Part shown: one piece after another, positions 1 to 64,000 of the stretch | How positions within the stretch are numbered: position 1 is the first letter of the stretch | Layout: each line of letters starts with the position of its first letter | From: an uncultured Gammaproteobacteria bacterium | Lineage (GTDB): Bacteria; Patescibacteriota; Microgenomatia; Levybacterales; GWA1-39-11 | Assembly (NCBI GenBank): GCA_964394645.1 | Contig: CAYMYC010000001.1 | Location: 117,299-181,298, forward strand | DNA: 64,000 nucleotides | Direction: 5' to 3' | Notes under the pieces: generated by a model | Database searches by the model: none | What the model saw: the letters and a program-made list of their open reading frames with translations, nothing else | Told to the model about the DNA's origin: nothing | Program-made: the position numbers and the translations under genes

Positions 1-3000
1 AAAAAAGGACTTACTTATTTTTCACCATTAGTGGTAGAGGCAAGTCTTCTTAATAAGAAAACAGGAAAACGGGTAAAACAGGATGTATTTTTAGGTGAAG
101 TGCCTAAAATGACTGATCGAGGAACATTTATTGTAAATGGTATTGAGCGTGTTATCGTGAATCAAATTGTTCGTTCGCCTGGGGTATTTTTTACAGCTGC
201 GGAAGATCCGATTACTGGTCGTACTCTTTATACTGCTGAATTAAGACCAGTTCATGGGTCTTGGTTAGAATTTTCGACTACCAGAAATGACATGATTGTT
301 GTCAGAATTGATCGTCGAAAGAAATTTCTTGCATCAGTTTTTCTGAAATCACTTGGTCTTGAAGGTACAGAAAATATTTACAAAAAATTTGAAGAAATTC
401 CAGGAGCTGAGAAATTTATCAAAAATACTTTAGGAAAAGACGAGACAAAAGGAGAGACAGATGCGCTTATTGAAATATTTAAGAAGATGAATCCCGGAGA
501 GCCTGTTGTTATTGATACTATTAGGCAGAATTTTAGGGATTTGTTCTTTGATAGAAGGCGTTATGATCTTTCAAAGGTTGGAAGATATAAGATAAACAAA
601 AAACTTCATAATATTACCAATTTCGTATCCTCTGATGCGTTAACCTTAACAATGGATGATATAGTAGGAATAATTTCATACTTAATCGGTCTTGCGGAAG
701 GTCGTGGTAAGGTAGATGATATTGATCATCTTTCAAACCGAAGAGTAAGAAGTGTTGGCGAGTTGGTGCAAACTACTGCTTTTAGAGTTGGGGCTCTTCG
801 TCTCGAAAGAATTATTAAGGAAAAAATGAGCCTTGCCTCAACCGAAGAACAGTTTTCTCCTTCACACTTTATAAATGCACACCCAATTATTGCAGCAATC
901 AACGAATTTTTTAGAACCTCCCAGTTGTCAGCTATTTTAGATCAAACTAATCCTCTTGCTGAAATTGATAATCTTCGTCGTCTTACTGTTATGGGTACGG
1001 GTGGAATTTCTCGTGAGCGAGCATCGTTTTCTATCCGAGATATAAATGCTTCTCAGTATTCAAGGATTTGTCCAGTTAGATCCCCTGAGGGTCCTAATAT
1101 TGGTCTTGTTACATATCTTGCCCTATACACACAGGTAAATGAATTTGGTTTTCTTGAGGCTCCATACAAAAAGCTTATAAAAGAAAAGAGAGGACAAAAA
1201 ACACGTATAAAGGTAAGTGATGAAGTTGTTTATATGGATGCAGATGAAGAGTCAGATCATTATATTACGCACGCAGATATAGCTATTGATGAAGACGGAT
1301 ATATAAAGGAGGAAATCGTTCCTGCAAGAATAAACGGAGAATACCTTGAAGTTGAGGCAGAAAAGATTGAGTTTATTGATGTTGTGCCACGTCAGGTTGT
1401 TGGAACAAGCGCTTCGCTTATTCCATTCATTGATCATGATGAGGCAAATCGTGCACTGATGGGTACGCACATGCAGTGTCAAGCTGTTCCGTTAGTTAAA
1501 ACTGAAAGCCCAGTTGTTGGAACCGGCATGGAGGCATCTGTTTCTTCTGCGATGAGTCGTGTAGTTAAGGCACCATATGACGGTACAGTGACTTTCGTTG
1601 ATGCAAGTAAGCTTGTTTTGAAGGGAAAGGCACGTGGAGAAGAAGAAACATATCTCATTGATAAATTTAAAAGAACTGCACAGAACACATTTTTCTCTCA
1701 GCGCCCAGTTGTTCCTGTCGGAACTGAGGTTAAAAAGGGAGACGTTTTGATAGATGGACCAGCTTCAGACATGGGGGAGCTTGCATTGGGTAAAAATCTA
1801 CTCATTGCATACGCGTCTTTTGACGGACTTGGGTATGAGGATGGAATTGTTATTTCAGATAGATTAGTAAAAGATGATTCACTAACATCTATTCATATTG
1901 AGAAATATGAGGCTACTGTTGTAGATACAAAGCTTGGACCAGAAGAGACAACCCGTGATATTCCAAATGTTGCAGAAGAAGATCTTGCATATCTTGATGA
2001 CGAAGGTGTGGTTGTTGTAGGTTCAGAGGTGAGCCCAGGCGATATATTGGTCGGAAAGATTGCGCCTAAAGGTGAAACAGAACTTACAGCTGAAGAGAGA
2101 TTATTACGAGCAATATTTGGTGAGAAAGCTCGCGAGGTTAGAGATACCTCACTGAGAATGCCTCATGGAGAGCATGGAATTGTTATAAATGTCCAAGTGC
2201 TTGATCGCGAAAAAGGTGATGAGTTGGAGCCAGGTACAATTAGAAAAATATTGATAGAAGTTGCTCAGATGAGGCATGTTGTAGTCGGAGACAAATTAGC
2301 GGGTCGTCATGGGAATAAAGGTGTTATTTCAAAAATTGTTCCTCAGTCTGATATGCCTTACTTAGAGGATGGTACGCCTATAGATATTATAATTTCTCCT
2401 ATTTCTGTTCTTTCACGTATGAATCTGGGTCAGTTATTAGAATCTCATATAGGATGGGCAGCTCAAAGGCTTAACATGAAAATAGGTATGCCTGCTTTTG
2501 AAAAACAACCTGAGGATCGTTTGTTTAGTCTTATGAAAGAAGCTGGACTTCCTGTTAGCGGTAAAGTAAAATTGTTTGATGCGCGTACAGGAGATCAGTA
2601 CGAGAACGAAGTTGTCGTAGGGATAGGATACATCATGAAACTGATTCATATGGTTGAGGATAAGGCGCATGCCCGTTCGACTGGACCATATTCATTGGTT
2701 ACTCAACAGCCTTTGGGTGGAAAAGCTCAAATGGGAGGACAGCGTTTAGGAGAGATGGAAGTTTGGGCACTTGAAGCACATCGTGCTGCATACACTCTTC
2801 AGGAGATGTTAACAACAAAATCAGATGATGTTGCAGGTCGAGCAAAGGCATTTGAGGCGATAATTAAGGGTGTTGATATTCCTACGCCTAAAGTGCCAGA
2901 ATCCTTTAAGGTCCTTATCCGTGAACTTGAGTCATTAGGTATGATGATTCAACCAACTGAAGCAGTTGTTGCTGTAGAGCAGGAAGAAACAGAAGAAGAG

Positions 3001-3165
3001 TTAAAAGAGGAAGAAAAGACAATAAAAGAAGCAGCTGATTTGGCTGAGGCTACAGAATCACTTGAGGTAGATGTTGCATCCGCTGATGACGCGATAGTAA
3101 AAGATGTTGCAACTTCTGAATCTGAAGAAAATCTTGAGGCTGCAGACATAAAGGAGTCTAACTAA
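1..3165 (+). CDS. rpoB: DNA-directed RNA polymerase subunit beta (5' partial; frame open back to nt 1)
   Basis: 1044-aa ORF with RpoB motifs (for example GDKLAGRHGNKGVIS and NLGQLLE). No in-frame stop between nt 1 and the first GTG at 31, so the N-terminus lies outside the window. Carries an unusual ~120-aa acidic Glu/Asp-rich C-terminal tail. Confidence 0.95.
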   Translation, partial: KKGLTYFSPLVVEASLLNKKTGKRVKQDVFLGEVPKMTDRGTFIVNGIERVIVNQIVRSPGVFFTAAEDPITGRTLYTAELRPVHGSWLEFSTTRNDMIVVRIDRRKKFLASVFLKSLGLEGTENIYKKFEEIPGAEKFIKNTLGKDETKGETDALIEIFKKMNPGEPVVIDTIRQNFRDLFFDRRRYDLSKVGRYKINKKLHNITNFVSSDALTLTMDDIVGIISYLIGLAEGRGKVDDIDHLSNRRVRSVGELVQTTAFRVGALRLERIIKEKMSLASTEEQFSPSHFINAHPIIAAINEFFRTSQLSAILDQTNPLAEIDNLRRLTVMGTGGISRERASFSIRDINASQYSRICPVRSPEGPNIGLVTYLALYTQVNEFGFLEAPYKKLIKEKRGQKTRIKVSDEVVYMDADEESDHYITHADIAIDEDGYIKEEIVPARINGEYLEVEAEKIEFIDVVPRQVVGTSASLIPFIDHDEANRALMGTHMQCQAVPLVKTESPVVGTGMEASVSSAMSRVVKAPYDGTVTFVDASKLVLKGKARGEEETYLIDKFKRTAQNTFFSQRPVVPVGTEVKKGDVLIDGPASDMGELALGKNLLIAYASFDGLGYEDGIVISDRLVKDDSLTSIHIEKYEATVVDTKLGPEETTRDIPNVAEEDLAYLDDEGVVVVGSEVSPGDILVGKIAPKGETELTAEERLLRAIFGEKAREVRDTSLRMPHGEHGIVINVQVLDREKGDELEPGTIRKILIEVAQMRHVVVGDKLAGRHGNKGVISKIVPQSDMPYLEDGTPIDIIISPISVLSRMNLGQLLESHIGWAAQRLNMKIGMPAFEKQPEDRLFSLMKEAGLPVSGKVKLFDARTGDQYENEVVVGIGYIMKLIHMVEDKAHARSTGPYSLVTQQPLGGKAQMGGQRLGEMEVWALEAHRAAYTLQEMLTTKSDDVAGRAKAFEAIIKGVDIPTPKVPESFKVLIRELESLGMMIQPTEAVVAVEQEETEEELKEEEKTIKEAADLAEATESLEVDVASADDAIVKDVATSESEENLEAADIKESN

Positions 3166-3166
3166 T

Positions 3167-6100
3167 ATGGATAATAATTTAGCTAAAAAAAGACAAAATA
3201 GAAAATTTGACGCAATTAATATATCAGACTTTAAGGGTCTTAAAATTTTAGTTGCAGATCCAACCACCATAAAAGATCTTTCATATGGTGAGGTAACAAA
3301 ACCGGAAACGATTAACTATAGAACTTATCGACCTGAAAAAGACGGATTGTTTGATGAGAGAATTTTCGGTCCTACGAAAGATTTTGAATGTTATTGTGGA
3401 AAATATAAAAGAATACGCTACAAAGGAATTGTTTGTGATAGGTGTGGGGTTGAGGTAACTTATTCTCGTGTGAGACGAGAACGTATGGGGCATATTTCAC
3501 TCGCAACACCTGTGGTGCATGTATGGTTTTCTAAAGGAACTCCTTCTAAGCTATCTACGTTATTAGATATTTCTCAGAAAGAGCTTGAGTCAGTTGTATA
3601 TTTTGCTTCATACCTAGTCGTTGAGCTTGATGAAGAAAAGAGAAAGGAAGCACAAAAGGTATTGGCGGAATTAAAGAGCAAGAGAATTGAAAAAATAAAA
3701 GAACAAGTTGAGGAAGAAAGAGAAAAATTAGCACAAGAAGAAGCGGATAAGTTGAAGGAGATTGAAGCAACTCTTTCAGAAGAGCAAAAAAAATTAGTTC
3801 TTGAGGAAACTAGAGTAAGCTTCAGACAGAAAAACATAGCTTTAGATAAAAGACTTGAGACAGAAAGCGCAAGAACTGAAGAGATTCTTACTCGCGTATC
3901 AGATATTGTTAAAAGTCTAAAACTTTGGAATGTGTTGTCTGAAGAAGAATATGTACGCCTAATTGAATACGATATCCCACTGTTTTTCGAGGTTTCAACG
4001 GGTGCACAAGCAGTACTTGCTGCCATTGAGTCAGTCGACACGCAAAAGCTTGTGGGTGAGCTTCGTGAGGAAGTTAAAAAATCATCTGGTCAAAAGCAAT
4101 TAAAATTGCTAAAAAGACTGCACCTTATCGAGTCAATCAATAAGGCAGGATTCAAGCCGGATTCGCTAATCTTGAGAATTCTTCCAGTTCTTCCACCAGA
4201 TCTTCGACCAATGGTTCAACTTAATGGTGGACGATTCGCAACATCAGATCTAAACGATCTTTACAGGCGCGTTATTAATAGAAATAACAGACTAAAGCAT
4301 CTTATTTCATTGGGTGCCCCTGAAATTATTTTAAGAAATGAGAAGCGAATGCTTCAGGAGGCAGTCGACTATCTAATTGATACCTCAATTAGGACTTCTA
4401 CCACCCAAAGACAATTCAAATCGCTATCTGATATTCTTCGCGGAAAGCAAGGGAGATTTAGAAAAAACCTTTTGGGTAAGCGTGTAGATTACTCTGGTCG
4501 TTCAGTTATTATAGTAGGTCCAGAGTTAACATTAAATCAATGTGGTCTTCCAAAGGAAATGGCGCTTGAGCTTTTTAAGCCATTTGTTATTCGCGAGGTT
4601 ATCACGCGTGGATTAACAACTCCAAATGCAAAAGCTGCAAAACGATTCATTGAGAAACGCCCCCCAGAGGTATTTGATATTTTAGAAGAAATAACTAAAA
4701 ATCACCCTGTGCTTTTAAATCGTGCTCCAACTCTTCACAAGTTAGGAATTCAGGCATTTTATCCTGTTTTAGTTGAAGGATCGGCTATAAGAATTCATCC
4801 ATGTGTTTGTGCAGGATATAATGCTGACTTTGATGGAGATCAAATGGCTATTCACGTTCCATTATCTTCTCGTGCGCAAGAGGAGGCAATTAAGCTTATG
4901 ATGCCTGAGCACAATTTACTTAAACCAGCAGATGGATCTCCAATCACGCTTCCAAATAAAGAAATGGCACTTGGAGTATTCTATTTTACCTCAGTGGACG
5001 AACGGTTAAGACGTGAAGTTCTTCCTCATTTTGTTGATGAGCAGGAAGCATTTTTTGCATTTTCTCTTAAGAAAATTGCACTTCGTGAGCCTATTATGGT
5101 CAGAATTAAAGGGAAACTAATAGATACAAGTATAGGAAGAATTTTATTTAATGAAAAACTTCCAGAAAAGATGCGATATGTAAACACGGAAGTAAAAGCA
5201 TCAACAATTAAGGAATTGGTAACTCGTGCGATGGTTGAGTTAACTGAGGCAGAGGTTGGAAAGTTAATTGATAGCATTAAAGAGATTGGATTTTATTCTG
5301 CGACAATTTCAGGTATTTCTGTTTCTACATTTGATCTTAAAATGCTTGATAACAAGAATCAACTCATTTTAGATGCTGAAAAGAAAGTTATGGACATAGA
5401 AAACGAATATCAGCAGGGATTAATTACTCTTTCCGAGCAAAAAAGATTAATGAATAATGTTTGGCTTGAGGCAACTGAAAAAATAGCAAATCTTACATGG
5501 GAGCTTTTTGATAAAAATGATATGGTAAGAATTATTGCTGAATCAGGTGGAGCCCGTGCTGGGAAGGACCAAATTAAACAGCTTGCGGCTATGCGTGGAC
5601 TTATCTATGATCCGCTTGGTCGTATCGTTGAACTTCCAATTAAATCTAATTTCCGCGAAGGTTTGTCAATTTTTGAATACGTAAACTCTGCGCGTGGATC
5701 AAGAAAAGGTCTTACCGATTCAGCATTAAAAACAGCAGATGCTGGATATCTAACTCGTCGGTTAGTTGATGTGGCTCATGATGTAATTATTCGTGAAATG
5801 GATTGTGGCACAACGGAGGGTATGCCTGTTGACATGAAGTTGCGTGAAAACACAGCGTATATGACCAATATGCTTCTAGGAAGAACGGTAATGCATGATG
5901 TCAGAAAAGGTAAAAATATATACGTTAAGAAGGACGATCAAATAGACCATGATACATTGCCGCAAATTTTAACTGATGAAGTCACGGAAACTATAACAGT
6001 AAGGTCTCCCCTCTATTGTAGATTAAAATATGGTCTTTGCGCCCTTTGTTACGGATGGGATATGAGTTCATATAAACTTGCGGATATGGGTACACCAGTT

Positions 6101-6943
6101 GGAGTTATTGCAGCACAGTCTATTGGTGAGCCAGGTACACAGCTTACCATGCGCGTTAAACATTTTGGTGGAGTTGTTATGTCTGATGTTACGCAAGGAC
6201 TTCCACGTGTTGAGGAATTATTTGAGGTAAGAAGACCAAAGAATCTTGCCCCGGTTGCAGAAATTACTGGTAAGGTTCAGGTAAACAAGGTTGATGACGG
6301 GTTCATAATCCGCGTAAGAAATGCAAAAGTGAAACCAGTTGAAGAACGTGAATATTTTGTTCCGCTTACCGCAAGCTTATTAGTTACTGAAGGTGAAGAG
6401 GTAGTAGCAGGTACAAGGCTTTGTGAGGGGTACCTAGATCCAAGAGACGTGCTGAAGGTATCAGGACTTCAAAAAGCTCAAGATTACTTAATTGCTGAAG
6501 TTCAGAACGTGTATGAATCTCAAGGAATTTCAATTCACTATAAACATTTTGAGACAATAACACGTAAGATGTCTGATAAGGTAATGGTTGAGACACCAGG
6601 GGATACTGCTCTCCTTCCAGGAGATTTGGTAAGTAAATTACGGTTTGAGGAAGAAAATGCAAATGTTATTGCCGAAGGAGGAGAGCCGGCATCTGCGCGA
6701 GAAATCATTCTTGGAATTACGAAGGCAGCTTTAGTAACAGACTCATGGCTTTCTGCATCTTCATTCCAAGAAACAACCCAGGTATTAACTGACGCTGCGT
6801 TAGAGGGTAAAGAGGATAACCTTATAGGACTTAAAGAGAATGTTATTGTTGGACGTCTAATACCGGTTCGTGAAGACTTTATGGAAGGTAATACCGCAAT
6901 AATAAATGCTGAAAAGCCTCAGATGGAAACACCACAGGCATAA
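3167..6943 (+). CDS. rpoC: DNA-directed RNA polymerase subunit beta'
   Basis: 1258 aa with Zn-finger CxxC..CxxC near the N-terminus and NADFDGD catalytic motif. Starts 1 nt after the rpoB stop. Has a lineage-specific coiled-coil insertion (EEEREKLAQEE...). Confidence 0.95.
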   Translation: MDNNLAKKRQNRKFDAINISDFKGLKILVADPTTIKDLSYGEVTKPETINYRTYRPEKDGLFDERIFGPTKDFECYCGKYKRIRYKGIVCDRCGVEVTYSRVRRERMGHISLATPVVHVWFSKGTPSKLSTLLDISQKELESVVYFASYLVVELDEEKRKEAQKVLAELKSKRIEKIKEQVEEEREKLAQEEADKLKEIEATLSEEQKKLVLEETRVSFRQKNIALDKRLETESARTEEILTRVSDIVKSLKLWNVLSEEEYVRLIEYDIPLFFEVSTGAQAVLAAIESVDTQKLVGELREEVKKSSGQKQLKLLKRLHLIESINKAGFKPDSLILRILPVLPPDLRPMVQLNGGRFATSDLNDLYRRVINRNNRLKHLISLGAPEIILRNEKRMLQEAVDYLIDTSIRTSTTQRQFKSLSDILRGKQGRFRKNLLGKRVDYSGRSVIIVGPELTLNQCGLPKEMALELFKPFVIREVITRGLTTPNAKAAKRFIEKRPPEVFDILEEITKNHPVLLNRAPTLHKLGIQAFYPVLVEGSAIRIHPCVCAGYNADFDGDQMAIHVPLSSRAQEEAIKLMMPEHNLLKPADGSPITLPNKEMALGVFYFTSVDERLRREVLPHFVDEQEAFFAFSLKKIALREPIMVRIKGKLIDTSIGRILFNEKLPEKMRYVNTEVKASTIKELVTRAMVELTEAEVGKLIDSIKEIGFYSATISGISVSTFDLKMLDNKNQLILDAEKKVMDIENEYQQGLITLSEQKRLMNNVWLEATEKIANLTWELFDKNDMVRIIAESGGARAGKDQIKQLAAMRGLIYDPLGRIVELPIKSNFREGLSIFEYVNSARGSRKGLTDSALKTADAGYLTRRLVDVAHDVIIREMDCGTTEGMPVDMKLRENTAYMTNMLLGRTVMHDVRKGKNIYVKKDDQIDHDTLPQILTDEVTETITVRSPLYCRLKYGLCALCYGWDMSSYKLADMGTPVGVIAAQSIGEPGTQLTMRVKHFGGVVMSDVTQGLPRVEELFEVRRPKNLAPVAEITGKVQVNKVDDGFIIRVRNAKVKPVEEREYFVPLTASLLVTEGEEVVAGTRLCEGYLDPRDVLKVSGLQKAQDYLIAEVQNVYESQGISIHYKHFETITRKMSDKVMVETPGDTALLPGDLVSKLRFEEENANVIAEGGEPASAREIILGITKAALVTDSWLSASSFQETTQVLTDAALEGKEDNLIGLKENVIVGRLIPVREDFMEGNTAIINAEKPQMETPQA

Positions 6944-7032
6944 CTTTGATAGTAGAGCTCATATTTCAAACTCCAATATCAACTTGTGGCGCTAGTAATT
7001 CGAGGCAAAATATTGTAAAATAGGAACTTAAT

Positions 7033-7458
7033 ATGCCTACATTAAATCAATTAGTCAAAAAAGGGCGTTTAAAAAAAGGTAAAAAGGTGAAAGCAACTGG
7101 TTTGCGAACTACATTTAATGCAAGAACCAGAACGTATGGAAAACTTTCATCTCCTCAAAAACGTGGCGTGGTAACTCTCGTTAAAACAATGACTCCTAAG
7201 AAGCCAAATTCAGCTCTTCGTAAGGTTGCACGTATTAAACTCTCTAACCGTGAAGAAGTAACAGCATATATTCAGGGCATTGGACATAATCTAGCCGAAC
7301 ATGGGATAGTTTTGGTTCGTGGAGGAAGAGTTAAAGATTTACCTGGAGTAAAATATCATTTAGTGCGTGGTAAATTTGACTTAGCTGGTGTTGAGGGTAG
7401 AAAATCATCCCGTTCTAAGTATGGGGCAAAAAATTCAGGAGGAGGAGCTGCTGCTTAG
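7033..7458 (+). CDS. rpsL: 30S ribosomal protein S12
   Basis: [12 protein letters not shown]..., conserved S12 core [11 protein letters not shown] with a short Gly/Ala C-terminal tail. Confidence 0.93.
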
Positions 7459-7475
7459 TTGCAGACTATTAAATT

Positions 7476-7955
7476 ATGAGAGGTGCACATGTTACTAAAA
7501 AAAGAAAAATAGAGCCGGATCCAGTTTATAATAATTTATTGTTGGCTAAATTTATAAATCGACTTATGCGTCATGGAAAAAAGACTGTGGCTCAAGGGGT
7601 CGTATACGATACTTTAGACTTCATGAAAGAAAAGGGAGAAGCTGATCCTATTGCCGCGTTTGAGAAAGCAATTGATACAGTTTCACCAAAAGTTGAGGTT
7701 AAGGCAAGAAGAATTGGTGGCGCAGCTTATCAGGTTCCTACAGAAGTACGTGGTCCAAGGCGAATTTCCCTTGCTATCCGTTGGATATTAGAAGCAGCAA
7801 ATAAGCGTTCTACATCAGATTATAAAAAGTTTTCAGAAAAATTGGCAGCAGAGATAATGGATGTTAATAAGAATACGGGAGAAGCCGTAAGAAGGCGAGA
7901 TGTAGCTCATAAGATGGCAGAAGCAAACAGAGCGTTTAGTCATTTCCGCTTTTAA
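7476..7955 (+). CDS. rpsG: 30S ribosomal protein S7
   Basis: 159 aa; S7 signatures (NKLMRHGKK-like, EVRGPRR); immediately downstream of rpsL. Confidence 0.93.
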   Translation: MRGAHVTKKRKIEPDPVYNNLLLAKFINRLMRHGKKTVAQGVVYDTLDFMKEKGEADPIAAFEKAIDTVSPKVEVKARRIGGAAYQVPTEVRGPRRISLAIRWILEAANKRSTSDYKKFSEKLAAEIMDVNKNTGEAVRRRDVAHKMAEANRAFSHFRF

Positions 7956-8206
7956 AGCGCAGTAATATTTTTTAAGGTTTTGGGTAGCTGCAGGAAGCTT
8001 CTTTTTTCCACTTCAGATTCCCCCTATAAGAATTAACGTTTTTAGTATGTGAATTTTTAGTAAAAGATTATTAAGAAAAATATAAGCAAGAAGTACGTCA
8101 CCCTAAATAACATTAATAGGTTAATTCAGTAGTATAAACAAGTAATTATTAGTGCATAAAACAATTTTAGTTTGATATTTAATTTTGATAGGAATATAGT
8201 TACATT

Positions 8207-8869
8207 ATGGAAAACATAATATGGTTTGGACATGCTTCTTTTTTATTTACTGATAGAGCTTCAGGAGGGAAAGCATATTACATTGACCCCTTTCAATTGC
8301 CAAAAAATAAGGATATTCCCATGGCAGATGTAATTTTTATTACGCACGCACATTACGACCATTTTTCTATTCAGGATATAGAGCGAATATTAAAAGATGA
8401 AACTGTTGTAGTTGCAACGCCTGATTGTCTTGACGTTCTTGGTATAAGGCTGGAAAAAATTCCTGTAGAACCTAGTAGGGCATATAGTATAAAAAATTTT
8501 CATTTTGAAACAATTCCAGCATATAATCTGAGACCAGATAGGATTTCTTTTCATCCTCAAAAAAACAAGTGGGTAGGATATGTCTTTGAGTTAAATGGGC
8601 AATTAGTTTATCATGCAGGAGACACTGATTTTATTCCTGAAATGAGAGAGCTTGCGGAGAGACACTTGGACCTGACCCTGCTTCCCATGGGAGGAATATA
8701 TACTATGGACGTGCATGAGATGATCGCAGCCGTAAAAGTAATTAAGCCAAAAAAGATAATTCCCATGCACTACAAGATATTGTTGGGTGAAGTTTCATAT
8801 AAGGTAGAACAAGAAGTACTAGCGGAATTAAATAATTCAAAAGTAGTAATTTTAGATGAGCTAAAGTAA
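8207..8869 (+). CDS. MBL-fold metallo-hydrolase
   Basis: HxHxDH motif (ITHAHYDHFS) near the N-terminus; 220 aa; inserted between rpsG and fusA. Confidence 0.7.
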   Translation: MENIIWFGHASFLFTDRASGGKAYYIDPFQLPKNKDIPMADVIFITHAHYDHFSIQDIERILKDETVVVATPDCLDVLGIRLEKIPVEPSRAYSIKNFHFETIPAYNLRPDRISFHPQKNKWVGYVFELNGQLVYHAGDTDFIPEMRELAERHLDLTLLPMGGIYTMDVHEMIAAVKVIKPKKIIPMHYKILLGEVSYKVEQEVLAELNNSKVVILDELK

Positions 8870-9505
8870 TTATTCGACAGTAATAGACGTTATCTTATCT
8901 CCTGCTACCATTTTGCGCACCACATCCATTCCTTCTGTGACCTTTCCGAAAATAGTGTAATTATGAGGTAATTGTTCATTGTCTTGCCACATTATAAAAA
9001 ATTGTGAGCCATTTGTATTGGGTCCAGAATTTGCCATAGCCAATACTCCTTCCTTGTACCCCTCTTTGTAAGAAGGGGTTTCTGGGTTGAGTTCGTCTTC
9101 AAATGGCTTTCCATATATTGAATATCCGCCGGTTCCATTTCCGCTTGGATCTCCGCCTTGAATTACGAATCCAGGTTCAACTCTATGAAATGTTAAACCG
9201 TCATAAAATTTATTTTTCGCGAGTGTAGCAAAATTAGTTGCAGCTTTCGGTGCGTCTTGTGGGTAAAGAATTAATCGAATAACGCCTTTGGCGGTAGTAA
9301 TTGTTGCAGTAGTTGCTGTAATTGGTGTAAATGTTGGCATAGGTGCTGATTGCTTTACTGTTGGTATTATAACTGATTGAGGAGCTGTTGCATCCAGAAT
9401 ATTTGTCTCAGGTGTGTTTCCCTTCTCCCCGCGGTTTGTTGCAAAAATAAGTACTCCTAATCCTAGAACAATTATTATAACAAAGGCTATAAGAGTACGA
9501 TTCAT
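8870..9505 (-). CDS. Membrane-anchored cyclophilin-type peptidyl-prolyl cis-trans isomerase
   Basis: N-terminal TM helix then cyclophilin core (FHRVEPGFVIQGGDP, GSQFFI, MANSGPNTNGSQFF). Confidence 0.85.
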   Translation of the reverse strand: MNRTLIAFVIIIVLGLGVLIFATNRGEKGNTPETNILDATAPQSVIIPTVKQSAPMPTFTPITATTATITTAKGVIRLILYPQDAPKAATNFATLAKNKFYDGLTFHRVEPGFVIQGGDPSGNGTGGYSIYGKPFEDELNPETPSYKEGYKEGVLAMANSGPNTNGSQFFIMWQDNEQLPHNYTIFGKVTEGMDVVRKMVAGDKITSITVE

Positions 9506-9592
9506 ATATCAGTAAATTGTATCAAAAAGATTAAAAAGAACAAGTGACACTTTATCCTTGTCTGATATGGCTGGCTTGAATACGTTAAGGTA

Positions 9593-10702
9593 TTAAAGTT
9601 CAGTAAGTTTTTTTGAGGACTTTGTAAGGGAAATAATTTCTTTCCCGTTAAACAATACAGTATCTTCTATTCGTACGCCTCCAAAATTACTAATATAAAC
9701 CCCGGGCTCAATGGTAAAAGGAATGTTAGGGGTGAGTAAGTCGTTATATCCAGGAGATATGTGTGGTAATTCATGAACCTCAAGTCCCACCCCATGTCCT
9801 ACAGAGTGAGGTACTGATGGGTAGCCTTGAGATAGGATATAATTCCGGGAAGTCATATCTATGATTTCACCACTAAGCTTCTGAGTAGGTTCTCTTATTT
9901 GCAGTTCTAAAGCTTTTTCTTGTCCGATAAGTACTGTGTCATATATTTTTTGGAATTTTTTTGGTGCTTTTCCTATAAAAAATGTTCGGGTCATATCAGC
10001 ACAATATCCATTTACTTTTGCTCCAAAATCAAGCAGAATAATGCTTTTTCCCCCAAGCTTTTTATTACTTGTTTTATGGTGTGGTATTGCTGAGTTTTCT
10101 GAAAAGGCAACAATTGTTGGAAATGCGAGTTCTCCTCCTGATTCACGAATATATTTTTCAATTTCCCAAGCTATTTCTTTTTCGCTTTGACCTATTCTTA
10201 TTGTCTTGAGAATATGAGAATAGGTGTTATCTGTTAATGCGCATGCAGCTAGTAAATCTTGCAGTTCTTCTGTATCTTTGGTTTGTCTTATGAATTCAAT
10301 AATATCCTCTGTTAATATCAGCCTTACATTTTTCAGTTTTTTGAAATATTTGTACTCTGAATATGTTAAATTTTCTTCAAATCCAATTATTTTCAGCTTT
10401 TCACGGATTAGTATTTCCTGAATTTGTGGAATAAGTCTTTTCTCTGTTCCAAATTCTATGACCGTTGGGTTTTGTTTAGTGTAAGATATAGCTTCAACGC
10501 TTTTTCTAGCACCTTCATATAGTCTTGGATCGGCAAATATATAGAGATTTGTATTTGTTAATAATGCAAAACCTTCCCGTTCGTTAGCGCTAAAGCCATT
10601 AAAGCCTGTGAGGTAATTGATATTATAGGAAGATGAGATAAGCAGAGCATCAAGTTTTTCAGTCTCTAAAATGCGACGTGCTTGTTCTGTCCTATTTTTC
10701 AT
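9593..10702 (-). CDS. M24 family Xaa-Pro aminopeptidase (PepP-like)
   Basis: Creatinase N-domain plus M24 pita-bread motifs (HGVGLEVHE, D..GYCADMTRT). Start chosen at MKNRTEQ (10702) rather than the upstream ORF-track Met. Confidence 0.8.
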   Translation of the reverse strand: MKNRTEQARRILETEKLDALLISSSYNINYLTGFNGFSANEREGFALLTNTNLYIFADPRLYEGARKSVEAISYTKQNPTVIEFGTEKRLIPQIQEILIREKLKIIGFEENLTYSEYKYFKKLKNVRLILTEDIIEFIRQTKDTEELQDLLAACALTDNTYSHILKTIRIGQSEKEIAWEIEKYIRESGGELAFPTIVAFSENSAIPHHKTSNKKLGGKSIILLDFGAKVNGYCADMTRTFFIGKAPKKFQKIYDTVLIGQEKALELQIREPTQKLSGEIIDMTSRNYILSQGYPSVPHSVGHGVGLEVHELPHISPGYNDLLTPNIPFTIEPGVYISNFGGVRIEDTVLFNGKEIISLTKSSKKLTEL

Positions 10703-10795
10703 TCTGCAATTGTACCACATGGATCTTGACTTTTATAAAATTGGGTAAGGCTAATTGTTTACAAATACTTCTGACTTTGTTATACTTATCTTAGT

Positions 10796-10825
10796 TCGAG
10801 AGGCAGACTCTCGAATTATTTTTTT
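10796..10825 (+). terminator. Intrinsic-terminator-like hairpin in the fusA leader
   Basis: TCGAGAG-gcaga-CTCTCGA stem followed by ATTATTTTTTT; lies 18 nt upstream of the fusA ATG. Confidence 0.4.
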
Positions 10826-10842
10826 AAGAAAAACTAAATAAT

Positions 10843-13002
10843 ATGGCTGATCCATTAACAAAAGACCGCAACGTACCATTGGATAAAATTCGCAATATTG
10901 GGATTATTGCGCACATTGATGCAGGTAAAACTACAACTTCTGAGCGAATACTCTATTACACTGGAAAATCATACAAAATTGGAGATATTGATGATGGAAA
11001 TACTGTTATGGACTGGATGGATCAGGAGCGTGAACGGGGTATAACCATTGTGTCGGCTGCAACTACTACTTTTTGGACAAAAACAGAAGATCGCGCAAAA
11101 GGAATTGATAATCCATACAGAATTAACCTTATTGATACTCCAGGGCATGTAGATTTTACAGCCGAAGTAGAGCGTTCATTGCGCGTTTTGGATGGGGCAG
11201 TTACAGTGCTTGATGCAGAAGAAGGAGTGCAATCACAATCAGAAACAGTATGGCGTCAAGCTGATAAATATCATGTGCCACGCATTTGTTTCATAAATAA
11301 AATGGATAAATTAGGTGCAGATTTCTTAAAAACAGTTGCATCTATTGAAAAAAGATTAGGTGCAAATCCATGTATTATGGTTTTGCCTATTGGTGCTGAG
11401 AATGAATTTACTGGTGTTGTTGATCTCTTAAACATGAAATCCCTTGTGTGGTCAGGCGAAGAACTAGGTGCTAAATACGAAACTACTGATGAAATTCCAG
11501 AGAACATGAAAGCGCAAGTTGATGAATATAGGCTAAAAATGATTGAAAAGATTGCAGAAAATGACGATGAGTTGATGGAAAAATATTTGGAAGGAAAAGA
11601 GATTACTATTCCAGAATTAATGGCAGGGCTTAGACGTGCTGTAGTGGGATACAAATTGGTCCCAATTTATGCGGGATCATCATTAAGAAATAAAGGTGTT
11701 CAGCCCTTGCTTGATGCTGTTGTGGATTATCTTCCATCCCCTATGGATTTAAAGATGGTAAAAGGAATTAATCCTAAGAGTGGAGAGGAAGAAATTCGTG
11801 AATTAACTCCTGAAGCTCCATTTACTGGTTTTGCTTTTAAGGTTCAGATTGATTCACATGTAGGAAAAATTACATTTGTCCGTATTTATTCTGGGAAGTT
11901 AGTTTCTGGATCTTATGCATACAATTCCAGTAAAGACGTTCGCGAAAGGGTTGGAAGACTTCTTCTCATGCATTCAAATCAGCGTGAAGAAATAAAAGAG
12001 GCATATGCGGGAGAAATTGTAGCAGTTGTAGGACTTAAAGATACGATTACTGGTGAAACGCTTTGTGATGAAGCAAGGCCAATTATACTTGAGAAGATTT
12101 CATTTCCAGAACCAGTCATCTCTTTGGCTATTGAGCCCAAAACCAAGTCAGATCAAGAAAAAATGGGTCAAGCATTAAAAAGACTAATGGAGGAAGACCC
12201 TACTTTTACAGTAAAAATGAATCACGAAACTGGACAGACCATTATGTCTGGGGTTGGAGAGTTGCAGCTGGAAATTATGGTTGACCGTATGAAGCGCGAA
12301 TTTAATGTTGAGGCAAATGTCGGAGCACCTCAGGTTGCTTATAAGGAAACATTTGGACCTGGTGAAATTAAAGGGGAAGGAAAATATATCCGCCAAACAG
12401 GAGGAAAAGGACAATATGGACATTGTTTGATTCGCGTTGAGGGAAAGCCAAGAGGTGAAGGATACGAATTTGTAAATGCAATTAAGGGTGGAGCAATTCC
12501 TGCAGAATTCTGTACCTCAATAGAAAAAGGTATTAAAGAAACTCTTGAAAACGGGCTTTTACTTGGATATCCGGTTGTTGATTTAAAAGTTACATTGTAT
12601 GACGGGTCTTTTCATGAAGTCGACTCATCAGATATGGCATTTAAAATTGCTGGATCTATGGCGCTTCAGGATGCAGCGAAAAAAGGTCAGTTATCGCTTT
12701 TGGAGCCGATTATGAAAATAGAGGTAACCACCCCTGAAGAGTTTATGGGAGATGTGATAGGTGATCTTTCATCAAAGCGTGCACAGATTACGGGAACCGA
12801 AGAGCGCGGGAATGCGCGTATTATTCACGGAGAGGTTCCACTGGAAGAGCTTTCAGGATATGCTACTACAATTCGTTCTATGTCTCAGGGGCGTGCAACA
12901 TATTATATGGAGCCATCTCACTACCAAGAAGTTCCTCGAAACATTGTTGACGCAATGTTGGCAAAAACCACATTTACAGGACGTGTCTCCGCACAGTCAT
13001 AA
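10843..13002 (+). CDS. fusA: Elongation factor G
   Basis: 719 aa; GTPase G1 AHIDAGKTT, DTPGHVDF; EF-G domains IV and V. Confidence 0.95.
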   Translation: MADPLTKDRNVPLDKIRNIGIIAHIDAGKTTTSERILYYTGKSYKIGDIDDGNTVMDWMDQERERGITIVSAATTTFWTKTEDRAKGIDNPYRINLIDTPGHVDFTAEVERSLRVLDGAVTVLDAEEGVQSQSETVWRQADKYHVPRICFINKMDKLGADFLKTVASIEKRLGANPCIMVLPIGAENEFTGVVDLLNMKSLVWSGEELGAKYETTDEIPENMKAQVDEYRLKMIEKIAENDDELMEKYLEGKEITIPELMAGLRRAVVGYKLVPIYAGSSLRNKGVQPLLDAVVDYLPSPMDLKMVKGINPKSGEEEIRELTPEAPFTGFAFKVQIDSHVGKITFVRIYSGKLVSGSYAYNSSKDVRERVGRLLLMHSNQREEIKEAYAGEIVAVVGLKDTITGETLCDEARPIILEKISFPEPVISLAIEPKTKSDQEKMGQALKRLMEEDPTFTVKMNHETGQTIMSGVGELQLEIMVDRMKREFNVEANVGAPQVAYKETFGPGEIKGEGKYIRQTGGKGQYGHCLIRVEGKPRGEGYEFVNAIKGGAIPAEFCTSIEKGIKETLENGLLLGYPVVDLKVTLYDGSFHEVDSSDMAFKIAGSMALQDAAKKGQLSLLEPIMKIEVTTPEEFMGDVIGDLSSKRAQITGTEERGNARIIHGEVPLEELSGYATTIRSMSQGRATYYMEPSHYQEVPRNIVDAMLAKTTFTGRVSAQS

Positions 13003-13049
13003 ACTTCTTGAAAACTCAAGGATATAGTGATAATATTATTCAATAAATT

Positions 13050-13496
13050 ATGGTCGATATCTCAAGTATTCCCCAATTTGATAAATCTCAATTTAATAAT
13101 GACGGCTATGTAAAACGAATTGAAAAACCATGGGGTTATGAAATTCACTGGGTTCCGGAAGACGCGCCATATATGGGAAAAGTGCTACATATTAATGCGG
13201 GTGCACGACTTTCACTGCAAGTTCATGATGCAAAACAGGAAAGCTGGTTTATTACAAATGGTGAAGCAAAAGTCATGTGGGATAATAGCGATGGAGAACT
13301 TATTGAGACAACACTTATTTCCGGGCAGGGATTTAGCACGCAAATTGGACAAAGGCACAGGCTTATTGGCGTAACAGACTGTGATATTTTGGAAGTTTCA
13401 ACACCTGAAAAAGGAATAACTTGGAGACTTGAGGATGATTACGCCAGACCTCACGAAACAGAAGAGCAGAGAAAGAAAGAAAGAGGAGAAGAATAG
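13050..13496 (+). CDS. Cupin-domain protein (type II mannose-6-phosphate isomerase C-terminal-like)
   Basis: 148 aa; cupin beta-barrel His motif (LSLQVHDAKQESWFITNGEAKV); immediately upstream of the SIS-domain PGI/PMI gene. Confidence 0.55.
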   Translation: MVDISSIPQFDKSQFNNDGYVKRIEKPWGYEIHWVPEDAPYMGKVLHINAGARLSLQVHDAKQESWFITNGEAKVMWDNSDGELIETTLISGQGFSTQIGQRHRLIGVTDCDILEVSTPEKGITWRLEDDYARPHETEEQRKKERGEE

Positions 13497-13505
13497 AAAT
13501 TATTT

Positions 13506-14549
13506 ATGATAGACTTTACAAACATAGACGAAGTAAAAAGACTTGATCCTCAGGATACCTTGCGTTCTACACAATTACTTCCCGAGCAGTTGGAAGCTGC
13601 ATGGGATGAGGTAAGGCAAATTCAAATTCCTCAGGGATATAATAATGTTTCAAACATTATTTTTTGTGGTATGGGGGCATCCATATATGGAGCTTTAGTT
13701 GTGAAGGCACTCTTTGGTTCTGATTTCTCGTATCCTGTAGAAATGATATCAGATTATCATCTCCCAAAATATGTGAATAGTAATTCACTCGTAGTTTTAA
13801 CAAGCTATTCAGGTACGACTGAGGAGGTTTTGTCTTGCGCACAAGAAGCACATGAAAAAGGGGCAAAAATGTTGATACTCACAAAAGGTGGTCAATTGGC
13901 AGAGTTTGCGAAACAAAAAAAAGTACCTTCGTATATATTTAATGGAGCGTTAAACCCTGCGGGTGTTCCTAGGCTTGGTAATGGGTACACAATAATTGGA
14001 CTTATGGGTCTTTTACATAATGCAGGGATAATTAAACTAGACGAAGGCTTATTGAAGGGGGGAATTGAACATATTAGAAAAAACAAAGACGCTATTATTG
14101 AGCGAGCCATGCATGATGCGCATAGTATGGTAGGTAAAATTCCGGTTATATTTGCAGCAGAGCATTTATCAGGAAATGCTCAGATTTTAAGAAACCAATT
14201 TAATGAAACAAGTAAAACTTTTTCTGCTTATTATCTAATTCCTGATTTAAATCACCATCTCATGGAGGGTCTACAGTTTCCATCCCCTAGTAATTTAAAG
14301 TTTATGATATTTGATTCTCATGTATATTCTCCAAAAATTCAAAAAAGAGTTGAGCTAACTTTAGATGTTGTTCGTCAAAATAATCATACAATACTTGAAT
14401 ATATTACTCGTGGAACTGACAAGTATCAGGATTTTCTTGAGGTATTGTCACTTGGTTCATATACTACTTTATATTTGGGGCTTTTATATGAGCAAAATCC
14501 GGCAATAAATCCTTGGGTCGACTACTTTAAGGAAAAATTAACAGAGTAG
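13506..14549 (+). CDS. Bifunctional phosphoglucose/phosphomannose isomerase (SIS domain)
   Basis: 347 aa; SIS motif CGMGASIYGA; archaeal-type PGI/PMI architecture. Confidence 0.7.
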   Translation: MIDFTNIDEVKRLDPQDTLRSTQLLPEQLEAAWDEVRQIQIPQGYNNVSNIIFCGMGASIYGALVVKALFGSDFSYPVEMISDYHLPKYVNSNSLVVLTSYSGTTEEVLSCAQEAHEKGAKMLILTKGGQLAEFAKQKKVPSYIFNGALNPAGVPRLGNGYTIIGLMGLLHNAGIIKLDEGLLKGGIEHIRKNKDAIIERAMHDAHSMVGKIPVIFAAEHLSGNAQILRNQFNETSKTFSAYYLIPDLNHHLMEGLQFPSPSNLKFMIFDSHVYSPKIQKRVELTLDVVRQNNHTILEYITRGTDKYQDFLEVLSLGSYTTLYLGLLYEQNPAINPWVDYFKEKLTE

Positions 14550-14553
14550 ACAT

Positions 14554-14871
14554 ATGAGGTTCTCTCCTACCCTTTTTTTGATTCTACAATTTTTTATTAT
14601 TTTCCCTTCAATACTTTTTGTTTTAGGTATATTTTTTACATTTTTTGTAAATGATGTTGTGTTGTATAGCCTTGTAATTTCAAAAAGCACAGTACAGAAT
14701 ATAGGTGTTTTGATTATTTCTCCTTTGGCTTCTGGATTTGTTGCCTACCATTATCTAGAGTATTATCGACCGCAGGGGTTCGTAGGATTAGTATCAAAAT
14801 GTTTGTTAGGATACGCAATAATAGTTTTGGGTATTACCTTCATTTTCCACTTTTTGAATTTTTTCTTCTAG
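14554..14871 (+). CDS. Small hydrophobic membrane protein (hypothetical)
   Basis: 105 aa with 3 predicted TM helices; no family assignment. Confidence 0.35.
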   Translation: MRFSPTLFLILQFFIIFPSILFVLGIFFTFFVNDVVLYSLVISKSTVQNIGVLIISPLASGFVAYHYLEYYRPQGFVGLVSKCLLGYAIIVLGITFIFHFLNFFF

Positions 14872-14912
14872 CATTTCTTGATTAACACATACTAATCACA
14901 TACAATATCGAC

Positions 14913-15881
14913 ATGATAGTTATTAGGGATGCGCGAATGAAAGATTATTTGTGGTATAAAATTGGTGGAAATGCGCGTTATCTCCTGCAATGCTTTTCTG
15001 AAGAAGATATAATTGAAGCTTTTGAGTTTATAAAAAAAGAAAAAATTGATAACTATTTTGTAGTAGGTATGGGTTCAAACCTTCTCTTTACTGACGGGTA
15101 CTTTGACGGAGCGGTTATACAAATAGTTATAGATACACCCGGTGCGGAAATTACACTTTTAGATAAAGAAACAATACGAGCATTTTCTGGAGTGGAACTT
15201 GACTCTGTAATTCAATTTGCTTTTGAGAACAACTTATTGGGAATGGAATGGGCAGGTGGATTACCAGGTACGGTTGGAGCAGCAGTTAGGGGGAATGTTG
15301 GTGCATTTGGTGGTGAAATGAAAGATTGCTTTAAGGCAGGGCGTGTTCTTGTTTATGAGAACGGAAAATACACAGTTTCAGATTTAAATAAACGGGATAT
15401 AAAATTTGCATATAGGACAAGCACAATAAAAAAACAAAAAAACATGATTGTGCTTTCTGCCACATTTAAGCTTAAAAGAGTTGATGATAAAAAGTTAGGG
15501 TGGGGAAAACAAACATACTTTGCAAATATAGAGTATCGGAAGAACAAACACCCGATGGATTTTCCCTCAACAGGATCTGCGTTTAAAAACATAAATAGTC
15601 CAGAGAACATAAAAAAAATATTAAATGTTTTTCCTGACATTGAATCTGATGTGAGAATTAAGTGGCATGGGAAAGTGAGTATGGGATATCTAAATAAACG
15701 TCTTGACCTCTCTGGCTTACAAGTCGGTCAAGCACATATCTCAAATAAACATAGTAATTTTATAGTAAATTTAGGAGGTGCGACTGCGTTAGATGTTTTG
15801 TCAATAATAAAAAAAGTAAAGGAAAGATTTCAGGAAACATTTGGATTTATCCCTGAGCCTGAGGTAGAAATAGTGCAGTAA
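14913..15881 (+). CDS. murB: UDP-N-acetylenolpyruvoylglucosamine reductase
   Basis: FAD-binding PCMH-type N-domain (YKIGGNARYL, VGMGSNLLF) and MurB C-terminal domain. Confidence 0.75.
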   Translation: MIVIRDARMKDYLWYKIGGNARYLLQCFSEEDIIEAFEFIKKEKIDNYFVVGMGSNLLFTDGYFDGAVIQIVIDTPGAEITLLDKETIRAFSGVELDSVIQFAFENNLLGMEWAGGLPGTVGAAVRGNVGAFGGEMKDCFKAGRVLVYENGKYTVSDLNKRDIKFAYRTSTIKKQKNMIVLSATFKLKRVDDKKLGWGKQTYFANIEYRKNKHPMDFPSTGSAFKNINSPENIKKILNVFPDIESDVRIKWHGKVSMGYLNKRLDLSGLQVGQAHISNKHSNFIVNLGGATALDVLSIIKKVKERFQETFGFIPEPEVEIVQ

Positions 15882-15883
15882 TT

Positions 15884-16687
15884 ATGAAAAATAAACACAA
15901 ACTAATTATTTCAGATTATGATGGAACACTTGCAGGTAAGGATCACAAAATTTCTCAAGCAACCTCATCTGCAATTAAAAAATGGGTAGCATCAGGAAGA
16001 AATTTTACAATTGCAACAGGACGTCAATTTCTCATGATAAAACATGAAGCAAGAGAATTAGGTCTTACGACTCCTCAGATAACAAGGGGAGGTGCGGAAA
16101 TTATAGATCCCTTAACAGAGAAAGTGATATATTCTGAGCTTATTGATCAGCCAACCGTTGAAGACTTCACTTCATTTATGAAGAAAAACGGATACGGATT
16201 CATAGTTGAACAAAACGGTATATTGTATTCAACGTATCCTACGAGTTATGGATATCCTGAAATTCAAGAACTACCATTTGATGATTTTGTGATGTCGTCA
16301 GCCCCTAAGATACTTGTTTCATTGAGGGGGAAAGATATTAACGAGAGTGAAAAGTTTTTGGAAGATGTGGTTACGAAAAAGTATCCGCAGCTTCATATAG
16401 CAAAAAGCTACAATCCAATAGAAAAAGTTTGGGATGTAACTTCATTATCTGCCACAAAGCATCTGGCTGTTCTTGAGTTGTTAAAATTACTAGATGTACC
16501 CAGGGAAGAAGCTGTGGGAGTGGGAGACGGATATAATGATTTTCCCTTGCTTGAAGCATGCGGTTTAAAAGTTGCAATGGGAAATGCTGTGGAGGAATTA
16601 AAAGCTATTGCAGATTTTGTAGTCCCTACACAGAAAGAGGAAGGGGTCGTATTTCTTATTGAAAAACTACTAAGAGAAGAGGTTTAA
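15884..16687 (+). CDS. HAD-IIB (Cof-type) phosphatase
   Basis: DxDGT motif (ISDYDGTL) and C-terminal GDGxND motif (GVGDGYNDFPLL). Confidence 0.75.
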   Translation: MKNKHKLIISDYDGTLAGKDHKISQATSSAIKKWVASGRNFTIATGRQFLMIKHEARELGLTTPQITRGGAEIIDPLTEKVIYSELIDQPTVEDFTSFMKKNGYGFIVEQNGILYSTYPTSYGYPEIQELPFDDFVMSSAPKILVSLRGKDINESEKFLEDVVTKKYPQLHIAKSYNPIEKVWDVTSLSATKHLAVLELLKLLDVPREEAVGVGDGYNDFPLLEACGLKVAMGNAVEELKAIADFVVPTQKEEGVVFLIEKLLREEV

Positions 16688-16868
16688 AATCAGGCATATA
16701 AAAAATTATTTTTTTATAGAAAATGGTTTTCAAAAGATATAAGGCTATAAAGTAAATTTACGCTTAGTTTATTATATCTCGCAAACATTTTTGGTCTTGA
16801 AATGGATTTGGATTTTTTTTTGACTGAGAAGTATAAGTTACGATCAGTCATTGTGATACAATGTTTGC

Positions 16869-17933
16869 GTGCGAAAGATATTTTTACTTCTTGTTGTATT
16901 TTCCTGTTTTCTTGCTTTATTCCTATATCATAAATCAACACTTCAAAATCAAACAGCTCAGCCAATTAAGGAGAGGAAAGTTGCAAAGATAGAAAAAAAG
17001 ACTTCTCCAAACGAGGAATACTTATTTGTTCCCTACTGGACTATTAATGAAAATATTTCAGCAAGCGGGATGACTTTAGTATATTTTGGGGTCATGGGAG
17101 GGGAAAATGGGGTTGAACAGGATGAGGATGGATATAGAAATTTATCTGCGTTTGAGAAGAACAAAAATAAAAAAAACAGTTTATTGGTTTTAAGGATGCT
17201 AAATACTGATACTAATTTAGATATATTAAAAGATAAAAAACTGCAGGAGCGAATTATTGATGAGACAATAATTCTTGCAAAGAAACACCATTTTTCAGGG
17301 ATTATGTTAGACTTTGAAACGCAGGGCTTGCCTTTTAAGGCGTTACTGGAGAGTATCACCTCTATGCATACATTATTTTCAAAGAAAGTCCTTCTGTCAG
17401 ATCTATCATTTGGCACATTACTATTTGGAGACACTTTTTATAGAGTACGCCCATATGATGTAGAAAAGATTGCAAAAGTGGTAGATCGTGTATATATAAT
17501 GGCGTATGACTTTAGTAAGGCAAAAGGTGATCCTGGTCCAAATTTCCCATTAAATGGGGAAGGTAAGTATGGGTATGATTTTAAGATAATGGTTCACGAC
17601 TTTTTAGATGTCATACCTAAACACAAGTTGACTATTATTTTCGGTATGTTTGGGTACGACTGGAAAATTGATGAGAAAGGAAGAGGTCGTGAACAGGCAA
17701 TTTCAAAAAGTACAATTGCATTTGAAAAATTTATGTCAACCTGCGCATATAAGAATACATGTGTTACGAAAGTGGATAACCAATCGGCAGAAACCAACAT
17801 CACATATACCTCTGAGAATAAGGAGAATCATGTGATTTGGTTTGAGAGTTTTGAATCTGTTGTAAGAAAAAAAGCATTTCTTACTGAATTGGATTTGCGA
17901 TCAGTTGGCTACTGGGCGTACTCATATTATTAG
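16869..17933 (+). CDS. Secreted glycoside hydrolase family 18-like protein (GTG start)
   Basis: N-terminal signal/TM; GH18-like catalytic strand GIMLDFE (DxxDxDxE-like); 354 aa. Confidence 0.5.
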   Translation: MRKIFLLLVVFSCFLALFLYHKSTLQNQTAQPIKERKVAKIEKKTSPNEEYLFVPYWTINENISASGMTLVYFGVMGGENGVEQDEDGYRNLSAFEKNKNKKNSLLVLRMLNTDTNLDILKDKKLQERIIDETIILAKKHHFSGIMLDFETQGLPFKALLESITSMHTLFSKKVLLSDLSFGTLLFGDTFYRVRPYDVEKIAKVVDRVYIMAYDFSKAKGDPGPNFPLNGEGKYGYDFKIMVHDFLDVIPKHKLTIIFGMFGYDWKIDEKGRGREQAISKSTIAFEKFMSTCAYKNTCVTKVDNQSAETNITYTSENKENHVIWFESFESVVRKKAFLTELDLRSVGYWAYSYY

Positions 17934-18504
17934 ATTCCTCTTTGCAGTAAATTGTTAGAGGTGTGGTTTTAACCAAAAGAGAAGAGGGAGTTTTCTGAGA
18001 CCCAAGAGAACTTTTATTTAAAAAATGTATGGTATAAGTTCCGGCGGAAAGTGGTGAGATTATAGTAAAAGTCAGTAATGCAACCTTGTTGTTTCCTTTT
18101 TTTTCTGTGCTTTGGTTCTTAAGTTCCAGGGCAAGCGATGCTCTTCCATACTGTTCACGCGTTTCCTCAAGTAGGATAGAATAGTCAGTACTTTCTCCGA
18201 AGAAATTTGGAGAAGTTGGGGTAAGTCTTACGCTATGAATTATCTCAGGATCATACGATAATTCAATTTGTGCGCTATTTAGGTAATTGTTTTTAGAAGA
18301 TAGGTAAATAGGAACTTCATAAGAAGAGCTTAAGCATGAGGATGTGATAATGCTTGGTTTAAAGTAAAGCGTAGAAGATGGTGGAGTGGATTCAGGCTCT
18401 TTTTTTTGTTGAGACAGGTTAAAGGGTGATATGTATGACAATAAAAGAAAGATAATTATAAAAACAAAAATAGTTACACCTAAAACAACGAAATATTTAC
18501 TCAT
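17881..18504 (-). CDS. Membrane-anchored cohesin-like beta-sandwich protein (hypothetical)
   Basis: N-terminal TM helix; beta-rich domain with ELSYDP motif reminiscent of cohesin modules; sits 3' of the dockerin-bearing S8 protease on the same strand. Confidence 0.4.
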   Translation of the reverse strand: MSKYFVVLGVTIFVFIIIFLLLSYISPFNLSQQKKEPESTPPSSTLYFKPSIITSSCLSSSYEVPIYLSSKNNYLNSAQIELSYDPEIIHSVRLTPTSPNFFGESTDYSILLEETREQYGRASLALELKNQSTEKKGNNKVALLTFTIISPLSAGTYTIHFLNKSSLGSQKTPSSLLVKTTPLTIYCKEESNNMSTPSSQLIANPIQ

Positions 18505-18507
18505 GAG

Positions 18508-20886
18508 TTAATCTCCGCCTCTTTCTCTCAGTTGTCTTAAGAAAATATTTAGATCTTTTTCATCTACGATTCCGTCATCATCAAAATCCGCTGTTGTGTT
18601 ATTGCAGTTATTGTTTATTATGCAATTAACTATGATGTTATAATCCAAAATATCAAGTATTCCATCTTGTGTTAAATCTCCAACAGTTAGTGTAGTTGTA
18701 GGAAGAGTTATATTATTGGTGCTATCTTTTATAGTATAAAAACCAGGGATAGCCTTTTTAAGGGTAGGAGACCCATCAGCAAAATTCACTTTTATTTGAT
18801 ATGTGCCTGCCGGAACACTTAAAAGTGGCGCTTCTGCTGAAAACACACCGTTTGCATAGGTTAGAGGAGTTGTTGTCAATGAAACAACTTCTCCTTTATT
18901 GTTAATAAACTCAATACTAGCAACTCTGGATTTAGAAATAGGGTTTGTATTTCCTCCTACGCCTATCCCAGGTTGAACCAAGGTTACTTTCATTGTGCCT
19001 TTGGATGAGGATAATGTGGGTGTAGGATTTGATGGAGAAGGAGAAGGAGAAGGAGTGCTTGCAATAGGAGTGGTATTAGGTACAGTTGGAGTAGGATTTT
19101 GTGGTTGATCTGTTGGTGTTGGATTCTGATTGTCAGGTGCCAGAGAGTTTATTGCGCGTGCTAAATTTAACCTTGGACCAATAGGTAGATCAGTTGAGAC
19201 AGTGTCTGCGTTTGAAACTAATATATTTTTTATTTCGTCTGGGGATAGATTTGGTTTGATAGATAGGAGAAGTCCTGCAGCTCCTGCGACATGAGGAGCT
19301 GCCATAGAGGTTCCGTTCTCGTTTGCGTAAACCGCTTGTCCACCTTGAGAGTATGTTGATATAATATCAACACCTGGAGCAGATAGGGTAACAACTGATC
19401 CATAATTCGAGAAACTCGCTCGGTTATCGTTCTGATCTGTTGCTCCTACTGTTATAACACCATTGCAATTTGCAGGAGCAAACGAAGATGCATTTTGACT
19501 ATTGTTTCCTGCGGCGACTATTACAGCTGCGCCTTTGCTTCGAGCATAATTTATTGCCTGTTGGTAATCAGCTGGGCACGGTCCTGGTCCTCCAAGGCTC
19601 ATATTTATTGCTTTGGCTCCATTATCAGCCGCATAAATGATACCTTGTGTAATTGTGGTATCATTTTCAGATCCGCATTTACCATTTGATAATGGTCCCA
19701 TGATTTTTATTGCTATCATTTTTATATTCCAGTTAATTCCTGCCACCCCTTTTCCATTATTTGTTAGGGCTCCAATAGTTCCTGCAACGTGCGTTCCATG
19801 TCCGCAGTCATCCATAGGATCGTTATTATTTGCGAAATAATTTGGTCCCTTTACGACATTTGTTGACAAATCGGGATGATTATAGTCAACCCCGGTATCA
19901 TTTACAGAGACAATTACGCTATCTGATCCTTTTGTTCTATCCCAAGTTGTAGGGGCTTGGATTTTTTGAAGACCCCACTCCTGCCCATAATAAGGATCAT
20001 TTGGTGTTTCAAATGGATAGATTTTTCTAACAGGACGGATATAAGAAACTTCTGGAAGAGTAGCATATTTTTCAAGCGTTTCGTTGACGTTTGTTGATCC
20101 ATCAGTTGTTACAATATAGGAGTTTTGTAATGAATCAGGAGCTTGGGATACGTTTTGTGAGATTAAGGGTTTTTCTGATTTTAGTCCAACATCATTGGCT
20201 ACGTTATATATTCTTAATAATTTTTCCTCAGGTGTATCTTCTCCTTGAGCCTGTAAACTAACATTTTCGGCAGCAACTCGAGCAGTCCCGAGTATTGTAT
20301 TTTGTGCAGATACTCTTCTGTTTACATCTGAAGAGAGATCGACAGGTGTCTGTCCTTCTTTATATTGAATAAGAAATTTGTTTGGAGTAATAGTTGAATC
20401 TTCAGAACTTATTCTTGATGTAAATCTAAAATAATTATAGTCAACGTTTTGGACTTCTGGAATTTCTTTTATTTTTTTAAGTGCCTCATTAAGATTAGTT
20501 CCTTTTTTCAACGTTACTATGCTTGTTGTCGTTCCCCAAGGAAAACTTGTTGATTCTGACTTTACAACTCCTGCTTTTTTAAGACCCGTATTAATCTCGA
20601 CAAGTTTATTTTCGTAATAAGAAATAGGTTTTTCTTTTCCAGTTAACACTTTTATCTGATATCTGATAAGACCAGGGAGCGCTTTTGTTAGCATTTTTCT
20701 TTGCGTAATTTCATTTGATAATTCTTTAGGGGAATTTTTGGCAATATAGGTGACAACAAGTTTATCTTGTGAGAATTGTGGAGTTGTAGGGTATGTTTCG
20801 GGGGGAGGCACCTGTATTATTTGCGAATTTGCAGACGATACGAAAAAAAACAAAAGAAAAATAGCTAGAAAAAGTTTTTTTAGCAT
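18508..20886 (-). CDS. Subtilisin-like serine protease (S8) with C-terminal dockerin-like module
   Basis: Signal peptide; catalytic triad motifs DTGVDYNHPDL, HGTHVAGTIGA, GTSMAAPHVAG; Pro/Thr-rich linker; C-terminal DFDDDGIVDEKD Ca-binding dockerin-like repeat. Confidence 0.85.
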   Translation of the reverse strand: MLKKLFLAIFLLFFFVSSANSQIIQVPPPETYPTTPQFSQDKLVVTYIAKNSPKELSNEITQRKMLTKALPGLIRYQIKVLTGKEKPISYYENKLVEINTGLKKAGVVKSESTSFPWGTTTSIVTLKKGTNLNEALKKIKEIPEVQNVDYNYFRFTSRISSEDSTITPNKFLIQYKEGQTPVDLSSDVNRRVSAQNTILGTARVAAENVSLQAQGEDTPEEKLLRIYNVANDVGLKSEKPLISQNVSQAPDSLQNSYIVTTDGSTNVNETLEKYATLPEVSYIRPVRKIYPFETPNDPYYGQEWGLQKIQAPTTWDRTKGSDSVIVSVNDTGVDYNHPDLSTNVVKGPNYFANNNDPMDDCGHGTHVAGTIGALTNNGKGVAGINWNIKMIAIKIMGPLSNGKCGSENDTTITQGIIYAADNGAKAINMSLGGPGPCPADYQQAINYARSKGAAVIVAAGNNSQNASSFAPANCNGVITVGATDQNDNRASFSNYGSVVTLSAPGVDIISTYSQGGQAVYANENGTSMAAPHVAGAAGLLLSIKPNLSPDEIKNILVSNADTVSTDLPIGPRLNLARAINSLAPDNQNPTPTDQPQNPTPTVPNTTPIASTPSPSPSPSNPTPTLSSSKGTMKVTLVQPGIGVGGNTNPISKSRVASIEFINNKGEVVSLTTTPLTYANGVFSAEAPLLSVPAGTYQIKVNFADGSPTLKKAIPGFYTIKDSTNNITLPTTTLTVGDLTQDGILDILDYNIIVNCIINNNCNNTTADFDDDGIVDEKDLNIFLRQLRERGGD

Positions 20887-20944
20887 AGCTACACTATATT
20901 ATGAATTGCAGGTTCATATCAAGTAGATTTTTGTTAATTTACCC

Positions 20945-20973
20945 CTTGACGAGTTTTGAAAGATGTAGTATTA
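20945..20973 (+). promoter_or_regulatory. Putative sigma70-like promoter upstream of tuf
   Basis: TTGACG, 17-nt spacer, TATTAT; followed at 20984-21010 by the CACCTT-taaa-AAGGTG hairpin plus T-run (leader attenuator-like). Confidence 0.35.
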
Positions 20974-21097
20974 TTCTTTCTACACCTTTAAAAAGGTGTT
21001 TATTTTTTCTCAGGAATAATATATGTTCTCTCTTGAGTATCTGAGTGTCAACATATTTTTTAAAAAACTGATTAGAATAGAAAGGAATATTTAAAAA

Positions 21098-22276
21098 ATG
21101 GCAACATTTCAAAGAAACAAACCACACGTTAATATAGGAACCATCGGTCACGTTGACCATGGTAAAACCACGCTAACTGCAGCTATAACCACTGTTCTTG
21201 CAAAAAAAGGAATGGCAGAGGCAAGAAAATATGAAGATATTGATAATGCTCCAGAAGAACGAGCTCGTGGAGTTACGATCAACATTTCTCATCAAGAATA
21301 CGAAACTGAAAAAAGACACTACGCACATATTGATGCTCCAGGACATGCAGATTACATTAAAAACATGATTACAGGTGCCGCTCAAATGGACGGAGCTATC
21401 TTAGTAGTCTCTGCAGCTGACGGTCCAATGCCTCAAACACGTGAACACATCCTTCTTGCGCGTCAGGTTGGAGTTCCAGCTCTTGTTGTTTTTCTTAATA
21501 AAGTAGACATGGTACAAGATCCAGAGCTTATTGATTTAGTTGAGATGGAAGTACGTGAACTTCTCTCAAAGTATCAATATCCAGGCGATGAAATCCCTAT
21601 GGTTAAGGGATCAGCCTTAAAAGCTACTCAGGGAGATGCAGAAGCTGAGGAGCAAATAATGGAATTAATGGCAAAAGTTGATGAATATATTCCTACTCCA
21701 GAACGACCAACAGATAAGCCGTTATTAATGCCTGTTGAAGATGTCTTTTCAATCAAAGGACGCGGAACAGTTGTTACAGGAAGAATTGAACGAGGAATTG
21801 TAAAGATTAATGATACTGTTGCAATCATAGGTATTAAACCTACAAAAGAAGTAGTGGTTACTGGAGTTGAGATGTTTAGAAAACAATTAGATGAAGGACA
21901 AGCTGGAGATAACGTAGGATTACTTCTTCGCGGAATTGAAAAGCAGGATGTTGAACGCGGACAAGTTATAGCAAAACCCGGAAGTATTACTCCACACACA
22001 AAATTTGAAGCTGAAGTTTATATCTTAACCAAAGAAGAAGGCGGAAGGCACACTCCATTCTTTTCAGGATACAGACCTCAATTTTATATCAGAACAACTG
22101 ACGTAACAGGTGAAATTAAACTCCAAGAAGGCGTTGAAATGGTTATGCCAGGAGACAACGCAAAAATGACAGCAGAACTTATAGTTCCAGTTGCTATGGA
22201 AGAAGGAATGAGATTTGCAATCCGAGAAGGTGGAAGAACAGTTGGGGCAGGAGTAGTTACCAAAATCTTAGCTTAG
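21098..22276 (+). CDS. tuf: Elongation factor Tu
   Basis: 392 aa; [22 protein letters not shown] motifs. Confidence 0.97.
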
Positions 22277-22329
22277 TAGGCTCAGATTAATCGCACATTT
22301 TACATTTTTTAGTTAGTTTGGTAATATAA

Positions 22330-22354
22330 CCTCGCTCTCCTGCGAGGTTTTTTT
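22330..22354 (+). terminator. Intrinsic terminator/attenuator between tuf and rpsJ
   Basis: CCTCGC-tctcct-GCGAGG stem followed by TTTTTTT; only 22 nt before the rpsJ ATG, so partial readthrough is implied. Confidence 0.55.
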
Positions 22355-22376
22355 GTTAAAAAAAGGATAAAAAAAT

Positions 22377-22685
22377 ATGCCAAAAGGAAGGATAAGAGTT
22401 AGATTGAAATCATATGATCCTCGAATAATAGATAGCACGTGTCAACAAATCTTAGACACGGCGATTCGTACTGGAGCAAAAGTAGTTGGTCCTGTACCAC
22501 TTCCTACTCAGCGTTCTATGTTTGCGGTAAATAAATCTGCATTTGTTGATAAAAACGCACAAGAACATTTCCAAATAAAAACCCACAAGCGTCTTATTGA
22601 TATTATGTCACCCACTGATAACACAATAGAATCATTAATCCATCTAGATCTTCCAGCGGGTGTAGATGTTGAAATTAAGATGTAA
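22377..22685 (+). CDS. rpsJ: 30S ribosomal protein S10
   Basis: 102 aa; canonical S10 sequence (RIRVRLKSYD...). Confidence 0.95.
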   Translation: MPKGRIRVRLKSYDPRIIDSTCQQILDTAIRTGAKVVGPVPLPTQRSMFAVNKSAFVDKNAQEHFQIKTHKRLIDIMSPTDNTIESLIHLDLPAGVDVEIKM

Positions 22686-22972
22686 CGTTCTTCATTTAAT
22701 ATTACTTTCCCAATAAACGAAGTAAGAAAAATAATAAAAATTGAAACATTTCAGGATGCTAATAAATTACGTTTTGATTACGCGAAACACAACCCATTTC
22801 CTCTTCAGATTTCTTAATTGTTAGAATGAGAGTTCTCATTGTAGGGGTTAGCCTCGTTGCGTGCTTGCATTTCTCTTGCAACTTCTATATAATAACTTTT
22901 ACTCATGTTTAGGTTTACTACCGAGACTGAATGGAATACTACATAAGAGCTTAGCTGCATTTTTTGCGTATG

Positions 22973-23000
22973 AAGCGACTTTATGTAGTCGCTTTTTTTT
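22973..23000 (+). terminator. Strong intrinsic-terminator-like hairpin at the end of the 315-nt rpsJ-rplC spacer
   Basis: AAGCGACT-ttatgt-AGTCGCTT stem followed by T8; ends immediately before the rplC start. Confidence 0.5.
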
Positions 23001-23012
23001 GTGTTTAAGTAT

Positions 23013-23891
23013 ATGTCTTTACAAGCAATTATTGGAAAAAAAATAGATCAGACGCAAGCATTTTTGGAAGACGGAAGACGAATTCCTCTTTCATTAATTT
23101 CTGTGTCTGGAAATGTTATTGCGCAAGTGAAGACACTGGAAAAGGATAAATACACTTCTGTACAGCTTGGATTTGGAGATAAAAAAAAGGCAGATAAGGC
23201 AACTACAGGACATATAAAAAAAGCGGGACTTACAAAAACGCCCCGCTTTTTTCGTGAAGTAAAAGTTGAAGATATCGCAGGGTATGAGGTTGGGGCAGTT
23301 GTGAATGTTGAAGAAATGCTAGAGCTGGGAGACGTTATTGATGTAACTGGTACATCAAAGGGAAAAGGGTACGCGGGGGTAGTTAAAAGACACGGATTTA
23401 AAGGTGGACCAAGAACCCATGGACAGTCTGATCGTGAGCGCGCACCTGGCTCAAGCGGTCAAACAACAACACCTGGACGTGTTTATAAGGGGAAGAGGAT
23501 GTCTGGTCGTATGGGGAATGAGCGTGTGACTATCAAAAATCTGACAGTTGTTGATATTAAAGATGGTGTAATTTACGTTCGTGGTTTAGTTCCTGGCGTA
23601 AAGGGTTCGCTAGTAATGATCTCAAAGGTGAAAGAAGATAAGAGAAGTCGTGCGACAAAGAAGAAATTTGTTCCTCTTTTCACAATTAAAGAAGAAGTTG
23701 TTGAAGACAAGAGTGCAGAGCCTGTTGTTGTAGAGACTGTAGAAGTTGAGGCACTTCCTGAAGAGCCACAGAAAGTAGTTGAAGATCAGACAGTGGAAGT
23801 AGTTGAGCCTAAGGAGGCAGTAAAAGAAGAATCAAAGACAGACGAAAAATTAAAAAAAGACGCTCCTGATGTAAAAGAGGAGGATAAGTAA
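23013..23891 (+). CDS. rplC: 50S ribosomal protein L3 (with ~85-aa Lys/Glu-rich C-terminal extension)
   Basis: L3 core (GKKIDQTQAF..DGRRIP, GYAGVVKRHGF). Start at second ATG 23013 (MSLQAIIGKK); the ORF-track ATG 23001 is an alternative. Confidence 0.9.
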   Translation: MSLQAIIGKKIDQTQAFLEDGRRIPLSLISVSGNVIAQVKTLEKDKYTSVQLGFGDKKKADKATTGHIKKAGLTKTPRFFREVKVEDIAGYEVGAVVNVEEMLELGDVIDVTGTSKGKGYAGVVKRHGFKGGPRTHGQSDRERAPGSSGQTTTPGRVYKGKRMSGRMGNERVTIKNLTVVDIKDGVIYVRGLVPGVKGSLVMISKVKEDKRSRATKKKFVPLFTIKEEVVEDKSAEPVVVETVEVEALPEEPQKVVEDQTVEVVEPKEAVKEESKTDEKLKKDAPDVKEEDK

Positions 23892-23893
23892 TT

Positions 23894-24685
23894 ATGGCTG
23901 ATAAAAAAATAAAAAAAGAGGTAGTCGTAAAAAAGACAAATCTAACTGTTAAAAAAACAGTTGTAAAGTCGGTAAAGAAGACTGAAAAAAGCACGGAAGA
24001 TACGAAAAAAAACAACGTTAAAGTAAATAAGCCTGCTGAAATAGCGACTACTTCCAAAGACACATTTTCAGTAGATGTTTATGGATTGGACGGCAAGGTG
24101 TCAGGGAAAGTAAATATTCCCACTGAAATCTTTAAAGCAAAAGTTAACCTTACTTTAATGGCGCAGGCTGTAAGAGTATATCTTGCTACACAAAGAAGTG
24201 GAACATCTTCTACAAAAACACGATCAGAAGTTTCAGGAACAACCAAAAAGATGTATCGCCAGAAGGGTACAGGGCGTGCCCGCCATGGGGCAGCAAAAGC
24301 ACCCATTTTTGTGGGTGGAGGAATTGCCTTTGGACCAAAGCCTAAAAGTTTTGCTCTTACTCTTCCGAAGAAAATGAGAAGAAAAGCGCTTTTCTCAGCC
24401 TTAACAAGTAAGTATTCAGAAAATAATCTTAGAATTCTAGATGCTTCACAGGCGACAGGGAAAACAAAAGAAATAGTAAGTACATTTAAAAATCTTGGAT
24501 TAACAAAAAAAATAACAGTTGTAGTTACCCCAGAAGAGAAACAAGTTGCCCGAGCAGCAAGAAATATTAAAGGAGTAACAGTTGAGCACGTTGCGAATTT
24601 AAATACATACAGTGTTTTAAATAGTAATACAGTTGTTTTTGCAAGAGACGCACTTATCGTTTTACAGAGCACGTTCTTGAAGTAA
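23894..24685 (+). CDS. rplD: 50S ribosomal protein L4 (with ~55-aa Lys-rich N-terminal extension)
   Basis: L4/L1e family core after the K-rich leader; position in S10 operon. Confidence 0.9.
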   Translation: MADKKIKKEVVVKKTNLTVKKTVVKSVKKTEKSTEDTKKNNVKVNKPAEIATTSKDTFSVDVYGLDGKVSGKVNIPTEIFKAKVNLTLMAQAVRVYLATQRSGTSSTKTRSEVSGTTKKMYRQKGTGRARHGAAKAPIFVGGGIAFGPKPKSFALTLPKKMRRKALFSALTSKYSENNLRILDASQATGKTKEIVSTFKNLGLTKKITVVVTPEEKQVARAARNIKGVTVEHVANLNTYSVLNSNTVVFARDALIVLQSTFLK

Positions 24686-24686
24686 T

Positions 24687-25037
24687 ATGAAAACTATAAT
24701 TATTAAACCATTAATTACAGAAACATCTATGAAAGATGCAGCTACAAACAAATTTACATTTTCCGTATTTAAAGATGCAACAAAGACAGAGATAAAGACA
24801 GCAGTTGAAAAAACATTTAATGTACATGTTATAGGGGTTACAACTGTTAATTTGACAAGGAGAAAAACTGTATTTACAAAGTTTGGTCGTAAAAAAACTG
24901 TTGAAAATATAAAAAAAGCACGTGTTGAGCTTGAAAAGGGGCAAACCATTCCAGCGTTTGAAATTGATGGTAAGAGAGAAGAGTCAAAAGTTAAGAAGGA
25001 GAAACAAGAAAAAAACAAAAAAGAAGAAACTAAGTAG
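24687..25037 (+). CDS. rplW: 50S ribosomal protein L23
   Basis: 116 aa; L23 fold with a K/E-rich C-terminal tail. Confidence 0.9.
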   Translation: MKTIIIKPLITETSMKDAATNKFTFSVFKDATKTEIKTAVEKTFNVHVIGVTTVNLTRRKTVFTKFGRKKTVENIKKARVELEKGQTIPAFEIDGKREESKVKKEKQEKNKKEETK

Positions 25038-25045
25038 ATAATAGT

Positions 25046-25795
25046 ATGACAAAAGCACTAAAACATATTTTAAAAAAGAATTCAGGAAGAGATTCTTCTG
25101 GTCAGGTTATGGTGAGATATCAAGGGGGTAGACACAAGAGATTTTATAGAGACATAGATTTCAAGAGGAACAAGCATGGGATAGAAGCAGAAGTAGTAGA
25201 GATTGAATATGACCCAAATAGGTCAGCTGACATAGCATTATTACAGTATAAGGATGGTGAGAGGAGATATATCTTGTGTCCTGTAGGTCTTGAAGTGGGA
25301 ATGACTGTTTCAGCAGGAGATGCAGTAGACTTGAAGCCTGGTAATGCCTTGCGTCTCATTCAAATACCAGTAGGTACATTTGTGCATAATATTGAGCTTA
25401 CATTTGGACGTGGAGGTCAAATAGCAAGGTCTGCAGGTGATCAAGCGGTAGTTACTGCACGCGAAGGTGAGTATGTGCATGTGAAGATGCCTTCAGGTGA
25501 GGTAAGGCGCATTTTAGGTAAAAATTATGCTACAATCGGCCAGGTAGGAAATGTCTTATGGAAGGATCGCGTGCTTGGAAAAGCCGGAGCATCTCGCCAT
25601 ATGGGGATTCGTCCTCATGTTCGGGGTGTTGCTATGAACCCTCGTTCTCATCCTCATGGTGGAGGAGAAGGAAGAAGCGGAATAGGTATGAGTAGTCCTA
25701 AAACGTATACAGGAAGAAAAGCTGTAGGAAAAACAAGAAGACCAAAAAAATACTCAAATAAATTTATAATTTTACGAAGAAAGAAAGGTAAATAA
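25046..25795 (+). CDS. rplB: 50S ribosomal protein L2 (shortened N-terminus)
   Basis: 249 aa; conserved YDPNRSADIALLQYKDGERRYIL and GGGEGR motifs; lacks ~30 N-terminal residues relative to E. coli L2. Confidence 0.92.
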   Translation: MTKALKHILKKNSGRDSSGQVMVRYQGGRHKRFYRDIDFKRNKHGIEAEVVEIEYDPNRSADIALLQYKDGERRYILCPVGLEVGMTVSAGDAVDLKPGNALRLIQIPVGTFVHNIELTFGRGGQIARSAGDQAVVTAREGEYVHVKMPSGEVRRILGKNYATIGQVGNVLWKDRVLGKAGASRHMGIRPHVRGVAMNPRSHPHGGGEGRSGIGMSSPKTYTGRKAVGKTRRPKKYSNKFIILRRKKGK

Positions 25796-25823
25796 GAAAA
25801 GTATATCTTTTCTAAAATAAAAT

Positions 25824-26108
25824 ATGTCAAGATCACTTAAAAAAGGACCATATATTGATGAGCGAATTATGAAGAAGGTGCAAGCCCAAAAGGCGACGGG
25901 ATCAAGTGATCCAATAAAAACTTGGTCTCGTGCGTGTCAAATTCCACCGGAGTTTGTAGGGCATACATTTCTTGTACATCAAGGAAAGCATTTTGTAACA
26001 GTTAAGGTAACGGAAGGCATGGTTGGACATAGATTAGGGGAGTTTGCGCAGACTAGACTATTTAAGGGGCATGGTAGGATTGTAGCTCGTGAGATATCAA
26101 AGACCTAG
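25824..26108 (+). CDS. rpsS: 30S ribosomal protein S19
   Basis: 94 aa; [12 protein letters not shown]... Confidence 0.95.
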
Positions 26109-26130
26109 TAGTTAGTTTTAATAAATAAAT

Positions 26131-26574
26131 ATGCAATACATAGCAGAAGCAAAAAATGTTAGAATATCACCTCGGAAGATGAGGTTGGTAGTTGATGGGG
26201 TAAGAAAAATGCCAATAGATAAAGCGATAGCGACTCTTTCAATAGCAAGTCAGAGAGCATCAGATCCTATTAAGAAAGCCCTAGAGAGTGCTATTGCAAA
26301 TGCGGTTCATAATGGTCAGGTTAAAAAAGAGGAACTTTACATATTTGAAATGTTTGTGAATGAAGGAACTTCATATAAAAGATTTCACTATGCAGGAAGA
26401 GGAAGGACAAGACCATACAAGAAAAGATCAAGTCATTTAAAAGTAATACTTGGAGTAAAAGACGTAGTAGCAAGTTCTTTAACCAAAATTGAAGAAGTAA
26501 AAAAGGAAGAAAAACCAATGAAGGAAATAAAGAAGAGAGAAGTTAAGAAAGGAGAGAAACAAGTTAGCAAATAG
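26131..26574 (+). CDS. rplV: 50S ribosomal protein L22 (K/E-rich C-terminal extension)
   Basis: L22 core; 147 aa. Confidence 0.9.
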   Translation: MQYIAEAKNVRISPRKMRLVVDGVRKMPIDKAIATLSIASQRASDPIKKALESAIANAVHNGQVKKEELYIFEMFVNEGTSYKRFHYAGRGRTRPYKKRSSHLKVILGVKDVVASSLTKIEEVKKEEKPMKEIKKREVKKGEKQVSK

Positions 26575-26594
26575 CTTGTTTACTATTAAACCGA

Positions 26595-27239
26595 ATGGGA
26601 CAAAAAGTTAATCCAATTGCGTTAAGACTAGGAGGTCATCAGAGCTTTTTAAGCGTTGGATACTATTCTAAAAAAATGTATCCGAAGATTACTCTTCAGG
26701 ATATAAAAATTCGGGAAATGCTTTATAAAAAACTGAAGCAAGCAGGGGTTGGGAGAATTGTTATAGAAAGATCAGTCAGTACAATTAAAATTACAATATT
26801 TGTAGTTCGTCCGGGAATAGTAATAGGGCGAGGAGGAAGCGGACTTGAAGATATTAAAAGAATGGTTTTGGGAATGCTATTTGAGCCTAAGAAAGATAAA
26901 AAGAATCAACCAAGAGTGGAATTAAAGGTGGAGCCGGTTAAGGATCCTAATTTATCTGCATTTTTGGTAGCATCAAATATCTCAGATCAGCTTATAAGAA
27001 GGATGCCTTTTAGAAGAATTATGAAGCAATCAATTGAAAAGGTGATGGGGAGTGGAGCCAAGGGAGTAAGAATAGTTTTGGCAGGAAGAATCAATGGAGC
27101 AGAAATCGGACGTCGTGAGAGATTGCAGGTTGGGAAAGTATCGCTTTCAACAATTCGAGAAGATATTGATTATGCAAGCGTTCCAGCCCTTACAAAATCG
27201 GGATACATAGGGGTGAAAGTGTGGATAGACAGAGGATAG
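26595..27239 (+). CDS. rpsC: 30S ribosomal protein S3
   Basis: KH domain (GIVIGRGGSG) and S3 C-terminal domain. Confidence 0.93.
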   Translation: MGQKVNPIALRLGGHQSFLSVGYYSKKMYPKITLQDIKIREMLYKKLKQAGVGRIVIERSVSTIKITIFVVRPGIVIGRGGSGLEDIKRMVLGMLFEPKKDKKNQPRVELKVEPVKDPNLSAFLVASNISDQLIRRMPFRRIMKQSIEKVMGSGAKGVRIVLAGRINGAEIGRRERLQVGKVSLSTIREDIDYASVPALTKSGYIGVKVWIDRG

Positions 27240-27276
27240 GCAAAGCTTACGATAATTTGTAATTTAATTAAATAAT

Positions 27277-27687
27277 ATGTTAACACCAAGAAGAACAAAA
27301 TATAGAAAACAATTTAGACCAAAAACGGTTGAAAAACCATCTAGAGGTGGAAATTATGTAGCATTTGGAGAATTTGGATTAAAGGCTATGAATTCAGGCA
27401 ATGTTTCAAGTAGACAGATAGAGGCAGGAAGAAAAGCTATGACTCATTTTACAAAAAGAGGTGGGCGTATCTGGATTCGAATTTTTCCTGATCGTCCAAC
27501 TACTCGCAAGCCGCCTGAGACAAGAATGGGTGGAGGTAAAGGTGATTTGCATGAGTATGTAGCACCTGTTCAGACAGGAAGAATAATTTTTGAAATGGGT
27601 GGAATACCTGAAGTAATAGCAAGAGAAGCGATGAGATTGGCAGCAAACAAGTTGCCTATAAAATGCAGAGTAGTTGAAAGAAAATAG
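27277..27687 (+). CDS. rplP: 50S ribosomal protein L16
   Basis: MLTPRRTKYRK..., canonical L16. Confidence 0.95.
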   Translation: MLTPRRTKYRKQFRPKTVEKPSRGGNYVAFGEFGLKAMNSGNVSSRQIEAGRKAMTHFTKRGGRIWIRIFPDRPTTRKPPETRMGGGKGDLHEYVAPVQTGRIIFEMGGIPEVIAREAMRLAANKLPIKCRVVERK

Positions 27688-27768
27688 AAGATTATATGTT
27701 CAACTCATAGGTATATGAGCTTCAACATATTTTTAAAATAAATTAGACTTTAAAAGTATATTAAAAAA

Positions 27769-27984
27769 ATGAAAAAGAAAGATTTAGAAAATTTACGTAT
27801 GAAAACAAAAGAGGAGCTTAGCACTCTTGCAGCTTCACTTTGGGTTGAGATAATGAAGGTACAAATAGACAAGAGAACTAGTGGAAAAGTAAAAAATATG
27901 AATGAGGCAAAAAATAAAATGAAAGATAGAGCGAGAATCTTAACAATTATTGGAGAAAAGATGAAGGAGGTAAAGCATGTCTAA
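27769..27984 (+). CDS. rpmC: 50S ribosomal protein L29
   Basis: 71 aa helical protein in the expected operon position (KKDLENLRMKTKEEL). Confidence 0.85.
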   Translation: MKKKDLENLRMKTKEELSTLAASLWVEIMKVQIDKRTSGKVKNMNEAKNKMKDRARILTIIGEKMKEVKHV

Positions 27985-28228
27985 AAAAACATTTATTGGG
28001 GAAGTCGTTTCAGACAAAATGAAAAACACTGTAATCGTTGCGATTGAAAGAAATATTGCACATCCTCGCTATGGGAAATTGATTAAAAGAACACAAAAAC
28101 TTATGGCTGACAAGAGTGGAATGGATGTTATTGTTGGTGACATTGTTAAGATTGAAGAGATCAGACCAATGAGTAAAAATAAAAATTTTAAAGTAGTGAA
28201 AAAGGAAAATGGTAGCAAATCTACCTAA
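27977..28228 (+). CDS. rpsQ: 30S ribosomal protein S17
   Basis: 83 aa; OB-fold S17 (GEVVSDKMKNTVIVAIER); 8-nt overlap with rpmC. Confidence 0.9.
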   Translation: MSKKTFIGEVVSDKMKNTVIVAIERNIAHPRYGKLIKRTQKLMADKSGMDVIVGDIVKIEEIRPMSKNKNFKVVKKENGSKST

Positions 28229-28245
28229 TAATAAATTAATTAAAT

Positions 28246-28620
28246 ATGGTACAACACAGGACAAAATTAATAGTAGCAGACAACTCAGGAGTTAAAGAGT
28301 TGATGGTAATTCATATTTATGGTGGATCAACGAGAAGAAAAGGACATATTGGTAGTATTCTTGGATGCGTTGTGAAAAGATCACTTCCGAATACCCAATT
28401 TAAAAAAGGGGATAAGGTGAAAGCAGTATTAGTGCGTTCAAGAAAAGAATATAAAAGAATTGATGGGACCTATATTAGATTTTCAGAGAATGCTGGGGTT
28501 GTTATAGAGAATGCAGAAACAAAAAACCCTGTAGGCACAAGAATTTTTGGTCCTATAGCACGAGAAATTAAGGAAGAAGGTTTTGCAAAAATTGCGTCTT
28601 TAGCAAATCACGTTGTTTAA
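28246..28620 (+). CDS. rplN: 50S ribosomal protein L14
   Basis: [15 protein letters not shown]...; canonical L14. Confidence 0.95.
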
Positions 28621-28638
28621 GGAAGGAATTATAATAAA

Positions 28639-28938
28639 ATGAAAATAAAAAAAGGAGATACAGTTCGAATTACTCGAGGAAAAGATAAGGGGAAAGAGGG
28701 AGTCGTTGAAAAAGTGAAGGCAGGAACAATTGTTGTTCCAGGAGTAAACGAATTCAAGAGACATATAAAGAAAAGCGCAACTGGACAGAAGTCTGAAATT
28801 GTTACTATTACTAAACCAATGCAGGCTTCAGTGGTTGCACTGATTTGTCCAAAGTGTAAAAAGCAAACACGTATTGGTTATGTGATAAAAGAAAACGGAA
28901 AAATGAGAATTTGTAGAAAATGCAAAAAAGAGATTTAG
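28639..28938 (+). CDS. rplX: 50S ribosomal protein L24 (KOW domain plus C-terminal CxxC..CxxC)
   Basis: KOW motif (GDTVRITRGKDKGKEG); C-terminal CPKC...CRKC putative Zn ribbon. Confidence 0.9.
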   Translation: MKIKKGDTVRITRGKDKGKEGVVEKVKAGTIVVPGVNEFKRHIKKSATGQKSEIVTITKPMQASVVALICPKCKKQTRIGYVIKENGKMRICRKCKKEI

Positions 28939-28953
28939 AAAAACATTAAAGCT

Positions 28954-29067
28954 ATGAAAGTACAAGCGTCAATTAAAAAAAGATGTAAAAAATGTAAGGT
29001 TATAAAAAGACGAGGAGTCCTGTTTATAATTTGTGAGATTCCAAAGCATAAACAGAGACAGGGGTAA
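28954..29067 (+). CDS. rpmJ: 50S ribosomal protein L36 (relocated into the spc region)
   Basis: Hand-found 37-aa [40 protein letters not shown] matching the L36 Zn-ribbon consensus; too short for the ORF track; lies between rplX and rplE instead of infA-rpsM. Confidence 0.85.
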
Positions 29068-29093
29068 ATTAAGATAATACGAAAAATAATACT

Positions 29094-29636
29094 ATGCAAA
29101 CATATAAAGAAACATTTGAGAAAGAAATCGTAAAAAAGCTTCAGCAAGATTTGGGGCTTAAGAATGTAATGTCTGTGCCAAGGCTAAAAAAAATAGTAGT
29201 AAATACCAGCACTAAGGACTTTCTTTCTGATAAGAAAAACTTGGAACGTGCAGCAGAAGATTTAGGAATAATTACTGGACAAAAAGCAAGGGTAGCTCGA
29301 GCTAAGGTGTCGATTGCAACATTTAAATTAAGAGAAGGGGATAAACTTGGTTTAGTCGTAACGCTAAGAGGTAAGCGGATGTATGATTTTTATGAAAAAC
29401 TTGTTAAAATTGTCTTCCCTCGGGTTCGTGACTTTTCGGGAGTATCTGAAAAGTGGTTGGATGGGCAGGGGAATTTAAGTATTGGTTTTTCAGAAAATAC
29501 AGTATTTCCGGAAATAGATCCAGGAAAGGTAGAGAAAATACGATCCTTACAGGTAACAATTGTTACAAATGCAGAGGATAATAAGCAAGCAAAAGCATTA
29601 TTTGAAGCAATGGGTATGAAATTTAAGAAAAATTAA
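29094..29636 (+). CDS. rplE: 50S ribosomal protein L5
   Basis: 180 aa; canonical L5. Confidence 0.93.
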
Positions 29637-29641
29637 AACAT

Positions 29642-29827
29642 ATGGCAAAAAAATCAAGCATAGTTAAGTTTCAACATAAACAGAAATTTAAAACAAGAGA
29701 AGTAAATAGATGTGCTCTATGTGGACGTTCTCGTGCATATTTGCGCCGTTTTGGTTTGTGTAGAATTTGCTTTAGAGAAAAAGCACTGAAAGGAGAATTA
29801 CCAGGAGTAACAAAGGCGAGTTGGTAA
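29642..29827 (+). CDS. rpsZ: 30S ribosomal protein S14 type Z (Zn-binding)
   Basis: 61 aa with CxxC...CxxC ([14 protein letters not shown]). Confidence 0.92.
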
Positions 29828-29840
29828 GTAAAAAAAATAT

Positions 29841-30227
29841 ATGTATACAGTAGGCGACTTTTTAATTCAAATAAAAAATGGGTACATGGCTCGTAAGAAA
29901 GAGTTAGTAGTTCCTTACGCAAAGATAGTGTTATCAATGGGGCAAATTCTAGCAAAAGAGGGATATATAAAGACAGCAGAGGTTGTGGACAGTAACGGGA
30001 GAAAGATGATTACCATAAAATTGCTCTATAAAAACAAAAGACCAGCGTTAAAAGATGTCAAGTTAGTTTCAAAACCATCTCTTCACCGTTATGTAACAAA
30101 ATCAAGAATTAGAAGATTTGCGGGAAATTTTGGGATTTCAGTTGTTTCAACAAGTAGAGGAGTCATGACAGGAAAGGAGGCCCTGCAGCAAGGAGTTGGT
30201 GGAGAGTTATTGTGCGAGATCTCCTAG
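29841..30227 (+). CDS. rpsH: 30S ribosomal protein S8
   Basis: 128 aa; S8 fold, expected position. Confidence 0.92.
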   Translation: MYTVGDFLIQIKNGYMARKKELVVPYAKIVLSMGQILAKEGYIKTAEVVDSNGRKMITIKLLYKNKRPALKDVKLVSKPSLHRYVTKSRIRRFAGNFGISVVSTSRGVMTGKEALQQGVGGELLCEIS

Positions 30228-30243
30228 CTACATTTAAATATTT

Positions 30244-30795
30244 ATGTCAAATAATATTGGGAAAAAACTAATAAAAATAGAAGATGGAGTACAGATTCAG
30301 GTCAATGATAGCGAAGTAGTGGTAACTGGAGCGAAGGGCTCTTTAACAGCAAGGATTCCTGAAGGTGTAGAAATAGAGATAACAGACGGAAGCGCAAAAA
30401 TTAAAAGAGCTGTGAAGGACCCCAATTCAGGGAAGTATGCAGGTCTAATTCGTGCAATTCTATTCAATATGGTAGAGGGTGTTTCAAAGGGATTTAAAAA
30501 AGATTTGGAACTCTCAGGGGTAGGATATAGAGCAAAAGTGGAAGGTAGAGATTTAGTTCTTAATGTAGGGTTTGCAAATGCCGTAAGGATATCTCCTCCG
30601 GAAGGGATTACTATTGCGGTTTCTGAAAACACCATTTCAGTAAGTGGTATTGATAAAGCACTGATTGGTGATATTGCATCAAAAATTCGTGAGGTAAGAA
30701 TCCCTGATCCTTATAAAGCAAAAGGAATTAAGTATGCAGGTGAGAAAATAAGAAGAAAAGTAGGAAAGGCCGCAAAGGCAGTCGGAGGAAAATAG
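30244..30795 (+). CDS. rplF: 50S ribosomal protein L6
   Basis: 183 aa; two L6 repeats. Confidence 0.92.
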   Translation: MSNNIGKKLIKIEDGVQIQVNDSEVVVTGAKGSLTARIPEGVEIEITDGSAKIKRAVKDPNSGKYAGLIRAILFNMVEGVSKGFKKDLELSGVGYRAKVEGRDLVLNVGFANAVRISPPEGITIAVSENTISVSGIDKALIGDIASKIREVRIPDPYKAKGIKYAGEKIRRKVGKAAKAVGGK

Positions 30796-30846
30796 CTGCT
30801 TAAAATATGCAGCCCTAATAAAATAGGAGTATAAAATATTAAAATT

Positions 30847-31212
30847 ATGAAAAGTACAAAAGAAGAAAAAATTAAAAAAGCAAGAATTGAAAGAAGGAAA
30901 TTGAGGACAAGAAAAAAGATATTATCTATGTCTACCTCGCCAAGACTTTCTGTTTTTCGCTCAAACATGAAAATGTATGCGCAAATTATTGATGATAAGA
31001 AAGGTGTGACCATGGTATCTGTCCATGAAAAAGAATTACAAGACGCAGTTGGTACAAAGATGGATAGATCTGGGAAATTAGGAGAGTTAATTGCAAAAAA
31101 AGCACTCGATAAAAAAATTGAAGGAGTAGTCTTTGATAAAGGATCATATAGATATCATGGGCGTGTGAAAGCATTTGCGGAAGGTGCACGAAAGGGAGGA
31201 TTAAAATTTTAA
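30847..31212 (+). CDS. rplR: 50S ribosomal protein L18
   Basis: 121 aa; L18/L5e family. Confidence 0.9.
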   Translation: MKSTKEEKIKKARIERRKLRTRKKILSMSTSPRLSVFRSNMKMYAQIIDDKKGVTMVSVHEKELQDAVGTKMDRSGKLGELIAKKALDKKIEGVVFDKGSYRYHGRVKAFAEGARKGGLKF

Positions 31213-31215
31213 TAT

Positions 31216-31686
31216 ATGGATAACAATAATTCTATGGAAAAATTTGAAGAAAAGGTAATTCAAGTTTCCCGAGTCTCAAAAAAGACAAAAGGGGGGAATA
31301 AGGTTAGATTTGCTGCATTGGTGGTAGTGGGTGATAGGCGAGGAAAAGTTGGAATTGGACTTGGGAAGTCTGGTGATGTGGCACAGGCAATAGCAAAGGC
31401 CGTGTCATATGCTAAGAGAAGGATGATTTTTGTACCAATACATAATGAAACAATCACGCAGCAGATCAGAGTAAAAAAAGGTGCCGCACAAGTGCTCTTA
31501 AAGCCTGCACCCAAGGGTACCGGAATTATTGCAGGTGGTGCGATTAGAAGTGTTGTTGAAGTAGCTGGAATTAGAAATATATCATCCAAGATTTTAGGAT
31601 CTTCTAATAAGGCAGGAAATGCTCAGGCAACATTTATGGCATTAACGCAACTTGCACAAGACTATGAAGCAAGGGAGAATATTTAA
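31216..31686 (+). CDS. rpsE: 30S ribosomal protein S5
   Basis: 156 aa; dsRBD-like plus S5 C-terminal domain (GRRGKVGIGLGKS). Confidence 0.93.
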   Translation: MDNNNSMEKFEEKVIQVSRVSKKTKGGNKVRFAALVVVGDRRGKVGIGLGKSGDVAQAIAKAVSYAKRRMIFVPIHNETITQQIRVKKGAAQVLLKPAPKGTGIIAGGAIRSVVEVAGIRNISSKILGSSNKAGNAQATFMALTQLAQDYEARENI

Positions 31687-31687
31687 T

Positions 31688-32128
31688 ATGCAGCTACACA
31701 ATTTACCAAAAATAACAACAAAAGGATTAAGGCGCGTAGGGCGTGGGCATGGATCAGGACGCGTTAAAACTTCAGGAAGAGGAACGAAGGGTCAAAAAGC
31801 AAGAAGAGATATTAAGCTTCATTTTGAGGGTGGTGCTCTTCCTTTAATAAAGCGTTTACCGTTCTTGAAGGGTAAGGGCAGAAATAAAACAATTAATCAT
31901 GCTCCTATCGTTTTAAATGTTAAAGATTTTAAAGGACTTCCTGAAAAAACAGTGATTGATTTAGATTTTCTTAAAAAGTATAAACTAGTAGATATTGATA
32001 AAGCGAAGACGTATGGCGTAAAAATATTAGGAGACGGAGAGGTAACAGTTTCTCTAATAGTTAATTTTCCAGTTTCAAAAATAGCTAAGACAAAGATAGA
32101 AAAAGCGGGCGGGACAGTTTCCGTATGA
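31688..32128 (+). CDS. rplO: 50S ribosomal protein L15
   Basis: Start at ATG 31688 (MQLHNLPK...), directly after the rpsE stop, not the ORF-track Met at 31652; GRGxGSGxGKT motif. No L30 gene between S5 and L15. Confidence 0.9.
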
Positions 32129-33411
32129 ATCTTTTTTTAAAACTTTTTAGAAATAGCGTAAGAGATAGGGAAATTCGAAAGAAAATCCTTATTACGCTTT
32201 TTCTGCTCCTCATATTCAAGTTGTTTGCGCACATACCAGTTTCTGGTGTAAATATAGCACAACTAAAAAATCTTTTTGCCCAAAATCAGCTCTTAGGGTT
32301 TTTGGATATCTTCTCAGGAGGAACACTTTCCAATTTTTCGATTTTAGCCCTAGGATTAAACCCGTATATTTATGCGTCAATAGTCTTACAACTTTTGACA
32401 ATTGTTTACCCAAAGCTTGAGGCGCTAGCTAAGGAAGGGGAGTATGGGAAGCAAAAAATAAATCAATACACACGCTACATAACAATCCCGCTCGCAATAG
32501 TTCAGGGGATAGGTATGTATGCTCTTTTAAGAAATCAAAACATCGTTTCAAGTCTTTCGCCATTGGAAATTGTGTCTTTTATTGCCACATTAACTTGTGG
32601 AACGATGATTGCTATGTGGATTGGGGAACTTATCTCTGAGCAGGGTATTGGGAACGGAATTTCAATTCTTATTTTTGCGGGAATTGTTGGTCAAATACCA
32701 GTTATGTTTATGCAAACGGTTACAACAATCACCGCTGAGCAATTCTTAAATATAGGTGTTATCATTGTTTCTGCAGTTCTTCTTGTGGCTGCAGTTGTTG
32801 CAATTAATGAGGCTGTAAGGCGTGTACCGATTTATTATGCGAAACGGGTGAGAGGTTCTAAGATGCTTGGGGGTCAATCAACACATCTGCCATTAAAATT
32901 GAATCAGGCAGGAGTTATTCCAATAATTTTTGCTGTTTCTTTAGTATTACTTCCTTCTGTTGTGGCTAATTTTTTAATGACTACTCGCAACAATACGCTT
33001 TCTATAATTGGAACAAGTATTTCAACGTACCTTGACCCAAACGGCATACTTTATAATACTTTGTATTTCCTATTGGTTGTAGGATTTACCTATTTTTATA
33101 CTGCTGTAGTTTTTAATCCATCAAAAATAGCTGAGGAAATACAAAAGTATGGTGGGTTTATACCTGGGGTAAGACCGGGTAAGCCGACTGCATCATTTTT
33201 AAACTTTATTGTTACAAGAATAACTCTTGCTGGTGCAGTATTTTTAGGTATAATTGCAGTATTGCCGAATATAGGACGCGTGATAACCGGAAATCAGACG
33301 CTTCTTATAGGGGGAACAAGTATTTTAATTGTTGTATCAGTTGTTATTGAAACTGTTAAAATATTAGATACGCAAATGGTAACAAAAAGTTATGAGAAGT
33401 TTTTAAAATAA
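32125..33411 (+). CDS. secY: Preprotein translocase subunit SecY
   Basis: 428 aa; 10 TM helices with SecY signatures. Confidence 0.95.
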
Positions 33412-33426
33412 AAAATTACTTAATAT

Positions 33427-33969
33427 ATGAAGCTAATATTAATAGGTATCCAGGGAAGCGGTAAGTCCACACAAGGAAATATACTTTCTGAGAAATTGCA
33501 TATTCCCTATCTTTCTTCAGGACATATATTCCGTGAAATGGCAAAGGAGAAAACTCCTATTGGTCGCTACATTAAAGAGACTATGAATGCAGGATTTTTA
33601 ATCCCAGATGATAAAACACTTGAGATAGTTATTGAGTATTTAGGGCGATCAGAATATCAGAGTGGTTATATTCTTGATGGATTTCCTAGAACTGTTCCGC
33701 AGGCTGAAGCGTTTCCAAATGGAGTAGAGAAGGTAATTTATCTTCGGGTGACTGACAAAGAGGCTTTATGGAGGTTAGCTGGTCGTGACGAAGAAGGAGT
33801 GCGTGAAGATAACACATTGAAAGCTATTCTGAAGCGTATAAATGAATTTCATACAAAAACAGAGCCAGTAATTGAATATTATAGAGAAAAGGGTAAACTG
33901 CTTGAAATAAATGGTGAAAGAAATATAGAAGAAATTGCCTCTGAGATACTTTCAAATATCCAGAAATAA
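33427..33969 (+). CDS. adk: Adenylate kinase (short type)
   Basis: P-loop GIQGSGKST, NMP-binding and GFILDGFPRT motifs; 180 aa. Confidence 0.85.
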   Translation: MKLILIGIQGSGKSTQGNILSEKLHIPYLSSGHIFREMAKEKTPIGRYIKETMNAGFLIPDDKTLEIVIEYLGRSEYQSGYILDGFPRTVPQAEAFPNGVEKVIYLRVTDKEALWRLAGRDEEGVREDNTLKAILKRINEFHTKTEPVIEYYREKGKLLEINGERNIEEIASEILSNIQK

Positions 33970-34539
33970 ATGATAAAACCTCAAATTCTAGGAATTACAG
34001 GAGCGTTCGGAAGTGGGAAATCTACTGCTTCTGAATATATTGTTTCATTAGGGTATAAAAAAATAAGCTTATCGAAGTTCTTAGAGGATGAGCTTGTATC
34101 ATTAGGAGAAACAGCCATAACACGTGAAAAACTCCAAGACCTTGGTAACTCCTGGCGTACTGAGTATGGAAGTGGTGTATTGGGGAAAAAAGCTGTTGAA
34201 TTAATTCTCACAAATAAGTTCGATAGAGTAGTTGTGGAGGGTATTCGAAATATTGAAGAAATTGGTGAGCTAAAAAAAATAGGAACAGTGACTTTAATTG
34301 CTCTCATGGTTGATAGAAGTGTTAGGTATAAGAGGTTGGAGAAGTTGACAAGAAGAGAGAAATTAACGCCTGAGTTGTTTGAGAAATTAGACGCAAGAGA
34401 TTTGGGGCTGGGAGAGAGCGACTCTGGACTCCAAACAGCTCTTTGTATTGCTCTGTCAGACATATATATAAATAACAATACAAACGAGAAAGATTTATTC
34501 ATTAAAATCGAAGATGTAATAAAGAGTTTGGGGAGATAG
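33970..34539 (+). CDS. P-loop nucleotide kinase, dephospho-CoA kinase-like
   Basis: ILGITGAFGSGKST Walker A; 189 aa; CoaE/NMP-kinase fold assigned by motif only. Confidence 0.45.
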   Translation: MIKPQILGITGAFGSGKSTASEYIVSLGYKKISLSKFLEDELVSLGETAITREKLQDLGNSWRTEYGSGVLGKKAVELILTNKFDRVVVEGIRNIEEIGELKKIGTVTLIALMVDRSVRYKRLEKLTRREKLTPELFEKLDARDLGLGESDSGLQTALCIALSDIYINNNTNEKDLFIKIEDVIKSLGR

Positions 34540-34570
34540 GAGAAAATATTTTTAATCAGCATATTTTAAA

Positions 34571-35143
34571 ATGCAAAATATATACGTTTTAATAGGACCA
34601 CCGTTATCCGGGAAAGAGACACAAGGAGAACTGCTGGAAATTTCTTTGGGAGGTATTCCTAGATTTTCAATGGGACATTTAATCCGTGAGGCAAGAAATA
34701 CGGATCAGAAATTTGAAAATGCGTATCAAAAATATAGTATGCAGGGAAAACACTTACCAAATGATATAAAATTTTCGCTTTTAGCGGATAAAATGAATAA
34801 GGCAAATCAATCTGGTTTTATTCTGGACAATTTTCCTGCAACTGCAGAAGATGTAGAATACCTAGAGAGATATCTTGTTGGGAAAGATTTGAAGATAAAA
34901 ACTGTAATAGTGCTAAACGTTTCGGGAGATGAAACAAAAAAACGTTTTGAAATAGCGAGAAATAGGAGGGGTCGCGCAGATGATACAATTAAAAACATTC
35001 TCGATAGAAGAGAAATACAAGATACTGATCGTATGGCAGTGCTAAATCATTATGAAAAGATGGGGGTATTAAAAATGATTAATGGAGAGCAGTCTGTAGA
35101 GAAAGTTCATCAGGATATATTAAGGGAGATTGATCAATCGTAA
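34571..35143 (+). CDS. Adenylate kinase-family paralog with non-canonical P-loop
   Basis: Adk-like order of motifs (GPPLSGKETQ, GFILDNFPAT, RADD) but with Gly->Leu and Gly->Glu changes in the P-loop. Confidence 0.6.
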   Translation: MQNIYVLIGPPLSGKETQGELLEISLGGIPRFSMGHLIREARNTDQKFENAYQKYSMQGKHLPNDIKFSLLADKMNKANQSGFILDNFPATAEDVEYLERYLVGKDLKIKTVIVLNVSGDETKKRFEIARNRRGRADDTIKNILDRREIQDTDRMAVLNHYEKMGVLKMINGEQSVEKVHQDILREIDQS

Positions 35144-35153
35144 ATTTTAACAA

Positions 35154-35933
35154 ATGAAAAATAATACTAAGACGAATAGTCAAATAGAGATTATGGAAAA
35201 GGCAGGAGAGATGCTTGGAGTAGTTTTGGCAGAAACTTTAGAGCTTGTTAAGCCTGGGATAACAGAGCTTGAGTTGGATAGCTTTGCGGATAAACGAATA
35301 GTAGAGTTGGGTGGTTTTCCCGGATTCAAGAAGGTTGAGGGGTATAAACATGCTATTTGTGTGGCAACCAATGATATTGTGGTTCATGGTATCCCGAAAA
35401 AAAGGATTCTTCGGGAAGGGGATATCATAGCGGTAGACGCTGGAGTATTTCTAGACGGTTTTCACTCTGATATGGCTGAGACAGTTGTAGTTGGAAAAGC
35501 AAAGAATAATGAGATTTACCAATTTTTAGATTCTGGTAAACGGGCTATGTACGCTGGTATTATGCAGGCAAAGCCAGGTAATCGTGTTGGAGATATTTCA
35601 AAAGCAATACAAGAGATAGTGGAAAAACAAGGAGGATATTCAGTTGTACATTCTCTGGTCGGGCATGGTGTAGGAAAAGACCTTCATGAAGATCCGCAAA
35701 TTCCAGGTTATTTGCGTGGGAAAATAGAGAAAACACCGCTTCTTGTTCCTAATATGACCATTGCTGTTGAAGTTATTTACAATATGGGTGCGCAGGAAGT
35801 TGAGTATGAGGGTTCAGACGACTGGACAATAGCGACTAAAGATCATTCTTTGTCTGGTGTTTTCGAAAGAACAATCGTTATAACTGATGTAGGACCAAAA
35901 CTTTTAACACACTTTCCAGGAGAGCAACTATAG
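35154..35933 (+). CDS. map: Methionine aminopeptidase type I
   Basis: 259 aa; metal ligands in D..D..H..E..E context (VGHGVGKDLHE). Confidence 0.9.
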   Translation: MKNNTKTNSQIEIMEKAGEMLGVVLAETLELVKPGITELELDSFADKRIVELGGFPGFKKVEGYKHAICVATNDIVVHGIPKKRILREGDIIAVDAGVFLDGFHSDMAETVVVGKAKNNEIYQFLDSGKRAMYAGIMQAKPGNRVGDISKAIQEIVEKQGGYSVVHSLVGHGVGKDLHEDPQIPGYLRGKIEKTPLLVPNMTIAVEVIYNMGAQEVEYEGSDDWTIATKDHSLSGVFERTIVITDVGPKLLTHFPGEQL

Positions 35934-36029
35934 CCTTGATATGAGGCTTAGTATCTGATAGAATATACAAATACTTAAGCTCTCTTAGAGGAATCTCAAG
36001 GGAGAATTTTTGAGTTTAGGGATATACGG

Positions 36030-36251
36030 ATGGCGCATCAAGGTTCAATCGAAGTAGACGGAATTGTAAAAGAGGTTTTACCTAACACTTTATTTAGAGT
36101 TGAAATAGAAGGTGGAAGGGTAGTTCTTTGTCACCTCTCAGGTAAGATGAGGATTCATTTTATAAAAATTTTACCTGGAGATAGGGTACGGATAGAAATG
36201 ACGCCATACGATAAAACAAAGGGAAGAATTACCTTTAGGCATAGGAGCTAA
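36030..36251 (+). CDS. infA: Translation initiation factor IF-1
   Basis: 73 aa S1-like OB fold ([19 protein letters not shown]). Confidence 0.93.
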
Positions 36252-36302
36252 AATTTAATCATTGGTGAATTGTAAAAGTTATTCACTATTTTCTTAACAA
36301 AT

Positions 36303-36695
36303 ATGAGAGTTGCAGGTGTAAATGTACCAGACGGAAAAAGAGCAGATATCGCACTTACCTATATTTATGGGGTAGGTCGTTCTAACGTGAAAGAAATTTT
36401 AGTAAAAGCTAAAATAGAACCTGATAGAAGAATAAATACTCTATCTGAGGAAGAGTTAACGCAAATTCAGAAAGCACTTGATTCAATTAAAATTGAAGGA
36501 GATTTAAGGGGTGAAATCTTTGAAGATATTAAGCGCCTTAAAAATATAAGTTCTTATAGGGGATTAAGACATGCAAGAAATCTTCCAGCACGGGGTCAAA
36601 GAACTCGTTCTAATGCTCGCACAAAACGTGGAAAGAGAGTCACTATCGGAGCGATCAAAAAAGAAGTAGCTGAAAAAATGGGTCTCAATAAGTAG
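36303..36695 (+). CDS. rpsM: 30S ribosomal protein S13
   Basis: 130 aa; MRVAGVNVPDGKR... Confidence 0.93.
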   Translation: MRVAGVNVPDGKRADIALTYIYGVGRSNVKEILVKAKIEPDRRINTLSEEELTQIQKALDSIKIEGDLRGEIFEDIKRLKNISSYRGLRHARNLPARGQRTRSNARTKRGKRVTIGAIKKEVAEKMGLNK

Positions 36696-36713
36696 AAGAG
36701 AACAATAAATAAT

Positions 36714-37103
36714 ATGGCAAAGGTACAAGCAAAAACAAAAAAGAAAAAAATGGTGACAACGTCATCAGGTCGTGTATATGTAAGTACAACATTTAACAAT
36801 ACAATTGTTACTGTAACAAATGAGAAAGGTGATGCTCTTTCATGGAGTTCATCAGGGAATATGGGTTACAAGGGAACAAGAAAGTCAACTCCATTTGCAG
36901 CAACTCAAGCTGTTGATGAGGCATTAAAACGAGCAAGAGAAGCTGGTCTTCAAACGGTAGAGGTATTCATTAAAGGTCCTGGTGTTGGACGTGATGCTGC
37001 CCTGCGTGCAGTTAGAAATTCTGGTCTTACAATTTCAATGATAGCAGATGTAACGCCGATTCCACACAATGGAGTAAGGGCAAAGAAAAAGAGAAGAGTA
37101 TAA
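36714..37103 (+). CDS. rpsK: 30S ribosomal protein S11
   Basis: 129 aa; canonical S11. Confidence 0.93.
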   Translation: MAKVQAKTKKKKMVTTSSGRVYVSTTFNNTIVTVTNEKGDALSWSSSGNMGYKGTRKSTPFAATQAVDEALKRAREAGLQTVEVFIKGPGVGRDAALRAVRNSGLTISMIADVTPIPHNGVRAKKKRRV

Positions 37104-37125
37104 AAATATATTATAAATATTTATT

Positions 37126-37713
37126 ATGGCAAGATATACAGGACCAAAACATAGACTAGCAAGACTTGAGGGTGTAAATATTCTTGAGAAAACATCTAAT
37201 TCTCTTGAGCGCAGACTTAATATTATTCCTGGAATTCATGGCAAGAAAGGAAGAAGAAAAACATCAGAGTATGGGTTGCAGTTAAGGGAAAAGCAAAAGC
37301 TCAAAAAAATATATGGACTTTTGGAAAAACAATTCAGGAATTACGTTGATCTTGCGCAGAGTAAGAAAGCAAATACAGAAGATGCCTTAGTTCAACTCCT
37401 TGAAACAAGACTGGACAATATTGTTTATCGTTTGGGATTTGCTCGATCTAGGAATCAGGCTCGCCAAATGGTTTCACACAAGCATGTGTTTGTAAACGGG
37501 AAAAAAGTAAACATCCCTTCATATAGGGTGAAAGAAGGAGACGCAATTACTTTTTCAACAAAAATGATTAAGGCTGAAGATGAAGAAACAAGAGCGGTTT
37601 TACCTTTTGTTGAAAGAGAAGCAGATGCAGGTAAGCTCATGAGGCTTCCTGAGAGCAAAGATGTGCCAAATCCTGTAGATTATCAATTGGTTATTGAATT
37701 TTACTCTAGATAG
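37126..37713 (+). CDS. rpsD: 30S ribosomal protein S4
   Basis: 195 aa; S4 domain. Confidence 0.93.
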   Translation: MARYTGPKHRLARLEGVNILEKTSNSLERRLNIIPGIHGKKGRRKTSEYGLQLREKQKLKKIYGLLEKQFRNYVDLAQSKKANTEDALVQLLETRLDNIVYRLGFARSRNQARQMVSHKHVFVNGKKVNIPSYRVKEGDAITFSTKMIKAEDEETRAVLPFVEREADAGKLMRLPESKDVPNPVDYQLVIEFYSR

Positions 37714-37800
37714 TAGTACAATAACGATTATAGAAGCCTAGCGTATGGGTTATTACTCATATTGTGTAGGCTTCAATTCTGTCATTTTGGAGTTATTAAT

Positions 37801-38724
37801 ATGATCAGTCCTAAATTTAAAGTTGTCGAAGAAAATACACAAGAAAATTATACAAGATTTGTTTTTGAGCCATTAGAGCCTGGCTTCGGAAACACCTTAG
37901 GAGTTGCGCTTCGTCGCGTTCTACTAACTGGTATTGAAGGATCAGCAGTTACCTCAGTAAAAATTAACGGAGTAAAGCACATGTTCTCCACCCTTCCAGG
38001 ATTAAAAGAAGATATTATTGAGCTTATACTTAATATTAAAATGTTAAGAGTTAAAATGGCTGAAAGTAAAAAGGAAGCTAAATTGACACTTGAAGTGACA
38101 GGGCCAGGAGATGTTACTGCATCTAATATAGAAGTAGCAGACGGTATAGAGATAGTAAACGCTGATCACTACTTAGGTTCTCTTTCTGATAAAAAATCAA
38201 AACTAGAAATGGAAATGACAGTTGAGCGTGGTCTTGGGTATTCGCTTGCAGAGGAAAGAAAGATCTCAACAATTGGAGTTATTCCAATTGATGCAATATT
38301 CTCACCTGTTGTAAGAGTAAATTATAAGGTAGAGCAAACGCGCGTAGGACGTCAAACAAACTACGATAAGCTCGTTTTAGATGTATGGACTGACGGAACA
38401 ATTGTTTCTTCAGTTGTTTTGGAGCAAGCAGCTCGTATTTTAGTCTCATATTTTATGAGAGTATACGAACAAGATGAGGATGTTGTAGCTGAGCAAATCA
38501 TATCTTCACCAAAATTATCAGATGACGTAGCGAGAATGACAGTTGATGAGTTAGACTTGCCAACAAGAATTTATAACTCATTAAGAAATGCTGGAATAGA
38601 AACTGTTGGTCAACTTCTAACAACTCCTAAAAAAGAATTAATGAACTATAGAAACCTTGGGGCAAAATCACTCTCCGTTATTGATGAAAGCCTTAAGGAA
38701 AAAGGAATAGATTTCAACATCTAA
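37801..38724 (+). CDS. rpoA: DNA-directed RNA polymerase subunit alpha
   Basis: Start chosen at ATG 37801 (MISPKFKVVEEN...); NTD dimerisation domain and alpha-CTD. Confidence 0.9.
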   Translation: MISPKFKVVEENTQENYTRFVFEPLEPGFGNTLGVALRRVLLTGIEGSAVTSVKINGVKHMFSTLPGLKEDIIELILNIKMLRVKMAESKKEAKLTLEVTGPGDVTASNIEVADGIEIVNADHYLGSLSDKKSKLEMEMTVERGLGYSLAEERKISTIGVIPIDAIFSPVVRVNYKVEQTRVGRQTNYDKLVLDVWTDGTIVSSVVLEQAARILVSYFMRVYEQDEDVVAEQIISSPKLSDDVARMTVDELDLPTRIYNSLRNAGIETVGQLLTTPKKELMNYRNLGAKSLSVIDESLKEKGIDFNI

Positions 38725-38762
38725 AGTTCTGCTTTAAAAATTTCGGTTTGATACATATTAAT

Positions 38763-38785
38763 GCGTCTTAACCGACGCTTTTTTT
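38763..38785 (+). terminator. Intrinsic-terminator-like hairpin between rpoA and rplQ
   Basis: GCGTC-ttaacc-GACGC stem followed by T7; 8 nt before the rplQ ATG. Confidence 0.5.
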
Positions 38786-38792
38786 ATAAAAG

Positions 38793-39269
38793 ATGAGAAA
38801 AAGAGTATTTGGTAAAAAATTAAAAAGAACAACGAATCAAAGAAAGGCGCTTTTTAGATCGCTCACGCAAGCGCTTGTTTTGCATGGTAGAATAAAAACA
38901 ACGGAAGCTAAAGCAAAAGCGATAAAAGGAGAAATTGAAAAATTAATAACTTACGCAAAAAATAACAAAGAAAACGCTTATAACCATTTGCAGCACCATG
39001 TACATCCGAAAACAGCTGAAGGAATTATAGTAATAGCACCAGTGTTTGAGAACAGACCAGGAGGATATACAAGAATTATAAGAATTGGTGGAAGAAAAAA
39101 GGATAACGCAGCGATGGTATTATTGGAGTTTGTAGAAAAAACACAGTCTGTAATTGTTGAAAAACCCAAGAAAGATGAGAAAAAAACGGTTGAAAAAGCG
39201 CCTCAAGCAGACGATAAAAAGATAAAGAAAGGAAAGGATGCAAAATCTAACAAAACCAACAAAAAGTAA
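38793..39269 (+). CDS. rplQ: 50S ribosomal protein L17 (Lys-rich C-terminal extension)
   Basis: L17 core (GGYTRIIRIG); 158 aa. Confidence 0.9.
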   Translation: MRKRVFGKKLKRTTNQRKALFRSLTQALVLHGRIKTTEAKAKAIKGEIEKLITYAKNNKENAYNHLQHHVHPKTAEGIIVIAPVFENRPGGYTRIIRIGGRKKDNAAMVLLEFVEKTQSVIVEKPKKDEKKTVEKAPQADDKKIKKGKDAKSNKTNKK

Positions 39270-39690
39270 AGAAATAGTTCGTTCATGGCATCTTGTGGAT
39301 GCAAACGGAGCAATTTTAGGCAGAACAGCCACAATGATTGCTGAATCCCTTATGGGAAAAGGAAAGTCATATTTTGCAAAGAATATGGATTGCGGAGATT
39401 ACGTTGTGGTGATAAATGCAGCCATGGTTAAAGTTACTGGCAACAAGGAAAAAAACAAGATATACACGAGATATTCAGGTTATCCAGGTGGACTTCATTC
39501 AAAGCGTTTGGAAGAGGTAAGAGAATCTAAGCCAACAGAAATTATAAGACATGCAGTTTCAGGAATGCTTCCGAAAAATAAATTAAGAGAGCAGATGTTA
39601 AAGCGACTCTATATATATAAGGATACAGAACATCCATACGAGGACAAATTAAAAAGTAAAAATGTGAAACTTAAAAATGAGGAGAAATAA
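39238..39690 (+). CDS. rplM: 50S ribosomal protein L13
   Basis: 150 aa; WHLVDANGAILGRTAT N-terminus typical of L13; overlaps the rplQ tail by 32 nt. Confidence 0.9.
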   Translation: MQNLTKPTKSKEIVRSWHLVDANGAILGRTATMIAESLMGKGKSYFAKNMDCGDYVVVINAAMVKVTGNKEKNKIYTRYSGYPGGLHSKRLEEVRESKPTEIIRHAVSGMLPKNKLREQMLKRLYIYKDTEHPYEDKLKSKNVKLKNEEK

Positions 39691-39692
39691 AA

Positions 39693-40154
39693 ATGGATAA
39701 AATAGAGATAAAAACAAAATCATCAAAAAATTACATAACTGCGGTAGGCAGACGCAGAGAGGCTGTTGCGCGTGTAAGAATATATACTGCGGCAGGTAAA
39801 ATTGAGGTTTTTGGTGAAGAGAGAAAAAGAGGGGACATAGTAATAAATAAAAAGCCTGTTATGGAGTATTTTTCTTTTGCGTCTTCCGCATCAAAATATA
39901 AAAAATTATTGGGTGAAACAGGAGTAGATGGGAAATATGTAATTTCAGCAAGAATTACTGGAGGAGGTCTTAATGGACAGCTAGAAGCATTTGTTCATGG
40001 AGTAGCGCGCGCATTGGATAAAATAGATAAAGAGAAGCATCACAAGGTGCTCTCAGACAACGGTTATCTTACTCGTGACCCGAGAACTCGTGAGCGACGT
40101 AAGGTAGGAAACGCTGGAAAAGCACGTCGTAAAAAGCAATCGCCAAAGCGATAG
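39693..40154 (+). CDS. rpsI: 30S ribosomal protein S9
   Basis: 153 aa; C-terminal RRKKQSPKR. Confidence 0.93.
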   Translation: MDKIEIKTKSSKNYITAVGRRREAVARVRIYTAAGKIEVFGEERKRGDIVINKKPVMEYFSFASSASKYKKLLGETGVDGKYVISARITGGGLNGQLEAFVHGVARALDKIDKEKHHKVLSDNGYLTRDPRTRERRKVGNAGKARRKKQSPKR

Positions 40155-40187
40155 AGCTCAAGTTTTATTTCAATTTTATTTTCCGTA

Positions 40188-40658
40188 TTATTCAACAGCT
40201 TTTTTTATTACATCAAAAGAAAATCCCCGGGATAGAAGAAGGCGCATCATTTTTTCTTTGAATTGAGTCTTGTCTAAATGAGAGTAAATTCTTTTTTTTC
40301 TTTCAACAAATGCTCTTGCGGTTACTAAGTCGTCTTGTGTATCTTTTGAGATCACATTTATAATATCATCGCTTATTCCCTTTTTCTTCAACTCATAGGA
40401 AATAAAGTATTTGCTTTTTCCTTTATAGTTCTGTCTACTACGAGCAAAACTTTTCCCGAATTCTTCATCGTTTAAAAAATTTAATTCTTTAAGCCGTAGA
40501 ATTGTTTGTGAGATAATATTACTTACAAACCCTTTTTTTGTTAAATAATTCTCAATTTCTTTAGTACTTCTTGCTCGTAAAGACAAATATCTTGCAGCAC
40601 TATTGAATGCATATTGTGGATCGTTGGGGTGTTCATTACTGAAGAGCTTCTTCCTCAT
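40188..40658 (-). CDS. recX: Regulatory protein RecX
   Basis: 156 aa three-helix-repeat protein immediately downstream of recA, with a 23-nt overlap. Confidence 0.7.
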
Positions 40659-41754
40659 TTTCCTCTTTTGTTTCCTCTACTCCCACTTCTATCATGGGTT
40701 TTTGTGATTCTGATTTTTTCATTACTTCATCAACTATTTTTTTTGCAGTATCTTTATGTTCGGTAAGATATGCTTTTGCCGATTCTCTTCCTTGCCCAAG
40801 CATTAGTTCGCCATATCGTAAGAATGCTCCAGATTTTTGAATTACTCCTGTTTCAATTCCCACATCTAAAATATTACCCTCACGAGAGATTCCGATACCA
40901 CCCATTACGTCGAATTCAGCAACACGAAAAGGTGGAGATACTTTATTTTTTACAACCTTGACGCGCGTTCTATTTCCAATCACTTTATCCCCATCTTTTA
41001 ATGTCTCAATCTTTCTAACATCAAGCCTAATTGATGCGTAAAATTTCAAAGCCATCCCTCCGGTAGTTGTTTCAGGGTTACCAAACATAACTCCAATTTT
41101 TTGCCTAAGCTGATTGGTAAATATGACAATAGTTTTAGATTTTGAAATTGCAGCAGTAAGTTTTCTTAGGGCTTGAGACATAAGCCTTGCTTGCATTCCC
41201 ATAACTGCGTCTCCCATTTCTCCTTCTATTTCAGCACGAGGAACAAGTGCTGCAACAGAGTCAATTACTATTACATCTACTCCTCCCGACCTAATAAGTT
41301 GTTCAGTGATTTCAAGCGCTTGTTCTCCTGTGTCTGGTTGAGAAATAATAAGATCCTCTAGCTTTACGCCAATAGTCTGAGCCCATAATGGGTCAAGTGC
41401 GTGTTCCGCATCTATAAATGCTGCTATTCCCCCAATTTTTTGAGCTTCTGCGATAACTGAAAGGCAAAGAGTAGTTTTCCCTGATGCCTCAGGTCCAAAT
41501 ATTTCAATAATGCGTCCTCGGGGAAATCCCCCAACTCCGAGTGCTAAGTCTAAGGCTAGTGCACCTGTTGGAATTACTTCTATAGCCATTTTTCCTGCCG
41601 AGTCACCAAATTTCATAATGGACCCTTTCCCATATTGTCTTTGAATTTGTTCCATTGCCATATTAATTGCTTGAAGACGTTGGGAGGAGGATGCGGAAGC
41701 GTTTGCTGCAGTGGTTGATAAGCCGTTTGTGGTGTTTGCTTTTGGTTTTGCCAT
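40636..41754 (-). CDS. recA: Recombinase A
   Basis: 372 aa; Walker [11 protein letters not shown] and L1/L2 loops; Thr/Ala-rich N-terminal extension. Confidence 0.95.
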
Positions 41755-41863
41755 ATTCTTTTAATTCTTGTTCTTTTCGAGTTTTATTGTAACAACTTTC
41801 GTATTAATTTCAATCATACTCACTATATCAAAAAGTAGCAAAATATTCATTTCGGTAAAAATT

Positions 41864-41872
41864 TGGTAAAAT
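41864..41872 (+). promoter_or_regulatory. Extended -10 promoter element (TGgTAAAAT) upstream of tRNA-Pro
   Basis: TGGTAAAAT ends 9 nt upstream of the tRNA 5' end. Confidence 0.35.
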
Positions 41873-41878
41873 CACTTG

Positions 41879-43447
41879 TTACGGGATGTAGTATAGTGGT
41901 AGTACGCTGCGCTGGGGGTGCAGTAGTCCGCGTTCGATTCGCGGCATCCCGACACTGAGAGAAGAGCCGGCGGAAAGCTCCGCCGGTGAAAGTCCCGCAA
42001 TCGCGGGACGGATTGAGTCAAAGCCCTTTTTAAAATTGGCGTAAACACAGCCATCCTCTAAAAAGAAGTTCGAGCCGACATGTTTTGCTAGATTTGCCAA
42101 ATCTAGTTGGTTATTTTTTGCGCGCGCTATTTTGTCGCATGACGATGCGACATTTATGAATTCCCTAAGAGGTTCGAGCGAGCGAGAACCTCCCTCCTCC
42201 AAAACCTCTATCTTTTCCTGAATTTTTATCTTTTCTTCAAAGAGTTCATTCTTCTTTCTCTTGTAGTTATCGCCCTCAATGTCCCCCTCAAGATAACTAT
42301 CAAGAAGAATGTCCATCTTCTTATCGAGAGACGAAGCTTCCTCTTTTAATTTTCTCATCCTTACATCCGATAAGCCTTTTTCGGATATTTCATCCCTTTC
42401 TACTAACCCCAGCCACCGGTCGCGCCATGAGGTAGGGATGGAAACGGATAAAACAATTTTTCTTAATTGGTCTTCAAGTTCTTGGGCAGTCACCATTTTT
42501 TGGGAACACGGACCCATCTTTTTGGTACAGCGGTAATAAATATAAGTTGCCGAACGGTTAGTCCCTTTATAAAACTTTACATGCCTTTCGGCAGTTACGG
42601 AAGCACCGCACTCTTTACAGCGAAGAAGACCCAAAAACGTAAAGACCGGAAGCTTACTATTTTGCCTAACTTTTCTATTTAACTTTTCCTGGACTTTATT
42701 GAACAACTCTTTAGAGATGAAAGTCTTGTGGGTCCCGAGATGATACTCGCCGTTGTATTTTAAAATGCCGATGTAGAATTTGTTGGACAATATCTTTCTG
42801 ACTTGGTTAAGGTGTAAAGGCTTTCCGTTTTCCTTTTTTATCCCCAATTTTAAAAAGTAATTTGAAATATCCGTAAAGGTTTTATCCTGTTCGCAAAACA
42901 ACTCAAATGCCCCTTTTATGGCCCGAGCTTCGTTTGGGACTATATCAATGCCTCGAGTCTTCGGGTTGTTGGAATAACCATAGGTAGTCTTCCCAGGCCA
43001 GACGCCATTTCGTATCTTTTGCCGAAGCCCCCTTTTAACATTCTCGCTAAGATTGTCGATGTAATATTTGCTTTGGCCGAAGGCGATATTTAACATGAAC
43101 TTTCCCTGTGGAGTGTTATCAAACCAAAATGTAGGAAACTTTAAATCCTTTAATTTTCCGGTATCAAGCAAATAGATGATCTTGCCCCCGTCAATAGAAT
43201 TTCTTGCAAGTCTGTCCGGATGCCAAGCAAGAATACCACCGGCTCTGCCTCTTTCGATAAGTTGCATGACTTTAGCAAATTTTTCCCGTCCTGGGGCTTT
43301 GGCGGTCTTTGCCTCTTCAATAACTTCGAGGATCTCAAGCTTCTCCCGTTTTGCGAACTCAAAAAGCTCAGCAATTTGCGCTTCAATGGATAAAACCTGC
43401 TTATCGGCTTCGTCTCTTGATTTACGGCAGTAAATTATGTATTTCAT
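41879..43447 (-). CDS. Large serine recombinase (resolvase/invertase catalytic domain + recombinase domain + Zn ribbon + coiled coil)
   Basis: N-terminal YCRKSRDE catalytic-Ser motif; Cys-rich ribbon (CKECG...CTKKMGPC); 522 aa. The last ~55 codons are read through IR1-L and antisense to tRNA-Pro. Confidence 0.85.
   Translation of the reverse strand: MKYIIYCRKSRDEADKQVLSIEAQIAELFEFAKREKLEILEVIEEAKTAKAPGREKFAKVMQLIERGRAGGILAWHPDRLARNSIDGGKIIYLLDTGKLKDLKFPTFWFDNTPQGKFMLNIAFGQSKYYIDNLSENVKRGLRQKIRNGVWPGKTTYGYSNNPKTRGIDIVPNEARAIKGAFELFCEQDKTFTDISNYFLKLGIKKENGKPLHLNQVRKILSNKFYIGILKYNGEYHLGTHKTFISKELFNKVQEKLNRKVRQNSKLPVFTFLGLLRCKECGASVTAERHVKFYKGTNRSATYIYYRCTKKMGPCSQKMVTAQELEDQLRKIVLSVSIPTSWRDRWLGLVERDEISEKGLSDVRMRKLKEEASSLDKKMDILLDSYLEGDIEGDNYKRKKNELFEEKIKIQEKIEVLEEGGSRSLEPLREFINVASSCDKIARAKNNQLDLANLAKHVGSNFFLEDGCVYANFKKGFDSIRPAIAGLSPAELSAGSSLSVGMPRIERGLLHPQRSVLPLYYIP
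41882..41952 (+). tRNA. tRNA-Pro (anticodon GGG), hand-folded
   Basis: Cloverleaf: acceptor CGGGATG/CATCCCG, D-arm GTAT-AGTGGTA-GTAC, anticodon stem CTGCG/TGCAG with loop CTGGGGG (G37), T-arm CCGCG-TTCGATT-CGCGG, discriminator A; CCA not encoded. Confidence 0.8.
41950..42052. repeat. IR1-L: ~103-bp inverted repeat arm (near-exact partner at 43487-43590)
   Basis: Reverse complement of 43487-43590 (1 mismatch, 1-nt indel). Contains internal GC hairpins CCGGCGG-aaagct-CCGCCGG and GTCCCGC-aatc-GCGGGAC. Confidence 0.9.
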
Positions 43448-43486
43448 GGCAGTTAAAATTTTCGCGTTTATCTCCTCTTCTTTTTT

Positions 43487-43590
43487 GGCTTGTGTTTACG
43501 CCAATTTCAAAAAGGGCTTTGACTCAATCCGTCCCGCGATTGCGGGACTTTCACCGGCGGAGCTTTCCGCCGGCTCTTCTCTCAGTGTCG
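43487..43590. repeat. IR1-R: inverted copy of IR1-L, 40 nt upstream of the recombinase start
   Basis: Direct alignment to the reverse complement of 41950-42052. Confidence 0.9.
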
Positions 43591-43647
43591 AGATCTATGA
43601 AAAAGTTAGAACTCTTCTTTGTTAGCTCGGCCGCTTCGCGGCCTCGC
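43587..43647. repeat. IR2-L: 61-bp inverted repeat arm abutting IR1-R through a shared GTCG
   Basis: Exact reverse complement of 48923-48984; contains GGCCGC-ttc-GCGGCC hairpin. Confidence 0.9.
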
Positions 43648-43876
43648 CAAAACATGTCGGCTCGAATTTGAAACGCGAAAATTTTTTTCAATTTAAAATG
43701 GCCGCTCTGGTTGAACACAACAGGATCTCTCCAATTGTCCAAAGCGGCCATCAAAAAAGAGATCCAAAAATGTTGTGTTCGATTTTAATATACCAGTTTC
43801 ACGAGTTTAATCAACTAAGAGTATCTATAACAAATATATAGTTTTGCTACAATTAAAAAAGATGTGAACATCTAGT

Positions 43877-45691
43877 ATGAAATTTCCCATTAAGAAATTG
43901 TCCGAGTTTAGAACAACTATTAAATCATCAAAGAGATTGCTGGGGTTACTTTGGAACATTGATAAATGGCTATTTACAGGAAATTTGATTTCAGTAAGTG
44001 TTCCAGCAATTATTCCTTTTGTTAACGCTTATATCTATAAGCTTATTATTGATTTAATTATTGCGGGAGTCGGTAGTACTGACTTTGACTATCAGCAACT
44101 TTTTTGGCTTATAGCCATGAGAGTAGGCACACTTTTTATACAAGATGCTGCTTTTTCTGCACAAAACTATTTTGAAATGCTTCTTTGGACGAAATTTCCT
44201 GTGCATCTTTATCAAGCTGTTCTTACAAAACTATCAGATTTAGATGTTCAATACTTTGAAGATAGTTCTTTTAAAGATAGATTGGAAAAGGTAAGAGAGG
44301 CATATGCATGGAGGCCGTTAAATATGCTCTCACATCTGTTCTACAGCTTCCAAGGCGTATTACAAGTTTTAATTGCACTAGTTGCAATAGCAACCCTTAA
44401 TTGGTTTTTAATCTTTTTAATCCTTCTTGTGGCTATCCCAACATTTGTGAATCAAACTCACTACGCAAAAATCACTTGGGGTGTATGGCAGGATAACTCT
44501 CCCTATAGAAAGAAGTTTTGGTACTTATCAGATTTAATTCAGGGGGGACAAAGTGTGAAAGAGATAAAAATTTTTCAAATGGCCCCAAAGTTTTTGTCTG
44601 AACTGACTAACATCTATAACAAGTTTGTTAAAGACAATGCAAAAGTAGCTAAAAAGCAACTTCGTACAAATATCTTATTTAACATGCTTGGTACGGGTGT
44701 ATATATTGGAATTGAGATCTTTATTATTCTTGCTGCCGTTGCAAAGAGGATTTCTATAGGGGATATAACCTACTTTACAGCTGTAGTTAGTAATTTCCAA
44801 AATGGAGTCAATGGATTATTCCGTAATACTTCTCAATTGTTTGACCAAAGTCTTTATGTTCAGGAGATGTTTGAAGTTTTAGATATTAAGTCAAAAATAA
44901 CCCAACCTGCTAATGCTGTAAAAATAGACATACATGAAGGACCTAAAATTGAGTTCAGAAATGTAAGTTTTATTTATCCCGGGGCCGGAGAAAAAATCCT
45001 CAATGATTTTTCCCTGACAATTGAACCGGGTCAGAAGATTGCGTTTGTTGGAGAAAATGGCGCTGGTAAAACAACAATTGTGAAATTATTAGCCCGATTT
45101 TATGATGTAAACGAAGGGGAAATCTTAGTAAATGGCATTAACCTTAAAGAACTTGATTTACCAACTTGGTATAAAACTTTAGGGGTTCTCTTTCAAGACT
45201 TTATTAGGTATGAGTACCCATTTCACGAGAATATATACTTTGGAAAGATTTTTGAGCCTGAAAATATTGAGGAAATTAAGCATGCTGCAAAATTGGCAGG
45301 AGCAGATACCGTAGCTTCACAGTTACCTAAGGGCTACGACCAAATGCTTGGAAAGACTTTTGAGGGAGGGATTGATTTATCTGCAGGCCAATGGCAAAAA
45401 GTGGCGCTAGCAAGAGGTTTTCTACGAGATGCCCCTATTCTAATATTAGATGAGCCAACGGCAGCAATTGACGCGAAAGCGGAAGCAGAGATATTTGATA
45501 GGGTGGAAAGGTTATCTAAAGATAAAACTGTAATTATAATTTCCCATAGATTTTCTACCGTAAGAAATGCCGATAAGATTTACGTGATAGAGAAAGGTAA
45601 AATAAAAGAAGATGGCAGCCACGAACAGCTTATGAGGGAAAATGGAACTTATGCAACCCTATTTAACCTTCAAGCAAAAGGTTATAAATAA
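43877..45691 (+). CDS. ABC transporter, fused permease/ATPase (type I exporter)
   Basis: 6 TM N-terminal domain; NBD with Walker A GENGAGKTT, signature LSAGQ, Walker B ILILDE. Confidence 0.9.
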   Translation: MKFPIKKLSEFRTTIKSSKRLLGLLWNIDKWLFTGNLISVSVPAIIPFVNAYIYKLIIDLIIAGVGSTDFDYQQLFWLIAMRVGTLFIQDAAFSAQNYFEMLLWTKFPVHLYQAVLTKLSDLDVQYFEDSSFKDRLEKVREAYAWRPLNMLSHLFYSFQGVLQVLIALVAIATLNWFLIFLILLVAIPTFVNQTHYAKITWGVWQDNSPYRKKFWYLSDLIQGGQSVKEIKIFQMAPKFLSELTNIYNKFVKDNAKVAKKQLRTNILFNMLGTGVYIGIEIFIILAAVAKRISIGDITYFTAVVSNFQNGVNGLFRNTSQLFDQSLYVQEMFEVLDIKSKITQPANAVKIDIHEGPKIEFRNVSFIYPGAGEKILNDFSLTIEPGQKIAFVGENGAGKTTIVKLLARFYDVNEGEILVNGINLKELDLPTWYKTLGVLFQDFIRYEYPFHENIYFGKIFEPENIEEIKHAAKLAGADTVASQLPKGYDQMLGKTFEGGIDLSAGQWQKVALARGFLRDAPILILDEPTAAIDAKAEAEIFDRVERLSKDKTVIIISHRFSTVRNADKIYVIEKGKIKEDGSHEQLMRENGTYATLFNLQAKGYK

Positions 45692-45735
45692 ACTTTTTTT
45701 CCCAAAAGACAATTAACCCATCGAGTGGCGGCACA

Positions 45736-46275
45736 CTATTTTCTATTTCTTGAGGCATATCGACGAAGAGATTCACTACCGACAAGGGCACCCATGAAGC
45801 TTACTGATGCTAGAAAGGATGCTGCAGCTCTATTGTGAGAATCTTTCCCAACCTCTTTACTATCATCTTTCTTAAGATCCTCCTCCAGATACTTTAATAC
45901 CATGTCTCTTTTTTCCTCTACTGGAAGTTCTTCGAAGCCATCTAGTTTTTCTTTGTTCTCTTCGTAGAAGTCCTTTACTTGATCTGGTATCGCTTGCTCT
46001 AATCCTTCAAAAGTAAACCCTTGCAAAGGGAGGGGGTCAACATCGTCAACTTGATCTTTGATTTTAGCTTCATTTCTTGCGTCTCCATATGCTACTGAAT
46101 CGTAAGTAACTGATGGAAGGAATGTTGCCATAGATGCAAGACCCGCTATACCCATTGCCGCATTTAGACCCTTCCACCCACGATGCTCATTTCTTGGGGA
46201 TTGTTCCCTCAACGTGTCTTCTTGACCCAACTGATCTTGCTGTTCTTCTTCCATATAGTAAAGTGAGTTTAACAA
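45736..46275 (-). CDS. Hypothetical acidic protein
   Basis: 179 aa, Glu/Asp-rich; no family assignable; inside the IR2-bounded cargo. Confidence 0.45.
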   Translation of the reverse strand: MLNSLYYMEEEQQDQLGQEDTLREQSPRNEHRGWKGLNAAMGIAGLASMATFLPSVTYDSVAYGDARNEAKIKDQVDDVDPLPLQGFTFEGLEQAIPDQVKDFYEENKEKLDGFEELPVEEKRDMVLKYLEEDLKKDDSKEVGKDSHNRAAASFLASVSFMGALVGSESLRRYASRNRK

Positions 46276-46378
46276 CTCTCAAATTTTCTGTCAAATTTGT
46301 GTAACCCATCAAAAAGGCTGACTGAGTTGGATAAATAGACTTTTGACTTTTAAATTAGCAGTGTGATTCAATAGGTTA

Positions 46379-47068
46379 ATGGATGGTGACATAGAAAGTT
46401 CTCCTCAATCGGTGATTACATCACTTGATGTCAGCGAAAATAAAGCCAACTTCATGCATGAAGACCAAAAAGAAGCACCCGAAGCTCCAGAGTTTGGTAT
46501 TAAACTCTCTCCTGGTATACGATTGTTTCATGGAAGGTCGTCAACCGAAGACATTGATATCTGGCCCCTTCCGGTCGCCAAAAGAACGGTCAATGGTCTT
46601 GGGTTTTATTGCACAACCGACCCAGCAATTGCAAATCCATACGCTAAGATAGATCTAAGAAATGAATCTGCCGCCCGGGTTTATCCTCTTACACCGAAAG
46701 AAGAATTAACGCTTTTTAACGGTTTTATAAAAGATAAAGGTACTTTTTCAAAATATCTAGCAGAGAAAATTTTTGATGAAAATGATGAGAGAAAAGAAAA
46801 GTTTTTAGAAGAGATTAGAAGACTTAGGGAGATGAATAAAGATGGATTCGTTTTCAGCGATAATGTATTAGGAGTAATTCTGTCTTTCGTTGATGAGGAA
46901 AAAGCAAAAGATCTTGAGGAAAAGAAAATTCTTGAAAATGAAGTTCTGAAAAAGGTAGGTTATGATGGTAAAGGATGCGAGGAAAACGGTGTTATGGATG
47001 ATACAATTCTGATTTTTGATCCTGGAAAATTAGAAACGGAATTTAATGCAGAGCAAAAAGCCGCATAG
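46379..47068 (+). CDS. Hypothetical protein
   Basis: 229 aa; no confident family; weak RLFHGRSST motif noted. Confidence 0.5.
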   Translation: MDGDIESSPQSVITSLDVSENKANFMHEDQKEAPEAPEFGIKLSPGIRLFHGRSSTEDIDIWPLPVAKRTVNGLGFYCTTDPAIANPYAKIDLRNESAARVYPLTPKEELTLFNGFIKDKGTFSKYLAEKIFDENDERKEKFLEEIRRLREMNKDGFVFSDNVLGVILSFVDEEKAKDLEEKKILENEVLKKVGYDGKGCEENGVMDDTILIFDPGKLETEFNAEQKAA

Positions 47069-47122
47069 CAATCATAGAGTGAATTCCACTAAAATAGATT
47101 CATTAGATCGAGAAGTAAATAT

Positions 47123-47506
47123 ATGGAAAAACGAATTGGCACAGTAGGATTCATTGTTAATAACAATAAAGTTTTGTTAGCACATATTCAATACCCAGAG
47201 GGCAAAAAATTATGGAATGGGATCGGAGGATTTGTTAATAAAGGAGAAAAACTTGAGGACGCCTTAATAAGAGAAATCAGCGAAGAAACATATATACAAG
47301 TTAGCAAAGACGAAGTGCGTTTGGTGAAAGAATTGGACGAGGATATCAGACTTTTAATTTTTAAAATTAATAACTGGAAAGGAGAACTTAAAATTAAAGA
47401 CTCATCAATTAAGGAGTTAAGGTGGTTTAAATTTGATGAAATTCCATTTTCAGAAATGCATGATGGAAATGAAAAGTGGCTACCTGACTTATTAAAAACA
47501 CCATAG
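47123..47506 (+). CDS. Nudix hydrolase
   Basis: Nudix box GGFVNKGEKLEDALIREISEETYI. Confidence 0.8.
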   Translation: MEKRIGTVGFIVNNNKVLLAHIQYPEGKKLWNGIGGFVNKGEKLEDALIREISEETYIQVSKDEVRLVKELDEDIRLLIFKINNWKGELKIKDSSIKELRWFKFDEIPFSEMHDGNEKWLPDLLKTP

Positions 47507-47540
47507 TTACATTGTAATTTCGTATACTAATATTAATACA

Positions 47541-48338
47541 ATGAAAATTCATTTTATTGGATTATCATGTTTTCTTATTGAAAATGCCGCTGGCTTTCGA
47601 ATACTAGTTGATCCTTTTGAGGATAACCCCGAGTGGACGTTGGGTCCTATATTTCCAAAGGAATTTAGCAGTAAACCCTTTGGAACAAATATTGTATTGA
47701 TGTCTGAAACTGATGCTGATCATGCAAGGGCTCCACATGAATGGCAACAAAATGCACCTATTGTAAAGCCTGACAATAATCCTTTTCCAAATTTAAATTT
47801 GAGTGGTACATTAGTGCATGAATGGAATGGTGAAGCTTGCATTGCCTGGCATTATACTATTGATGGTATACGGCTTGCTCATTTTTCAGACCATGCTCAC
47901 CCGTTGACCGTAGAACAACTTACAGAAATAGGAAATCCCGATATTATCTTTTACCCACTTCCAAAAGTATCGTGGGACGATCAAGAAGCGTTTAATATCA
48001 TAAGAGAAGATATTAGCAAGCTCAAACCAAAAATTGTAATTTGGGCACATTTTATAGCACCTAAAAATATGCCTTCAGTGGATGATAAAGAAGCGCTCAG
48101 ATCATATTTTATCCAATATTTTAAAGACAACGCATCGACTAACTTGGGATACAAAGGTGAAGACAGTTTTATGGAATTAGGAAATATGATATACAGTGGT
48201 TTCAAACTCACAAATGAATTAAACGGAAAGATAATGGAAGCACCTACGCTGGAGCTTGACCAAACAACAGTTGATGCTTTTCAGCAACCAACTCCATTTT
48301 TCTTCACCAGTATGCTTGCTACTTCAAAAACTGAATAA
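47541..48338 (+). CDS. MBL-fold-like hydrolase (paralog of 8207-8869)
   Basis: N-terminal beta-lactamase-fold pattern (FLIENAAGFRILVDP..ETDADHA). Confidence 0.55.
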   Translation: MKIHFIGLSCFLIENAAGFRILVDPFEDNPEWTLGPIFPKEFSSKPFGTNIVLMSETDADHARAPHEWQQNAPIVKPDNNPFPNLNLSGTLVHEWNGEACIAWHYTIDGIRLAHFSDHAHPLTVEQLTEIGNPDIIFYPLPKVSWDDQEAFNIIREDISKLKPKIVIWAHFIAPKNMPSVDDKEALRSYFIQYFKDNASTNLGYKGEDSFMELGNMIYSGFKLTNELNGKIMEAPTLELDQTTVDAFQQPTPFFFTSMLATSKTE

Positions 48339-48339
48339 T

Positions 48340-48920
48340 ATCAAAACAAGTCATAAGCCTGTGGTGATCCACATCGGTTTTTTGGATTTTTCTTTTCTTG
48401 GGCGGCATCCACCGCCCCCGCCCGCATGGAATTGCGCCCTAAAAAGAGAAAAATACTTTACTGGTAGCCAATGAATTAGTAGGAACTATACAAAGTATTT
48501 TTCTCCCACACGAGCCCCGCGAGAATTTGTCTTGTTAAAAGAGAACGCGGGGCGAGTCAGTAGGTGTCTTCTTAATGGTTTTAAACAGGAAGGGACTAAA
48601 TAAAAGTCGGCGGGGGCGAATAAGCGGACACCCCTCCGACGGCGCTTCCTTTTTAAATGGAAATAATTTTTCGGAAGAGACTGTATTAAGGTTTTAGAAC
48701 TGGCAAAACTTTGGCGAGTTGCGCCTTAGTGCAACCTGCGCCCAAAGGAAGGGGTCGCCGCCACAATATCTTGGGTGGGTTGGGTTTTGTAGGATAAGAC
48801 TCACGGTTTGTTTTATATTCTTTTTTAAAGGGAGTACAATAATCCAATATTTATAATTTGTCCGCGTAGGGAGGGATTTTGGGACAATGACAATTTCTTT
48901 TTTCTTCGCGCGCAAAAAAT
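48340..48920. other. GC-rich hairpin-dense noncoding region (candidate structured RNA or recombination region)
   Basis: Multiple perfect GC stems in AT-rich context: GGGCGG-catcca-CCGCCC, GCCCCGCG...CGCGGGGC, GTCGGCGGGG...CCCCTCCGAC, GTTGC...GCAAC. No credible ORF. Confidence 0.5.
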
Positions 48921-48922
48921 AA

Positions 48923-48984
48923 CCTAGCGAGGCCGCGAAGCGGCCGAGCTAACAAAGAAGAGTTCTAACTTTTTCATAGATCTC
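48923..48984. repeat. IR2-R: inverted copy of IR2-L closing the 5.3-kb cargo segment
   Basis: Exact reverse complement of 43587-43647. Confidence 0.9.
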
Positions 48985-49051
48985 GACTGAATAAAATATG
49001 AGGAAATGATTTTCAAGAACCTCTTCAGTAAGTGTCTGGTATACTGAGAAA

Positions 49052-49648
49052 ATGAATTTGTTTACTTTTTTGCTTCAGAGCAATATCCAAGTAATTATAG
49101 GAGTGCATCTAGTAGGTGTAGTAATAGGATTTGGAGGCGCAATAATCACAGATATACTTTTTTTAAAATTCGTAAGAAATGGCAAAATCGTCAAAAGTGA
49201 GGTGGGTGTTCTTGTAACTATGTCAAAAATAATTTGGGCAGGCATTTTGATAATTGCTGTTACCGGTCTTTTTATTTTACTTTCAGATGTAGAACGCTAT
49301 ACTCATTCAGCAAAATTTTTACTTAAAATGTTGGTGGTTTGGGTAATAGTTATTAATGGATTAATCTTAAATTTTGTTATAACGCCTACATTACCTCTTG
49401 TCAATTTTGGGAAAATAAGTAATTCAAAGGATAAGACAAATAAAATAAGAAGCTTAGTATTTATAACAGGTGCAGTTTCCGCAACTTCATGGTGGACTGT
49501 TTTTATATTAGGAATGTTACGTTTTTCTCCTGTGTCTTTTACAGTTCTTCTGAGTATCTATTTGTTAATATTGGCAGGTGCAATTATAGGGAGCCTTGTA
49601 TTAAATAGTTTACTTGCAAAAGGCATTATCAAATATTCATCTTTGTAG
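49052..49648 (+). CDS. Integral membrane protein (hypothetical)
   Basis: 198 aa, about 5 TM helices. Confidence 0.5.
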   Translation: MNLFTFLLQSNIQVIIGVHLVGVVIGFGGAIITDILFLKFVRNGKIVKSEVGVLVTMSKIIWAGILIIAVTGLFILLSDVERYTHSAKFLLKMLVVWVIVINGLILNFVITPTLPLVNFGKISNSKDKTNKIRSLVFITGAVSATSWWTVFILGMLRFSPVSFTVLLSIYLLILAGAIIGSLVLNSLLAKGIIKYSSL

Positions 49649-49684
49649 TGTTTAGAAAAAAAATAAATTATAATCTAGCAGTAA

Positions 49685-50077
49685 GTGGGCATGAATATGA
49701 ACAGACCAAATGGATTTCTTAGATTAGGGGGAGCAATCATTTTGATTATTGGATTACTGGGAGTTGTAGGTATTTTGGGACCCGATTCTTCTCAAAGTAT
49801 TTTCCAGTCTTACTGGTGGCTTGGAGAGCGGGAGAGTCATGTGTTTATTGCTACAGCAATCGCTTTACTTTTTATATCATTTACCTTTCCTGCGCTCTGG
49901 CAACGATATATAGTAATTATATTCGGTATTTTAGAGATATTAATTGGTTCATATACCTTTTTTGGTCAAAATATATTTGGGATAAATCTTGAGACTCCTT
50001 CAGATACTATAGTACACTTTATTATTGGTGGGTGGGCATTATACTCAGTATATGGAAAGTCTAGGGGGAAAAGATAG
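49685..50077 (+). CDS. Integral membrane protein (hypothetical)
   Basis: 130 aa, 4 TM helices. Confidence 0.45.
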   Translation: MGMNMNRPNGFLRLGGAIILIIGLLGVVGILGPDSSQSIFQSYWWLGERESHVFIATAIALLFISFTFPALWQRYIVIIFGILEILIGSYTFFGQNIFGINLETPSDTIVHFIIGGWALYSVYGKSRGKR

Positions 50078-50422
50078 TTGAGTATGAAAAATCTATTAAA
50101 TAAAAAGTGTATTCCCTGTGAAAGTGGTGTCCCTCCGTTGACTTTGCCTCAGGTTGAAGAATATAGAAAACAAATCAATTCCTTATGGGAAGTCTTAGAT
50201 GATGGAAAAAAGATTAAAAGAAAATTTAAATTCAAAGATTTCAAGGAAGCAATAGTTTTTGTAAATAAAGTTTCAGAAGTAGCAGAAGAAGTACAACATC
50301 ATCCAGACATTAAAATTTTTTACAATATAGTTGAAATAACGCTTTGGACACATGCAATCGCAGGATTATCTGAGAATGATTTTATAGTTGCCGCAAGAAT
50401 TGATCAGGTTGGGTATAGATAA
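50078..50422 (+). CDS. Pterin-4a-carbinolamine dehydratase (PCD/DCoH family)
   Basis: EEVQHHPD signature and overall PCD length (114 aa). Confidence 0.7.
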   Translation: MSMKNLLNKKCIPCESGVPPLTLPQVEEYRKQINSLWEVLDDGKKIKRKFKFKDFKEAIVFVNKVSEVAEEVQHHPDIKIFYNIVEITLWTHAIAGLSENDFIVAARIDQVGYR

Positions 50423-50440
50423 TCTTGAGTAAATTTAGAT

Positions 50441-51154
50441 ATGAAAGTGTTTCTGGGAGATAAAAAAGATGAACTCGCGGTTTTTGCAAAAGACGCACTT
50501 GAGAAAATATTTACCGAGCATCACAATAAGCACATATTATTTCTTACTTCTGGTGGGTCCTCTTTTAAATTATTGGACTTATTAGAAAGTTTGCCCTGTT
50601 ATATTTCCATTGGCGTATTAGATGAAAGGTATAGTACAGACAATGAAGTGAATAATTTTTCACAGCTTGTAGAAACACAGTTTTATATACGTTCTGAAAA
50701 ATTATTTGAACAAATTTTTAACACTACAGTACAGGTTGGTGAATCACTTGAGTCATTTTCATGCAGATTTGAAGCACTTATTAGAAAATGGAAATCTCAA
50801 TTTCCGGAGGGGATAGTAGTTGTAACATTGGGGATGGGAGAGGACGGACATATCTCTGGGATAATGCCATTTCCAGAAAATGATGTGGTTTTTGAAGGGC
50901 TATTTAATGATCCAAGAAATTGGATTGTAGGATATGATGCAGGAAATAAAAATAAATACCGATATCGGGTGACAACAACGTTATCATTTTTAAGAAATGA
51001 GGTTGATTTTGCAATTGCATATATTACGGGTGAAGAAAAAAAACATGCGCTAGGTATGTTTCTTGCAGATGAGGGAAAAATAAGTAGTATTCCTGCTCGG
51101 GTGATGCATGAAATGAAGAATGTTATTCTGTTTACAAACATAGAGACAGAATAA
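50441..51154 (+). CDS. 6-phosphogluconolactonase/glucosamine-6-phosphate isomerase family protein
   Basis: LTSGGSS motif and family length; borders the transketolase genes. Confidence 0.55.
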   Translation: MKVFLGDKKDELAVFAKDALEKIFTEHHNKHILFLTSGGSSFKLLDLLESLPCYISIGVLDERYSTDNEVNNFSQLVETQFYIRSEKLFEQIFNTTVQVGESLESFSCRFEALIRKWKSQFPEGIVVVTLGMGEDGHISGIMPFPENDVVFEGLFNDPRNWIVGYDAGNKNKYRYRVTTTLSFLRNEVDFAIAYITGEEKKHALGMFLADEGKISSIPARVMHEMKNVILFTNIETE

Positions 51155-51157
51155 GTT

Positions 51158-52147
51158 TTACTTTCTTTGAATGACTTTTTTGACTGAGGTTATGATATCG
51201 GACGTATCCATATGGTATTTTTTTAATAGTTCATCGGGCTTTCCTGATTCACCAAAAACATCTTGAAGCCCAATTCTTTCAAGAGGTGTAGGAAGCTGTT
51301 CTGAAAATACCTCTGCCAATAATCCACCTAATCCTCCTGTCACTTGATGGTCTTCTACTGATACTGCTGCGCGGGTTTTTTTCACTGATTCTATAGCCGC
51401 TTTCACATCAAAGGGTTTTATGGAGGCAATATTGAGAACTTCTGTGCTAATTCCTTCCTCATCCAAACGCTTTGCTGCAAGAAGAGCATAATAGAGCATA
51501 TATCCGGTTGCAAATATAGTTGCTTGTGGATTTTCCCCTAGCCAGTAGGTGTAAGCCCTTCCCTCCTCAAATGGGGTCTCAAGTGTTGTTATAATAGGTG
51601 TCTTATCCCTTGTAAAACGCAAATATACAGGTCCTATGACGTTTCCTGCAAGAATGGTAGCGCGTTCACCCTCTAATGCGTCACATGGTACTAAAACGCG
51701 GATATTTGGCCAAACACGGGTAATTGCTATATCTTCAGTTGCCTGGTGAGTAGCCCCATCCGGTCCAGTCATGATGCCTGCGTGATGACCGGCTATTTTT
51801 GCGTTCGCACCATTATATACAATTGTTGTTCTAATTTGTTCCCAGTTTCTCCCGGGAGAGAAGGTAGCATATGAAGAAATGAATGGAATCTTTCCGCTTA
51901 CACCTAACCCCGCTGCTACAGCTGCCATATTTTGTTCTGCTACTCCAACTTCAAAATACCTGTCGCTATATTTTTTTGCAAATGCTTCCACCTTGGTTGA
52001 TTCAGTAAGGTCTGCACAAAGTGCGACTACATTTGGATTTGTATCCCCTAGTTTTATGAGTCCAGTTCCATATCCTGAACGCGTCGCGTCCTTTTCAACA
52101 TTTTCATCAAATAATTTTGGATTTAATTTTAAGACAGGATTCAGCAT
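51158..52147 (-). CDS. Transketolase, C-terminal subunit
   Basis: Pyrimidine-binding and C-terminal TK domains as a separate 329-aa ORF. Confidence 0.85.
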   Translation of the reverse strand: MLNPVLKLNPKLFDENVEKDATRSGYGTGLIKLGDTNPNVVALCADLTESTKVEAFAKKYSDRYFEVGVAEQNMAAVAAGLGVSGKIPFISSYATFSPGRNWEQIRTTIVYNGANAKIAGHHAGIMTGPDGATHQATEDIAITRVWPNIRVLVPCDALEGERATILAGNVIGPVYLRFTRDKTPIITTLETPFEEGRAYTYWLGENPQATIFATGYMLYYALLAAKRLDEEGISTEVLNIASIKPFDVKAAIESVKKTRAAVSVEDHQVTGGLGGLLAEVFSEQLPTPLERIGLQDVFGESGKPDELLKKYHMDTSDIITSVKKVIQRK

Positions 52148-52160
52148 AGTATTTGCATGA

Positions 52161-53030
52161 CTAGATAAATTTAATATTTTCTTTCAGCTTTTCCAATAGA
52201 GCATTAAGCTCATCTAGTGCTTTTGCAGCCTCATTTTTATTCGGTGCTTTGCCGTGCCATAGATAATCATTTTCCATAAATGAAACGTTTTTTCCGGGTA
52301 TCGTGTGTGCTATTATACAAGTTGGTTTTCCACGAGTTTTTCTAGCGCTTTGAACAGTTTGGACAAATCCCTCCATATCATGCCCGTCTGCTTCATACAC
52401 ATTCCAGTTAAATGATTCGTATTTTAATCGTAGAACTTCAAGGGGTACAATTTTTTCTGTCAGTCCATCAATTTGGATCATATTTCTATCAATTATGACA
52501 GTGAGATTATCCAATTCGTATTTAGGAGCAAGCATCACAGCTTCCCATGTATTGCCTTCCTGGTGTTCACCATCAGATGTAAGGCAATATACGTGCCAAT
52601 CTTTTTTATCCATTTTTGCTGCCAATGCCATACCTATTGCTTGAGATAATCCTTCTCCAAGCGGACCCGAGGTGTTTTCAACCCCTGGAGTAACTCCTCT
52701 GTGAGGGTGCCCTTGGAGGGGAGAATCAATTTTTCTGAGCTTATCGAGCCAATCAACGGGGAAATATCCTGCCTTTGCGAGTGTGGCGTATAATACTGGA
52801 CATATATGCCCGTTTGACAGAACTAGTCTATCCCTATCTTCCCATAGCGGATTATTAGGATCTTTGTTAAGAATATGAAAATACATGCAGGTAAAGATAT
52901 CTGACATTCCAAGTGATCCCCCGGGGTGACCTGATCCTGCTTTCTCAAGCATTTTTATAATCAATATCTGAATTTCCGTTGAAATAACCCGTAAATTATA
53001 AACTTCTTGTTGTGTAAGATTTGTAATCAT
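52161..53030 (-). CDS. Transketolase, N-terminal (TPP-binding) subunit
   Basis: GHPGGSLGMSD...GDG..EG TPP motif; 289 aa; split-tkt arrangement. Confidence 0.85.
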   Translation of the reverse strand: MITNLTQQEVYNLRVISTEIQILIIKMLEKAGSGHPGGSLGMSDIFTCMYFHILNKDPNNPLWEDRDRLVLSNGHICPVLYATLAKAGYFPVDWLDKLRKIDSPLQGHPHRGVTPGVENTSGPLGEGLSQAIGMALAAKMDKKDWHVYCLTSDGEHQEGNTWEAVMLAPKYELDNLTVIIDRNMIQIDGLTEKIVPLEVLRLKYESFNWNVYEADGHDMEGFVQTVQSARKTRGKPTCIIAHTIPGKNVSFMENDYLWHGKAPNKNEAAKALDELNALLEKLKENIKFI

Positions 53031-53060
53031 ATAAAACGCTTTCTAAAACCGGGTATACTA

Positions 53061-54344
53061 CTAATATTTATACACGATAAATAAATCTGAGACATTACTA
53101 GGTAATCGACCTGTTTCGATTCCATCTCCTACTTTTTCAAAAAAAGCTAGACTATCATTTTTTTGGAGACTTGTGTTTATGTCCAGTTGTAATTCTTCAC
53201 CACGTTCTTTAGTGCTGCTATCTCCAATTGCGCCAGCGAGCCTACTATTGTCCCAACCGTCTGAATCAAATGAGCACAAGATAGTGTTTTCAGGCATATC
53301 TTCAAGCGTACCCAATACTACTTCTTGGTTTCTTCCTCCTGCCCCTTCTCCTGTAACGTGTACTGTGGTTTCTCCGCCAGCGAGTAGTATGCTTTTGGTT
53401 TTTGTGATTTCGATAAGTGTTTTACCTGCGGTTTTTGCTTCATGCTCAAACTGATCACTATAGATTTCCGCGTCAATTTGGAATATGTGTGCCTTTTCTT
53501 GCATTGCTGATAATGCGCTATTATTTGAAAGCATTATGATATTTGTAATATTCTGGAAGATTGATTTTTCTTTTGGGGTTTCAAGAAGTGCATCTATCAC
53601 AAACGGTAAGGCTTCTTGCATGCTATACTTCTCAATTATTGCTTTAGCATCATCTACAGTTCCCTCGTCAAGGATAGTAGGACCAGAAGCTATTATAGAT
53701 AAGTCATTTCCCGGTACATCAGAAAAGATAAGACTTGCAACTCGGGATGGGAAAAGGACCTTTGCGAGTCCTCCACCCTTAACTTCCGACAAATGTTTTC
53801 GGACTGTATTCATTTCAGATATTGTTGCACCAGATTTGAGAAGTTCTTTGTTAACGTGTATTTTTTGATCTAGCGATATTTTATTTGGCGCAACAAGCAT
53901 TGCAGATCCTCCACCGCAAATAACTACAAGGACTAAATCCATTTGAGTTAGTTGAAGGGTAGCCAAGCGTTTTAATAAGGCTTGGGTGAATGCAGCATTT
54001 ATGGTGGAGGGAAGTGGATGGGATCCATTTGTAAAATGAACCTTTGTAAACTGTTCAGAATTTGTGTCTATAACGTGCCCCTCTGTCAGTCTTTCACCTA
54101 GTTTTTCTTCAATAATCTTTGCTATGCCCGCTGAGCCTTTCCCAAAGCCAATAAGAAAAATTCTTTGAAAGAGTGACAAATCAAATGATTGGTCTGAAAT
54201 AGTTAAGATGTTTCCGGTCAATTTGAAGTTGTTGTTCATTACATGGTCAGGCTGTATGGCTGATAAAGCGGCTTCAACAAGCTCTAATACTACCTTTCTT
54301 TCTTTCGTTGATGAAAGAGCGGAGAGATTTTTAATAAAAGTCAT
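53061..54344 (-). CDS. Glycerate 2-kinase (MOFRL family)
   Basis: LLAGGETTVHVTGEGAGGRNQE motif; 427 aa. Confidence 0.75.
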   Translation of the reverse strand: MTFIKNLSALSSTKERKVVLELVEAALSAIQPDHVMNNNFKLTGNILTISDQSFDLSLFQRIFLIGFGKGSAGIAKIIEEKLGERLTEGHVIDTNSEQFTKVHFTNGSHPLPSTINAAFTQALLKRLATLQLTQMDLVLVVICGGGSAMLVAPNKISLDQKIHVNKELLKSGATISEMNTVRKHLSEVKGGGLAKVLFPSRVASLIFSDVPGNDLSIIASGPTILDEGTVDDAKAIIEKYSMQEALPFVIDALLETPKEKSIFQNITNIIMLSNNSALSAMQEKAHIFQIDAEIYSDQFEHEAKTAGKTLIEITKTKSILLAGGETTVHVTGEGAGGRNQEVVLGTLEDMPENTILCSFDSDGWDNSRLAGAIGDSSTKERGEELQLDINTSLQKNDSLAFFEKVGDGIETGRLPSNVSDLFIVYKY

Positions 54345-54410
54345 GTATTTAGTATCTAGTATTTTATATCTAGTATCAAGTATGTTTGATGGTCTCAGAG
54401 CGCAGAGTTA

Positions 54411-55160
54411 TTATTTTTTTGTTTTACCGTGTTTCCAGTGAGCAGACTTGAGGAAAGTAGCGTACACATCATCATCTATGTTTATATTTGATGCTGATAT
54501 TTCCGCGTCTGTTGGATTGTGCTCTTGAAAGACTACAAAGGGTACATCTGTAATTACACCAAGAGGTGTTTGTTCTATTGTCTCTCCCATGAGAACTACT
54601 GCGGCGGCGGCAAGTCCATCCATAATATTTACTTTTGTCATTTTAAATTCCCGACCAAAAAGATCCTTTGAGCCTATATGATCATTTAATGCTTGAAAAC
54701 CACTATGAGCGAGTCCAATTCCAGTTACTCCCCATCTTAAAGGAGTAGTTTTGCTATCTGTAATAAGAATGCCTAAGTTTTTAATTTTGTGTTTTTCTCG
54801 TAAGTATGCGCGGATTTTATTCGCGCTTTCTTGTGCATTTTTTGGCCAGAATACAAAGTAACCATTTGTATTTGATTCATCAATCCCTGCTGTGGCAGCT
54901 AAGATATTATTTTTAATAGTTATATATACTCCATATTTGTTTTCTTCTTTTGGAAGATAAAGATCAGCCTCGCGCGCAACCAGTTCATCCTTTGTAGTCT
55001 CGGTCTCAGGGAGCATGTTTCCCTCACAGATAGCAACTATTTTTGAGGTTATTACAATGATTGAATTTTCTTCAAGTGGGGGTAAATACTGATCTAATAT
55101 GGGAAATATGTCAGTATCCGCCGCGGTTATTTTGTGAGTTTTAAAAGATTGAATGACCAT
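54411..55160 (-). CDS. CofE-like protein (F420-0:gamma-glutamyl ligase family fold)
   Basis: IIVITSKIVAICEG motif and ~250-aa length; function in a likely non-F420 organism unclear. Confidence 0.45.
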   Translation of the reverse strand: MVIQSFKTHKITAADTDIFPILDQYLPPLEENSIIVITSKIVAICEGNMLPETETTKDELVAREADLYLPKEENKYGVYITIKNNILAATAGIDESNTNGYFVFWPKNAQESANKIRAYLREKHKIKNLGILITDSKTTPLRWGVTGIGLAHSGFQALNDHIGSKDLFGREFKMTKVNIMDGLAAAAVVLMGETIEQTPLGVITDVPFVVFQEHNPTDAEISASNINIDDDVYATFLKSAHWKHGKTKK

Positions 55161-55362
55161 GTGGCTAATTTTATCATAATTTTCTATATATCAGATAAGA
55201 TTACAAATTGTAAGTTTTTATTGCATGTTTGCAAAGCAGGTGGGTTTTTAGATATAATATGTGGTAGACACGATGGTGATGAGTAATTATGGCACGCATA
55301 CACGCAATCATATCACCCTCTTTAAAGCTTATTTAAAAGCTTTTTCTTCGTGTAATTAAATT

Positions 55363-56541
55363 ATGACCGGACAAAAGACATTAGACCAATTACGTCAAGA
55401 ATATATTGAGAAGCTTGAGAAGGTTTCAGGTATTTCAAAAGACACGGCAAGGCAAGAATTACTTGCCGAAGCTGAGCATGACTCTTCAGAACAGCTTGCA
55501 AAAATAATTCGGGAAACAGAGGATCAGGCAAAGCTTACAGCAAATCACAAAGTTCAAGAAATTTTAGTTGATGCTATGCGTCATGGTGCTCTAAATTATA
55601 TCGCAGAATATACTGTTTCAACGATCAGAGTAGAATCAGAGGACGTAAAAGGTCGAATAATTGGAAAAGAAGGAAGAAACATACGTTCATTTGAAAACTC
55701 TACAGGTGTAGATGTTGATCTAGATGAAGAGGGAATTATCAGACTCTCTTCCTTTGATCCTGTAAGGCGTGAGATAGCAAGACGTTCGCTAGAGGTGTTA
55801 ATTAAAGATACTAGGATTCAACCAGTAAGAATTGAGGAGGTTGTGTCTGAAACTAAAAAAGAAGTAGATGCAATTTTGTTTGAAGAAGGAGAAAAGCTTG
55901 CTCATGAGGTAGGTGTATATAATCTTCAGCCAGATTTATTATCTATGTTAGGAAGATTTAAGTTTCGTACATCTTTTGGGCAAAATCTTGTCGTTCACAC
56001 GCTTGAGGAGACAAAAATTGGAATACAAATTGCTTCAGAAATTGGAGCAAACGTAGATATAGTGCGCTTAGGATGTCTTTTCCATGATATAGGAAAGATT
56101 GTGAATGACAAGGAAGGTAGTCATGTTGCCTTAGGAGTTGAGCTATTACAAAAGTACAAAATTTCAAAAGAGGTCATTAATTGTGTAGCAGAGCACCATG
56201 AAGATAAACCATTTTCATCAGTAGAATCAGTGATTGTGCATATTGCAGACTCTATATCAGGTGCTAGACCTGGAGCAAGGCACGAAGATGTACAGGATTA
56301 TGTAAAACGTATTCGTGACATGGAAGATATAGCAAAGAAGTTTGACGGAGTTGATGATGCGTACGCATTTGAAGCGGGTCGTGAGCTTAGAGTGATCATA
56401 AATCCTGGGAAATTAGATGATATTGAAACTACTATAATTGCAAAGAAAATTAAGGAAGAGATTGATAGTAAATTGATTGTTCCCGGAGTTGTAAGAGTTA
56501 CAGCTATCCGCGAATTTAGATCCACCGAACCTAAGGAATAA
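55363..56541 (+). CDS. rny: Ribonuclease Y (short form lacking N-terminal TM)
   Basis: KH domain (GRIIGKEGRNIRSFE) followed by HD domain (LFHDIGK). Confidence 0.75.
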   Translation: MTGQKTLDQLRQEYIEKLEKVSGISKDTARQELLAEAEHDSSEQLAKIIRETEDQAKLTANHKVQEILVDAMRHGALNYIAEYTVSTIRVESEDVKGRIIGKEGRNIRSFENSTGVDVDLDEEGIIRLSSFDPVRREIARRSLEVLIKDTRIQPVRIEEVVSETKKEVDAILFEEGEKLAHEVGVYNLQPDLLSMLGRFKFRTSFGQNLVVHTLEETKIGIQIASEIGANVDIVRLGCLFHDIGKIVNDKEGSHVALGVELLQKYKISKEVINCVAEHHEDKPFSSVESVIVHIADSISGARPGARHEDVQDYVKRIRDMEDIAKKFDGVDDAYAFEAGRELRVIINPGKLDDIETTIIAKKIKEEIDSKLIVPGVVRVTAIREFRSTEPKE

Positions 56542-56601
56542 TTGTATCTTGATTTACCATTTTAAATTTGCTTTTATATAAATAATCCAGTAAAATTCAC
56601 T

Positions 56602-57399
56602 ATGGGTCGAGAGTATAGAAACTATTCTCCAGAAAAGTCCATACTTTTAAAAGATGATCTCTTGCCTGCCGCAAAAAATTGGGTTAATTGGTGCTTTACT
56701 CCTCTTCAGCAGAAGCAAATAGAGCTTGGTTTAGACACTGTTATTAGAATGGAAGGATTACGAACAAAAAAATTCCCAGTCCCAGACGATTTTTTTCAGA
56801 CAAACTTAGACCATACACATAATATTATTAAAGATGCAAAACATATCCATGCAACAAAAAAGGAAATGTCAAAGTATATTAATTTTTCTGATGTTCAAAT
56901 AGATGGATTTGGTCATGATATCCCCGAAATATTAAGAAATGTAGGAGATGTGCAGCCCACAGAAAGAACAAAACGTGATTGGGCTAGAAAACGCTTGGAA
57001 CATATAGCTGCAAAAAATTATCTTATCCCTCTGATTAAAGATCCAGAAGCCCGTGCGGATGCGTTGAGACGATATATTGAGTATGAAAAAGCCGACCCAA
57101 GCAATTTAGAGGTTCAAATGGCAAAATATCTAGATCAAAAAGATGGAACCATAACCTATGCACATATTGTTTTTAATCGGTTTCAGGTAGAAACTGCAGA
57201 CACATTAAATATAATGCGGCTACATCTTTATGAAACGTTGCCTAAGATGATTACTCCCGCGATAAATTTATTAGTTGGTCTTCCAACAAGAGAAGCAAGA
57301 TTTGAGATGCGTGACATCTTAGTAAATGACCTGAAAGAGTTGGATAAGTTTGCACCTTCAGGCGTAGCAAGTCCTTACATTGAAAGGTTTACAGGGTAA
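56602..57399 (+). CDS. HD-domain phosphohydrolase, YfbR/HDDC2-like 5'-(deoxy)nucleotidase candidate
   Basis: H..H...GHDIPEILRNVGDVQP motif (HDxxE...GD..P); 265 aa. Confidence 0.45.
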   Translation: MGREYRNYSPEKSILLKDDLLPAAKNWVNWCFTPLQQKQIELGLDTVIRMEGLRTKKFPVPDDFFQTNLDHTHNIIKDAKHIHATKKEMSKYINFSDVQIDGFGHDIPEILRNVGDVQPTERTKRDWARKRLEHIAAKNYLIPLIKDPEARADALRRYIEYEKADPSNLEVQMAKYLDQKDGTITYAHIVFNRFQVETADTLNIMRLHLYETLPKMITPAINLLVGLPTREARFEMRDILVNDLKELDKFAPSGVASPYIERFTG

Positions 57400-57929
57400 T
57401 GCAAAATAGTTGGTATGTTATAACGGCAGGTCCTTCAGCAGGGAAAACTACAACCATAGAGCTTCTTTCACAAAAAGGCTATAGAGTTTCACATGAAACT
57501 GCTCGTAGATATATAGAATCGAAAATGAGCTTAGGGTATACTATGGCTGAAATAAGAGCGAATCAGCTTAATTTCCAAAAGGATATACTTCATATGCAAA
57601 TAGAGCTTGAAGGGTTGCTAGACCCTCATGAGCTTACATTTTTAGATAGGGCAGTACCAGACAGTATGGCATATCTGCGTTTTCGTAAGTGTGAAATACC
57701 ATATGATATTGAGGCGATACATAAGAGTACTTCAAAAAAATATAAAAAGGCTTTTGTTTTAGATGGACTTCCTGTGGTTAAGGACAATGTCAGAATTGAA
57801 TCAGACAAGCAAGCCGCGGAGATAACAAGATTTATTGAGAAGAGCTACTCTGAATTAGATATAGAAATAGTCAAAGTTCCAATAATGAGTAGAATTGAGC
57901 GGGTGGAGTTTATTTTAAAGAATTTATAA
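57399..57929 (+). CDS. P-loop NTPase/nucleotide kinase (AAA_28-like)
   Basis: Walker A GPSAGKTT; 176 aa; start overlaps upstream stop by 1 nt (TAATG), suggesting translational coupling. Confidence 0.55.
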   Translation: MQNSWYVITAGPSAGKTTTIELLSQKGYRVSHETARRYIESKMSLGYTMAEIRANQLNFQKDILHMQIELEGLLDPHELTFLDRAVPDSMAYLRFRKCEIPYDIEAIHKSTSKKYKKAFVLDGLPVVKDNVRIESDKQAAEITRFIEKSYSELDIEIVKVPIMSRIERVEFILKNL

Positions 57930-57938
57930 GTATATTAT

Positions 57939-58697
57939 CTATTTTTTAATTTCGTCAATAAATTGTGAAAGGTGAGATAAATCTGAAAGCCCTTTAATTC
58001 CCATCTTTGCATCTATTGCCTCTCTTGTTAGCAAGAATATCTCAAGGGGTAAAGAAGCAAACTCTTCAGCTACATACGATAATCTACCAGGGTTTTTTTC
58101 TGGGGTAATTACCTTTAGGGCATTAGGTTTTTTGCTGTCTTCCAGAGGATATATTTCTCCTTCCCTCATTTGTTGCCACAAAATTGGTAGTCCCTTTTCT
58201 CTTCCATCTAACATGCTTCCTGCAAATTCATCAGGAGAGCCTATGTATACATTGTTAACCTTGTGAGTTAAAATTCTTGCAGTGCACATTGGGCATGGTT
58301 CCAGGCTAGTTATTATTGACCTTTCTTCGTTATGGTGAGGGGCAGCGCGTTGAAGGAGAATTCTATCTGCATATGTTTTTTCACCTCGCGCAAGGCTTTC
58401 TACGGCGTCAATTGCATCTTGCTCTGCGTGAAGGTGGGTGTCTTTTCTGCTGACAATTCCGTTCCTGCCTCCTATGACGTATTCTTTTCCACTATCCCTA
58501 AAGACATAAACAGCTCCTATCCCATAATTTCCTTCTTGGTTAGCAATAAGTGCTTGTTCGGCTGCATAAGATAAATATTCCTGAAAAGAGTATGTTTTGG
58601 AAGTTTCTCGCATCCTCTTAACTTCCGAATGAAAACGATTTTCCCTTGATGATTGTGGGGTGTGTTCTGTAATATTACTCATGCGTAAAGTATACAC
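57939..58697 (-). CDS. CDA-fold nucleoside/nucleotide deaminase (zinc-dependent)
   Basis: HAEQDAI and PCPMCTARI zinc motifs; ~90-aa N-terminal extension. Confidence 0.7.
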   Translation of the reverse strand: MYTLRMSNITEHTPQSSRENRFHSEVKRMRETSKTYSFQEYLSYAAEQALIANQEGNYGIGAVYVFRDSGKEYVIGGRNGIVSRKDTHLHAEQDAIDAVESLARGEKTYADRILLQRAAPHHNEERSIITSLEPCPMCTARILTHKVNNVYIGSPDEFAGSMLDGREKGLPILWQQMREGEIYPLEDSKKPNALKVITPEKNPGRLSYVAEEFASLPLEIFLLTREAIDAKMGIKGLSDLSHLSQFIDEIKK

Positions 58698-58886
58698 AAA
58701 CTGGATATAATTTTCAACTTACAGTGATAATATTCCTCATTCCTTCTTGACAATTTTTTTTGTAGGTTGTATTGTTAAATCAATGCTTTTCTTGTCTATT
58801 GTTTCGTGTGTCACCTCAATAAGTATGCTTTTCATCATCCATTCGGCTTATTCTCACAATTCACTGCGAAAGCGAGGTGATTTTAT

Positions 58887-59165
58887 ATGTCAGTAACAAA
58901 AAAAGAACTCATAGAGGTTGTTGCAAAAAAAGCAAACCTTACCAATAAAGCATCTAAGGAGGCAATTAAGGTTTTCTTAAATTCTATACGTGATTCTCTG
59001 AAACGAAATGAGAAAGTTGTTATTTCCGGTTTTGGTACATTTTCTCTTAGAACCAGAAAGCAAAAAAAAGGAAGAAACCCGAAAACTGGTGAGCCTATGA
59101 TGATTGCAGCCCGACGTGCGCCTGGATTTACACCTGGTAAAAGCCTTAAAAAGGCAGTAAGATAA
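58887..59165 (+). CDS. hup: DNA-binding protein HU
   Basis: 92 aa; HU/IHF fold (GFGTF, RNPKTGE). Confidence 0.9.
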   Translation: MSVTKKELIEVVAKKANLTNKASKEAIKVFLNSIRDSLKRNEKVVISGFGTFSLRTRKQKKGRNPKTGEPMMIAARRAPGFTPGKSLKKAVR

Positions 59166-59167
59166 TT

Positions 59168-59538
59168 TGTCCTAGGAAACGAGTAAGCCAGATTCTGTTT
59201 TAGACTATATCTCTCTCGATTCGATAATATGTCGAATTCGGTAGCCTTTTTAGGCTACTGCCTTCAATCTTTGGCACTAAATAATGCGTTTTAGCGTGCC
59301 GTTCGGAAGTTGCAGCAGGTAGGATTGCCCGTTTCACACTCGCTCGTCTCTGTTGCTCTCAAATCTTGTCAATTCAAGATTTGTTTTAAACCCACATGCG
59401 AGTAAAGGTTTAAACACTAGCTGTTACCAGTCGGAAGTTACCTCCCGTCCCCTGCATTATTGCTGTCTGGACTTTCCTCTCCGATACCTATCTCTTACAA
59501 TAAGTTTTGGAGTAATAGTCCTGTTTCCTAGAACAGCC
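59168..59538 (-). ncRNA. rnpB: RNase P RNA (bacterial type), hand-identified
   Basis: On the minus strand: P4 5' strand GAGGAAAGUCCAGAC (fwd 59466-59480), GGUAAC region, P4 3' strand ACAGAAUCUGGCUUAC (fwd 59183-59198), and P1 pairing CUAGGAAAC/GUUUCCUAG closing the ends; ~370 nt. Confidence 0.8.
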
Positions 59539-59562
59539 TATATTATATCATATCATATCTCA

Positions 59563-62433
59563 TCAATTACAAAGTAGTCTATATTCACAGTTAACGCAAA
59601 GGACATTCTTACTACATTGAAAGTTACTTTCCTCTATTTCCTTTATATCCTCAAGTAGATTATTTTCAAATTCATCCAAGTCCTCCTTTTTAAAAGTCAT
59701 TGTTTTTTTTGTATTCCCTTCTAGAAAATGAAGTGTTAACGTAATTTCTTCAGGTTTCTTATCTAGTATTGGATCTTTTACCCGAGTTGCAGCAAGCGCG
59801 TATATTGCCAACTGAAGCCTATGGGATTTTTCAGCTTTTGGATTGTCCTCACCGGTTTTGTAATCAATAATTTCTATTCCGTTATCAGTTTTATCAATTC
59901 TATCTATTTTTCCAAAAATCTTAACCCCATTTTTCAACGTAAAATTAAATGGCATTTCAAGAGCAAGGGGTACTATGGGAGGTTGGCATTCTTTACTATA
60001 AAATTCTTCTAGTAGTCTCTGCCCCTGTGTAAAACGTTCTTTTTCATATGCCTTGCTGTTATATCCATCTGACTGCCATTCACGTTTTAGTAAATCACCT
60101 AGTTCTTGAAGTGAGAGTATATTGCCTTTTTGTACATCTTTGTAGAAATTATATAGCGTGTTATGAATTGAAATACCGAAGCTTTGCACCGCAGCAGGAG
60201 GAGTAGGCAACCCAAGGATTACTTTTGCCTTATAATGAAGTGGGCAAATATCAAACATTTGGAGATTTGAATAAGTAATATAAGTTACATTATATGGATT
60301 TTTAATTTCTATTTTTTCATTTGTATTTTCGTATACTGATAAAACTTCAGTCAGTGAAAGTTGTTGAACACGTTTTGGTAGTTGTTCTTTTTTTGCGAGT
60401 TCAGGTAATGCCTCATAAACAAAAGGAGAAATTTTTTTTGCGCGCTTTCCGGTTCCGTAGTAATCTGCTGCGGTAAGATAAAGGTATTTACGTGCTCTTG
60501 TTATTCCTACATAGAACAGTCTTCTCTCCTCTTGTAGGTGAATATCTTCTTCATTTATTACTTTCTCTTTAATAATTTCTTGGGAGAGGGGAATTTTTTC
60601 AGTTCTTTCGCGGGATGGGAACCTATCACTTACAAGGTTTACCATGAAAACAGCATCAAATTCTAGCCCTTTTGAAGAGTGGACTGTGAGGATATTTACT
60701 GCGTTTAAATCTCTCACGTCAACATCAGCCGCGGTAGGACTATCACCCATAGTTAACATGAGTGAGAGCCATTCTACTAGCGTAAAGATGTTGTTATCTG
60801 TACGCTCTGACTCAAAGTTTTTAATCCGATCAAAAAATTTTGCAATGTTTTGAACACGTCGTTCTTCTTTAACAGAATTTGTAACGGAGAGAGTTTCAAA
60901 TAATGCACTATCGACTAAAAAATAATATAAAATTTGTCCGGCTGAGTCTTTCCTTGCAAGCTCTAAATGACGCAAAACCATATTTTTAAAAGAGTTTAAT
61001 TTTTCCTGAGTTTCCGGTTTTAAAAATGTCTGATTTAATTCGTTGAGTGACTCAAAAAGAGTTAGATTTTTCTTTTTTGCAAAATTTAATAAATAATTAA
61101 GTTCTACCGTTGGAAGTTTAAAAATATCCATTGAAAGTACCCTAAAAAGAGATACAGAGTCAGAAAGATTGGTAAGAAACACGAGGTATGCAATGAGATC
61201 TTTTACTTCTTCCTGTTGAAATAGATACCCTGGACCTAAGAATTGATAGGGGATTTTGTGTCTCTGCAAAGCAGTAGTTATAATTTGAGCATGATTGTTT
61301 GCTCTGACAAGGATTGCTATATCCTTATATGATATATCGTGATTTAATTCCATTATCTTACGGGCAATAGCGTCGGCTTCATCTTCTGAGCGAACTTCAT
61401 GAATAAATTCAATAACTGACCTTTTCGTAGATTTAGTGTGGGATTTAAGCTTTTTATCAATTTTTTCAATAATCTCAAGCCTATTCGGGTTATTATGCTG
61501 AATAAGTGCATATGCAGCATCTAAAATGGTTTGGGTTGAGCGATAGTTATCAATAAGGCTTATAACTGACGCAGTGGGGAAGCTTTTTTTAAACTGAAGA
61601 ACGTTGTTTACAGCTGCACCTCTGAATCTATAAATTGATTGGTCATCATCTGCTACGACTGTTATATTGTGTTCTTTCCCTGCAAGTAAGATGGCTAATT
61701 CATTTTGCGCATAGTTTGTGTCTTGAAATTCATCAACCAATACAAATTTAAATTGGGTTTGGTACCGTTTTAAAATATGAGGTCTTTGCCGAAATAACAA
61801 TAGAGTATTTGATATAAGGTCTGAAAAATCCATGACTGAATTTTCAATTTTTAACTGCTCATATGCCTTGTAGGCATTAGCAAGCTCTTTATACTGTGCA
61901 GTTTCGTCGTTTTTTTCTTTGCTGTTTTTGCTTTGTTTTTCAGCCCATTTAATATAATTTTCAGGAGTTATGTCTTCATCCTTAAGTCTTGCAAAGTGTG
62001 TAAGAAGAGCGTCTAAAAATTTGGTAGGATTTCCCAGTGGTCTGAATATCTTAAGCCTCAAGTTAAAAATATTCTGTCTTACTAAAAGAATCGCTTCTGA
62101 TTCTGAAAGTAGTTTATAGTTTGGATCAAGTCCTATCGCATGCGCATCATCTCTTAGAATTTTGTCACAAAAGGAGTGAAAGGTGTGAATCCATAGGTTC
62201 GTATACCCATAAGGAAGCAGAATATCTACTCTTTCTTGCATTTCATAAGCAGCCTTTTCGGTAAATGTTAATGCTAATACCTGAGATGATGGAATATTCA
62301 AGTCCGAAATAAGGAATCTTATTCTTTCAGTTATAACCGTAGTTTTTCCTGTTCCAGCGCCCGCGATGATAAGAAGAGGACCATTGCCATACTTTACTGC
62401 ATCTTCTTGTTTGGAATTTAGGGTAGTATTCAT
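59563..62433 (-). CDS. UvrD/PcrA-type helicase fused to C-terminal RecB/Cas4-like PD-(D/E)xK nuclease with Cys cluster
   Basis: Walker A AGAGTGKTT; helicase motifs; C-terminal IDYKTGE nuclease motif and CVNCEYRLLC cysteines; 956 aa. Confidence 0.85.
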   Translation of the reverse strand: MNTTLNSKQEDAVKYGNGPLLIIAGAGTGKTTVITERIRFLISDLNIPSSQVLALTFTEKAAYEMQERVDILLPYGYTNLWIHTFHSFCDKILRDDAHAIGLDPNYKLLSESEAILLVRQNIFNLRLKIFRPLGNPTKFLDALLTHFARLKDEDITPENYIKWAEKQSKNSKEKNDETAQYKELANAYKAYEQLKIENSVMDFSDLISNTLLLFRQRPHILKRYQTQFKFVLVDEFQDTNYAQNELAILLAGKEHNITVVADDDQSIYRFRGAAVNNVLQFKKSFPTASVISLIDNYRSTQTILDAAYALIQHNNPNRLEIIEKIDKKLKSHTKSTKRSVIEFIHEVRSEDEADAIARKIMELNHDISYKDIAILVRANNHAQIITTALQRHKIPYQFLGPGYLFQQEEVKDLIAYLVFLTNLSDSVSLFRVLSMDIFKLPTVELNYLLNFAKKKNLTLFESLNELNQTFLKPETQEKLNSFKNMVLRHLELARKDSAGQILYYFLVDSALFETLSVTNSVKEERRVQNIAKFFDRIKNFESERTDNNIFTLVEWLSLMLTMGDSPTAADVDVRDLNAVNILTVHSSKGLEFDAVFMVNLVSDRFPSRERTEKIPLSQEIIKEKVINEEDIHLQEERRLFYVGITRARKYLYLTAADYYGTGKRAKKISPFVYEALPELAKKEQLPKRVQQLSLTEVLSVYENTNEKIEIKNPYNVTYITYSNLQMFDICPLHYKAKVILGLPTPPAAVQSFGISIHNTLYNFYKDVQKGNILSLQELGDLLKREWQSDGYNSKAYEKERFTQGQRLLEEFYSKECQPPIVPLALEMPFNFTLKNGVKIFGKIDRIDKTDNGIEIIDYKTGEDNPKAEKSHRLQLAIYALAATRVKDPILDKKPEEITLTLHFLEGNTKKTMTFKKEDLDEFENNLLEDIKEIEESNFQCSKNVLCVNCEYRLLCN

Positions 62434-62559
62434 ATTAAGTTAAGGCTCTTCTTGCGCTTATACTCACTCATTCATAAAATCTTAAGAAGTAGACCATTGT
62501 AGCATAGGATAAATGCCTTGGATATATAAATAATGGGTATGCTATACTCTTAAAATTCT

Positions 62560-63312
62560 ATGACAGCTACTTCATTTAGTATCTCATTTATAAAAAAAGA
62601 AAAGAACAACGGAAACGCATGGAATTTTTATTTTACAAAACCTAAAGGTGCAAAACACGTAAACCAGAATAGATCTGGTCTCATCAGAAACTCAAAAGAA
62701 TTTACTTACCTTCCGGGTCAGTATGTAAAAATTAATCTTAATATTAAAGATCCAGACGTAAGAGGGGTAAGTAGATACTTTACTCTTTCAAGTAGTGCCC
62801 GCGACAAATATTTGATGGTGACTACTCGTATCATAGAATCTACTTTTAAGTTAACGCTAAACAGCCTTGTGCCGGGACAGGAAGTTCAAGTGAGTGGTCC
62901 TTGGGGAGATTTTACTTTAGACAAAAATGAAACACGTCCTCTTGTTTTTATTGCAGGAGGAATTGGGATAACCCCTTTCCGTTCAATGATTAAATACTTT
63001 TTAAGTAAAAAACATAAAATACCGGATATAACATTATTTGTTTCATACAAAGCAGCACGGGACATTTTATTTAAAAAAGAAATGGATATTGTAGCTAAAA
63101 ACAAGAATATACGGGTATTTACAATCATTTCATCAAAAAATAAAGAGAGGGTAACTGTAGACTTTCTGCAAGAACATCTTGTTTCTTTAGACAAATATGC
63201 GTATTATATTTCAGGTTCTGAAAAAATGGTTTCAGGAATGAAAAGAATGCTGACAAGGGACGCAAAAATTTCTGAGGCAAAAATAAAGACAGATGATTTC
63301 CCGGGGTATTAA
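62560..63312 (+). CDS. FNR-like FAD/NAD(P)-binding oxidoreductase
   Basis: RYFTLSS (RxYS FAD motif) and GGIGITPFRS (NAD-binding) motifs. Confidence 0.65.
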   Translation: MTATSFSISFIKKEKNNGNAWNFYFTKPKGAKHVNQNRSGLIRNSKEFTYLPGQYVKINLNIKDPDVRGVSRYFTLSSSARDKYLMVTTRIIESTFKLTLNSLVPGQEVQVSGPWGDFTLDKNETRPLVFIAGGIGITPFRSMIKYFLSKKHKIPDITLFVSYKAARDILFKKEMDIVAKNKNIRVFTIISSKNKERVTVDFLQEHLVSLDKYAYYISGSEKMVSGMKRMLTRDAKISEAKIKTDDFPGY

Positions 63313-63315
63313 ATA

Positions 63316-63543
63316 ATGATACGTAATAGTAAAAAAATACAAAAAACAAATGTGTTATCCTCAACGGATCTTGAAAGATTTGGCGGCGCGGTAAAGCACA
63401 TAAGACAAGTGTGGGAGCATATGGCAGAGGCAGATGAGGCAGACTTTGAAGAGCGGGAACTATTTGTAGAAATGGCTGCAAAGGTGCTTTTTTTAAGAAG
63501 CAAACTATCAGAACTTGATAAAAATAATGATAGCGTGAATTAG
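63316..63543 (+). CDS. Small hypothetical protein
   Basis: 75-aa ORF abutting the previous gene; acidic/helical; no homology assignable. Confidence 0.3.
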   Translation: MIRNSKKIQKTNVLSSTDLERFGGAVKHIRQVWEHMAEADEADFEERELFVEMAAKVLFLRSKLSELDKNNDSVN

Positions 63544-64000
63544 TCACCTGGTAAAAGCTTTTCTTCTTCGTGTTTAATTTTTCCGGCAGATTTAATTTTA
63601 ATACCCAATTTTTCATAGCCGGTTGCGACATTCCCTAGCATGTTATAAGAGTTTGTAATATGTTTTCCTAGAACATCTATTCCTTCTCCTACTTTTTCAT
63701 AATCTTTCTGAATGGACCTTATTCCTGCTAGGATTTCTTTTGCTTGTTCTGTTATTTTTTGCCCTTCAAAACCTATTAAAATAGAGCGTAGATACGCGTA
63801 AAATGTCATGGGGGAAACTGGAAGCACCCGTTTATGGGATGCGTAGTCATAGAGTGTTGAGTTATTTACTATCTCGTAATAAATTGCTTCTGAGGGTATA
63901 TACATAAGCGCATAATCTATAGTCCCTTCATTTGTTAGGATATATTTGGAGGAAATAGAATCTATATGTTTTCTAACATCAGATATGAATTCTTTCTCAT
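63540..64000 (-). CDS. rmuC: DNA recombination protein RmuC (C-terminal part; N-terminus beyond window end)
   Basis: Frame stays open to the window edge; C-terminal RmuC-like sequence (MYIPSEAIYYEI...). Confidence 0.6.
   Translation of the reverse strand, partial: EKEFISDVRKHIDSISSKYILTNEGTIDYALMYIPSEAIYYEIVNNSTLYDYASHKRVLPVSPMTFYAYLRSILIGFEGQKITEQAKEILAGIRSIQKDYEKVGEGIDVLGKHITNSYNMLGNVATGYEKLGIKIKSAGKIKHEEEKLLPGD

Follow-up and report, generated by a model that had tools for sequence, protein, structure and literature searches.

Results

Genes and features of the rpsJ–rplC junction

The junction described here lies within a window of 64 kb, the whole stretch of DNA that was analysed, which belongs to a Candidatus Levyibacteriota genome (CPR/Microgenomates) and where the following genes surround it:

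21098-22276, plus strand: tuf, the gene 5' of rpsJ.
22377-22685, plus strand: rpsJ, encoding ribosomal protein S10 (PF00338 match).
22686-23012: the gap between rpsJ and rplC.
23013-23891, plus strand: rplC, with its ATG at 23013, the first gene of the putatively gated operon.
23894-24685: rplD, encoding L4, downstream of the module described below.
24687: start of rplW.
25046: start of rplB.

From rplC onwards the genes form a tight cluster, rplC-rplD-rplW-rplB, which continues through secY, map and infA to rpoA and ends at 38724; a scan of the window found no strong plus-strand terminator between the rplC leader and 38763-38785. A GTG at 23001 was discarded as the start of rplC, because it is not in frame with ATG 23013 in relatives with a different spacing, such as L009.

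The gap, initially reported as 315 nt of noncoding DNA, measures 327 nt. ARAGORN predicted no tRNA or tmRNA in it, and Rfam searches yielded zero matches at the gathering score and only chance-level ones at E ≤ 10; these searches ruled out SRP RNA, 6S RNA, tmRNA, riboswitches and known r-protein leaders as identities for the spacer. Two small minus-strand ORFs (22759-22881 and 22814-22960) were also rejected, because the substitutions between relatives are mostly non-synonymous and sit exactly in the spacer of the plus-strand promoter described below, and because the T-run exists on the plus strand only. When folded as plus-strand RNA, the spacer as a whole was not unusually structured (z = -0.87), and its 108-nt 3' part was structured (z = -2.2). 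The preliminary description had presented a single structured spacer; an apparently functional module makes up ~150 nt of it, and the other ~160 nt are decaying DNA that is not conserved.

The 5' part of the gap contains the following:

22686 to ~22847: fast-evolving noncoding 5' half.
22825-22840: AATGAG-AGTT-CTCATT hairpin within this half.

The hairpin had been singled out early and is indeed present, although it is not conserved, even among genomes with identical S10. Aligned among relatives, the spacer is kept at 22848-23000 and not at 22686 to ~22847. Directly after rpsJ, four contigs with 100% identical S10 (L002, L004, L007 and L008) contain an ORF of 124 aa, two more with identical S10 (L001 and L005) contain a 45-aa remnant at the same place, and the window and two other identical-S10 contigs contain shorter sequence only. 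The 5' half in the window is ~62% identical to the remnant in L001 and has stops in all frames. In other Levybacteria the same junction is occupied by mutually unrelated ORFs, on one strand or the other, or by as much as 2.4 kb of sequence; neither the 124-aa ORF nor the ORFs in the same gap of other species matched any Pfam family. From these comparisons, the 5' half probably derives from a small, lineage-specific ORF that has decayed at an insertion-prone junction, and it lies outside the regulatory device.

Conserved terminators on both sides of rpsJ

Three elements flank rpsJ:

22299-22327, plus strand: promoter-like site for rpsJ, TTTACA-17-TAATAT with a TG extension, adjoining the tuf terminator.
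22328-22354, plus strand: intrinsic terminator after tuf, with 8 pairs (5 of them G-C) and a T-run.
22972-23000, plus strand: intrinsic terminator before rplC, with a 9-bp stem, a 6-nt loop and T8.

The proposal that S10 is bracketed by termination signals was borne out, in that both intrinsic terminators are real and conserved and show compensatory stem substitutions. The tuf-side hairpin pairs AACCTCGC with GCGAGGTT (22328-22349), its T-run extends to 22354 and the ATG of rpsJ follows 22 nt on; between species, its stem changes in a compensatory manner (CCTCGC/GCGAGG, CCCGGC/GCTGGG, CCTGC/GCAGG and CCTAC/GTAGG). On the rplC side, the arms GAAGCGACT (22972-22980) and AGTCGCTTT (22987-22995) enclose the loop TTATGT and precede a T-run to 23000; the stem and T8 reported initially are thus present, with nine pairs from 22972 rather than 8 bp from 22973. 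This terminator is kept in all Levybacteria loci, and its stems covary between two sequence clades.

The number of terminators found by the scan was not above chance (4, as compared with 2.1 ± 1.6 in shuffled sequences), and we judge them exceptional because of the comparison across loci and the compensatory stem changes, not because of their count. Among loci with an L3 sharing 52% identity or more with that of the window, which come from Levybacteria and adjacent CPR lineages, 22 of 28 have a terminator within 60 nt of rplC, as compared with 5 of 127 loci from more distant bacteria. Between the S10 and L3 genes, the median distance is 257 nt in the first set and 27 nt in the second. In the five distant loci with a terminator, the gap is long (120-321 nt) wherever S10 could be located, and the terminator sequence of one of them is the same as in the CPR loci L095/L096.

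The ATG of rplC lies 12 nt 3' of the terminator T-run. A promoter between the two was ruled out, as the promoter scan found no site in this 12-nt gap; transcription of rplC must therefore pass the terminator. For rpsJ, the block CACATTT[TA]ACA...TGGTAATAT at the promoter-like site is kept across Levybacteria loci, and the corresponding start site would fall within the 5' arm of the tuf hairpin. rpsJ thus appears to be a small transcription unit of its own, which would explain how genes can insert 3' of it.

One reading of this layout is passive: a terminator ending the unit of rpsJ and any inserted ORF, a constitutive rplC promoter, and partial read-through that sets a fixed stoichiometry, with no sensing. 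Two other terminators stand directly 5' of r-protein genes, at tuf|rpsJ and rpoA|rplQ, so that this genome may commonly place partial terminators between its r-protein genes, and the count of terminator-like sites, which does not exceed that of shuffled sequences, agrees with such a reading. We return to it with the results on the promoter and the folds.

A conserved module with its own promoter

The module upstream of rplC begins with the following elements:

22848-22864, plus strand: conserved block TTAGCCTCGTTGCGTGC, just 5' of the -35 box.
22865-22893, plus strand: putative promoter TTGCAT-N17-TATAAT, with the -35 box at 22865-22870 and the -10 box at 22888-22893.

The 3' half of the spacer (22848-23000) is a conserved module, present in all 24 distinct Levybacteria leaders examined. 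The set comprises the leaders of 12 species representatives from a genome collection, of 10 loci reached through L3 homologues and of a few metagenome contigs; scanning metagenomes with an L3 profile gave mainly sequences from outside the Levybacteria, as the search patterns were too universal, and about six useful loci. Among strains with identical S10, the sequence from ~22848 to 23000 is nearly invariant. Between species, the last 63 nt, here called the switch segment, are 80-94% identical, as compared with 78-82% for the S10 coding sequence and 68-75% for that of L3. The two Levybacteria clades have little leader sequence in common beyond the promoter, start, stop and terminator.

An exact TTGCA(A/T)-N17/18-TATAAT, always inside TATATAAT, occupies the same place in 24/24 leaders; variation between relatives is confined to the 17-nt spacer, and the occurrence at 22865-22893 is the sole exact match to TTGCAW-N17/18-TATAAT in the 64-kb window. 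A generic promoter scan did not list this site, whose TTGCAT agrees with TTGACA at only 3/6 positions, and it is its conservation that points to a promoter.

With a strong promoter and a strong terminator of its own, the module would produce a discrete RNA of ~100 nt, and it could be an independent small RNA gene, as the preliminary description had also envisaged; such an RNA would act in trans, with rplC expressed by leaky read-through. Its high conservation fits this idea, and RNAs derived from attenuators can act in trans, as exemplified by rnTrpL (PMC6614838). We nevertheless find such a gene highly improbable. The module always adjoins rplC: its T-run ends 10-40 nt before the gene in all lineages, even where the sequence is wholly different, with an extra 90-130 nt in L013, L014 and L173. 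The RNA interior evolves fast (61-76% identity), and the module occurs in a single copy in the window and has no Rfam match. By analogy with known attenuators, the terminated leader might, as a by-product, still have a role in trans.

The position of the promoter also bears on the passive reading. It lies ~100 nt 5' of the terminator, so its own transcripts hold the complete terminator, unlike at tuf|rpsJ, where the start site is predicted inside the hairpin.

A short upstream open reading frame is kept open in all leaders

Two features follow the promoter:

22905-22946, plus strand: upstream ORF (uORF), a putative leader peptide gene of 13 codons running from ATG to ACA TAA and encoding MFRFTTETEWNTT before the stop.
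22907-22927, plus strand: small hairpin inside the uORF, GUUUAGGU/ACCGAGAC.

The ATG of the uORF lies 11 nt after the -10 box in the window and 9-14 nt after it in the other leaders, without a Shine-Dalgarno sequence in the window and usually without one elsewhere; the exception in distance is L018, where a TTG at 9 nt is followed, in frame, by an ATG at 15 nt. From the predicted start site, the 5' UTR of the uORF would be ~2-5 nt, with the ATG not at +1. Efficient initiation at such an ATG, which has no Shine-Dalgarno sequence and so short a 5' UTR, is an assumption that we make throughout.

The frame is open in 24/24 leaders, with 7, 11, 12 or 13 codons, and ends at the same aligned position in all. 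Its last sense codon is ACA, apart from one leader with ACG and one with ACT, and the stop that comes next is TAA, TAG or TGA. Stops interrupt the other two frames in 17/24 and 18/24 leaders. This combination of length differences in whole codons, a stop that toggles only among stop codons, and stops in the other frames is difficult to account for if the frame is not read.

No selection was seen at the level of the peptide: entropy across the 24 leaders is flat over the three codon positions (9.4, 8.4 and 9.3 bits), indicating that coding-type selection on the peptide is absent. No conserved run of tandem regulatory codons was found either, and threonine is enriched only in some of the peptides. 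As judged from these sequence patterns, it would be the act of translation that counts, and not the peptide produced.

The hairpin inside the uORF is only loosely conserved, since 56% of the cells in the alignment pair and the register shifts between sequences. This weak hairpin takes in the start codon, and our proposal below does not depend on it.

The end of the uORF is predicted to pair with the terminator

The RNA of the module can adopt a second fold:

22938-22989, plus strand: putative antiterminator, the RNAalifold consensus for the clade of the window.

Its main helix joins ACUACAUAAG (22938-47), which comprises the last codon and the stop of the uORF, with UUUAUGUAGU (22980-89), which corresponds to the terminator loop and the first three bases of the terminator 3' arm; the stop codon of the uORF is therefore inside the 5' strand of the antiterminator. 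A second helix pairs GCUU (22949-52) with AAGC (22973-76) in the terminator 5' arm, and a variable inner hairpin pairs UGCA (22956-59) with UGCG (22965-68).

In the window, antiterminator and terminator folds are isoenergetic (-24.8 vs -24.8 kcal/mol). When the RNA is truncated before the rest of the terminator 3' arm, the antiterminator is the fold of minimum free energy, and when the 5' end is masked to 12 nt past the stop, the terminator alone remains. Pairing of the terminator arm and loop with upstream sequence reaches -11.3 kcal/mol, as compared with -4.4 ± 2.2 kcal/mol after dinucleotide shuffling of the upstream part only, a value attained by 2/200 shuffles. In most sequences of the clade of the window, antiterminator stabilization beats 98-99% of the shuffles. 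The upstream sequence with which the terminator arm and loop pair falls in the interval from -9 to +18 nt relative to the uORF stop in 17 of 19 leaders, which represent sub-clades with dissimilar leader sequences; this interval is within the footprint of a ribosome. Helix parsing gave no result for four sequences in the shuffle test and for two in the test of stop-codon position.

Over 15 sequences, 95% of the cells in the antiterminator pair and most pairs are invariant. At pair 54-94, which ties TAG/TAA at the stop to C/U in the terminator loop, 8 sequences have GC, 3 have AU and 4 have no pairing, and the inner hairpin contributes 2 compensatory pairs. The covariation score for these sequences is 0.106, as compared with 0.075, and was reached by 0/500 shuffles; the signal, which is consistent with a conserved antiterminator, comes from that one pair plus the inner hairpin.

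In the clade formed by L015-L017 and L089-L091 the antiterminator is weaker or ambiguous, with an ambiguous shuffle test for L015-L017/L089-L090. RNAalifold there predicts a different fold, in which the partner of the start-codon region is a segment further downstream and the terminator remains free to form. That fold would lead to trp-like behaviour, with termination also occurring without translation; on these models the sign of regulation may differ between the clades, or the sign proposed below may be wrong.

These folds add to what the two readings introduced above must account for. An isoenergetic pair of folds, an open uORF frame and a promoter–terminator segment conserved like coding sequence are all left unexplained by a passive arrangement of promoter and terminator, which we consequently regard as very doubtful. 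Likewise, a bistable terminator and antiterminator with an in-frame uORF would be superfluous in an sRNA.

A candidate ribosome-mediated attenuator

We propose, at a probability of roughly 55%, that the 3' 150 nt of the spacer are a self-contained, ribosome-mediated transcription attenuator gating the genes from rplC to rpoA, about 15.7 kb. Three features that were absent from the preliminary description suggest this mechanism: a conserved promoter of the module's own, an in-frame uORF of 7-13 codons, and a stop codon situated in the antiterminator. The extent of the gated region follows from the distance of 12 nt between terminator and rplC ATG, and from the lack of another strong terminator until 38763. 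The attenuation-type control suggested initially is supported at rplC by the mutually exclusive antiterminator and by the lack of room for a promoter before the ATG.

In the proposed mechanism, the sigma-70-type promoter at 22865-22893 would start an RNA near 22900 and, after ~2-5 untranslated nt, the first feature of this RNA would be the 13-codon uORF (22905-22946), on which ribosomes would load. The end of the uORF and its stop would act as the 5' strand of the antiterminator (22938-22952), pairing with the terminator 5' arm, its loop and the first bases of its 3' arm (22973-22989). On naked nascent RNA, the antiterminator would form first and RNA polymerase would proceed into rplC. Conversely, a ribosome at or near the uORF stop would mask ~22938-22958, allowing the terminator at 22972-23000 to form and halting transcription before rplC. 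The outcome would be a negative feedback, in which prompt and efficient translation would reduce transcription of the r-protein genes, and scarce, slow or stalled ribosomes would increase it. The comparisons and fold predictions establish the parts and how well they are kept, the open frame, the two competing folds and the place of the stop codon; we infer the start site, the translation of the uORF, the direction of the response and the signal sensed from sequence analysis. In any transcript that begins at the rpsJ promoter instead, the uORF would be an internal ORF, a point that counts against the model.

Discussion

Attenuators that depend on a leader peptide govern the trp, his, thr, leu and pheA operons, and Rfam contains Trp_leader, Phe_leader and related families. 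Their structural hallmarks recur in the module: a short 5'-proximal ORF that is kept as an ORF (24/24 leaders); a terminator between this ORF and the first structural gene, here with a 9-bp stem and T8; and an antiterminator exclusive with the terminator, whose 5' strand is within reach of the ribosome, strong evidence for which was found in the clade of the window and weaker evidence in clade L015-L017, L089-L091. As in amino-acid attenuators, the position of the stop would let a ribosome that terminates there cover the 5' strand of the antiterminator. Tandem codons for a sensed amino acid, by contrast, are absent. Our sequence comparisons thus suggest that the device works like a leader-peptide attenuator lacking codon runs. 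It differs from amino-acid attenuators in preceding r-protein genes, secY and rpoA instead of genes for amino-acid biosynthesis, in having neither a cognate codon run nor a Shine-Dalgarno sequence, and in its very short 5' UTR; moreover, in the clade of the window the untranslated RNA is predicted to favour read-through, and not super-attenuation. Rfam leader models gave chance-level scores only, and these at the tuf hairpin, not at the rplC module.

The leader of the S10 operon in E. coli is subject to attenuation that depends on L4 and NusA. The module resembles it in placing a hairpin and U-run attenuator just 5' of S10-cluster genes, with L4 encoded downstream. Unlike that leader, it lies between rpsJ and rplC and not in the 5' leader of rpsJ, and it has its own promoter and a conserved uORF; we detected no similarity to the E. 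coli leader in sequence or structure. On grounds of both position and sequence, the module falls outside the E. coli S10-leader family, an RNA reported to have a narrow distribution in Gammaproteobacteria (PMC3616713).

Autogenous attenuation of the same type could still operate at 22972-23000, with L4 or L3 binding the leader and promoting termination, and with an incidental or auxiliary uORF. The terminator stands directly 5' of the operon that encodes both proteins, and the segment 22938-22995 is near-invariant in sequence and not in pairing alone, as expected of a protein-binding site. In addition, r-protein leaders are diverse and lineage-specific, a candidate L4 leader having been found 5' of rplC-rplD in Archaeoglobi (PMC7247131), and protein binding could coexist with the uORF, as do the L10(L12)4 complex and a leader peptide in B. 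subtilis rplJL (PMC4538822). However, autogenous control leaves unexplained why the frame, the identity of the stop as TAA, TAG or TGA, and the distance from the ATG to the -10 box are all conserved; two clades that share little leader sequence are not expected for the mimic of a conserved rRNA site; and no Rfam r-protein leader matched even at E ≤ 10. Nothing in the element was found to point to L4, the module lying 3' of rpsJ and matching no known r-protein leader in Rfam. We therefore consider control by L4 or L3 rather unlikely.

For the ribosome-mediated attenuator proposed here, B. subtilis rplJL offers the closest functional parallel among r-protein operons: it combines a terminator and an antiterminator, and a translated leader peptide modulates the L10(L12)4 attenuator and thereby expression (PMC4538822). 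In that operon, sensing is primarily a matter of the r-protein complex, and the effect of the peptide is to increase expression, presumably through a block of Rho (PMC4538822), whereas the geometry of the module suggests that the ribosome itself selects the terminator. Short uORFs that respond to translation stress, as in attenuators of the ermC type, vmlR and the topAI uORF (PMC9226507, PMC12121999), and the leaderless Cys sORFs acting as attenuators in mycobacteria (bioRxiv 10.1101/834739), are also alike in that the uORFs have no amino-acid specificity, or are leaderless, and the position of the ribosome chooses the fold. The genes under their control, however, are those for resistance, toxins or cysteine, several of these systems operate at the level of translation or via Rho and not through an intrinsic terminator, and none has been reported before the main r-protein operon or in CPR. 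Our literature search turned up no report of a comparable element, either upstream of rplC or in CPR/Patescibacteria, an absence that is not proof of novelty.

Other CPR lineages have a different leader, consisting of a TGGTATACT promoter, an ATG 12-15 nt later, a ACCAAAAGTCTCGG motif and a CGACCTCAACCGAGGTCG-T7 terminator. Short ORFs follow the promoter in these lineages too, with L098 breaking the frame pattern. We propose the uORF mechanism for Levybacteria and not for the more distant CPR lineages that have this other leader. As a broader and more tentative proposition, entry into the rplC-to-rpoA super-operon may be controlled by the ribosome itself and not by an r-protein repressor, in Levybacteria and, in a variant form, in other Microgenomates/CPR, with a nearly leaderless uORF that lacks a Shine-Dalgarno sequence reporting how fast initiation and completion proceed and tuning the balance of termination and read-through to match.

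The module accounts for the separation of rpsJ and rplC by 130-2400 nt across these lineages and for the genes inserted at the junction. It would represent a candidate family for the catalogue of r-protein leaders and, at ~140 nt, is a compact part that is portable to reporter systems. Little has been described of how bacteria outside the model phyla balance r-protein synthesis, and the regulatory RNAs of E. coli are reported to be narrowly distributed (PMC3616713). If the proposed mechanism is true, ~28 genes, including those for most large- and small-subunit proteins, SecY, IF1 and RpoA, would depend on a single 100-nt switch read by the ribosome, providing a direct feedback of translation capacity on ribosome synthesis, a simple homeostat in ultra-small, host-dependent bacteria.

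An insertion site between S10 and L3

In Levybacteria, comparison of the loci shows the junction between rpsJ (S10) and rplC (L3) to be a hot spot for insertions. Unrelated ORFs of 118–124 aa, on either strand, occupy this junction, and Pfam returned no family for them. Strains with identical S10 differ here, the ORF being present, reduced to a remnant, or absent, and the junction extends to up to 2.4 kb in one relative (L011).

Junction segments in the window and in loci of relatives (own coordinates)
22686-22847, window
3311-3685, L002
~100-2340, L011
629-988, minus strand, L169
671-1027, L170

The rplC leader module (promoter, short upstream ORF and terminator) is common to six relatives, L012-L015, L017 and L018, whose S10 and L3 are, respectively, 76–96% and 60–76% identical to those of the window genome. 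The MAG records of these six bear the title 'uncultured Gammaproteobacteria bacterium' and, judged by their sequences, look mislabelled.

Leader elements and analogous leaders

Other features of the window
18508-20886, minus strand: secreted subtilisin-like (Peptidase_S8) protein of 792 aa, divergent, upstream of tuf
within 22299-22354: TG-extended promoter-like site (TTTACA-17-TAATAT), conserved, abutting the tuf terminator hairpin
22848-22864: conserved block TTAGCCTCnTT[TG]nGTGC, adjoining the −35 box of the leader promoter on its upstream side
within 38763-38795: terminator GCGTC-TTAACC-GACGC plus T7, 38 nt past rpoA and ~8 nt before the rplQ ATG (38793)

The block next to the −35 box is kept in most Levybacteria leaders; it may serve as an UP-element-like sequence, as a site for a regulator, or as a structural part of rpsJ read-through transcripts. 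In other CPR lineages (L095, L096, L098, L100 and L126), an analogous yet different leader lies ~150 nt upstream of rplC, comprising a promoter, TGGTATACT, an ATG 12–15 nt later, an ORF of 7–17 codons, the motif ACCAAAAGTCTCGG, and a terminator, CGACCTCAACCGAGGTCG-T7. The short ORF of L100 terminates in GCT ACA TAA, like the upstream ORFs of Levybacteria.

Neighbouring proteins

L3 (genes within 23013-25037) carries a Lys/Glu-rich C-terminal extension of ~80 aa, a tail whose length differs among strains (L3 of 292–307 aa); L4 has a Lys-rich N-terminal extension of ~55 aa, and L23 a Lys-rich tail. The Peptidase_S8 protein has a linker rich in Pro and Thr, its C-terminus is dockerin-like, and synteny of its gene is kept among close relatives.

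Terminators preceding ribosomal protein genes

The rpoA-rplQ hairpin is the third terminator directly preceding a ribosomal protein gene in the window. Between tuf and rpsJ, the 3' end of the promoter-like site coincides exactly with the start of the tuf terminator hairpin, and this promoter-like block, together with a covarying tuf hairpin, was also found in other Levybacteria. From this arrangement, we infer that rpsJ transcription starts within the 5' arm of the hairpin; rpsJ transcripts would thus escape the terminator that stops those of tuf.

Follow-up and report, generated by a model that had tools for sequence, protein, structure and literature searches.

The window analysed here, 64 kb of DNA, contains the S10-spc-alpha ribosomal-protein supercluster of a genome of Levybacteria (CPR/Patescibacteria, Microgenomates). 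Assignment of the host to the CPR follows from the homologues of its L5 protein, which are named Levybacteria, as are the homologues of two kinases described below, K2 and K3. The order of genes on the + strand, first deduced from the open reading frames, was confirmed with HMMs. From rpsJ to rplQ, the genes, their orientation and their tight spacing match the canonical cluster. rplN (28246-28620), placed by the order of open reading frames, is followed by rplX (28639-28938), encoding an L24 of 99 aa (TIGR01079, 81.6 bits, cut-off 53.7; PF17136 also matches) of the C-terminal zinc-ribbon form, CxxC...CxxC (CPKC...CRKC in translation). Next come rpmJ (L36; 28954-29067) and rplE (29094-29636), the homologues of which contain both PF00281 and PF00673 and bear the name of Levybacteria L5. 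After rpsN, rpsH, rplF and rplR, in that order, lie rpsE (S5; 31216-31686; TIGR01021, 177.6 bits), rplO (L15; 31688-32128; TIGR01071, 104.4 bits) and secY (32125-33411), identified through a PF00344 match on the orthologous gene in four related loci (L001-L004). Three P-loop kinase genes, adk (33427-33969), K2 (33970-34539) and K3 (34571-35143), separate secY from map, encoding type I methionine aminopeptidase (35154-35933; TIGR00500, 228 bits). map is followed by infA (IF-1; 36030-36251; TIGR00008, 99.2 bits), a 51-nt spacer with no gene inside (36252-36302) and rpsM (S13; 36303-36695; TIGR03631, 141.2 bits).

In the canonical spc/alpha order, ...rplX-rplE...rpsE-rpmD-rplO-secY-adk-map-infA-rpmJ-rpsM..., which is found in at least 65 or so non-CPR loci, rpmJ precedes rpsM, rpmD is present and adk is the only kinase gene after secY. 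By contrast, the window has rpmJ between rplX and rplE, lacks rpmD and carries two extra kinase genes after adk. We consider it likely, taking the explanation as a whole, that the cluster combines three independent features of its lineage, namely, a moved rpmJ, an absent L30 and a slot for nucleotide kinases. Overall, the locus departs only modestly from a familiar arrangement: the loss of L30 was already known, whereas neither the relocation of rpmJ nor the set of kinases is documented in the literature searched.

The original prediction had recognized rpmJ by eye between rplX and rplE and had made the call dependent on an L36 HMM. The product scores well above the cut-offs of both PF00444 (66.0 bits, E=3.2e-18, cut-off 26.1) and TIGR01022 (71.2 bits, E=5.5e-20, cut-off 22.7), the gene order is confirmed, and the gene is the sole L36 match within the window. 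The zinc ligands C-x2-C-x12-C-x4-H are intact in its 37-aa translation and are kept by every relocated L36. The rplX stop lies 15 nt before the gene and the rplE start 26 nt after it, no terminator-like site was found flanking rpmJ, and, judging by the spacing, the gene is presumably co-transcribed with its two neighbours. The usual rpmJ site directly upstream of rpsM is empty in the window; that position is a positional habit of the gene, not a defining trait of the L36 protein. The infA-rpsM spacer, where rpmJ resides in other bacteria, retains no coding remnant. It had been described as containing a hairpin, and indeed its length is as given and a weak 8-bp hairpin can form, but its folding energy is unremarkable (z = -0.42), being equalled or bettered by 59 of 200 shuffled sequences. 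Moreover, the corresponding spacers of relatives range from 1 to 155 nt and the hairpin is not conserved among them.

The absence of L30 between rpsE and rplO is equally clear, since a single nucleotide separates the rpsE stop from the rplO ATG and leaves no room for rpmD. A tblastn search for L30, which the original prediction had proposed for the genome and which was run here on the 64 kb window, gave nothing credible with the E. coli, B. subtilis and T. thermophilus L30 queries; the best match (E=0.01), on the minus strand, spans the map-infA spacer and is interrupted by a stop codon. Among the loci listed, L30 is present at the syntenic site in none of 46 CPR-type loci, in which S5 and L15 are a median of 17.5 nt apart, versus 39 of 58 other loci. 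Absence of bL30 across the CPR is stated in a passage of PMC12641178 that cites Brown et al. 2015, in line with the earlier remark that this loss is established. The window does not differ from other CPR ribosomal clusters in this respect, and the absence of L30 is a known CPR trait, with nothing new here.

Synteny comparison, also proposed originally, revealed the order rplX-rpmJ-rplE in 17 related loci (the window, L001-L009, L089 and L167-L172). At least 84 loci from sister Levybacteria, other CPR and non-CPR bacteria have rpmJ upstream of rpsM, and none of the loci compared has two copies of the gene. Outside Levybacteria, however, the sampling was limited to about 85 loci, and the relocated position may also occur in lineages beyond those covered. 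In a simple neighbor-joining tree of eight proteins, all from this same gene cluster (200 replicates), the relocated loci included group together as a single clade (bootstrap 100%). L166, whose assembly bears the Levybacteria label, belongs to the sister group and has infA-rpmJ-rpsM. The sequences come from metagenome-assembled genomes and several relatives' public gene calls omit rpmJ, so it had to be considered whether the position of rpmJ is an artefact (of assembly, binning or annotation) or a rearrangement that arose recently in one strain. However, the identical order recurs in several independent public assemblies from four sources (NCBI, Logan, ENA, JGI), arguing that the arrangement is not an artefact of assembly. 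Furthermore, L5 identity across the relocated loci spans 66-100%, the junctions are short, clean spacers, and the loci included in the tree form a fully supported clade. We therefore give this explanation almost no credence. The data point instead to a single translocation of rpmJ inside the same cluster, specific, among the loci sampled, to a subclade of Levybacteria. The gene would have left an ancestral infA-rpmJ-rpsM arrangement for the rplX-rplE spacer, ~7 kb upstream, once, at the base of the subclade. Within the co-oriented, tightly spaced cluster it would still supply the ribosome with L36, and the move was probably selectively neutral. As such, it represents a rare genomic change marking the clade. 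No earlier report of the relocation was found in the literature searched; the original prediction had regarded both the relocation and the tandem kinases as less commonly noted, and neither is documented there.

Open reading frames and HMMs agree on three consecutive genes with the NMP-kinase fold between secY and map, as had been proposed. The product of the first (PF00406, 121.6 bits), aligned with E. coli Adk, has a GIQGSGKST P-loop, DGFPRTVPQ with the equivalents of Arg88 and Gln92, and R..RED in the LID. It narrowly misses the cut-off of the NCBIfam adk equivalog (165.8 versus 187). Judged by PF00406, the P-loop, DGFPR, Gln92 and the LID arginines, it is predicted to be a genuine adenylate kinase of the short-LID type. 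K2 begins right after the adk stop codon, and its homologues in metagenomes are almost always found in the arrangement secY-adk-K2-[K3 or Cmk]-map, the position of K2 being fixed across ~50 loci. The slot after K2 is occupied by either K3 or a PF02224 Cmk, never by both together. This alternation is best seen in L124, which has K3, and L114, which has Cmk: their DNA is ~83% identical on both sides of the slot, up to and including K2 and from map onwards, whereas the DNA in the slot is non-homologous. Elsewhere the same slot holds another Adk-like type or a Nudix gene. In Levybacteria, the adk-map interval serves to house genes for nucleotide kinases, with adk followed by K2 and then by K3 or Cmk.

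K2 encodes a P-loop protein of 189 aa with EGxRN in place of the DGFPR of Adk and with arginines in the LID region. Its best HMM match is the kinase domain of the PADLOC dCTPase profile (E=1.5e-20, profile positions 156-322 of 630), and it also matches phrog_139, a phage dNMP kinase family (E=3.6e-14), and the NCBIfam 'anti-phage dCTP deaminase' (E=3.6e-12). Among proteins of known structure, its closest relative is Sulfolobus SSO1041 (PDB 3lw7/3h0k), a UPF0200 'adenylate kinase-related protein', with E=3.7e-13 for the single sequence and 3.6e-18 for the family profile (positions 7-186). The AF2 model of K2 (pLDDT 92) superimposes on SSO1041 with Foldseek TM-scores of 0.75-0.89. The two are alike over the full length and in fold, and one SSO1041 structure binds AMP, but they share only 28-29% identity. 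Because K2 scores 47.6 against PRK08356, far under the cut-off of 189, it falls outside the UPF0200 orthologous group. Its sequence affinities thus make K2 a relative of UPF0200 proteins, dNMP kinases and the DcdV kinase domain, a family related to PRK08356 but not the same orthologous group. No assigned function for SSO1041 was found in the literature searched. We infer that K2 phosphorylates (deoxy)nucleoside monophosphates.

The original prediction had called K2 CoaE-like, of which only the P-loop stands. The idea that K2 is the dephospho-CoA kinase CoaE draws on a weak PF01121 match over the P-loop (E=7e-4), on the label 'dephospho-CoA kinase' given to homologues by JGI, and on CoaE structures among the Foldseek matches (TM-scores 0.55-0.65). 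However, PF01121 scores 19.7 bits, under its cut-off of 27, and aligns to residues 6-35 alone, and the Asp-x-Asp motif is missing: where T. thermophilus TT1252 has 'LDLD', the K2 family has 'ISLS' (Ser-Leu-Ser). SSO1041, the dNMP kinases and the DcdV kinase domain match over the full length with far better E-values, making CoaE a very improbable identity for K2. Membership of an anti-phage defence system of the dCTP-deaminase type, to which the PADLOC and NCBIfam matches might seem to point, is scarcely credible. Although nearly all of K2 can be matched to the phage dNMP kinases and to the kinase domain of DcdV, it is a stand-alone protein encoded in a housekeeping cluster outside any phage context; only the kinase domain matches, and a deaminase domain is neither fused nor adjacent. 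Moreover, its fixed site between adk and K3 or Cmk is atypical of defence islands. A gene with a deaminase domain does occur at 57939-58697, unlinked to K2.

The HMM classification proposed for the two extra kinases also bears on K3, which had been described as an Adk paralog. The protein is indeed Adk-like (PF00406, 74.5 bits), but it shares only 32% identity with the product of the adjacent adk and scores under the cut-off of every NCBIfam adk equivalog. All 22 distinct aligned sequences of the K3 family have DNFPAT-x-(E/D)D where Adk has DGFPRT, so that, in E. coli numbering, Arg88 is replaced by Ala and Gln92 by Asp/Glu. By contrast, the P-loop Lys, the Arg36 equivalent (LIRE), RGRxDD in the LID and the RRE arginines are kept. 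On these sequence features, K3 belongs to a distinct, conserved Adk-like subfamily specific to Levybacteria and, with Arg88 and Gln92 lost, probably does not serve as another adenylate kinase. K3 also matches TIGR01359, the UMP-CMP kinase family (E=1.7e-26), and PDB 1tev (2.2e-14), although bacterial Adk outscores the UMP/CMP kinases in this comparison. Homology to PF02224 (Cmk) was not detected in K3, nor was a cmk gene found elsewhere in the 64 kb window. Because K3 replaces Cmk gene for gene between closely related genomes, we read it as probably a non-orthologous CMP (or UMP/CMP) kinase, an analogue of Cmk; it would have arisen from Adk by remodelling of the acceptor site. The eukaryotic UMP/CMP kinases (Dictyostelium 2ukd, human 1tev) offer a parallel, as K3 likewise has the Adk fold with a short LID and would do the job of Cmk. 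They differ in keeping the DGFPR arginine, which K3 lacks. The equivalent of Arg88 binds the acceptor phosphate in Adk and in UMP/CMP kinases, both of which retain it, and its loss could leave K3 without NMP-kinase activity. The protein would then be a catalytically impaired or regulatory paralogue of Adk, for example, one that binds or senses nucleotides, and the invariant DNFPAT in 22 of 22 sequences, together with the missed adk equivalog cut-offs, fits this possibility. We regard it as unlikely, since conservation of the P-loop Lys, LIRE, RGRxDD and RRE suggests that purifying selection has kept a catalytic apparatus in place, and since K3 swaps cleanly with an enzyme, Cmk, at the same slot in related genomes.

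The location of K2 and K3 inside a ribosomal-protein supercluster raises the question of whether they might be ribosome- or translation-associated ATPases that act on the ribosome and not on nucleotide pools. A precedent is Fap7/AK6, which resembles Adk and takes part in maturation of the small subunit. The only Pfam family of K2, AAA_18, also covers AK6/Fap7-type proteins. In CPR bacteria, moreover, the complement of ribosome biogenesis factors is reduced (PMC12641178). However, the non-ribosomal genes adk and map are ordinary residents of this position in most bacteria, and the alternative occupants of the slot (Cmk, the other Adk-like type and the Nudix gene) point to nucleotide metabolism. 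Furthermore, no Fap7/AK6 structure appears among the sequence matches of K2 or the 50 Foldseek matches listed; its matches comprise SSO1041, Adk, UMP/CMP kinase, CoaE and phage dNMP kinases. A ribosomal role for the two proteins is therefore quite improbable, and a role in nucleotide metabolism is preferred. CPR organisms are expected to lack de novo nucleotide synthesis, and adk, K2 and K3 together would convert salvaged (d)NMPs into (d)NDPs. In four of the loci with relocated rpmJ (L007, L167, L171 and L172), K2, K3 and Cmk are all absent from the slot, and the array is either dispensable there or its functions are encoded elsewhere. The adk-K2 array is also present in sister Levybacteria with the canonical position of rpmJ and hence probably predates the rpmJ move. 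When L5, Adk, K2 and K3 are ranked by identity, L089 is the closest and the sister clade comes next, consistent with vertical inheritance of the array.

ORF listing and HMM scans place a co-oriented supercluster of ribosomal-protein type on the + strand of the window, in the order tuf, rpsJ, rplC, rplD, rplW, rplB, rpsS, rplV, rpsC, rplP, rpmC, rpsQ, rplN, rplX, rpmJ, rplE, rpsN, rpsH, rplF, rplR, rpsE, rplO, secY, adk, K2, K3, map, infA, rpsM, rpsK, rpsD, rpoA, rplQ, rplM and rpsI, where K2 and K3 are the second and third kinase genes after secY. Homologues of its L5 in the protein database bear the names Levybacteria or Levyibacteriota, and the window therefore belongs to a CPR genome of the Microgenomates group. 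At Rfam gathering thresholds, neither a ribosomal-protein leader nor any other RNA family was matched in the cluster, the sole Rfam match being a tRNA-Pro at 41882, and promoter and terminator scans gave counts not above those in shuffled sequences. A 315-nt gap (22686–23000) separates rpsJ from rplC, with a terminator-like hairpin and T-run at 22972–22995 immediately before the GTG start of rplC; in relatives this gap holds unrelated insertions, namely, ORFs of 45–126 aa without Pfam match or a NUDIX, methyltransferase or cation-efflux gene. The C-terminal tail of L3 (23001–23891, 296 aa) is long, acidic and rich in lysine, L4 (23894–24685, 263 aa) is extended at its N-terminus by a lysine-rich stretch of ~60 aa, and Lys/Glu-rich tails also occur at the ends of L22 and L23. 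Zinc-binding versions are encoded for L24 (28639–28938), with a CxxC...CxxC motif at its C-terminal end, for S14 (29642–29827), a short 61-aa form with CxxC...CxxC, and for L36 (28954–29067).

The gene for L36, rpmJ (28954–29067, +), lies between rplX (28639–28938, +) and rplE (29094–29636, +), and no other L36 match was found across the 64 kb window. Its identity, as given in the original prediction, is upheld by scores of 66 bits to PF00444 (cut-off 26.1) and 71 bits to TIGR01022 (cut-off 22.7), and the zinc ligands C-x2-C-x12-C-x4-H are present. The gene is indeed missing from its usual place, as the 51 nt between infA (36030–36251, +) and rpsM (36303–36695, +) leave too little room for it. 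For comparison, 160 further loci were taken from the matches listed when species-representative genomes were scanned with an L5 alignment and metagenomes with a K2 alignment, and seven more came from targeted look-ups; all were read by a tblastn synteny script. Among the loci listed, the order rplX-rpmJ-rplE is found in the window and in public loci L001–L009, L089 and L167–L172, which are those with an L5 at least about 66% identical to that of the window. In the counted set, rpmJ is directly upstream of rpsM in at least 84 loci and upstream of rplE in at least 12, five relocated loci having joined after counting. Canonical loci among the matches listed include L166, from an assembly labelled Levybacteria, other CPR and ~65 non-CPR bacteria, and tblastn synteny found two rpmJ copies in none of the loci listed. 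When eight proteins of the cluster were concatenated (1358 columns) for an NJ tree, the relocated loci taken in grouped as a single clade (bootstrap support 100%, 200 replicates), whose sister is a large group that retains canonical rpmJ. Read most simply, rpmJ moved once at the base of a Levybacteria subclade and was inherited vertically from then on; the move is apparently a single event that changed one of the most conserved gene orders of bacteria. The subclade is large, because each of the best 120 database clusters of L5 has an identity of at least 65% to that of the window; with at least 120 clusters in the matching identity range, the move is a possible marker for it. Across the relocated loci, the spacers around rpmJ are short (0–22 nt upstream and 3–42 nt downstream) and the terminator scan found no terminator-like site near rpmJ or in the infA–rpsM spacer, and the gene is therefore probably co-transcribed with its new neighbours.

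Traces of how rpmJ moved were sought as a two-copy intermediate, a remnant at the old site or repeats in the window, and none was found. The hairpin noted earlier in the infA–rpsM spacer did not withstand comparison with shuffled sequences: the 51-nt spacer folds no better than they do (z = −0.42), and we accordingly rejected the hairpin both as a regulatory element and as a scar of rpmJ excision. It is common only to the closest relatives and is gone where the spacer, which ranges from 1 to 155 nt in relatives, measures 1–28 nt. In the canonical locus L166 (assembly GCA_016186645.1), rpmJ is bracketed by 85-nt direct repeats. They belong to a dispersed palindromic intergenic element, of which the ribosomal-protein cluster (L166:6131–12547) has 8 copies, and similar repeats flank rpmJ in just one more of the 77 canonical loci, L017. 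Direct repeats were thus rejected as a general excision mechanism, the L166 element being dispersed, L017 the sole other case and the window without any. Between its secY and adk genes, L166 also carries a gene of the 23S_rRNA_IVP family.

Public gene calls leave out rpmJ at its new position in four of the relocated loci (L167, L170, L171 and L172) and the 61-aa rpsN in three of them (L167, L171 and L172); in every such case the intact gene was recovered by tblastn. Censuses of CPR ribosomal proteins built on such calls could wrongly count L36 as lost. Two database proteins, P0096 and P0099, appear as L36–L5 fusions (PF00444 + PF00281). We rejected the fusion as a gene-calling artefact, since at the DNA level (L168:532–1230 and L169:464–1162) L36 ends in a stop codon, which was read as Gln. 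We found no paper on the position of rpmJ in Levybacteria or CPR. As a variant of gene order, the translocation is new but minor, of use mainly as a clade marker and an annotation warning.

The absence of L30 from the cluster was likewise correctly noted, since rpsE (31216–31686, +) and rplO (31688–32128, +) are 1 nt apart. A tblastn search across the window with three L30 queries (E. coli, B. subtilis and T. thermophilus) gave no credible match; the best one (E = 0.01, minus strand, 35887–36075) was discarded, as it spans the end of map and the beginning of infA and is interrupted by a stop codon. Among the loci listed, an L30 match between rpsE and rplO is found in 0 of 46 CPR-type loci versus 39 of 58 others, the gap in CPR-type loci having a median of 17.5 nt and a maximum of 125. 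This agrees with a passage of PMC12641178, citing Brown et al. 2015, according to which bL30 is absent across all CPR lineages. The loss is already known and textbook for CPR.

Three P-loop kinase genes between secY and map, as originally predicted, were recovered by the HMM scans. The first, adk (33427–33969, +), encodes a normal short-LID adenylate kinase (PF00406, 121.6 bits), which in the alignment retains the DGFPRT motif and the equivalent of Gln92 (E. coli Adk numbering). The second, K2 (33970–34539, +), matches Sulfolobus SSO1041 (UPF0200) over its full length (profile E = 3.6e-18); its AF2 model has a pLDDT of 92 and Foldseek TM-scores of 0.75–0.89 to SSO1041, of which one structure has AMP bound. 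Furthermore, K2 matches phage dNMP kinases (phrog_139, E = 3.6e-14) and, in their kinase domain, anti-phage dCTP deaminases (PADLOC dCTPase, E = 1.5e-20; NCBIfam, 3.6e-12). The K2 family has a P-loop, EGxRN where Adk has DGFPR and an invariant arginine cluster in the LID region. On the strength of these sequence features, K2 is a putative (deoxy)nucleoside monophosphate kinase; a literature search found no paper on the function of UPF0200/SSO1041.

The third gene, K3 (34571–35143, +), is Adk-like, with only 32% identity to the adjacent adk, and every named member of its family is labelled Levybacteria. The motifs FSMGxLIRE, DNFPAT (in place of DGFPRT of Adk) and RGRxDD are invariant in the family. 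K2 homologues from metagenomes are almost always found in the order secY-adk-K2-X-map, and most of these loci have a canonical rpmJ and an L5 only 55–60% identical to that of the window; the array is therefore probably older than the rpmJ move. Slot X is occupied by K3 in ~25 loci or by a PF02224 cytidylate kinase (Cmk) in ~23, never by both, and the two states alternate among close relatives. Locus L124, with K3, and locus L114, with Cmk, share ~83% DNA identity through K2 and then from map onwards, the non-homologous DNA being confined to slot X. Such a one-for-one exchange suggests that K3 takes the role of Cmk. A search of the 64 kb window itself for cmk gave no such gene and only P-loop matches to adk. 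In members of the relocated clade, the adk–map interval contains K2 and K3 in the window's group, cmk alone in L008, L009 and L170, and no gene in L007, L167, L171 and L172. A third Adk-like type (EGGFR motif, ~30% identical to adk) lies between adk and K2 in two Cmk-bearing loci (L127:9024–9653 and L136:6151–6744), and a Nudix hydrolase gene lies between cmk and map in one locus (L130:11256–11744). The adk–map interval thus looks like a nucleotide-metabolism slot.

Several other explanations were weighed. The position of rpmJ could be an assembly artefact; a look-up of the exact L36 protein gave five contigs, from three assemblies at NCBI and two Logan runs, and the order is identical in all. 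K2 could be CoaE, and the original prediction called it CoaE-like. Its CoaE Pfam score is under the cut-off and covers the P-loop alone, and we rejected this assignment, the K2 family having ISLS at the position of LDLD in TT1252, a CoaE homologue of T. thermophilus. K2 could instead be a defence gene, its kinase-domain match being to anti-phage deaminases; the match covers that domain alone, and its homologues keep their place beside adk. K3 could be catalytically impaired, given the loss of an arginine: in all 22 distinct K3 sequences aligned, Arg88 is replaced by Ala, and Gln92 by Asp or Glu. The same family takes turns with Cmk in slot X. Both K2 and K3, standing as they do in a ribosomal cluster, could be ribosome-associated ATPases; related loci carry cmk in the same interval.

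None of these fits the data as well as the main explanation set out above, with a single rpmJ move, the known L30 loss and K2 and K3 as putative nucleotide kinases. A bolder reading, somewhat less likely than not, is a dedicated nucleotide-kinase module that evolved within the Levybacteria ribosomal supercluster, in which an Adk-derived K3 with a rebuilt acceptor site would repeatedly displace Cmk in situ as a CMP or UMP/CMP kinase, and K2 would represent an uncharacterised cellular (d)NMP kinase family connecting UPF0200 of archaea with dNMP kinases of phages and with the kinase domain found in anti-phage dCTP deaminases. Overall, the observation and interpretation of the original prediction stand, apart from the identity of K2 and the hairpin. 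If the bolder reading is true, K3 would show an NMP kinase working without the otherwise conserved Arg88, and the function of UPF0200 and of the DcdV kinase domain could for the first time be approached through K2. In biological terms, the kinase array is more useful than the rpmJ move: through the adk-K2-K3/Cmk module it offers a modestly interesting way into two kinase families that are uncharacterised, a probable case in nature of non-orthologous Cmk displacement and a testable hypothesis on CPR nucleotide salvage. Current understanding is not overturned by the rpmJ move, the L30 loss or the kinase array.

Further nucleotide-metabolism genes in the window encode an AAA_28 P-loop protein (57399–57929, +) and, adjoining it, a protein of 252 aa that contains a cytidine/dCMP deaminase domain (57939–58697, −); PADLOC gave no match for either. 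A large serine recombinase gene with Resolvase, Recombinase and Zn_ribbon_recom domains (41879–43447, −) overlaps at its end a tRNA-Pro(GGG) gene on the opposite strand (41882–41953, +). At 40–44 kb of the window, the GC content rises up to ~0.40 and the GC skew is negative, and the recombinase/tRNA-Pro region may be the edge of an integrated element.

What the first reader, a model, noticed from the sequence alone, without database searches (positions are those of the whole stretch)
41864..48990. tRNA-Pro-linked large serine recombinase with two abutting, nested inverted-repeat pairs bracketing a 5.3-kb cargo
Directly downstream of tRNA-Pro(GGG), a 522-aa large serine recombinase gene is flanked by near-identical ~103-bp inverted repeats (41950-42052 and 43487-43590; 1 mismatch and a 1-nt indel). 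The inner arm is fused through a shared GTCG to a second 61-bp repeat (43587-43647), whose exact inverted partner sits 5.3 kb away (48923-48984). So one ~160-nt composite site (43487-43647) has each of its halves copied, inverted, at two distant positions. The junction logic reads a|b = tRNA-end|IR1, c|e = IR2|flank, and an internal rc(c|b). That matches attL, attR and a retained inverted attP-like site of an element integrated at the tRNA-Pro 3' end: the IR2 arm (catagaTCTCGAC) mimics the tRNA 3' end (gcatCCCGAC). The same layout would also fit two abutting TIR-bounded units, or a serine-invertase-controlled invertible-segment system. Serine-recombinase elements targeting tRNA genes, and 100-bp perfect TIRs around a large serine recombinase, are both atypical. 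In a streamlined CPR-like genome this is the clearest accessory/mobile locus in the window.
Basis: partly seen in the sequence, partly recalled or inferred. Interest (0 to 1): 0.85.

Follow-up and report, generated by a model that had tools for sequence, protein, structure and literature searches.

The report
tRNA-targeting serine-integrase element, internal inverted attP
This is a real 7-kb mobile element that its own large serine recombinase inserted at the 3' end of a tRNA-Pro gene, and it belongs to a very large, apparently undescribed family that targets tRNA genes and always keeps a complete inverted copy of its attachment site inside itself.

Summary
Window 41954-48987 (7,034 bp) is an insertion.

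- **Empty site.** Conspecific contigs from at least six samples carry exactly the predicted empty site: tRNA-Pro ...CCCGAC|TGAATAAAATATGAGG.
- **Second host.** The same element (99.7-99.9% identical) sits at a different tRNA-Pro(GGG) gene in another organism.
- **Sites.** a|b is attL, c|e is attR, and 43486-43647 is a complete inverted attP (c|b).
- **Family.** In 160 related loci, 117 of 130 informative loci have a tRNA gene at the recombinase 3' end. IR1 is present in 93/102 and IR2 in 44/51. One locus is from a cultured isolate and two are from complete genomes.
- **att geometry.** The c arm carries a T-loop-like GTTCRA motif 4-5 bp further from the crossover than the tRNA's own T-loop in 48/48 loci. 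That is the known attP/attB half-site offset of large serine integrases.
- **Concerted evolution.** 732 of 767 substitutions between loci are mirrored in both IR1 arms.
- **Inversion.** One unambiguous contig (L136) has the recombinase module flipped.

The role of the internal attP is inferred, not shown. Papers state that serine integrases are not known to target tRNA genes, and I found no description of this nested architecture. I call it a new variant of a known kind.

The parts
41882..41953 (+). tRNA-Pro(GGG). It forms the left (B-type) half of attB and attL. The T-loop GTTCGAT starts 22 nt before the crossover boundary.
   Evidence: ARAGORN; Rfam RF00005, 59.2 bits; identical tRNA in the empty-site contigs; motif distance.
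41950..41953 (+). Core CGAC, within which strand exchange must have occurred. It is shared by attB, attL, the internal attP (43587-43590 as GTCG) and attR (48984-48987).
   Evidence: Junction comparison of the empty site, attL, internal copy and attR. The C/T difference at 41949 versus 48983 stays with its own side.
41954..48987 (.). The integrated element, 7,034 bp. It is absent from conspecific genomes.
   Evidence: Empty-site contigs L085-L092 align to window ...41953 and 48980... with an 8-nt overlap.
41946..42053 (+). IR1 outer arm ('b'): the P' arm of attL. It also encodes the C-terminal ~35 residues of the recombinase on the other strand and contains two GC-rich hairpins.
   Evidence: translation; homologue C-terminal alignment; terminator-like hairpin 41967-41986.
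41879..43447 (-). Large serine recombinase gene (522-aa ORF). The last 23 codons are antisense tRNA. The excised form would end ...SLSV-EIYEKVRTLLC (510 aa).
   Evidence: Pfam PF00239 1.2e-19, PF07508 4.6e-15, PF13408 5.7e-8; SPbeta integrase is the best PDB relative; more than 7,500 homologues; tails.
43455..43469 (.). 'X': a 15-nt sequence just upstream of the recombinase start codon. Its inverted copy lies at 43671-43685, just upstream of the first cargo-side ATG. Candidate operator or leader.
   Evidence: Equivalent 21-27-nt pairs flank the composite in relatives.
43486..43647 (-). Internal complete attP copy (c|b read on the minus strand). It consists of the IR1 inner arm 43486-43594 plus the IR2 inner arm 43587-43647, in inverted orientation relative to attL and attR.
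   Evidence: The same composite is present in 93/102 (IR1) and 44/51 (IR2) informative relatives.
43648..43669 (+). 'B' copy: a 22-nt inverted duplicate of recombinase codons 42066-42087, abutting the inner IR2 arm.
   Evidence: (I4). An analogous 26-32-nt piece is present in most relatives. In L136 a deletion between the two B copies removed the internal attP.
43648..48926 (.). Cargo module K (5,279 bp): ABC transporter 43877-45691 (+), ORF 45736-46275 (-), 229-aa ORF 46379-47068 (+), NUDIX 47123-47506 (+), metallo-beta-lactamase-fold 47541-48338 (+), and a GC-rich non-coding stretch 48340-48926.
   Evidence: K is recovered as separate ~5.2-5.4-kb contigs in many samples.
48907..48924 (+). 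'A' copy: an 18-nt inverted duplicate of recombinase codons 42109-42126, abutting the outer IR2 arm.
48927..48987 (+). IR2 outer arm ('c'): the P arm of attR. Its T-loop-like GTTCTAA starts 26 nt before the crossover boundary, 4 nt further out than in the tRNA.

Best explanation
Window 41954-48987 is a 7,034-bp integrative element. Its own large serine recombinase (LSR) placed it at the last nucleotides of tRNA-Pro(GGG).

**Shown**
- attB is tRNA-3'-end|TGAATAAA. attL is tRNA|b and attR is c|e. Exchange took place within the 4-nt core CGAC, so the tRNA stays intact.
- The enzyme's family uses the tRNA T-loop (GTTCRA) as the outer motif of the attB left half-site. The element's c arm carries the same motif 4-5 bp further out. 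This is the attB/attP half-site geometry of large serine integrases.
- The composite at 43486-43647 is a complete second copy of attP (c|b). It lies in inverted orientation between the divergent recombinase and cargo modules.
- This layout defines a large family of elements at many tRNA genes, and the arms of the repeats evolve in concert.

**Inferred**
- Excision by attL x attR would give a circle with two inverted attP sites.
- In the chromosome the internal copy makes the recombinase module R a segment bounded by ~100-bp repeats, which can invert. Inversion replaces the tRNA-antisense tail of the enzyme with the conserved tail encoded by c, the same tail the excised form would have.
- Recombination between the arms, probably RecA-dependent, keeps them identical.
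- I consider inversion or a double-attP role the most likely reason the copy is kept. A role as a recombinase-binding regulatory site between the two divergent modules is not excluded.
For: **Integration**
- The empty site matches the prediction exactly in at least six independent samples, and the size difference is exactly 7,034 bp.
- The same element (99.7-99.9% identical) sits at a different tRNA-Pro(GGG) gene, junction ...CTCCTCCCGAC|ACTGAGAG, with a different right flank, in a host whose recA matches the window's at only 75% nucleotide identity.

**Enzyme**
- Resolvase, Recombinase and Zn-ribbon domains are present. SPbeta integrase is the nearest solved relative.

**att geometry**
- The motif is 4 or 5 nt further out in c than in the tRNA in 48/48 loci. 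Four values of '-6' come from the regular expression matching a second site.
- The literature reports a 5-bp offset in general and 4 bp for SPbeta (PMC11722253).

**Family**
- More than 7,500 homologues; most C-termini are antisense-tRNA translations.
- A tRNA gene lies at the recombinase 3' end in 117/130 loci, covering 12 isotypes. IR1 is present in 93/102 and IR2 in 44/51.
- The set includes the isolate Schleiferia thermophila DSM 21410 (L019) and the complete genomes CP011214 and CP011210.
- Three-way junction alignments share 3-19-nt cores.
- Cargo is variable, often an XRE regulator plus restriction-modification genes.
- Tandem arrays have c2|b1 junctions.

**Concerted evolution**
- 732/767 between-locus substitutions are mirrored in both arms, and 36/64 arm pairs are 100% identical.

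**Inversion**
- L136 reads tRNA(+)-b-X-rec(+)...B-X. No repeat remains, so the assembly is unambiguous.
- Contigs L082-L084 and 4 of the 120 listed homologues carry the attP-form tail.
- That tail is conserved: W.C.[FYL]E[KN]IRT.F.
Against: - No excised circle or K-far|c|b|rec-3' junction was recovered.
- No recombination directionality factor was identified.
- In all other informative loci the recombinase points into the tRNA, and the XRE gene is always at the attP-proximal end of the cargo. So neither module is at inversion equilibrium.
- Integration through the internal attP, which would reverse both modules, is never seen.
- The flipped contigs L082-L084 break inside one IR1 arm and could be wrong paths through the assembly graph.
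- Conservation of the attP-form tail may only reflect the conserved DNA-binding motif.
- An independent ORF across the internal copy has an ATG start in only 10/49 loci.
- The promoter and terminator scans are not above shuffled expectation.
Confidence: 0.8

Rival explanations
1. The internal attP copy is mainly a regulatory site. The recombinase, and perhaps the XRE protein acting at the flanking X repeats, binds between the divergent recombinase and cargo promoters. Alternatively, the long inverted arms form double-stranded RNA or terminator structures that silence the recombinase after integration. Inversion would then be an occasional by-product.
For: - The composite always lies 24-200 nt upstream of the recombinase start, between divergent modules.
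- Short inverted X sequences flank it and sit just upstream of both start codons.
- Arm b contains terminator-like GC hairpins.
- The orientation of both modules is essentially fixed across loci.
Against: - A binding site needs about 50 bp. It does not need 160-300 bp kept identical to both element ends.
- The promoter scan gives nothing above chance.
- L136 shows that inversion does occur.
Confidence: 0.25
2. The locus is a recombinase-controlled phase-variation system. The enzyme's main job would be to flip the cargo segment (between the IR2 arms) and/or its own gene (between the IR1 arms), rather than to move the element.
For: - Two nested inverted-repeat pairs have their exchange point at the shared core.
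- As in Hin, the recombinase gene lies inside a repeat-bounded segment.
- L136 and L082-L084 show the flipped recombinase module.
Against: - Presence/absence polymorphism at an exact site, and the same element in another host, show mobility.
- Cargo orientation is constant: the XRE gene is proximal in every locus that has one.
- The enzyme is a 522-aa integrase-type protein, not a small invertase.
- The att half-sites are of P and B type.
Confidence: 0.12
3. There are two independent, abutting units, each with a perfectly palindromic attachment site (b'|b for the recombinase unit and c|c' for the cargo unit). Each would have inserted separately, so every unit is bounded by its own terminal inverted repeats.
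For: - The formal junction logic allows it: R is bounded by b/b' and K by c'/c.
- Near-identical recombinase and att modules carry different cargos, for example L032 versus L041.
Against: - A serine recombinase can excise a segment between inverted sites only if the central dinucleotide is palindromic. The cores of L004, L013 and L015 (GTCCAC...) contain no palindromic dinucleotide.
- No locus was seen with R alone next to flank e, or with K alone next to the tRNA.
- The empty site differs by the whole 7,034 bp, and there is no target duplication.
Confidence: 0.05
4. Assembly or amplification artefact: chimeric inverted junctions at the repeat boundaries.
For: - Many contigs of relatives end at the repeat boundaries.
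- The orientation of a segment between 100-nt inverted repeats cannot be resolved by short k-mers.
Against: - The structure is identical in the window, in a k=141 MEGAHIT contig (L098/L111) and in another host (L112).
- The same architecture, with different sequences, occurs in 93/102 informative loci, including an isolate genome and complete genomes.
- Mirrored substitutions in the arms cannot arise from artefacts.
Confidence: 0.01

Closest known systems
Large serine integrases of temperate phages (Bxb1, phiC31, A118/LI, SPbeta)
   Same: - Domain set: Resolvase, Recombinase and zinc ribbon. SPbeta integrase is the best solved relative.
- The core shared between attP and attB is short.
- The outer (DBD2) motif is 4-5 bp closer to the centre in attB than in attP.
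   Different: - The target is the 3' end of tRNA genes, with the T-loop as the recognition motif.
- The gene's 3' end overlaps attP/attL.
- A second, inverted attP is kept inside the element.
- The elements are 2.5-9 kb cargo cassettes, not phages.
- Identity to phage integrases is at most 31%.
- No directionality factor was identified.
Dehalococcoides ssrA-specific genomic islands (integrase DsiB; McMurdie et al. 2011, PMC3146451)
   Same: - A ~540-aa serine integrase lies next to attL on the reverse strand, with its 3' end overlapping the tRNA-like 3' end of the target gene.
- Tandem arrays form downstream of the target.
- The authors also suggested that the enzyme may be complete only on the circular form.
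   Different: - The target is tmRNA, with exchange inferred in the T-loop and a 20-bp direct repeat.
- There is a six-gene integration module with a second small serine recombinase.
- That paper does not mention inverted repeats or an internal attP (the word 'inverted' does not occur in it).
- I could not test whether DsiB belongs to the same clade.
Hin/Gin-type invertible segments
   Same: - A recombinase gene lies inside a segment bounded by inverted repeats, as hin does.
- Inversion of the recombinase module was observed in a relative (L136).
   Different: - Those systems use small invertases with 26-bp sites and an enhancer, do not integrate and are not mobile.
- Here the arms are 60-190 bp, the enzyme is integrase-type, and the element moves between genomes.
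Yeast 2-micron plasmid (FLP/FRT)
   Same: The inferred excised circle would carry two inverted copies of the recombinase's site, dividing it into two unique segments. One of these contains the recombinase gene.
   Different: - That system uses a tyrosine recombinase in a eukaryotic plasmid, and the sites recombine with each other for copy-number amplification.
- Here no replication genes are present, the circle has not been observed, and attP x attP exchange is not expected.
tRNA-integrating genomic islands with tyrosine integrases (Islander-type)
   Same: - Site-specific insertion at the 3' part of a tRNA gene that leaves the tRNA functional.
- The integrase gene lies at the tRNA-proximal end.
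- Cargo is variable and includes defence genes.
- Tandem arrays occur.
   Different: - The enzyme family differs.
- Only 3-19 nt are shared, rather than a long tRNA fragment repeat.
- The repeats are nested and inverted, not direct.
- Papers state that serine integrases were not known to target tRNA genes.

Membership tests
Large serine recombinase / integrase | N-terminal resolvase catalytic domain with a serine nucleophile | tested here: met
   PF00239, E 1.2e-19, residues 4-150. The motif YCRKS with Ser10 is seen in the translation. The alignment to SPbeta integrase starts at residue 5.
Large serine recombinase / integrase | Recombinase domain (DBD1) and zinc-ribbon domain (DBD2) C-terminal to the catalytic domain | tested here: met
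   PF07508 4.6e-15 (residues 171-258) and PF13408 5.7e-8 (residues 271-327).
Large serine recombinase / integrase | Coiled-coil inserted in DBD2 that controls directionality | not tested
   Residues ~340-430 are rich in charged heptad-like sequence, but no coiled-coil or structure prediction was run.
Large serine recombinase / integrase | attB and attP half-sites carry the same outer motif, offset by 4-5 bp | tested here: met
   GTTC(G/T)RA lies 22-24 nt from the boundary in the tRNA and 26-29 nt in the c arm. The shift is +4 or +5 in 48/48 loci. Literature values are given.
Large serine recombinase / integrase | Conservative exchange at a short core, with no target duplication | tested here: met
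   The empty site compared with attL and attR shows only the 4-nt CGAC (8 nt with one mismatch) shared.
Large serine recombinase / integrase | A separate directionality factor for excision | tested here: inconclusive
   No candidate was recognised among the cargo ORFs. Many relatives have an XRE-type gene next to the internal attP, but the window element lacks it.
Tyrosine-integrase tRNA islands (Islander-type) | Phage_integrase (tyrosine) catalytic domain | tested here: not met
   Only serine-recombinase domains were found.
Tyrosine-integrase tRNA islands (Islander-type) | A long direct repeat of a tRNA fragment at the far end | tested here: not met
   Only 8 nt (ATCYCGAC) are shared. The c arm resembles the T-loop but with shifted spacing.
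Small serine DNA invertase systems (Hin/Gin/Cin) | A ~190-aa invertase with a C-terminal HTH, ~26-bp sites and an enhancer | tested here: not met
   The protein is a 522-aa integrase-type enzyme and the arms are 61-109 nt.
TIR transposons / insertion sequences | Terminal inverted repeats at the ends of the mobile unit, plus a target-site duplication | tested here: not met
   The ends of the 7,034-bp unit (b... and ...c) are not inverted copies of each other. Each pairs with the internal composite instead. There is no duplication beyond the core.
Dehalococcoides ssrA-GI type elements | A serine integrase next to attL whose 3' end overlaps the t(m)RNA 3' end | tested here: met
   The ORF runs through b and antisense through the tRNA. 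The same is true in 117/130 relatives. The description is in PMC3146451.
Dehalococcoides ssrA-GI type elements | A six-gene integration module with a second small serine recombinase (DsiA) | tested here: not met
   The recombinase module holds a single recombinase gene, and the cargo has no second recombinase.

The most novel reading that the evidence does not exclude
These are a previously unrecognised, very abundant class of mobile elements, with more than 7,500 recombinases, mostly in Patescibacteria. A large serine integrase reads the universal tRNA T-loop as its attB half-site.

The obligatory internal inverted attP would act as a built-in switch. Inverting the recombinase cassette between attL and the internal attP would exchange the enzyme's 3' end and its transcriptional context, between an integrated, silenced form and the free form. 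This would gate excision or re-integration without a conventional directionality factor. After excision, the circle would carry two equivalent attP sites.
Probability: 0.3. Interest if true: 0.85.

Novelty: new variant of a known kind. Interest (0 to 1): 0.75.

Why it matters
- **A textbook generalisation fails for a large family.** The stated view is that tRNA genes are targets of tyrosine integrases and that serine integrases are not known to use them. A family of thousands of enzymes breaks it, and the family is probably a main route of gene gain in streamlined Patescibacteria.
- **A natural series of related integrases.** The family has retargeted to at least 12 tRNA isotypes. All members keep one recognition motif (the T-loop) and change only the core and its spacing. 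This is a ready-made data set for learning how serine-integrase specificity and the attP/attB distinction are encoded, which matters for genome engineering.
- **A structural feature with no described counterpart.** The conserved internal inverted attP, kept identical to both element ends, raises a testable question about how a unidirectional integrase is regulated.
- **A practical point for genome assembly.** These nested repeats explain many contig breaks next to tRNA genes in metagenome-assembled genomes.

Tried and rejected
1. **Structured RNA in the repeat arms.** Rfam at gathering and E-value thresholds gave only the tRNA. A weak Acido-1 match (27.6 bits against a cutoff of 50) is chance.
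2. **A degraded second recombinase gene at the cargo far end.** tblastn found only the short duplicated pieces.
3. **Free or circular forms.** No plasmid match. Phage matches were at most 31% identical. There was one truncated IMG/VR hit and no exact c|b match in viral contigs. No contig had terminal overlap.
4. **L103 (cargo far end -> c -> 26 nt of b) as a possible circle junction.** Rejected: c|b is present in every copy as the internal site, and k=31 contigs cannot resolve a 61-nt repeat.
5. **A conserved small gene across the internal copy (62-aa ORF 43437-43625).** Only 10/49 relatives have an ATG-started ORF there.
6. **Two modules with palindromic att sites.** Rejected because of the non-palindromic cores.
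7. **Promoter and terminator scans.** Not above shuffled expectation.
8. **Literature.** Seven full-text searches found no description of the nested architecture.
9. **Taxonomy.** I did not verify the taxonomy of the window genome independently. 'Patescibacteria-like' rests on the labels of the nearest relatives.

Full report
**1. Observation**

The region contains tRNA-Pro(GGG) at 41882-41952/3 on the + strand (ARAGORN; Rfam 59.2 bits). A 522-aa ORF runs on the minus strand from 43447 to 41879, with Resolvase, Recombinase and Zn_ribbon_recom domains.

There are two inverted-repeat pairs.
- IR1 is 41946-42049 / 43491-43594, 104 nt at 98%. With one indel it extends to 109 columns at 97%.
- IR2 is 43587-43647 / 48927-48987, 61 nt at 100%.

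The inner arms abut and overlap by 8 nt (43587-43594).

Two points in the description need correcting.
- The outer IR1 arm is not beside the recombinase gene. It is the gene's 3' coding end, and the ORF then continues antisense through the whole tRNA.
- Three further short inverted matches belong to the same structure: 42066-42087 ~ 43648-43669 ('B'), 42109-42126 ~ 48907-48924 ('A'), and 43455-43469 ~ 43671-43685 ('X').

**2. It is an insertion**

Exact look-ups of the flanking proteins (RecA and the 198-aa protein at 49052) returned conspecific contigs from many samples.
- In L085, L086, L087, L089, L091 and L092 the flanks are 99.8-100% identical to the window.
- In these contigs the tRNA is followed directly by TGAATAAAATATGAGG.
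- The alignments break at window 41953 and resume at 48980, so the window carries 7,034 extra bases.

The cargo proteins occur in about 30 further sample blocks, mostly as ~5.2-5.4-kb contigs that end in the IR2 arms.

In assembly GCA_041920255.1 the same element, 99.7-99.9% identical, sits in a different organism.
- attL is a different tRNA-Pro(GGG) sequence joined at ...CTCCTCCCGAC|ACTGAGAG (L112).
- attR is ...GATCTCGAC|ACATTTATC (L105).
- The flanking genes are different, and a recA homologue there matches the window's recA at only 75% nucleotide identity.

The element is therefore mobile, site-specific and recently transferred between hosts. Comparing attB, attL, the internal copy and attR places the exchange inside CGAC. 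The C/T difference five bases from the boundary stays with its own left arm.

**3. The layout is the hallmark of a large family**

The recombinase has at least 7,563 homologues at E <= 1e-20, mostly 500-560 aa and from Patescibacteria. Most of their C-termini are antisense translations of tRNA genes, for example ...SLSVGVRRIELQPHGPQPRILPLNYTP.

I fetched 80 loci from species-representative genomes and 80 from metagenomes.

| Feature | Informative loci with it |
|---|---|
| tRNA gene on the opposite strand at the recombinase 3' end (12 isotypes) | 117 of 130 |
| IR1 (45-136 nt) linking the recombinase 3' end / tRNA junction to a site 24-200 nt upstream of the recombinase start | 93 of 102 |
| Abutting IR2 (75-196 nt) reaching 0.8-7 kb further upstream | 44 of 51 |

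The set includes the cultured isolate Schleiferia thermophila DSM 21410 (L019) and the complete genomes CP011214 and CP011210. This rules out an assembly or amplification artefact.

The loci without a tRNA are mostly tandem arrays, in which the recombinase end abuts another element's c arm.

The segment between the IR2 arms is variable cargo. It often begins with a ~70-aa XRE regulator pointing away from the recombinase, followed by restriction-modification or other accessory genes.

**4. The sites behave as serine-integrase att sites**

In every locus with both repeat pairs, the three junctions a|b, c|b (internal) and c|e share a 3-19-nt core that equals the last bases of the tRNA.

The c arm carries a T-loop-like GTTC(G/T)RA motif.
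- In the tRNA this motif starts 22-24 nt from the boundary.
- In c it starts 26-29 nt from the boundary.
- The shift is +4 or +5 in 48 of 48 loci, and 22 versus 26 in the window. Four apparent exceptions come from the regular expression matching a second site.

Structural work on large serine integrases reports that the DBD2 motif lies 5 bp (4 bp in SPbeta) closer to the centre in attB than in attP half-sites. This offset is the basis of directionality (PMC11722253).

So the tRNA is a B-type half-site and c is a P-type half-site, not merely a fragment that restores the tRNA. The right half of attB (e) is not conserved between hosts.

**5. The internal copy**

The composite at 43486-43647 is a full attP (c|b) in inverted orientation.

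The arms evolve in concert. Among related loci, 732 of 767 substitutions in b are present in both arms of the locus that carries them. In addition, 36 of 64 arm pairs are 100% identical. This points to ongoing recombination or gene conversion between the arms.

Inversion of the recombinase module does occur.
- In L136, a 32.9-kb contig, the order is tRNA-Leu(+) - b - X - recombinase(+).
- There the recombinase ends ...B-X, as expected if the module flipped and the internal attP was then lost between the two B copies, which had become direct repeats.
- No inverted repeat remains in L136, so the assembly is unambiguous.

Three short contigs (L082-L084) and 4 of the 120 listed homologues show the flipped form with the attP-encoded tail. 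These contigs break inside one arm, so they could be errors of path choice in the assembly graph.

Read through b'|c', the enzyme ends in a conserved tail, W.C.[FYL]E[KN]IRT.F. In the window this is SLSV-EIYEKVRTLLC, giving a 510-aa protein. The integrated form instead ends in variable antisense-tRNA sequence. McMurdie et al. noted the same ambiguity for DsiB.

**6. What is not shown**

- I found no excised circle and no directionality factor.
- In all other loci the recombinase points into the tRNA, and the XRE gene is at the attP-proximal end of the cargo. So neither module is at inversion equilibrium, and integration through the internal attP is not observed.
- The conserved tail may simply mirror the conserved DNA motif.
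- The function of the internal attP therefore remains an inference. My ranking is:
  1. a second attP or inversion substrate that lets the recombinase cassette flip and regain its free-form 3' end;
  2. a recombinase- or XRE-bound regulatory region, or an RNA-level insulator;
  3. primarily phase variation.
- Two independent units with palindromic sites are unlikely, because several cores contain no palindromic dinucleotide.

**7. Comparison with what is known**

The enzyme meets the domain and att-geometry criteria of large serine integrases.

The nearest described system is the Dehalococcoides ssrA island family. There a ~540-aa serine integrase lies next to attL, with its 3' end overlapping the tmRNA gene (PMC3146451). 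That paper does not mention inverted repeats.

[quoted passage not shown] Mageeney et al. 2020 found 14 candidate cases and wrote that such use had not been reported before and needed proof.

Seven full-text searches gave no description of the nested repeats or of an internal inverted attP. The absence of a match in the held library is not proof of novelty.

**8. Verdict**

- The element is a member of a large and apparently undescribed variant of serine-integrase elements.
- Interest is high for two reasons: the tRNA T-loop serves as the attB half-site, and the internal inverted attP is conserved and kept identical to the element ends.
- The mechanistic role of that copy still has to be tested.

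Noticed in passing
window 48340-48926 (+): A 587-nt GC-rich (~0.48 against ~0.35 nearby) non-coding stretch lies at the far end of the cargo, with stops in the one frame I translated and no + strand ORF of 50 aa or more lying within it. Its predicted RNA fold is well below shuffled controls on the + strand (z = -4.5; z = -2.4 on the - strand). There is no Rfam match at E <= 5. It may be an unknown structured RNA carried by the element.
   Followed up: partly
window 43698-43751: An inverted repeat ATGGCCGCT...AGCGGCCAT (36-nt loop) lies just inside the cargo, next to the internal attP. Relatives L082 and L083 keep the pairing with different bases (ATGGCCG/CGGCCAT; GATGGCCCAT/ATGAGCCATC). It could be an operator or an RNA hairpin/terminator.
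   Followed up: partly
window 42088-42106: A perfect 19-nt palindrome, CTAGATTTGGCAAATCTAG, lies inside the recombinase coding region. It sits between the two short pieces ('A' and 'B') that are duplicated next to the IR2 arms.
   Followed up: no
L136 9764-11500 (Ga0194111_10001118): A relative in which the recombinase module is co-directional with the tRNA. The internal attP has been deleted between the two copies of the short 'B' sequence. This is a fixed, probably immobile derivative, and it documents inversion of the module.
   Followed up: yes
L033, L056, L025, L016, L196, L135 (several coordinates): These loci hold tandem arrays of different family members at one tRNA. The junctions join one element's c arm to the next element's b arm. 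This implies that attL (tRNA half plus a foreign right half) can still serve as a target for another element.
   Followed up: partly
homologue list, e.g. P0002, P0004, P0005, P0008, P0010: A subgroup of homologues is ~865-911 aa long (45-54% identical over 74-90% of the query). The extra length was not examined. Some of them end in the attP-type tail (...IRT.F).
   Followed up: no
loci L001-L003, L007, L008, L013 and others: Several GTDB-representative MAG records that carry close relatives are titled 'uncultured Gammaproteobacteria'. Their recombinases and contexts resemble those of Patescibacteria records, so the titles may be mislabelled.
   Followed up: no
window 40636-41754 (-) and 40188-40658 (-): recA and recX lie immediately upstream of the targeted tRNA-Pro. 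This is ordinary housekeeping context. I note it only because RecA is the likely agent that homogenises the repeat arms.
   Followed up: no

Follow-up and report, generated by a model that had tools for sequence, protein, structure and literature searches.

The window analysed here is a 64,000-nucleotide stretch of bacterial DNA in which a gene for a large serine recombinase (LSR) runs on the minus strand into a tRNA-Pro(GGG) gene. The product of the 522-aa open reading frame (ORF) contains Resolvase, Recombinase and Zn_ribbon_recom domains (Pfam matches PF00239, 1.2e-19; PF07508; PF13408), and its last 25 codons contain the entire tRNA-Pro(GGG), antisense; the frame does stay open through the whole tRNA to 41879, as the first-pass annotation had claimed. 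Two inverted repeats organize the region. The first (41946-42049 and 43491-43594; 104 nt, 98% complementary, 0 expected by chance) flanks the LSR gene, and its outermost 8 nt are the tRNA 3' end (ATCCCGAC versus ATCTCGAC); the second (43587-43647 and 48927-48987; 61 nt, 100%) brackets a group of cargo genes. The right arm of the 104-nt repeat overlaps the left arm of the 61-nt repeat by 8 nt, and the repeat arms contain three related sites (S1, S2 and S3). The main features are as follows.

41882..41953, plus strand: tRNA-Pro(GGG) (ARAGORN; Rfam RF00005, 59.2 bits), with the T-loop GTTCGAT at 41932-41938; a predicted attB-type left half-site
41879..43447, minus strand: LSR ORF, 522 aa, with residues 1-498 encoded by the element and 499-522 by antisense tRNA-Pro
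41946..41953, plus strand: core of S1 (putative attL), ATCCCGAC, from the comparison of S1, S2 and S3
41954..42065, plus strand: A' arm (putative P' arm of attP beside the tRNA), coding for LSR residues 466-498 on the minus strand
41967..41986, minus strand: CCGGCGGAGCTTTCCGCCGG and then CTCTTCTCTC, a terminator-like hairpin that the LSR ORF contains before it reaches the core or any stop codon
43470..43586, minus strand: A arm, second copy of the putative P' arm (IR1-R), near-identical over 43491-43586
43587..43594, minus strand: core of S2, common to both repeat pairs; GTCGAGAT on the plus strand, the reverse complement of ATCTCGAC
43595..43647, minus strand: B' arm (putative P arm of attP), with a GC hairpin and, at 43606-43612 on the minus strand, the T-loop mimic GTTCTAA
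43877..48338, plus strand: cargo genes (ORF calls and annotation)
48927..48987, plus strand: B arm and core ATCTCGAC, together S3 (putative attR) and right end of the element; core at 48980, mimic GTTCTAA at 48962-48968

The A' arm is near-identical to its partner over 41954-42049, diverges over 42050-42065, and contains two GC-rich hairpins (fold z = -3.4); the terminator-like hairpin has a mirror copy in the other arm, at 43554-43573 on the plus strand, and LSR transcripts may end at it as non-stop messages. When the repeat and its surroundings were compared with Rfam, the tRNA was the sole match and no family was found for the arm hairpins. A direct repeat of the tRNA 3' half was sought elsewhere in the window and none was found, so that the locus is no tyrosine-integrase island of the classical type, in which the att repeat is long. 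An assembly artefact is excluded as well, the same anatomy being present in assemblies made with IDBA, MEGAHIT and SPAdes and in those from long reads, complete genomes among them.

The recombinase and its C-terminal tail

The protein is a serine integrase by its domains: a catalytic serine (S10, invariant within YCRKS in the LSR alignment), a recombinase domain, and a zinc ribbon into which helices 339-442 of the AF2 model are inserted as a coiled coil. Its best match among solved structures is the SPbeta integrase (9dxh, E = 4e-11). Built on the family alignment, the model is confident to about residue 480, with two strands (458-464, 467-472) and a helix (474-479) near the end, and pLDDT is below 50 over 483-522. 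The repeat arm hence codes for the last ~15 folded residues of the LSR and then ~17 disordered ones.

Across the other arm, the plus-strand ORF 43437..43625 encodes the same 33-aa string, CVYANFKKGFDSIRPAIAGLSPAELSAGSSLSV, and continues as EIYEKVRTLLC, in agreement with the first-pass annotation; its suggestion that the repeat is the duplicated 3' end of the gene also holds, the duplicated part being codons 466-498 plus the att core. Homologues do not stop ahead of residue ~465 but continue to the core. Among cluster mates whose bodies are identical, the protein ends in different antisense-tRNA tails or in the EIYEKVRT... tail. The ~17 disordered residues are a translation of the hairpins and of the P' half-site, in which SLxV is conserved as the DNA site, and the tail past residue 498 probably has no function.

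A family of recombinases in Patescibacteria

More than 7,500 relatives of the LSR were found, almost all of them in Patescibacteria. In an alignment of 35 relatives (54-70% identity) nearly all C-termini resemble translated antisense tRNA, the GIEP/RIEL motifs corresponding to the antisense T-arm. Loci were fetched from genomes (80) and from metagenomes (80), and 157 homologous loci were surveyed. Inverted arms surround the LSR gene at 132 of the 157 (45-130 nt, usually 96-100% identical), and at 82 of these armed loci a tRNA on the opposite strand adjoins the downstream arm; 78 of the 82 tRNA-adjoining ORFs lack a stop before the junction, and the median ORF runs 20 codons past the arm. At least 14 tRNA isotypes are targeted (Pro, Val, Trp, Lys, Glu, Tyr, Leu, Gly, Arg, Gln, Ser, Phe, Ala and Ile). 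LSR subfamilies are matched to different tRNA ends.

A search of viral contigs found the LSR family almost absent from them, which makes a phage origin unlikely. A literature search retrieved no published description of this Patescibacteria LSR family; the element family is apparently both large and undescribed.

Three related putative attachment sites

Read in the tRNA sense, S1 consists of the tRNA (ending in GCGGC before the core), the core ATCCCGAC, and the A arm beginning with ACTGAGAG. On the minus strand S2 reads TTCATAG, ATCTCGAC and ACTGAGAG, that is, B arm, core and A arm, while S3, again in the tRNA sense, reads TTCATAG, ATCTCGAC and TGAATAAAATATG, that is, B arm, core and flank. 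S1 and S3 are in direct orientation, and S2 (43491-43647) is inverted relative to both. S2 therefore combines the left arm of S3 with the right arm of S1; as the exact reciprocal recombinant of the two, it is best read as a putative attP that is still intact, which would make S1 the attL and S3 the attR. Serine integrases cross over at a central dinucleotide. A C/T mismatch at 41949, to the left of the crossover, and the points at which the arms diverge narrow it here to the 4 nt CGAC (41950-41953), which hold the final two bases of the acceptor, the discriminator and a further base. An arrangement of three sites like this one, in which a core of 1-11 nt matches the 3' end of each tRNA (often GCACCA), was found in about 37 of the first 80 loci having enough upstream sequence.

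The core-proximal arm of S2 and S3 carries GTTCGAA after GAAAT in the family (attP consensus over 44 loci, GAAAT-NN-GTTCGAAtTTtTTC.aAaA); the window copy of this T-loop mimic reads GTTCTAA. Compared with the T-loop of the adjacent tRNA, GTTCGAA is displaced outward from the core, by 4 bp in 12 loci and by 5 bp in 22, as measured from the identity boundary and not from a mapped crossover centre; the three exceptions are loci whose S1 is itself an element-type arm. In the LI integrase the zinc-ribbon-domain (ZD) motif lies 5 bp nearer the centre in attB than in attP (Rutherford et al., PMC3783163), and the displacement measured here agrees with that published rule. By the same rule, the tRNA would be an attB-type half-site and the mimic an attP-type half-site. 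The right (P') arm has a GGAAAT-like block followed by GC-rich hairpins that vary with compensating changes, and it does not mirror the P arm, an unusual condition in the attP of a serine integrase.

An empty attB for this genome, with the predicted sequence GCGGCATCCCGAC/TGAATAAAATATG, was sought in JGI metagenomes and gave no match, and the organism may be absent from that collection. Because the empty site was not found, the right boundary at S3 and the host nature of the DNA from 48988 onward are deduced from the logic of the sites.

Movement among tRNA genes and a circular relative

P0121, a protein that clusters with the window LSR, is identical to it through ...SSLSVG and then differs. 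Its contig (L082), from another assembly, is 99.7% identical to positions 46282-41950 of the window; the identity stops at the S1 core, and the contig adjoins a different tRNA-Pro(GGG), having TCCCGAC alone in common with that of the window, with a different gene next to it. A related element is found in sister samples (L183-L187) at tRNA-Pro(CGG), tRNA-Pro(TGG) and tRNA-Pro(GGG), 99.5-99.9% identical over 3.7 kb, in short-read contigs that are unable to phase the flanks across the repeat (L186 versus L187). In LSR clusters at 90% identity or more, identical bodies bear many different tRNA-derived tails; a few members, P0194 and P0157 among them, have an attP-type tail (SRCVEIYEKVRTEF, SACVETYRKVRT) like the alternative EIYEKVRT... 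tail of the window.

One contig (L037) has a 51-nt terminal overlap and so forms a 4585-nt circle, with restriction-modification cargo. In this circle attP lies directly at the LSR 3' end, without a tRNA, and a 10-N gap falls exactly where the second attP is expected. The locus in the window, then, has an integrase at the edge, an intact tRNA, direct cores at 41946 and 48980, the same element at other sites, and a circular relative, and on these grounds qualifies as an integrative element at a tRNA gene.

Short repeats beside S2

Several shorter sequences of the LSR gene recur at the head of the cargo segment.

42066..42087, minus strand: C', codons of AKHVGSNF, containing GGCTCGAAC; invariant in the family; inverted copy at 43648-43669
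43455..43469, minus strand: D', LSR leader or promoter-proximal block, AAACGCGAAAATTTT; inverted copy at 43671-43685, upstream of the cargo
43648..43685, plus strand: joined copies of C' and D' that open the cargo segment, a piece of the LSR 3' end running directly into the LSR leader block

The inverted C and D copies stand side by side inside the cargo segment, beside S2, in most of 70 loci, and are usually perfect; joined in this way, they read like the junction of a circularized LSR module lacking its arms. The breakpoint in L183 falls exactly at the edge of D', and ARAKNN codons of the LSR occur on the inner flank of the B arm both in the window and in L183. A search of the cargo segment for an LSR pseudogene gave only these short C, D and ARAKNN-codon fragments. 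A role of C' as a pseudo-attB with fixed spacing to GCTCGAA is excluded, the spacing being 18 nt in L039 versus 7-10 nt in the window and L187.

A proposed integrative element with an internal attP

We propose that the DNA from 41954 to 48987 is, in all likelihood, an integrative element of ~7.0 kb whose LSR inserted it at the tRNA-Pro(GGG) 3' end, with S2 as an internal inverted attP. Its attP would be asymmetric, consisting of a P (B) arm with the T-loop mimic, a short core, and a P' (A) arm over the last ~33 LSR codons. The core would correspond to the last acceptor bases and the discriminator, plus CCA where the tRNA gene encodes CCA, and attB to the T-arm and acceptor end of the tRNA, the core, and the downstream flank. 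Recombination of attP with attB would yield attL (S1, at the tRNA) and attR (S3, at 48980) and keep the tRNA intact. Because the LSR gene would lie at the edge of an element inserted at the tRNA 3' end, its ORF, having no stop of its own before the core, would read into whatever DNA adjoins it, here antisense tRNA-Pro. A second complete attP (S2) would be kept, inverted, where the LSR and cargo modules meet: it has the same A arm as S1, so that the LSR gene is bracketed by the 104-nt inverted repeat, and the same B arm as S3, so that the cargo is bracketed by the 61-nt repeat.

The anatomy of the sites, its conservation in the family, the attP/attB offset, mobility from tRNA to tRNA and the circular relative are the observations that carry this proposal. 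In its free form the element would be circular and carry attP twice, in inverted orientation; gene conversion or occasional flipping may keep the arms nearly identical, and the arm hairpins may insulate the tRNA and the att core from transcription. Several points count against the model. The empty attB was not found, the arms of attP do not mirror each other, the short perfect C, D and E repeats do not derive from the model, and in L037 the place of the second attP is taken by the gap. Two equivalent attP sites on a circle lead one to expect integration in either orientation, while orientations of 82 versus 3 were observed. Canonical serine integrases are not known to recombine attL with attP. 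S2 may serve as a further integration site if the circle has two repeats, be recombined in rare inversion events, or act as an operator between the divergent LSR and cargo units.

A bolder version of the model, which we regard as rather doubtful, would have the T-loop, universally conserved in tRNAs, serve as the distal half-site motif and the left half-site alone set attB versus attP, so that the attL on the tRNA side still acts as attB. Under such rules one enzyme might suffice for integration, for excision (S1 x S3) and for inversion (S1 x S2), no directionality factor being needed, with the internal attP and the conserved pseudoknotted motif beside it as control elements. No candidate was identified in the element for the recombination directionality factor (RDF) that serine integrases require for excision.

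Inversion and alternative explanations

The first-pass annotation had offered shufflon-like switching of the C-terminus as one of two readings, and a programmed invertible switch in which the recombinase flips its own gene and exchanges its tail or promoter context, in the manner of Hin/Gin or R64, would account for the near-perfect inverted repeats around the gene. Both orientations do exist among relatives: the flipped arrangement (tRNA on the plus strand, core, A arm, LSR on the plus strand) occurs in L169 within a single contig and in L068 and L080 at contig ends. Moreover, 25 of the 132 armed contigs end in an arm, and the cargo interior of L183 is inverted relative to that of L185-L187. 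Rearrangement at the repeats does occur. We nevertheless consider such a switch unlikely. The two orientations are far from balanced (82 versus 3), and the C and D copies hold one relative orientation wherever they were detected (most of 70 loci); this bias, with the constant orientation of the modules wherever scored, argues against free flipping. The repeats end in att cores that match the 3' terminus of the tRNA, and one and the same element is found next to different tRNA genes. The claim that inversion would swap the tail is right insofar as the tail after residue 498 depends on the DNA adjoining the core, but every junction sequence is the same after inversion, and what would be exchanged is disordered (483-522, pLDDT below 50), unconserved, variable in length and dictated by the host tRNA, which is no functional exchange. 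The swap of tails is best read as a by-product of attP overlapping the 3' end of the integrase ORF, and not as a shufflon.

A smaller mobile unit (41946-43594), an IS-like transposon that comprises nothing but the LSR gene between terminal inverted repeats of 104 nt and hops into tRNA 3' ends, is suggested by contigs of 1.6-1.9 kb that hold only arm, LSR and arm (L002, L052, L059 and L071) and by the presence of the LSR at many tRNAs. It is very improbable: the 8-nt cores at its ends are inverted and not direct, so that a serine recombinase would invert the unit instead of excising it, no target duplication of the kind made by a terminal-repeat IS is seen, L082 and L185-L187 have the cargo segment in common besides the LSR, and assembly breaks induced by the repeats would produce such short contigs. 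Least credible of all is a resident, domesticated recombinase that regulates the tRNA by antisense transcription or 3'-end remodelling with the repeat as operator, for which the constant convergence of tRNA and LSR and the position of S2 between divergent LSR and cargo units, like a Tn3 res site, can be cited, against recent mobility (L082, L183-L187), a circular form (L037), a terminator-like hairpin before the core, and cargo that varies between loci.

Comparison with known systems

In its three-domain architecture, coiled-coil insertion and short core-centred sites, the integrative element proposed here resembles the systems of the LI/A118, phiC31, Bxb1 and SPbeta SprA integrases, and it shares with the LI integrase a motif placed farther out, here by 4-5 bp, in attP than in attB (PMC3783163). 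Unlike all of these, it targets tRNA 3' ends and would use the T-loop as its distal motif. Characterized serine integrases, as far as we know, target protein-coding genes. Other differences from the phage serine integrases are an asymmetric attP that overlaps a stop-less integrase ORF, a second inverted attP inside the element, and the near absence of the family from viral contigs. No description of counterparts was found for the internal inverted attP, the stop-less integrase ORF or the associated structured motif.

Like tycheposons and tRNA cargo islands, the members of this family are small cargo elements at tRNA 3' ends that restore the tRNA. A survey of tycheposons found an LSR instead of a tyrosine recombinase in 27 of 937 elements (bioRxiv 10.1101/2020.12.28.424599). 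Whereas those elements mostly use tyrosine integrases, a serine enzyme is found throughout this family, and it is only a core of 4-8 nt that is repeated, in place of a long direct copy of the 3' half of the tRNA; inverted repeats of ~100 nt and an inverted attP in the interior set this family apart from tycheposons and tRNA islands.

In mycobacteriophage BPs-type immunity systems and in SSV-type integrases attP lies inside an ORF, such that the integrated and excised states differ in a C-terminus. The present elements likewise have attP within an ORF; here that ORF is the serine integrase itself, and both alternative tails are predicted to be disordered and probably carry neither a degradation tag nor any other function. 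As in Hin/Gin/Cin, the R64 shufflon and 2-micron FLP/FRT, the recombinase gene lies within a segment bounded by inverted sites, and a circle would be split by two inverted repeats into two invertible segments. In contrast to the invertases, the shufflon and FLP, the sites here are putative integration sites (attL, attP and attR) rather than ones devoted to inversion, no coding partner is exchanged, and the orientation is strongly biased.

Serine integrases are among the leading tools for inserting large DNA, each needing its own pre-existing target. Integrases that dock on the tRNA T-loop and 3' end would be a new source of such enzymes with predictable targets, because every genome carries these sequences, and the family also offers a natural test of the attP/attB offset rule. 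The small genomes of Patescibacteria are thought to be poor in mobile DNA, and for these bacteria an abundant element that moves between tRNA genes with varied cargo has been identified.

Cargo and a pseudoknotted motif

The space between S2 and S3 holds a structured motif and the cargo genes.

43698..43782, listed on the plus strand (the folding strand may be either): conserved pseudoknotted motif of ~85 nt
43877-45691: ABC exporter
Minus strand: ORF of 179 aa
ORF of 229 aa with a weak ART-PolyVal match
47123-47506: NUDIX protein
47541-48338: MBL-fold protein

The motif, which is part of the backbone of the element, pairs 43698-43706 with 43743-43751 (P1), 43711-43721 with 43772-43782 (P2) and 43723-43730 with 43758-43765 (P3), and its loop is CCAATTGTCCAA. 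Neither the motif nor the 590-nt non-coding stretch at 48340-48926 had a match in Rfam. A function of the loop as a bridge-RNA-like target guide is excluded, as the loop TGTCCRA is constant while the att cores differ among subfamilies. The cargo itself differs between loci, with ABC exporters, restriction-modification systems and membrane proteins among its products.

Structure and covariation of a predicted pseudoknot

The head of the cargo segment carries a conserved non-coding motif for which a three-helix pseudoknot is predicted; it lies a short way 3' (+) of the D block, a copy of the leader of the large serine recombinase (LSR), irrespective of the type of cargo. The features concerned are as follows.

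43698-43782 (given on the + strand; the fold may form on either strand): predicted three-helix pseudoknot, conserved and about 85 nt in length
43648-43685, 42066-42087 and 43455-43469: short perfect repeats C (a fragment of the LSR 3' end) and D (the LSR leader)

The motif is present in about 36 loci (for example, L126 1850-1936 and L029 5580-5666). In the predicted fold the 5' halves of helices P2 and P3 are enclosed by P1, and a conserved loop, TGTCCRA, precedes the run TTAAAAAA. Pairing was scored on 29 distinct sequences, aligned blind to structure: canonical pairs make up 96%, 85% and 92% of the helices, against 22-50% in shifted controls, and compensatory changes are found at 8 of 9, 9 of 11 and 7 of 9 positions. 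A search of the motif against Rfam returned no match.

Recombinase-derived repeats and the origin of the B arm

The C and D copies, present in most of 70 loci, always stand side by side within the cargo segment, adjoining the internal attP; joined, they resemble the junction of a circularised LSR module without arms.

Distally, the cargo segment has 590 nt (48340-48926) that lack open reading frames and show GC-rich patches; neither Rfam nor a tblastn search for an LSR remnant gave a match there. A 16-nt stretch at 48908-48923, immediately on the inner side of the B arm (the P arm of attP), is identical to the ARAKNN codons of the LSR (42110-42125). The window copy could by itself be chance; the fragment recurs on the inner flank of the B arm in L183, a near-identical relative of the L185-L187 elements, at about 5737-5752. 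It suggests that the B arm derives from a degenerate LSR 3' end.

Arrangements in related elements

At 3863-4290 of L183, the cargo segment of the near-identical element meets a tRNA-Lys gene (+) via an A-type arm that belongs to another LSR subfamily, and the element is therefore bracketed by two convergent tRNA genes; the breakpoint falls exactly at the edge of the LSR leader block, D'.

The related element L037 is a circular contig (JAOAFZ010000010.1, 4636 nt). Its cargo, probably a restriction-modification system, comprises genes for a C5 DNA methyltransferase and a Vsr-like endonuclease plus an open reading frame of 291 residues. The contig has a 10-N scaffold gap at the place expected for the second attP.

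In L082, a 99.7%-identical element at another tRNA-Pro(GGG) gene, the 5' part of the tRNA, together with upstream sequence (GTTTGACGGCAACGTTCCGTTACCGTTAAACTACCCCCCG), is partially repeated in tandem past the tRNA, at 4400-4560, in two to three copies. The LSR copies of L083 and L084 are 99% identical, whereas their arms are just 90-92% identical and differ in one hairpin, with compensating changes (TCCGCGAAGCGGA versus TCCGGCAAAACGCCGGA); the downstream arm of L083 adjoins no tRNA and no clear T-loop mimic.

A long recombinase form of 865-911 residues also recurs (P0002, P0004, P0005, P0008, P0010 and others; locus L035). P0004, the sole long form compared, consists of a full LSR and an in-frame second copy lacking the first ~115 residues, a fusion with two DNA-binding modules and one catalytic domain.
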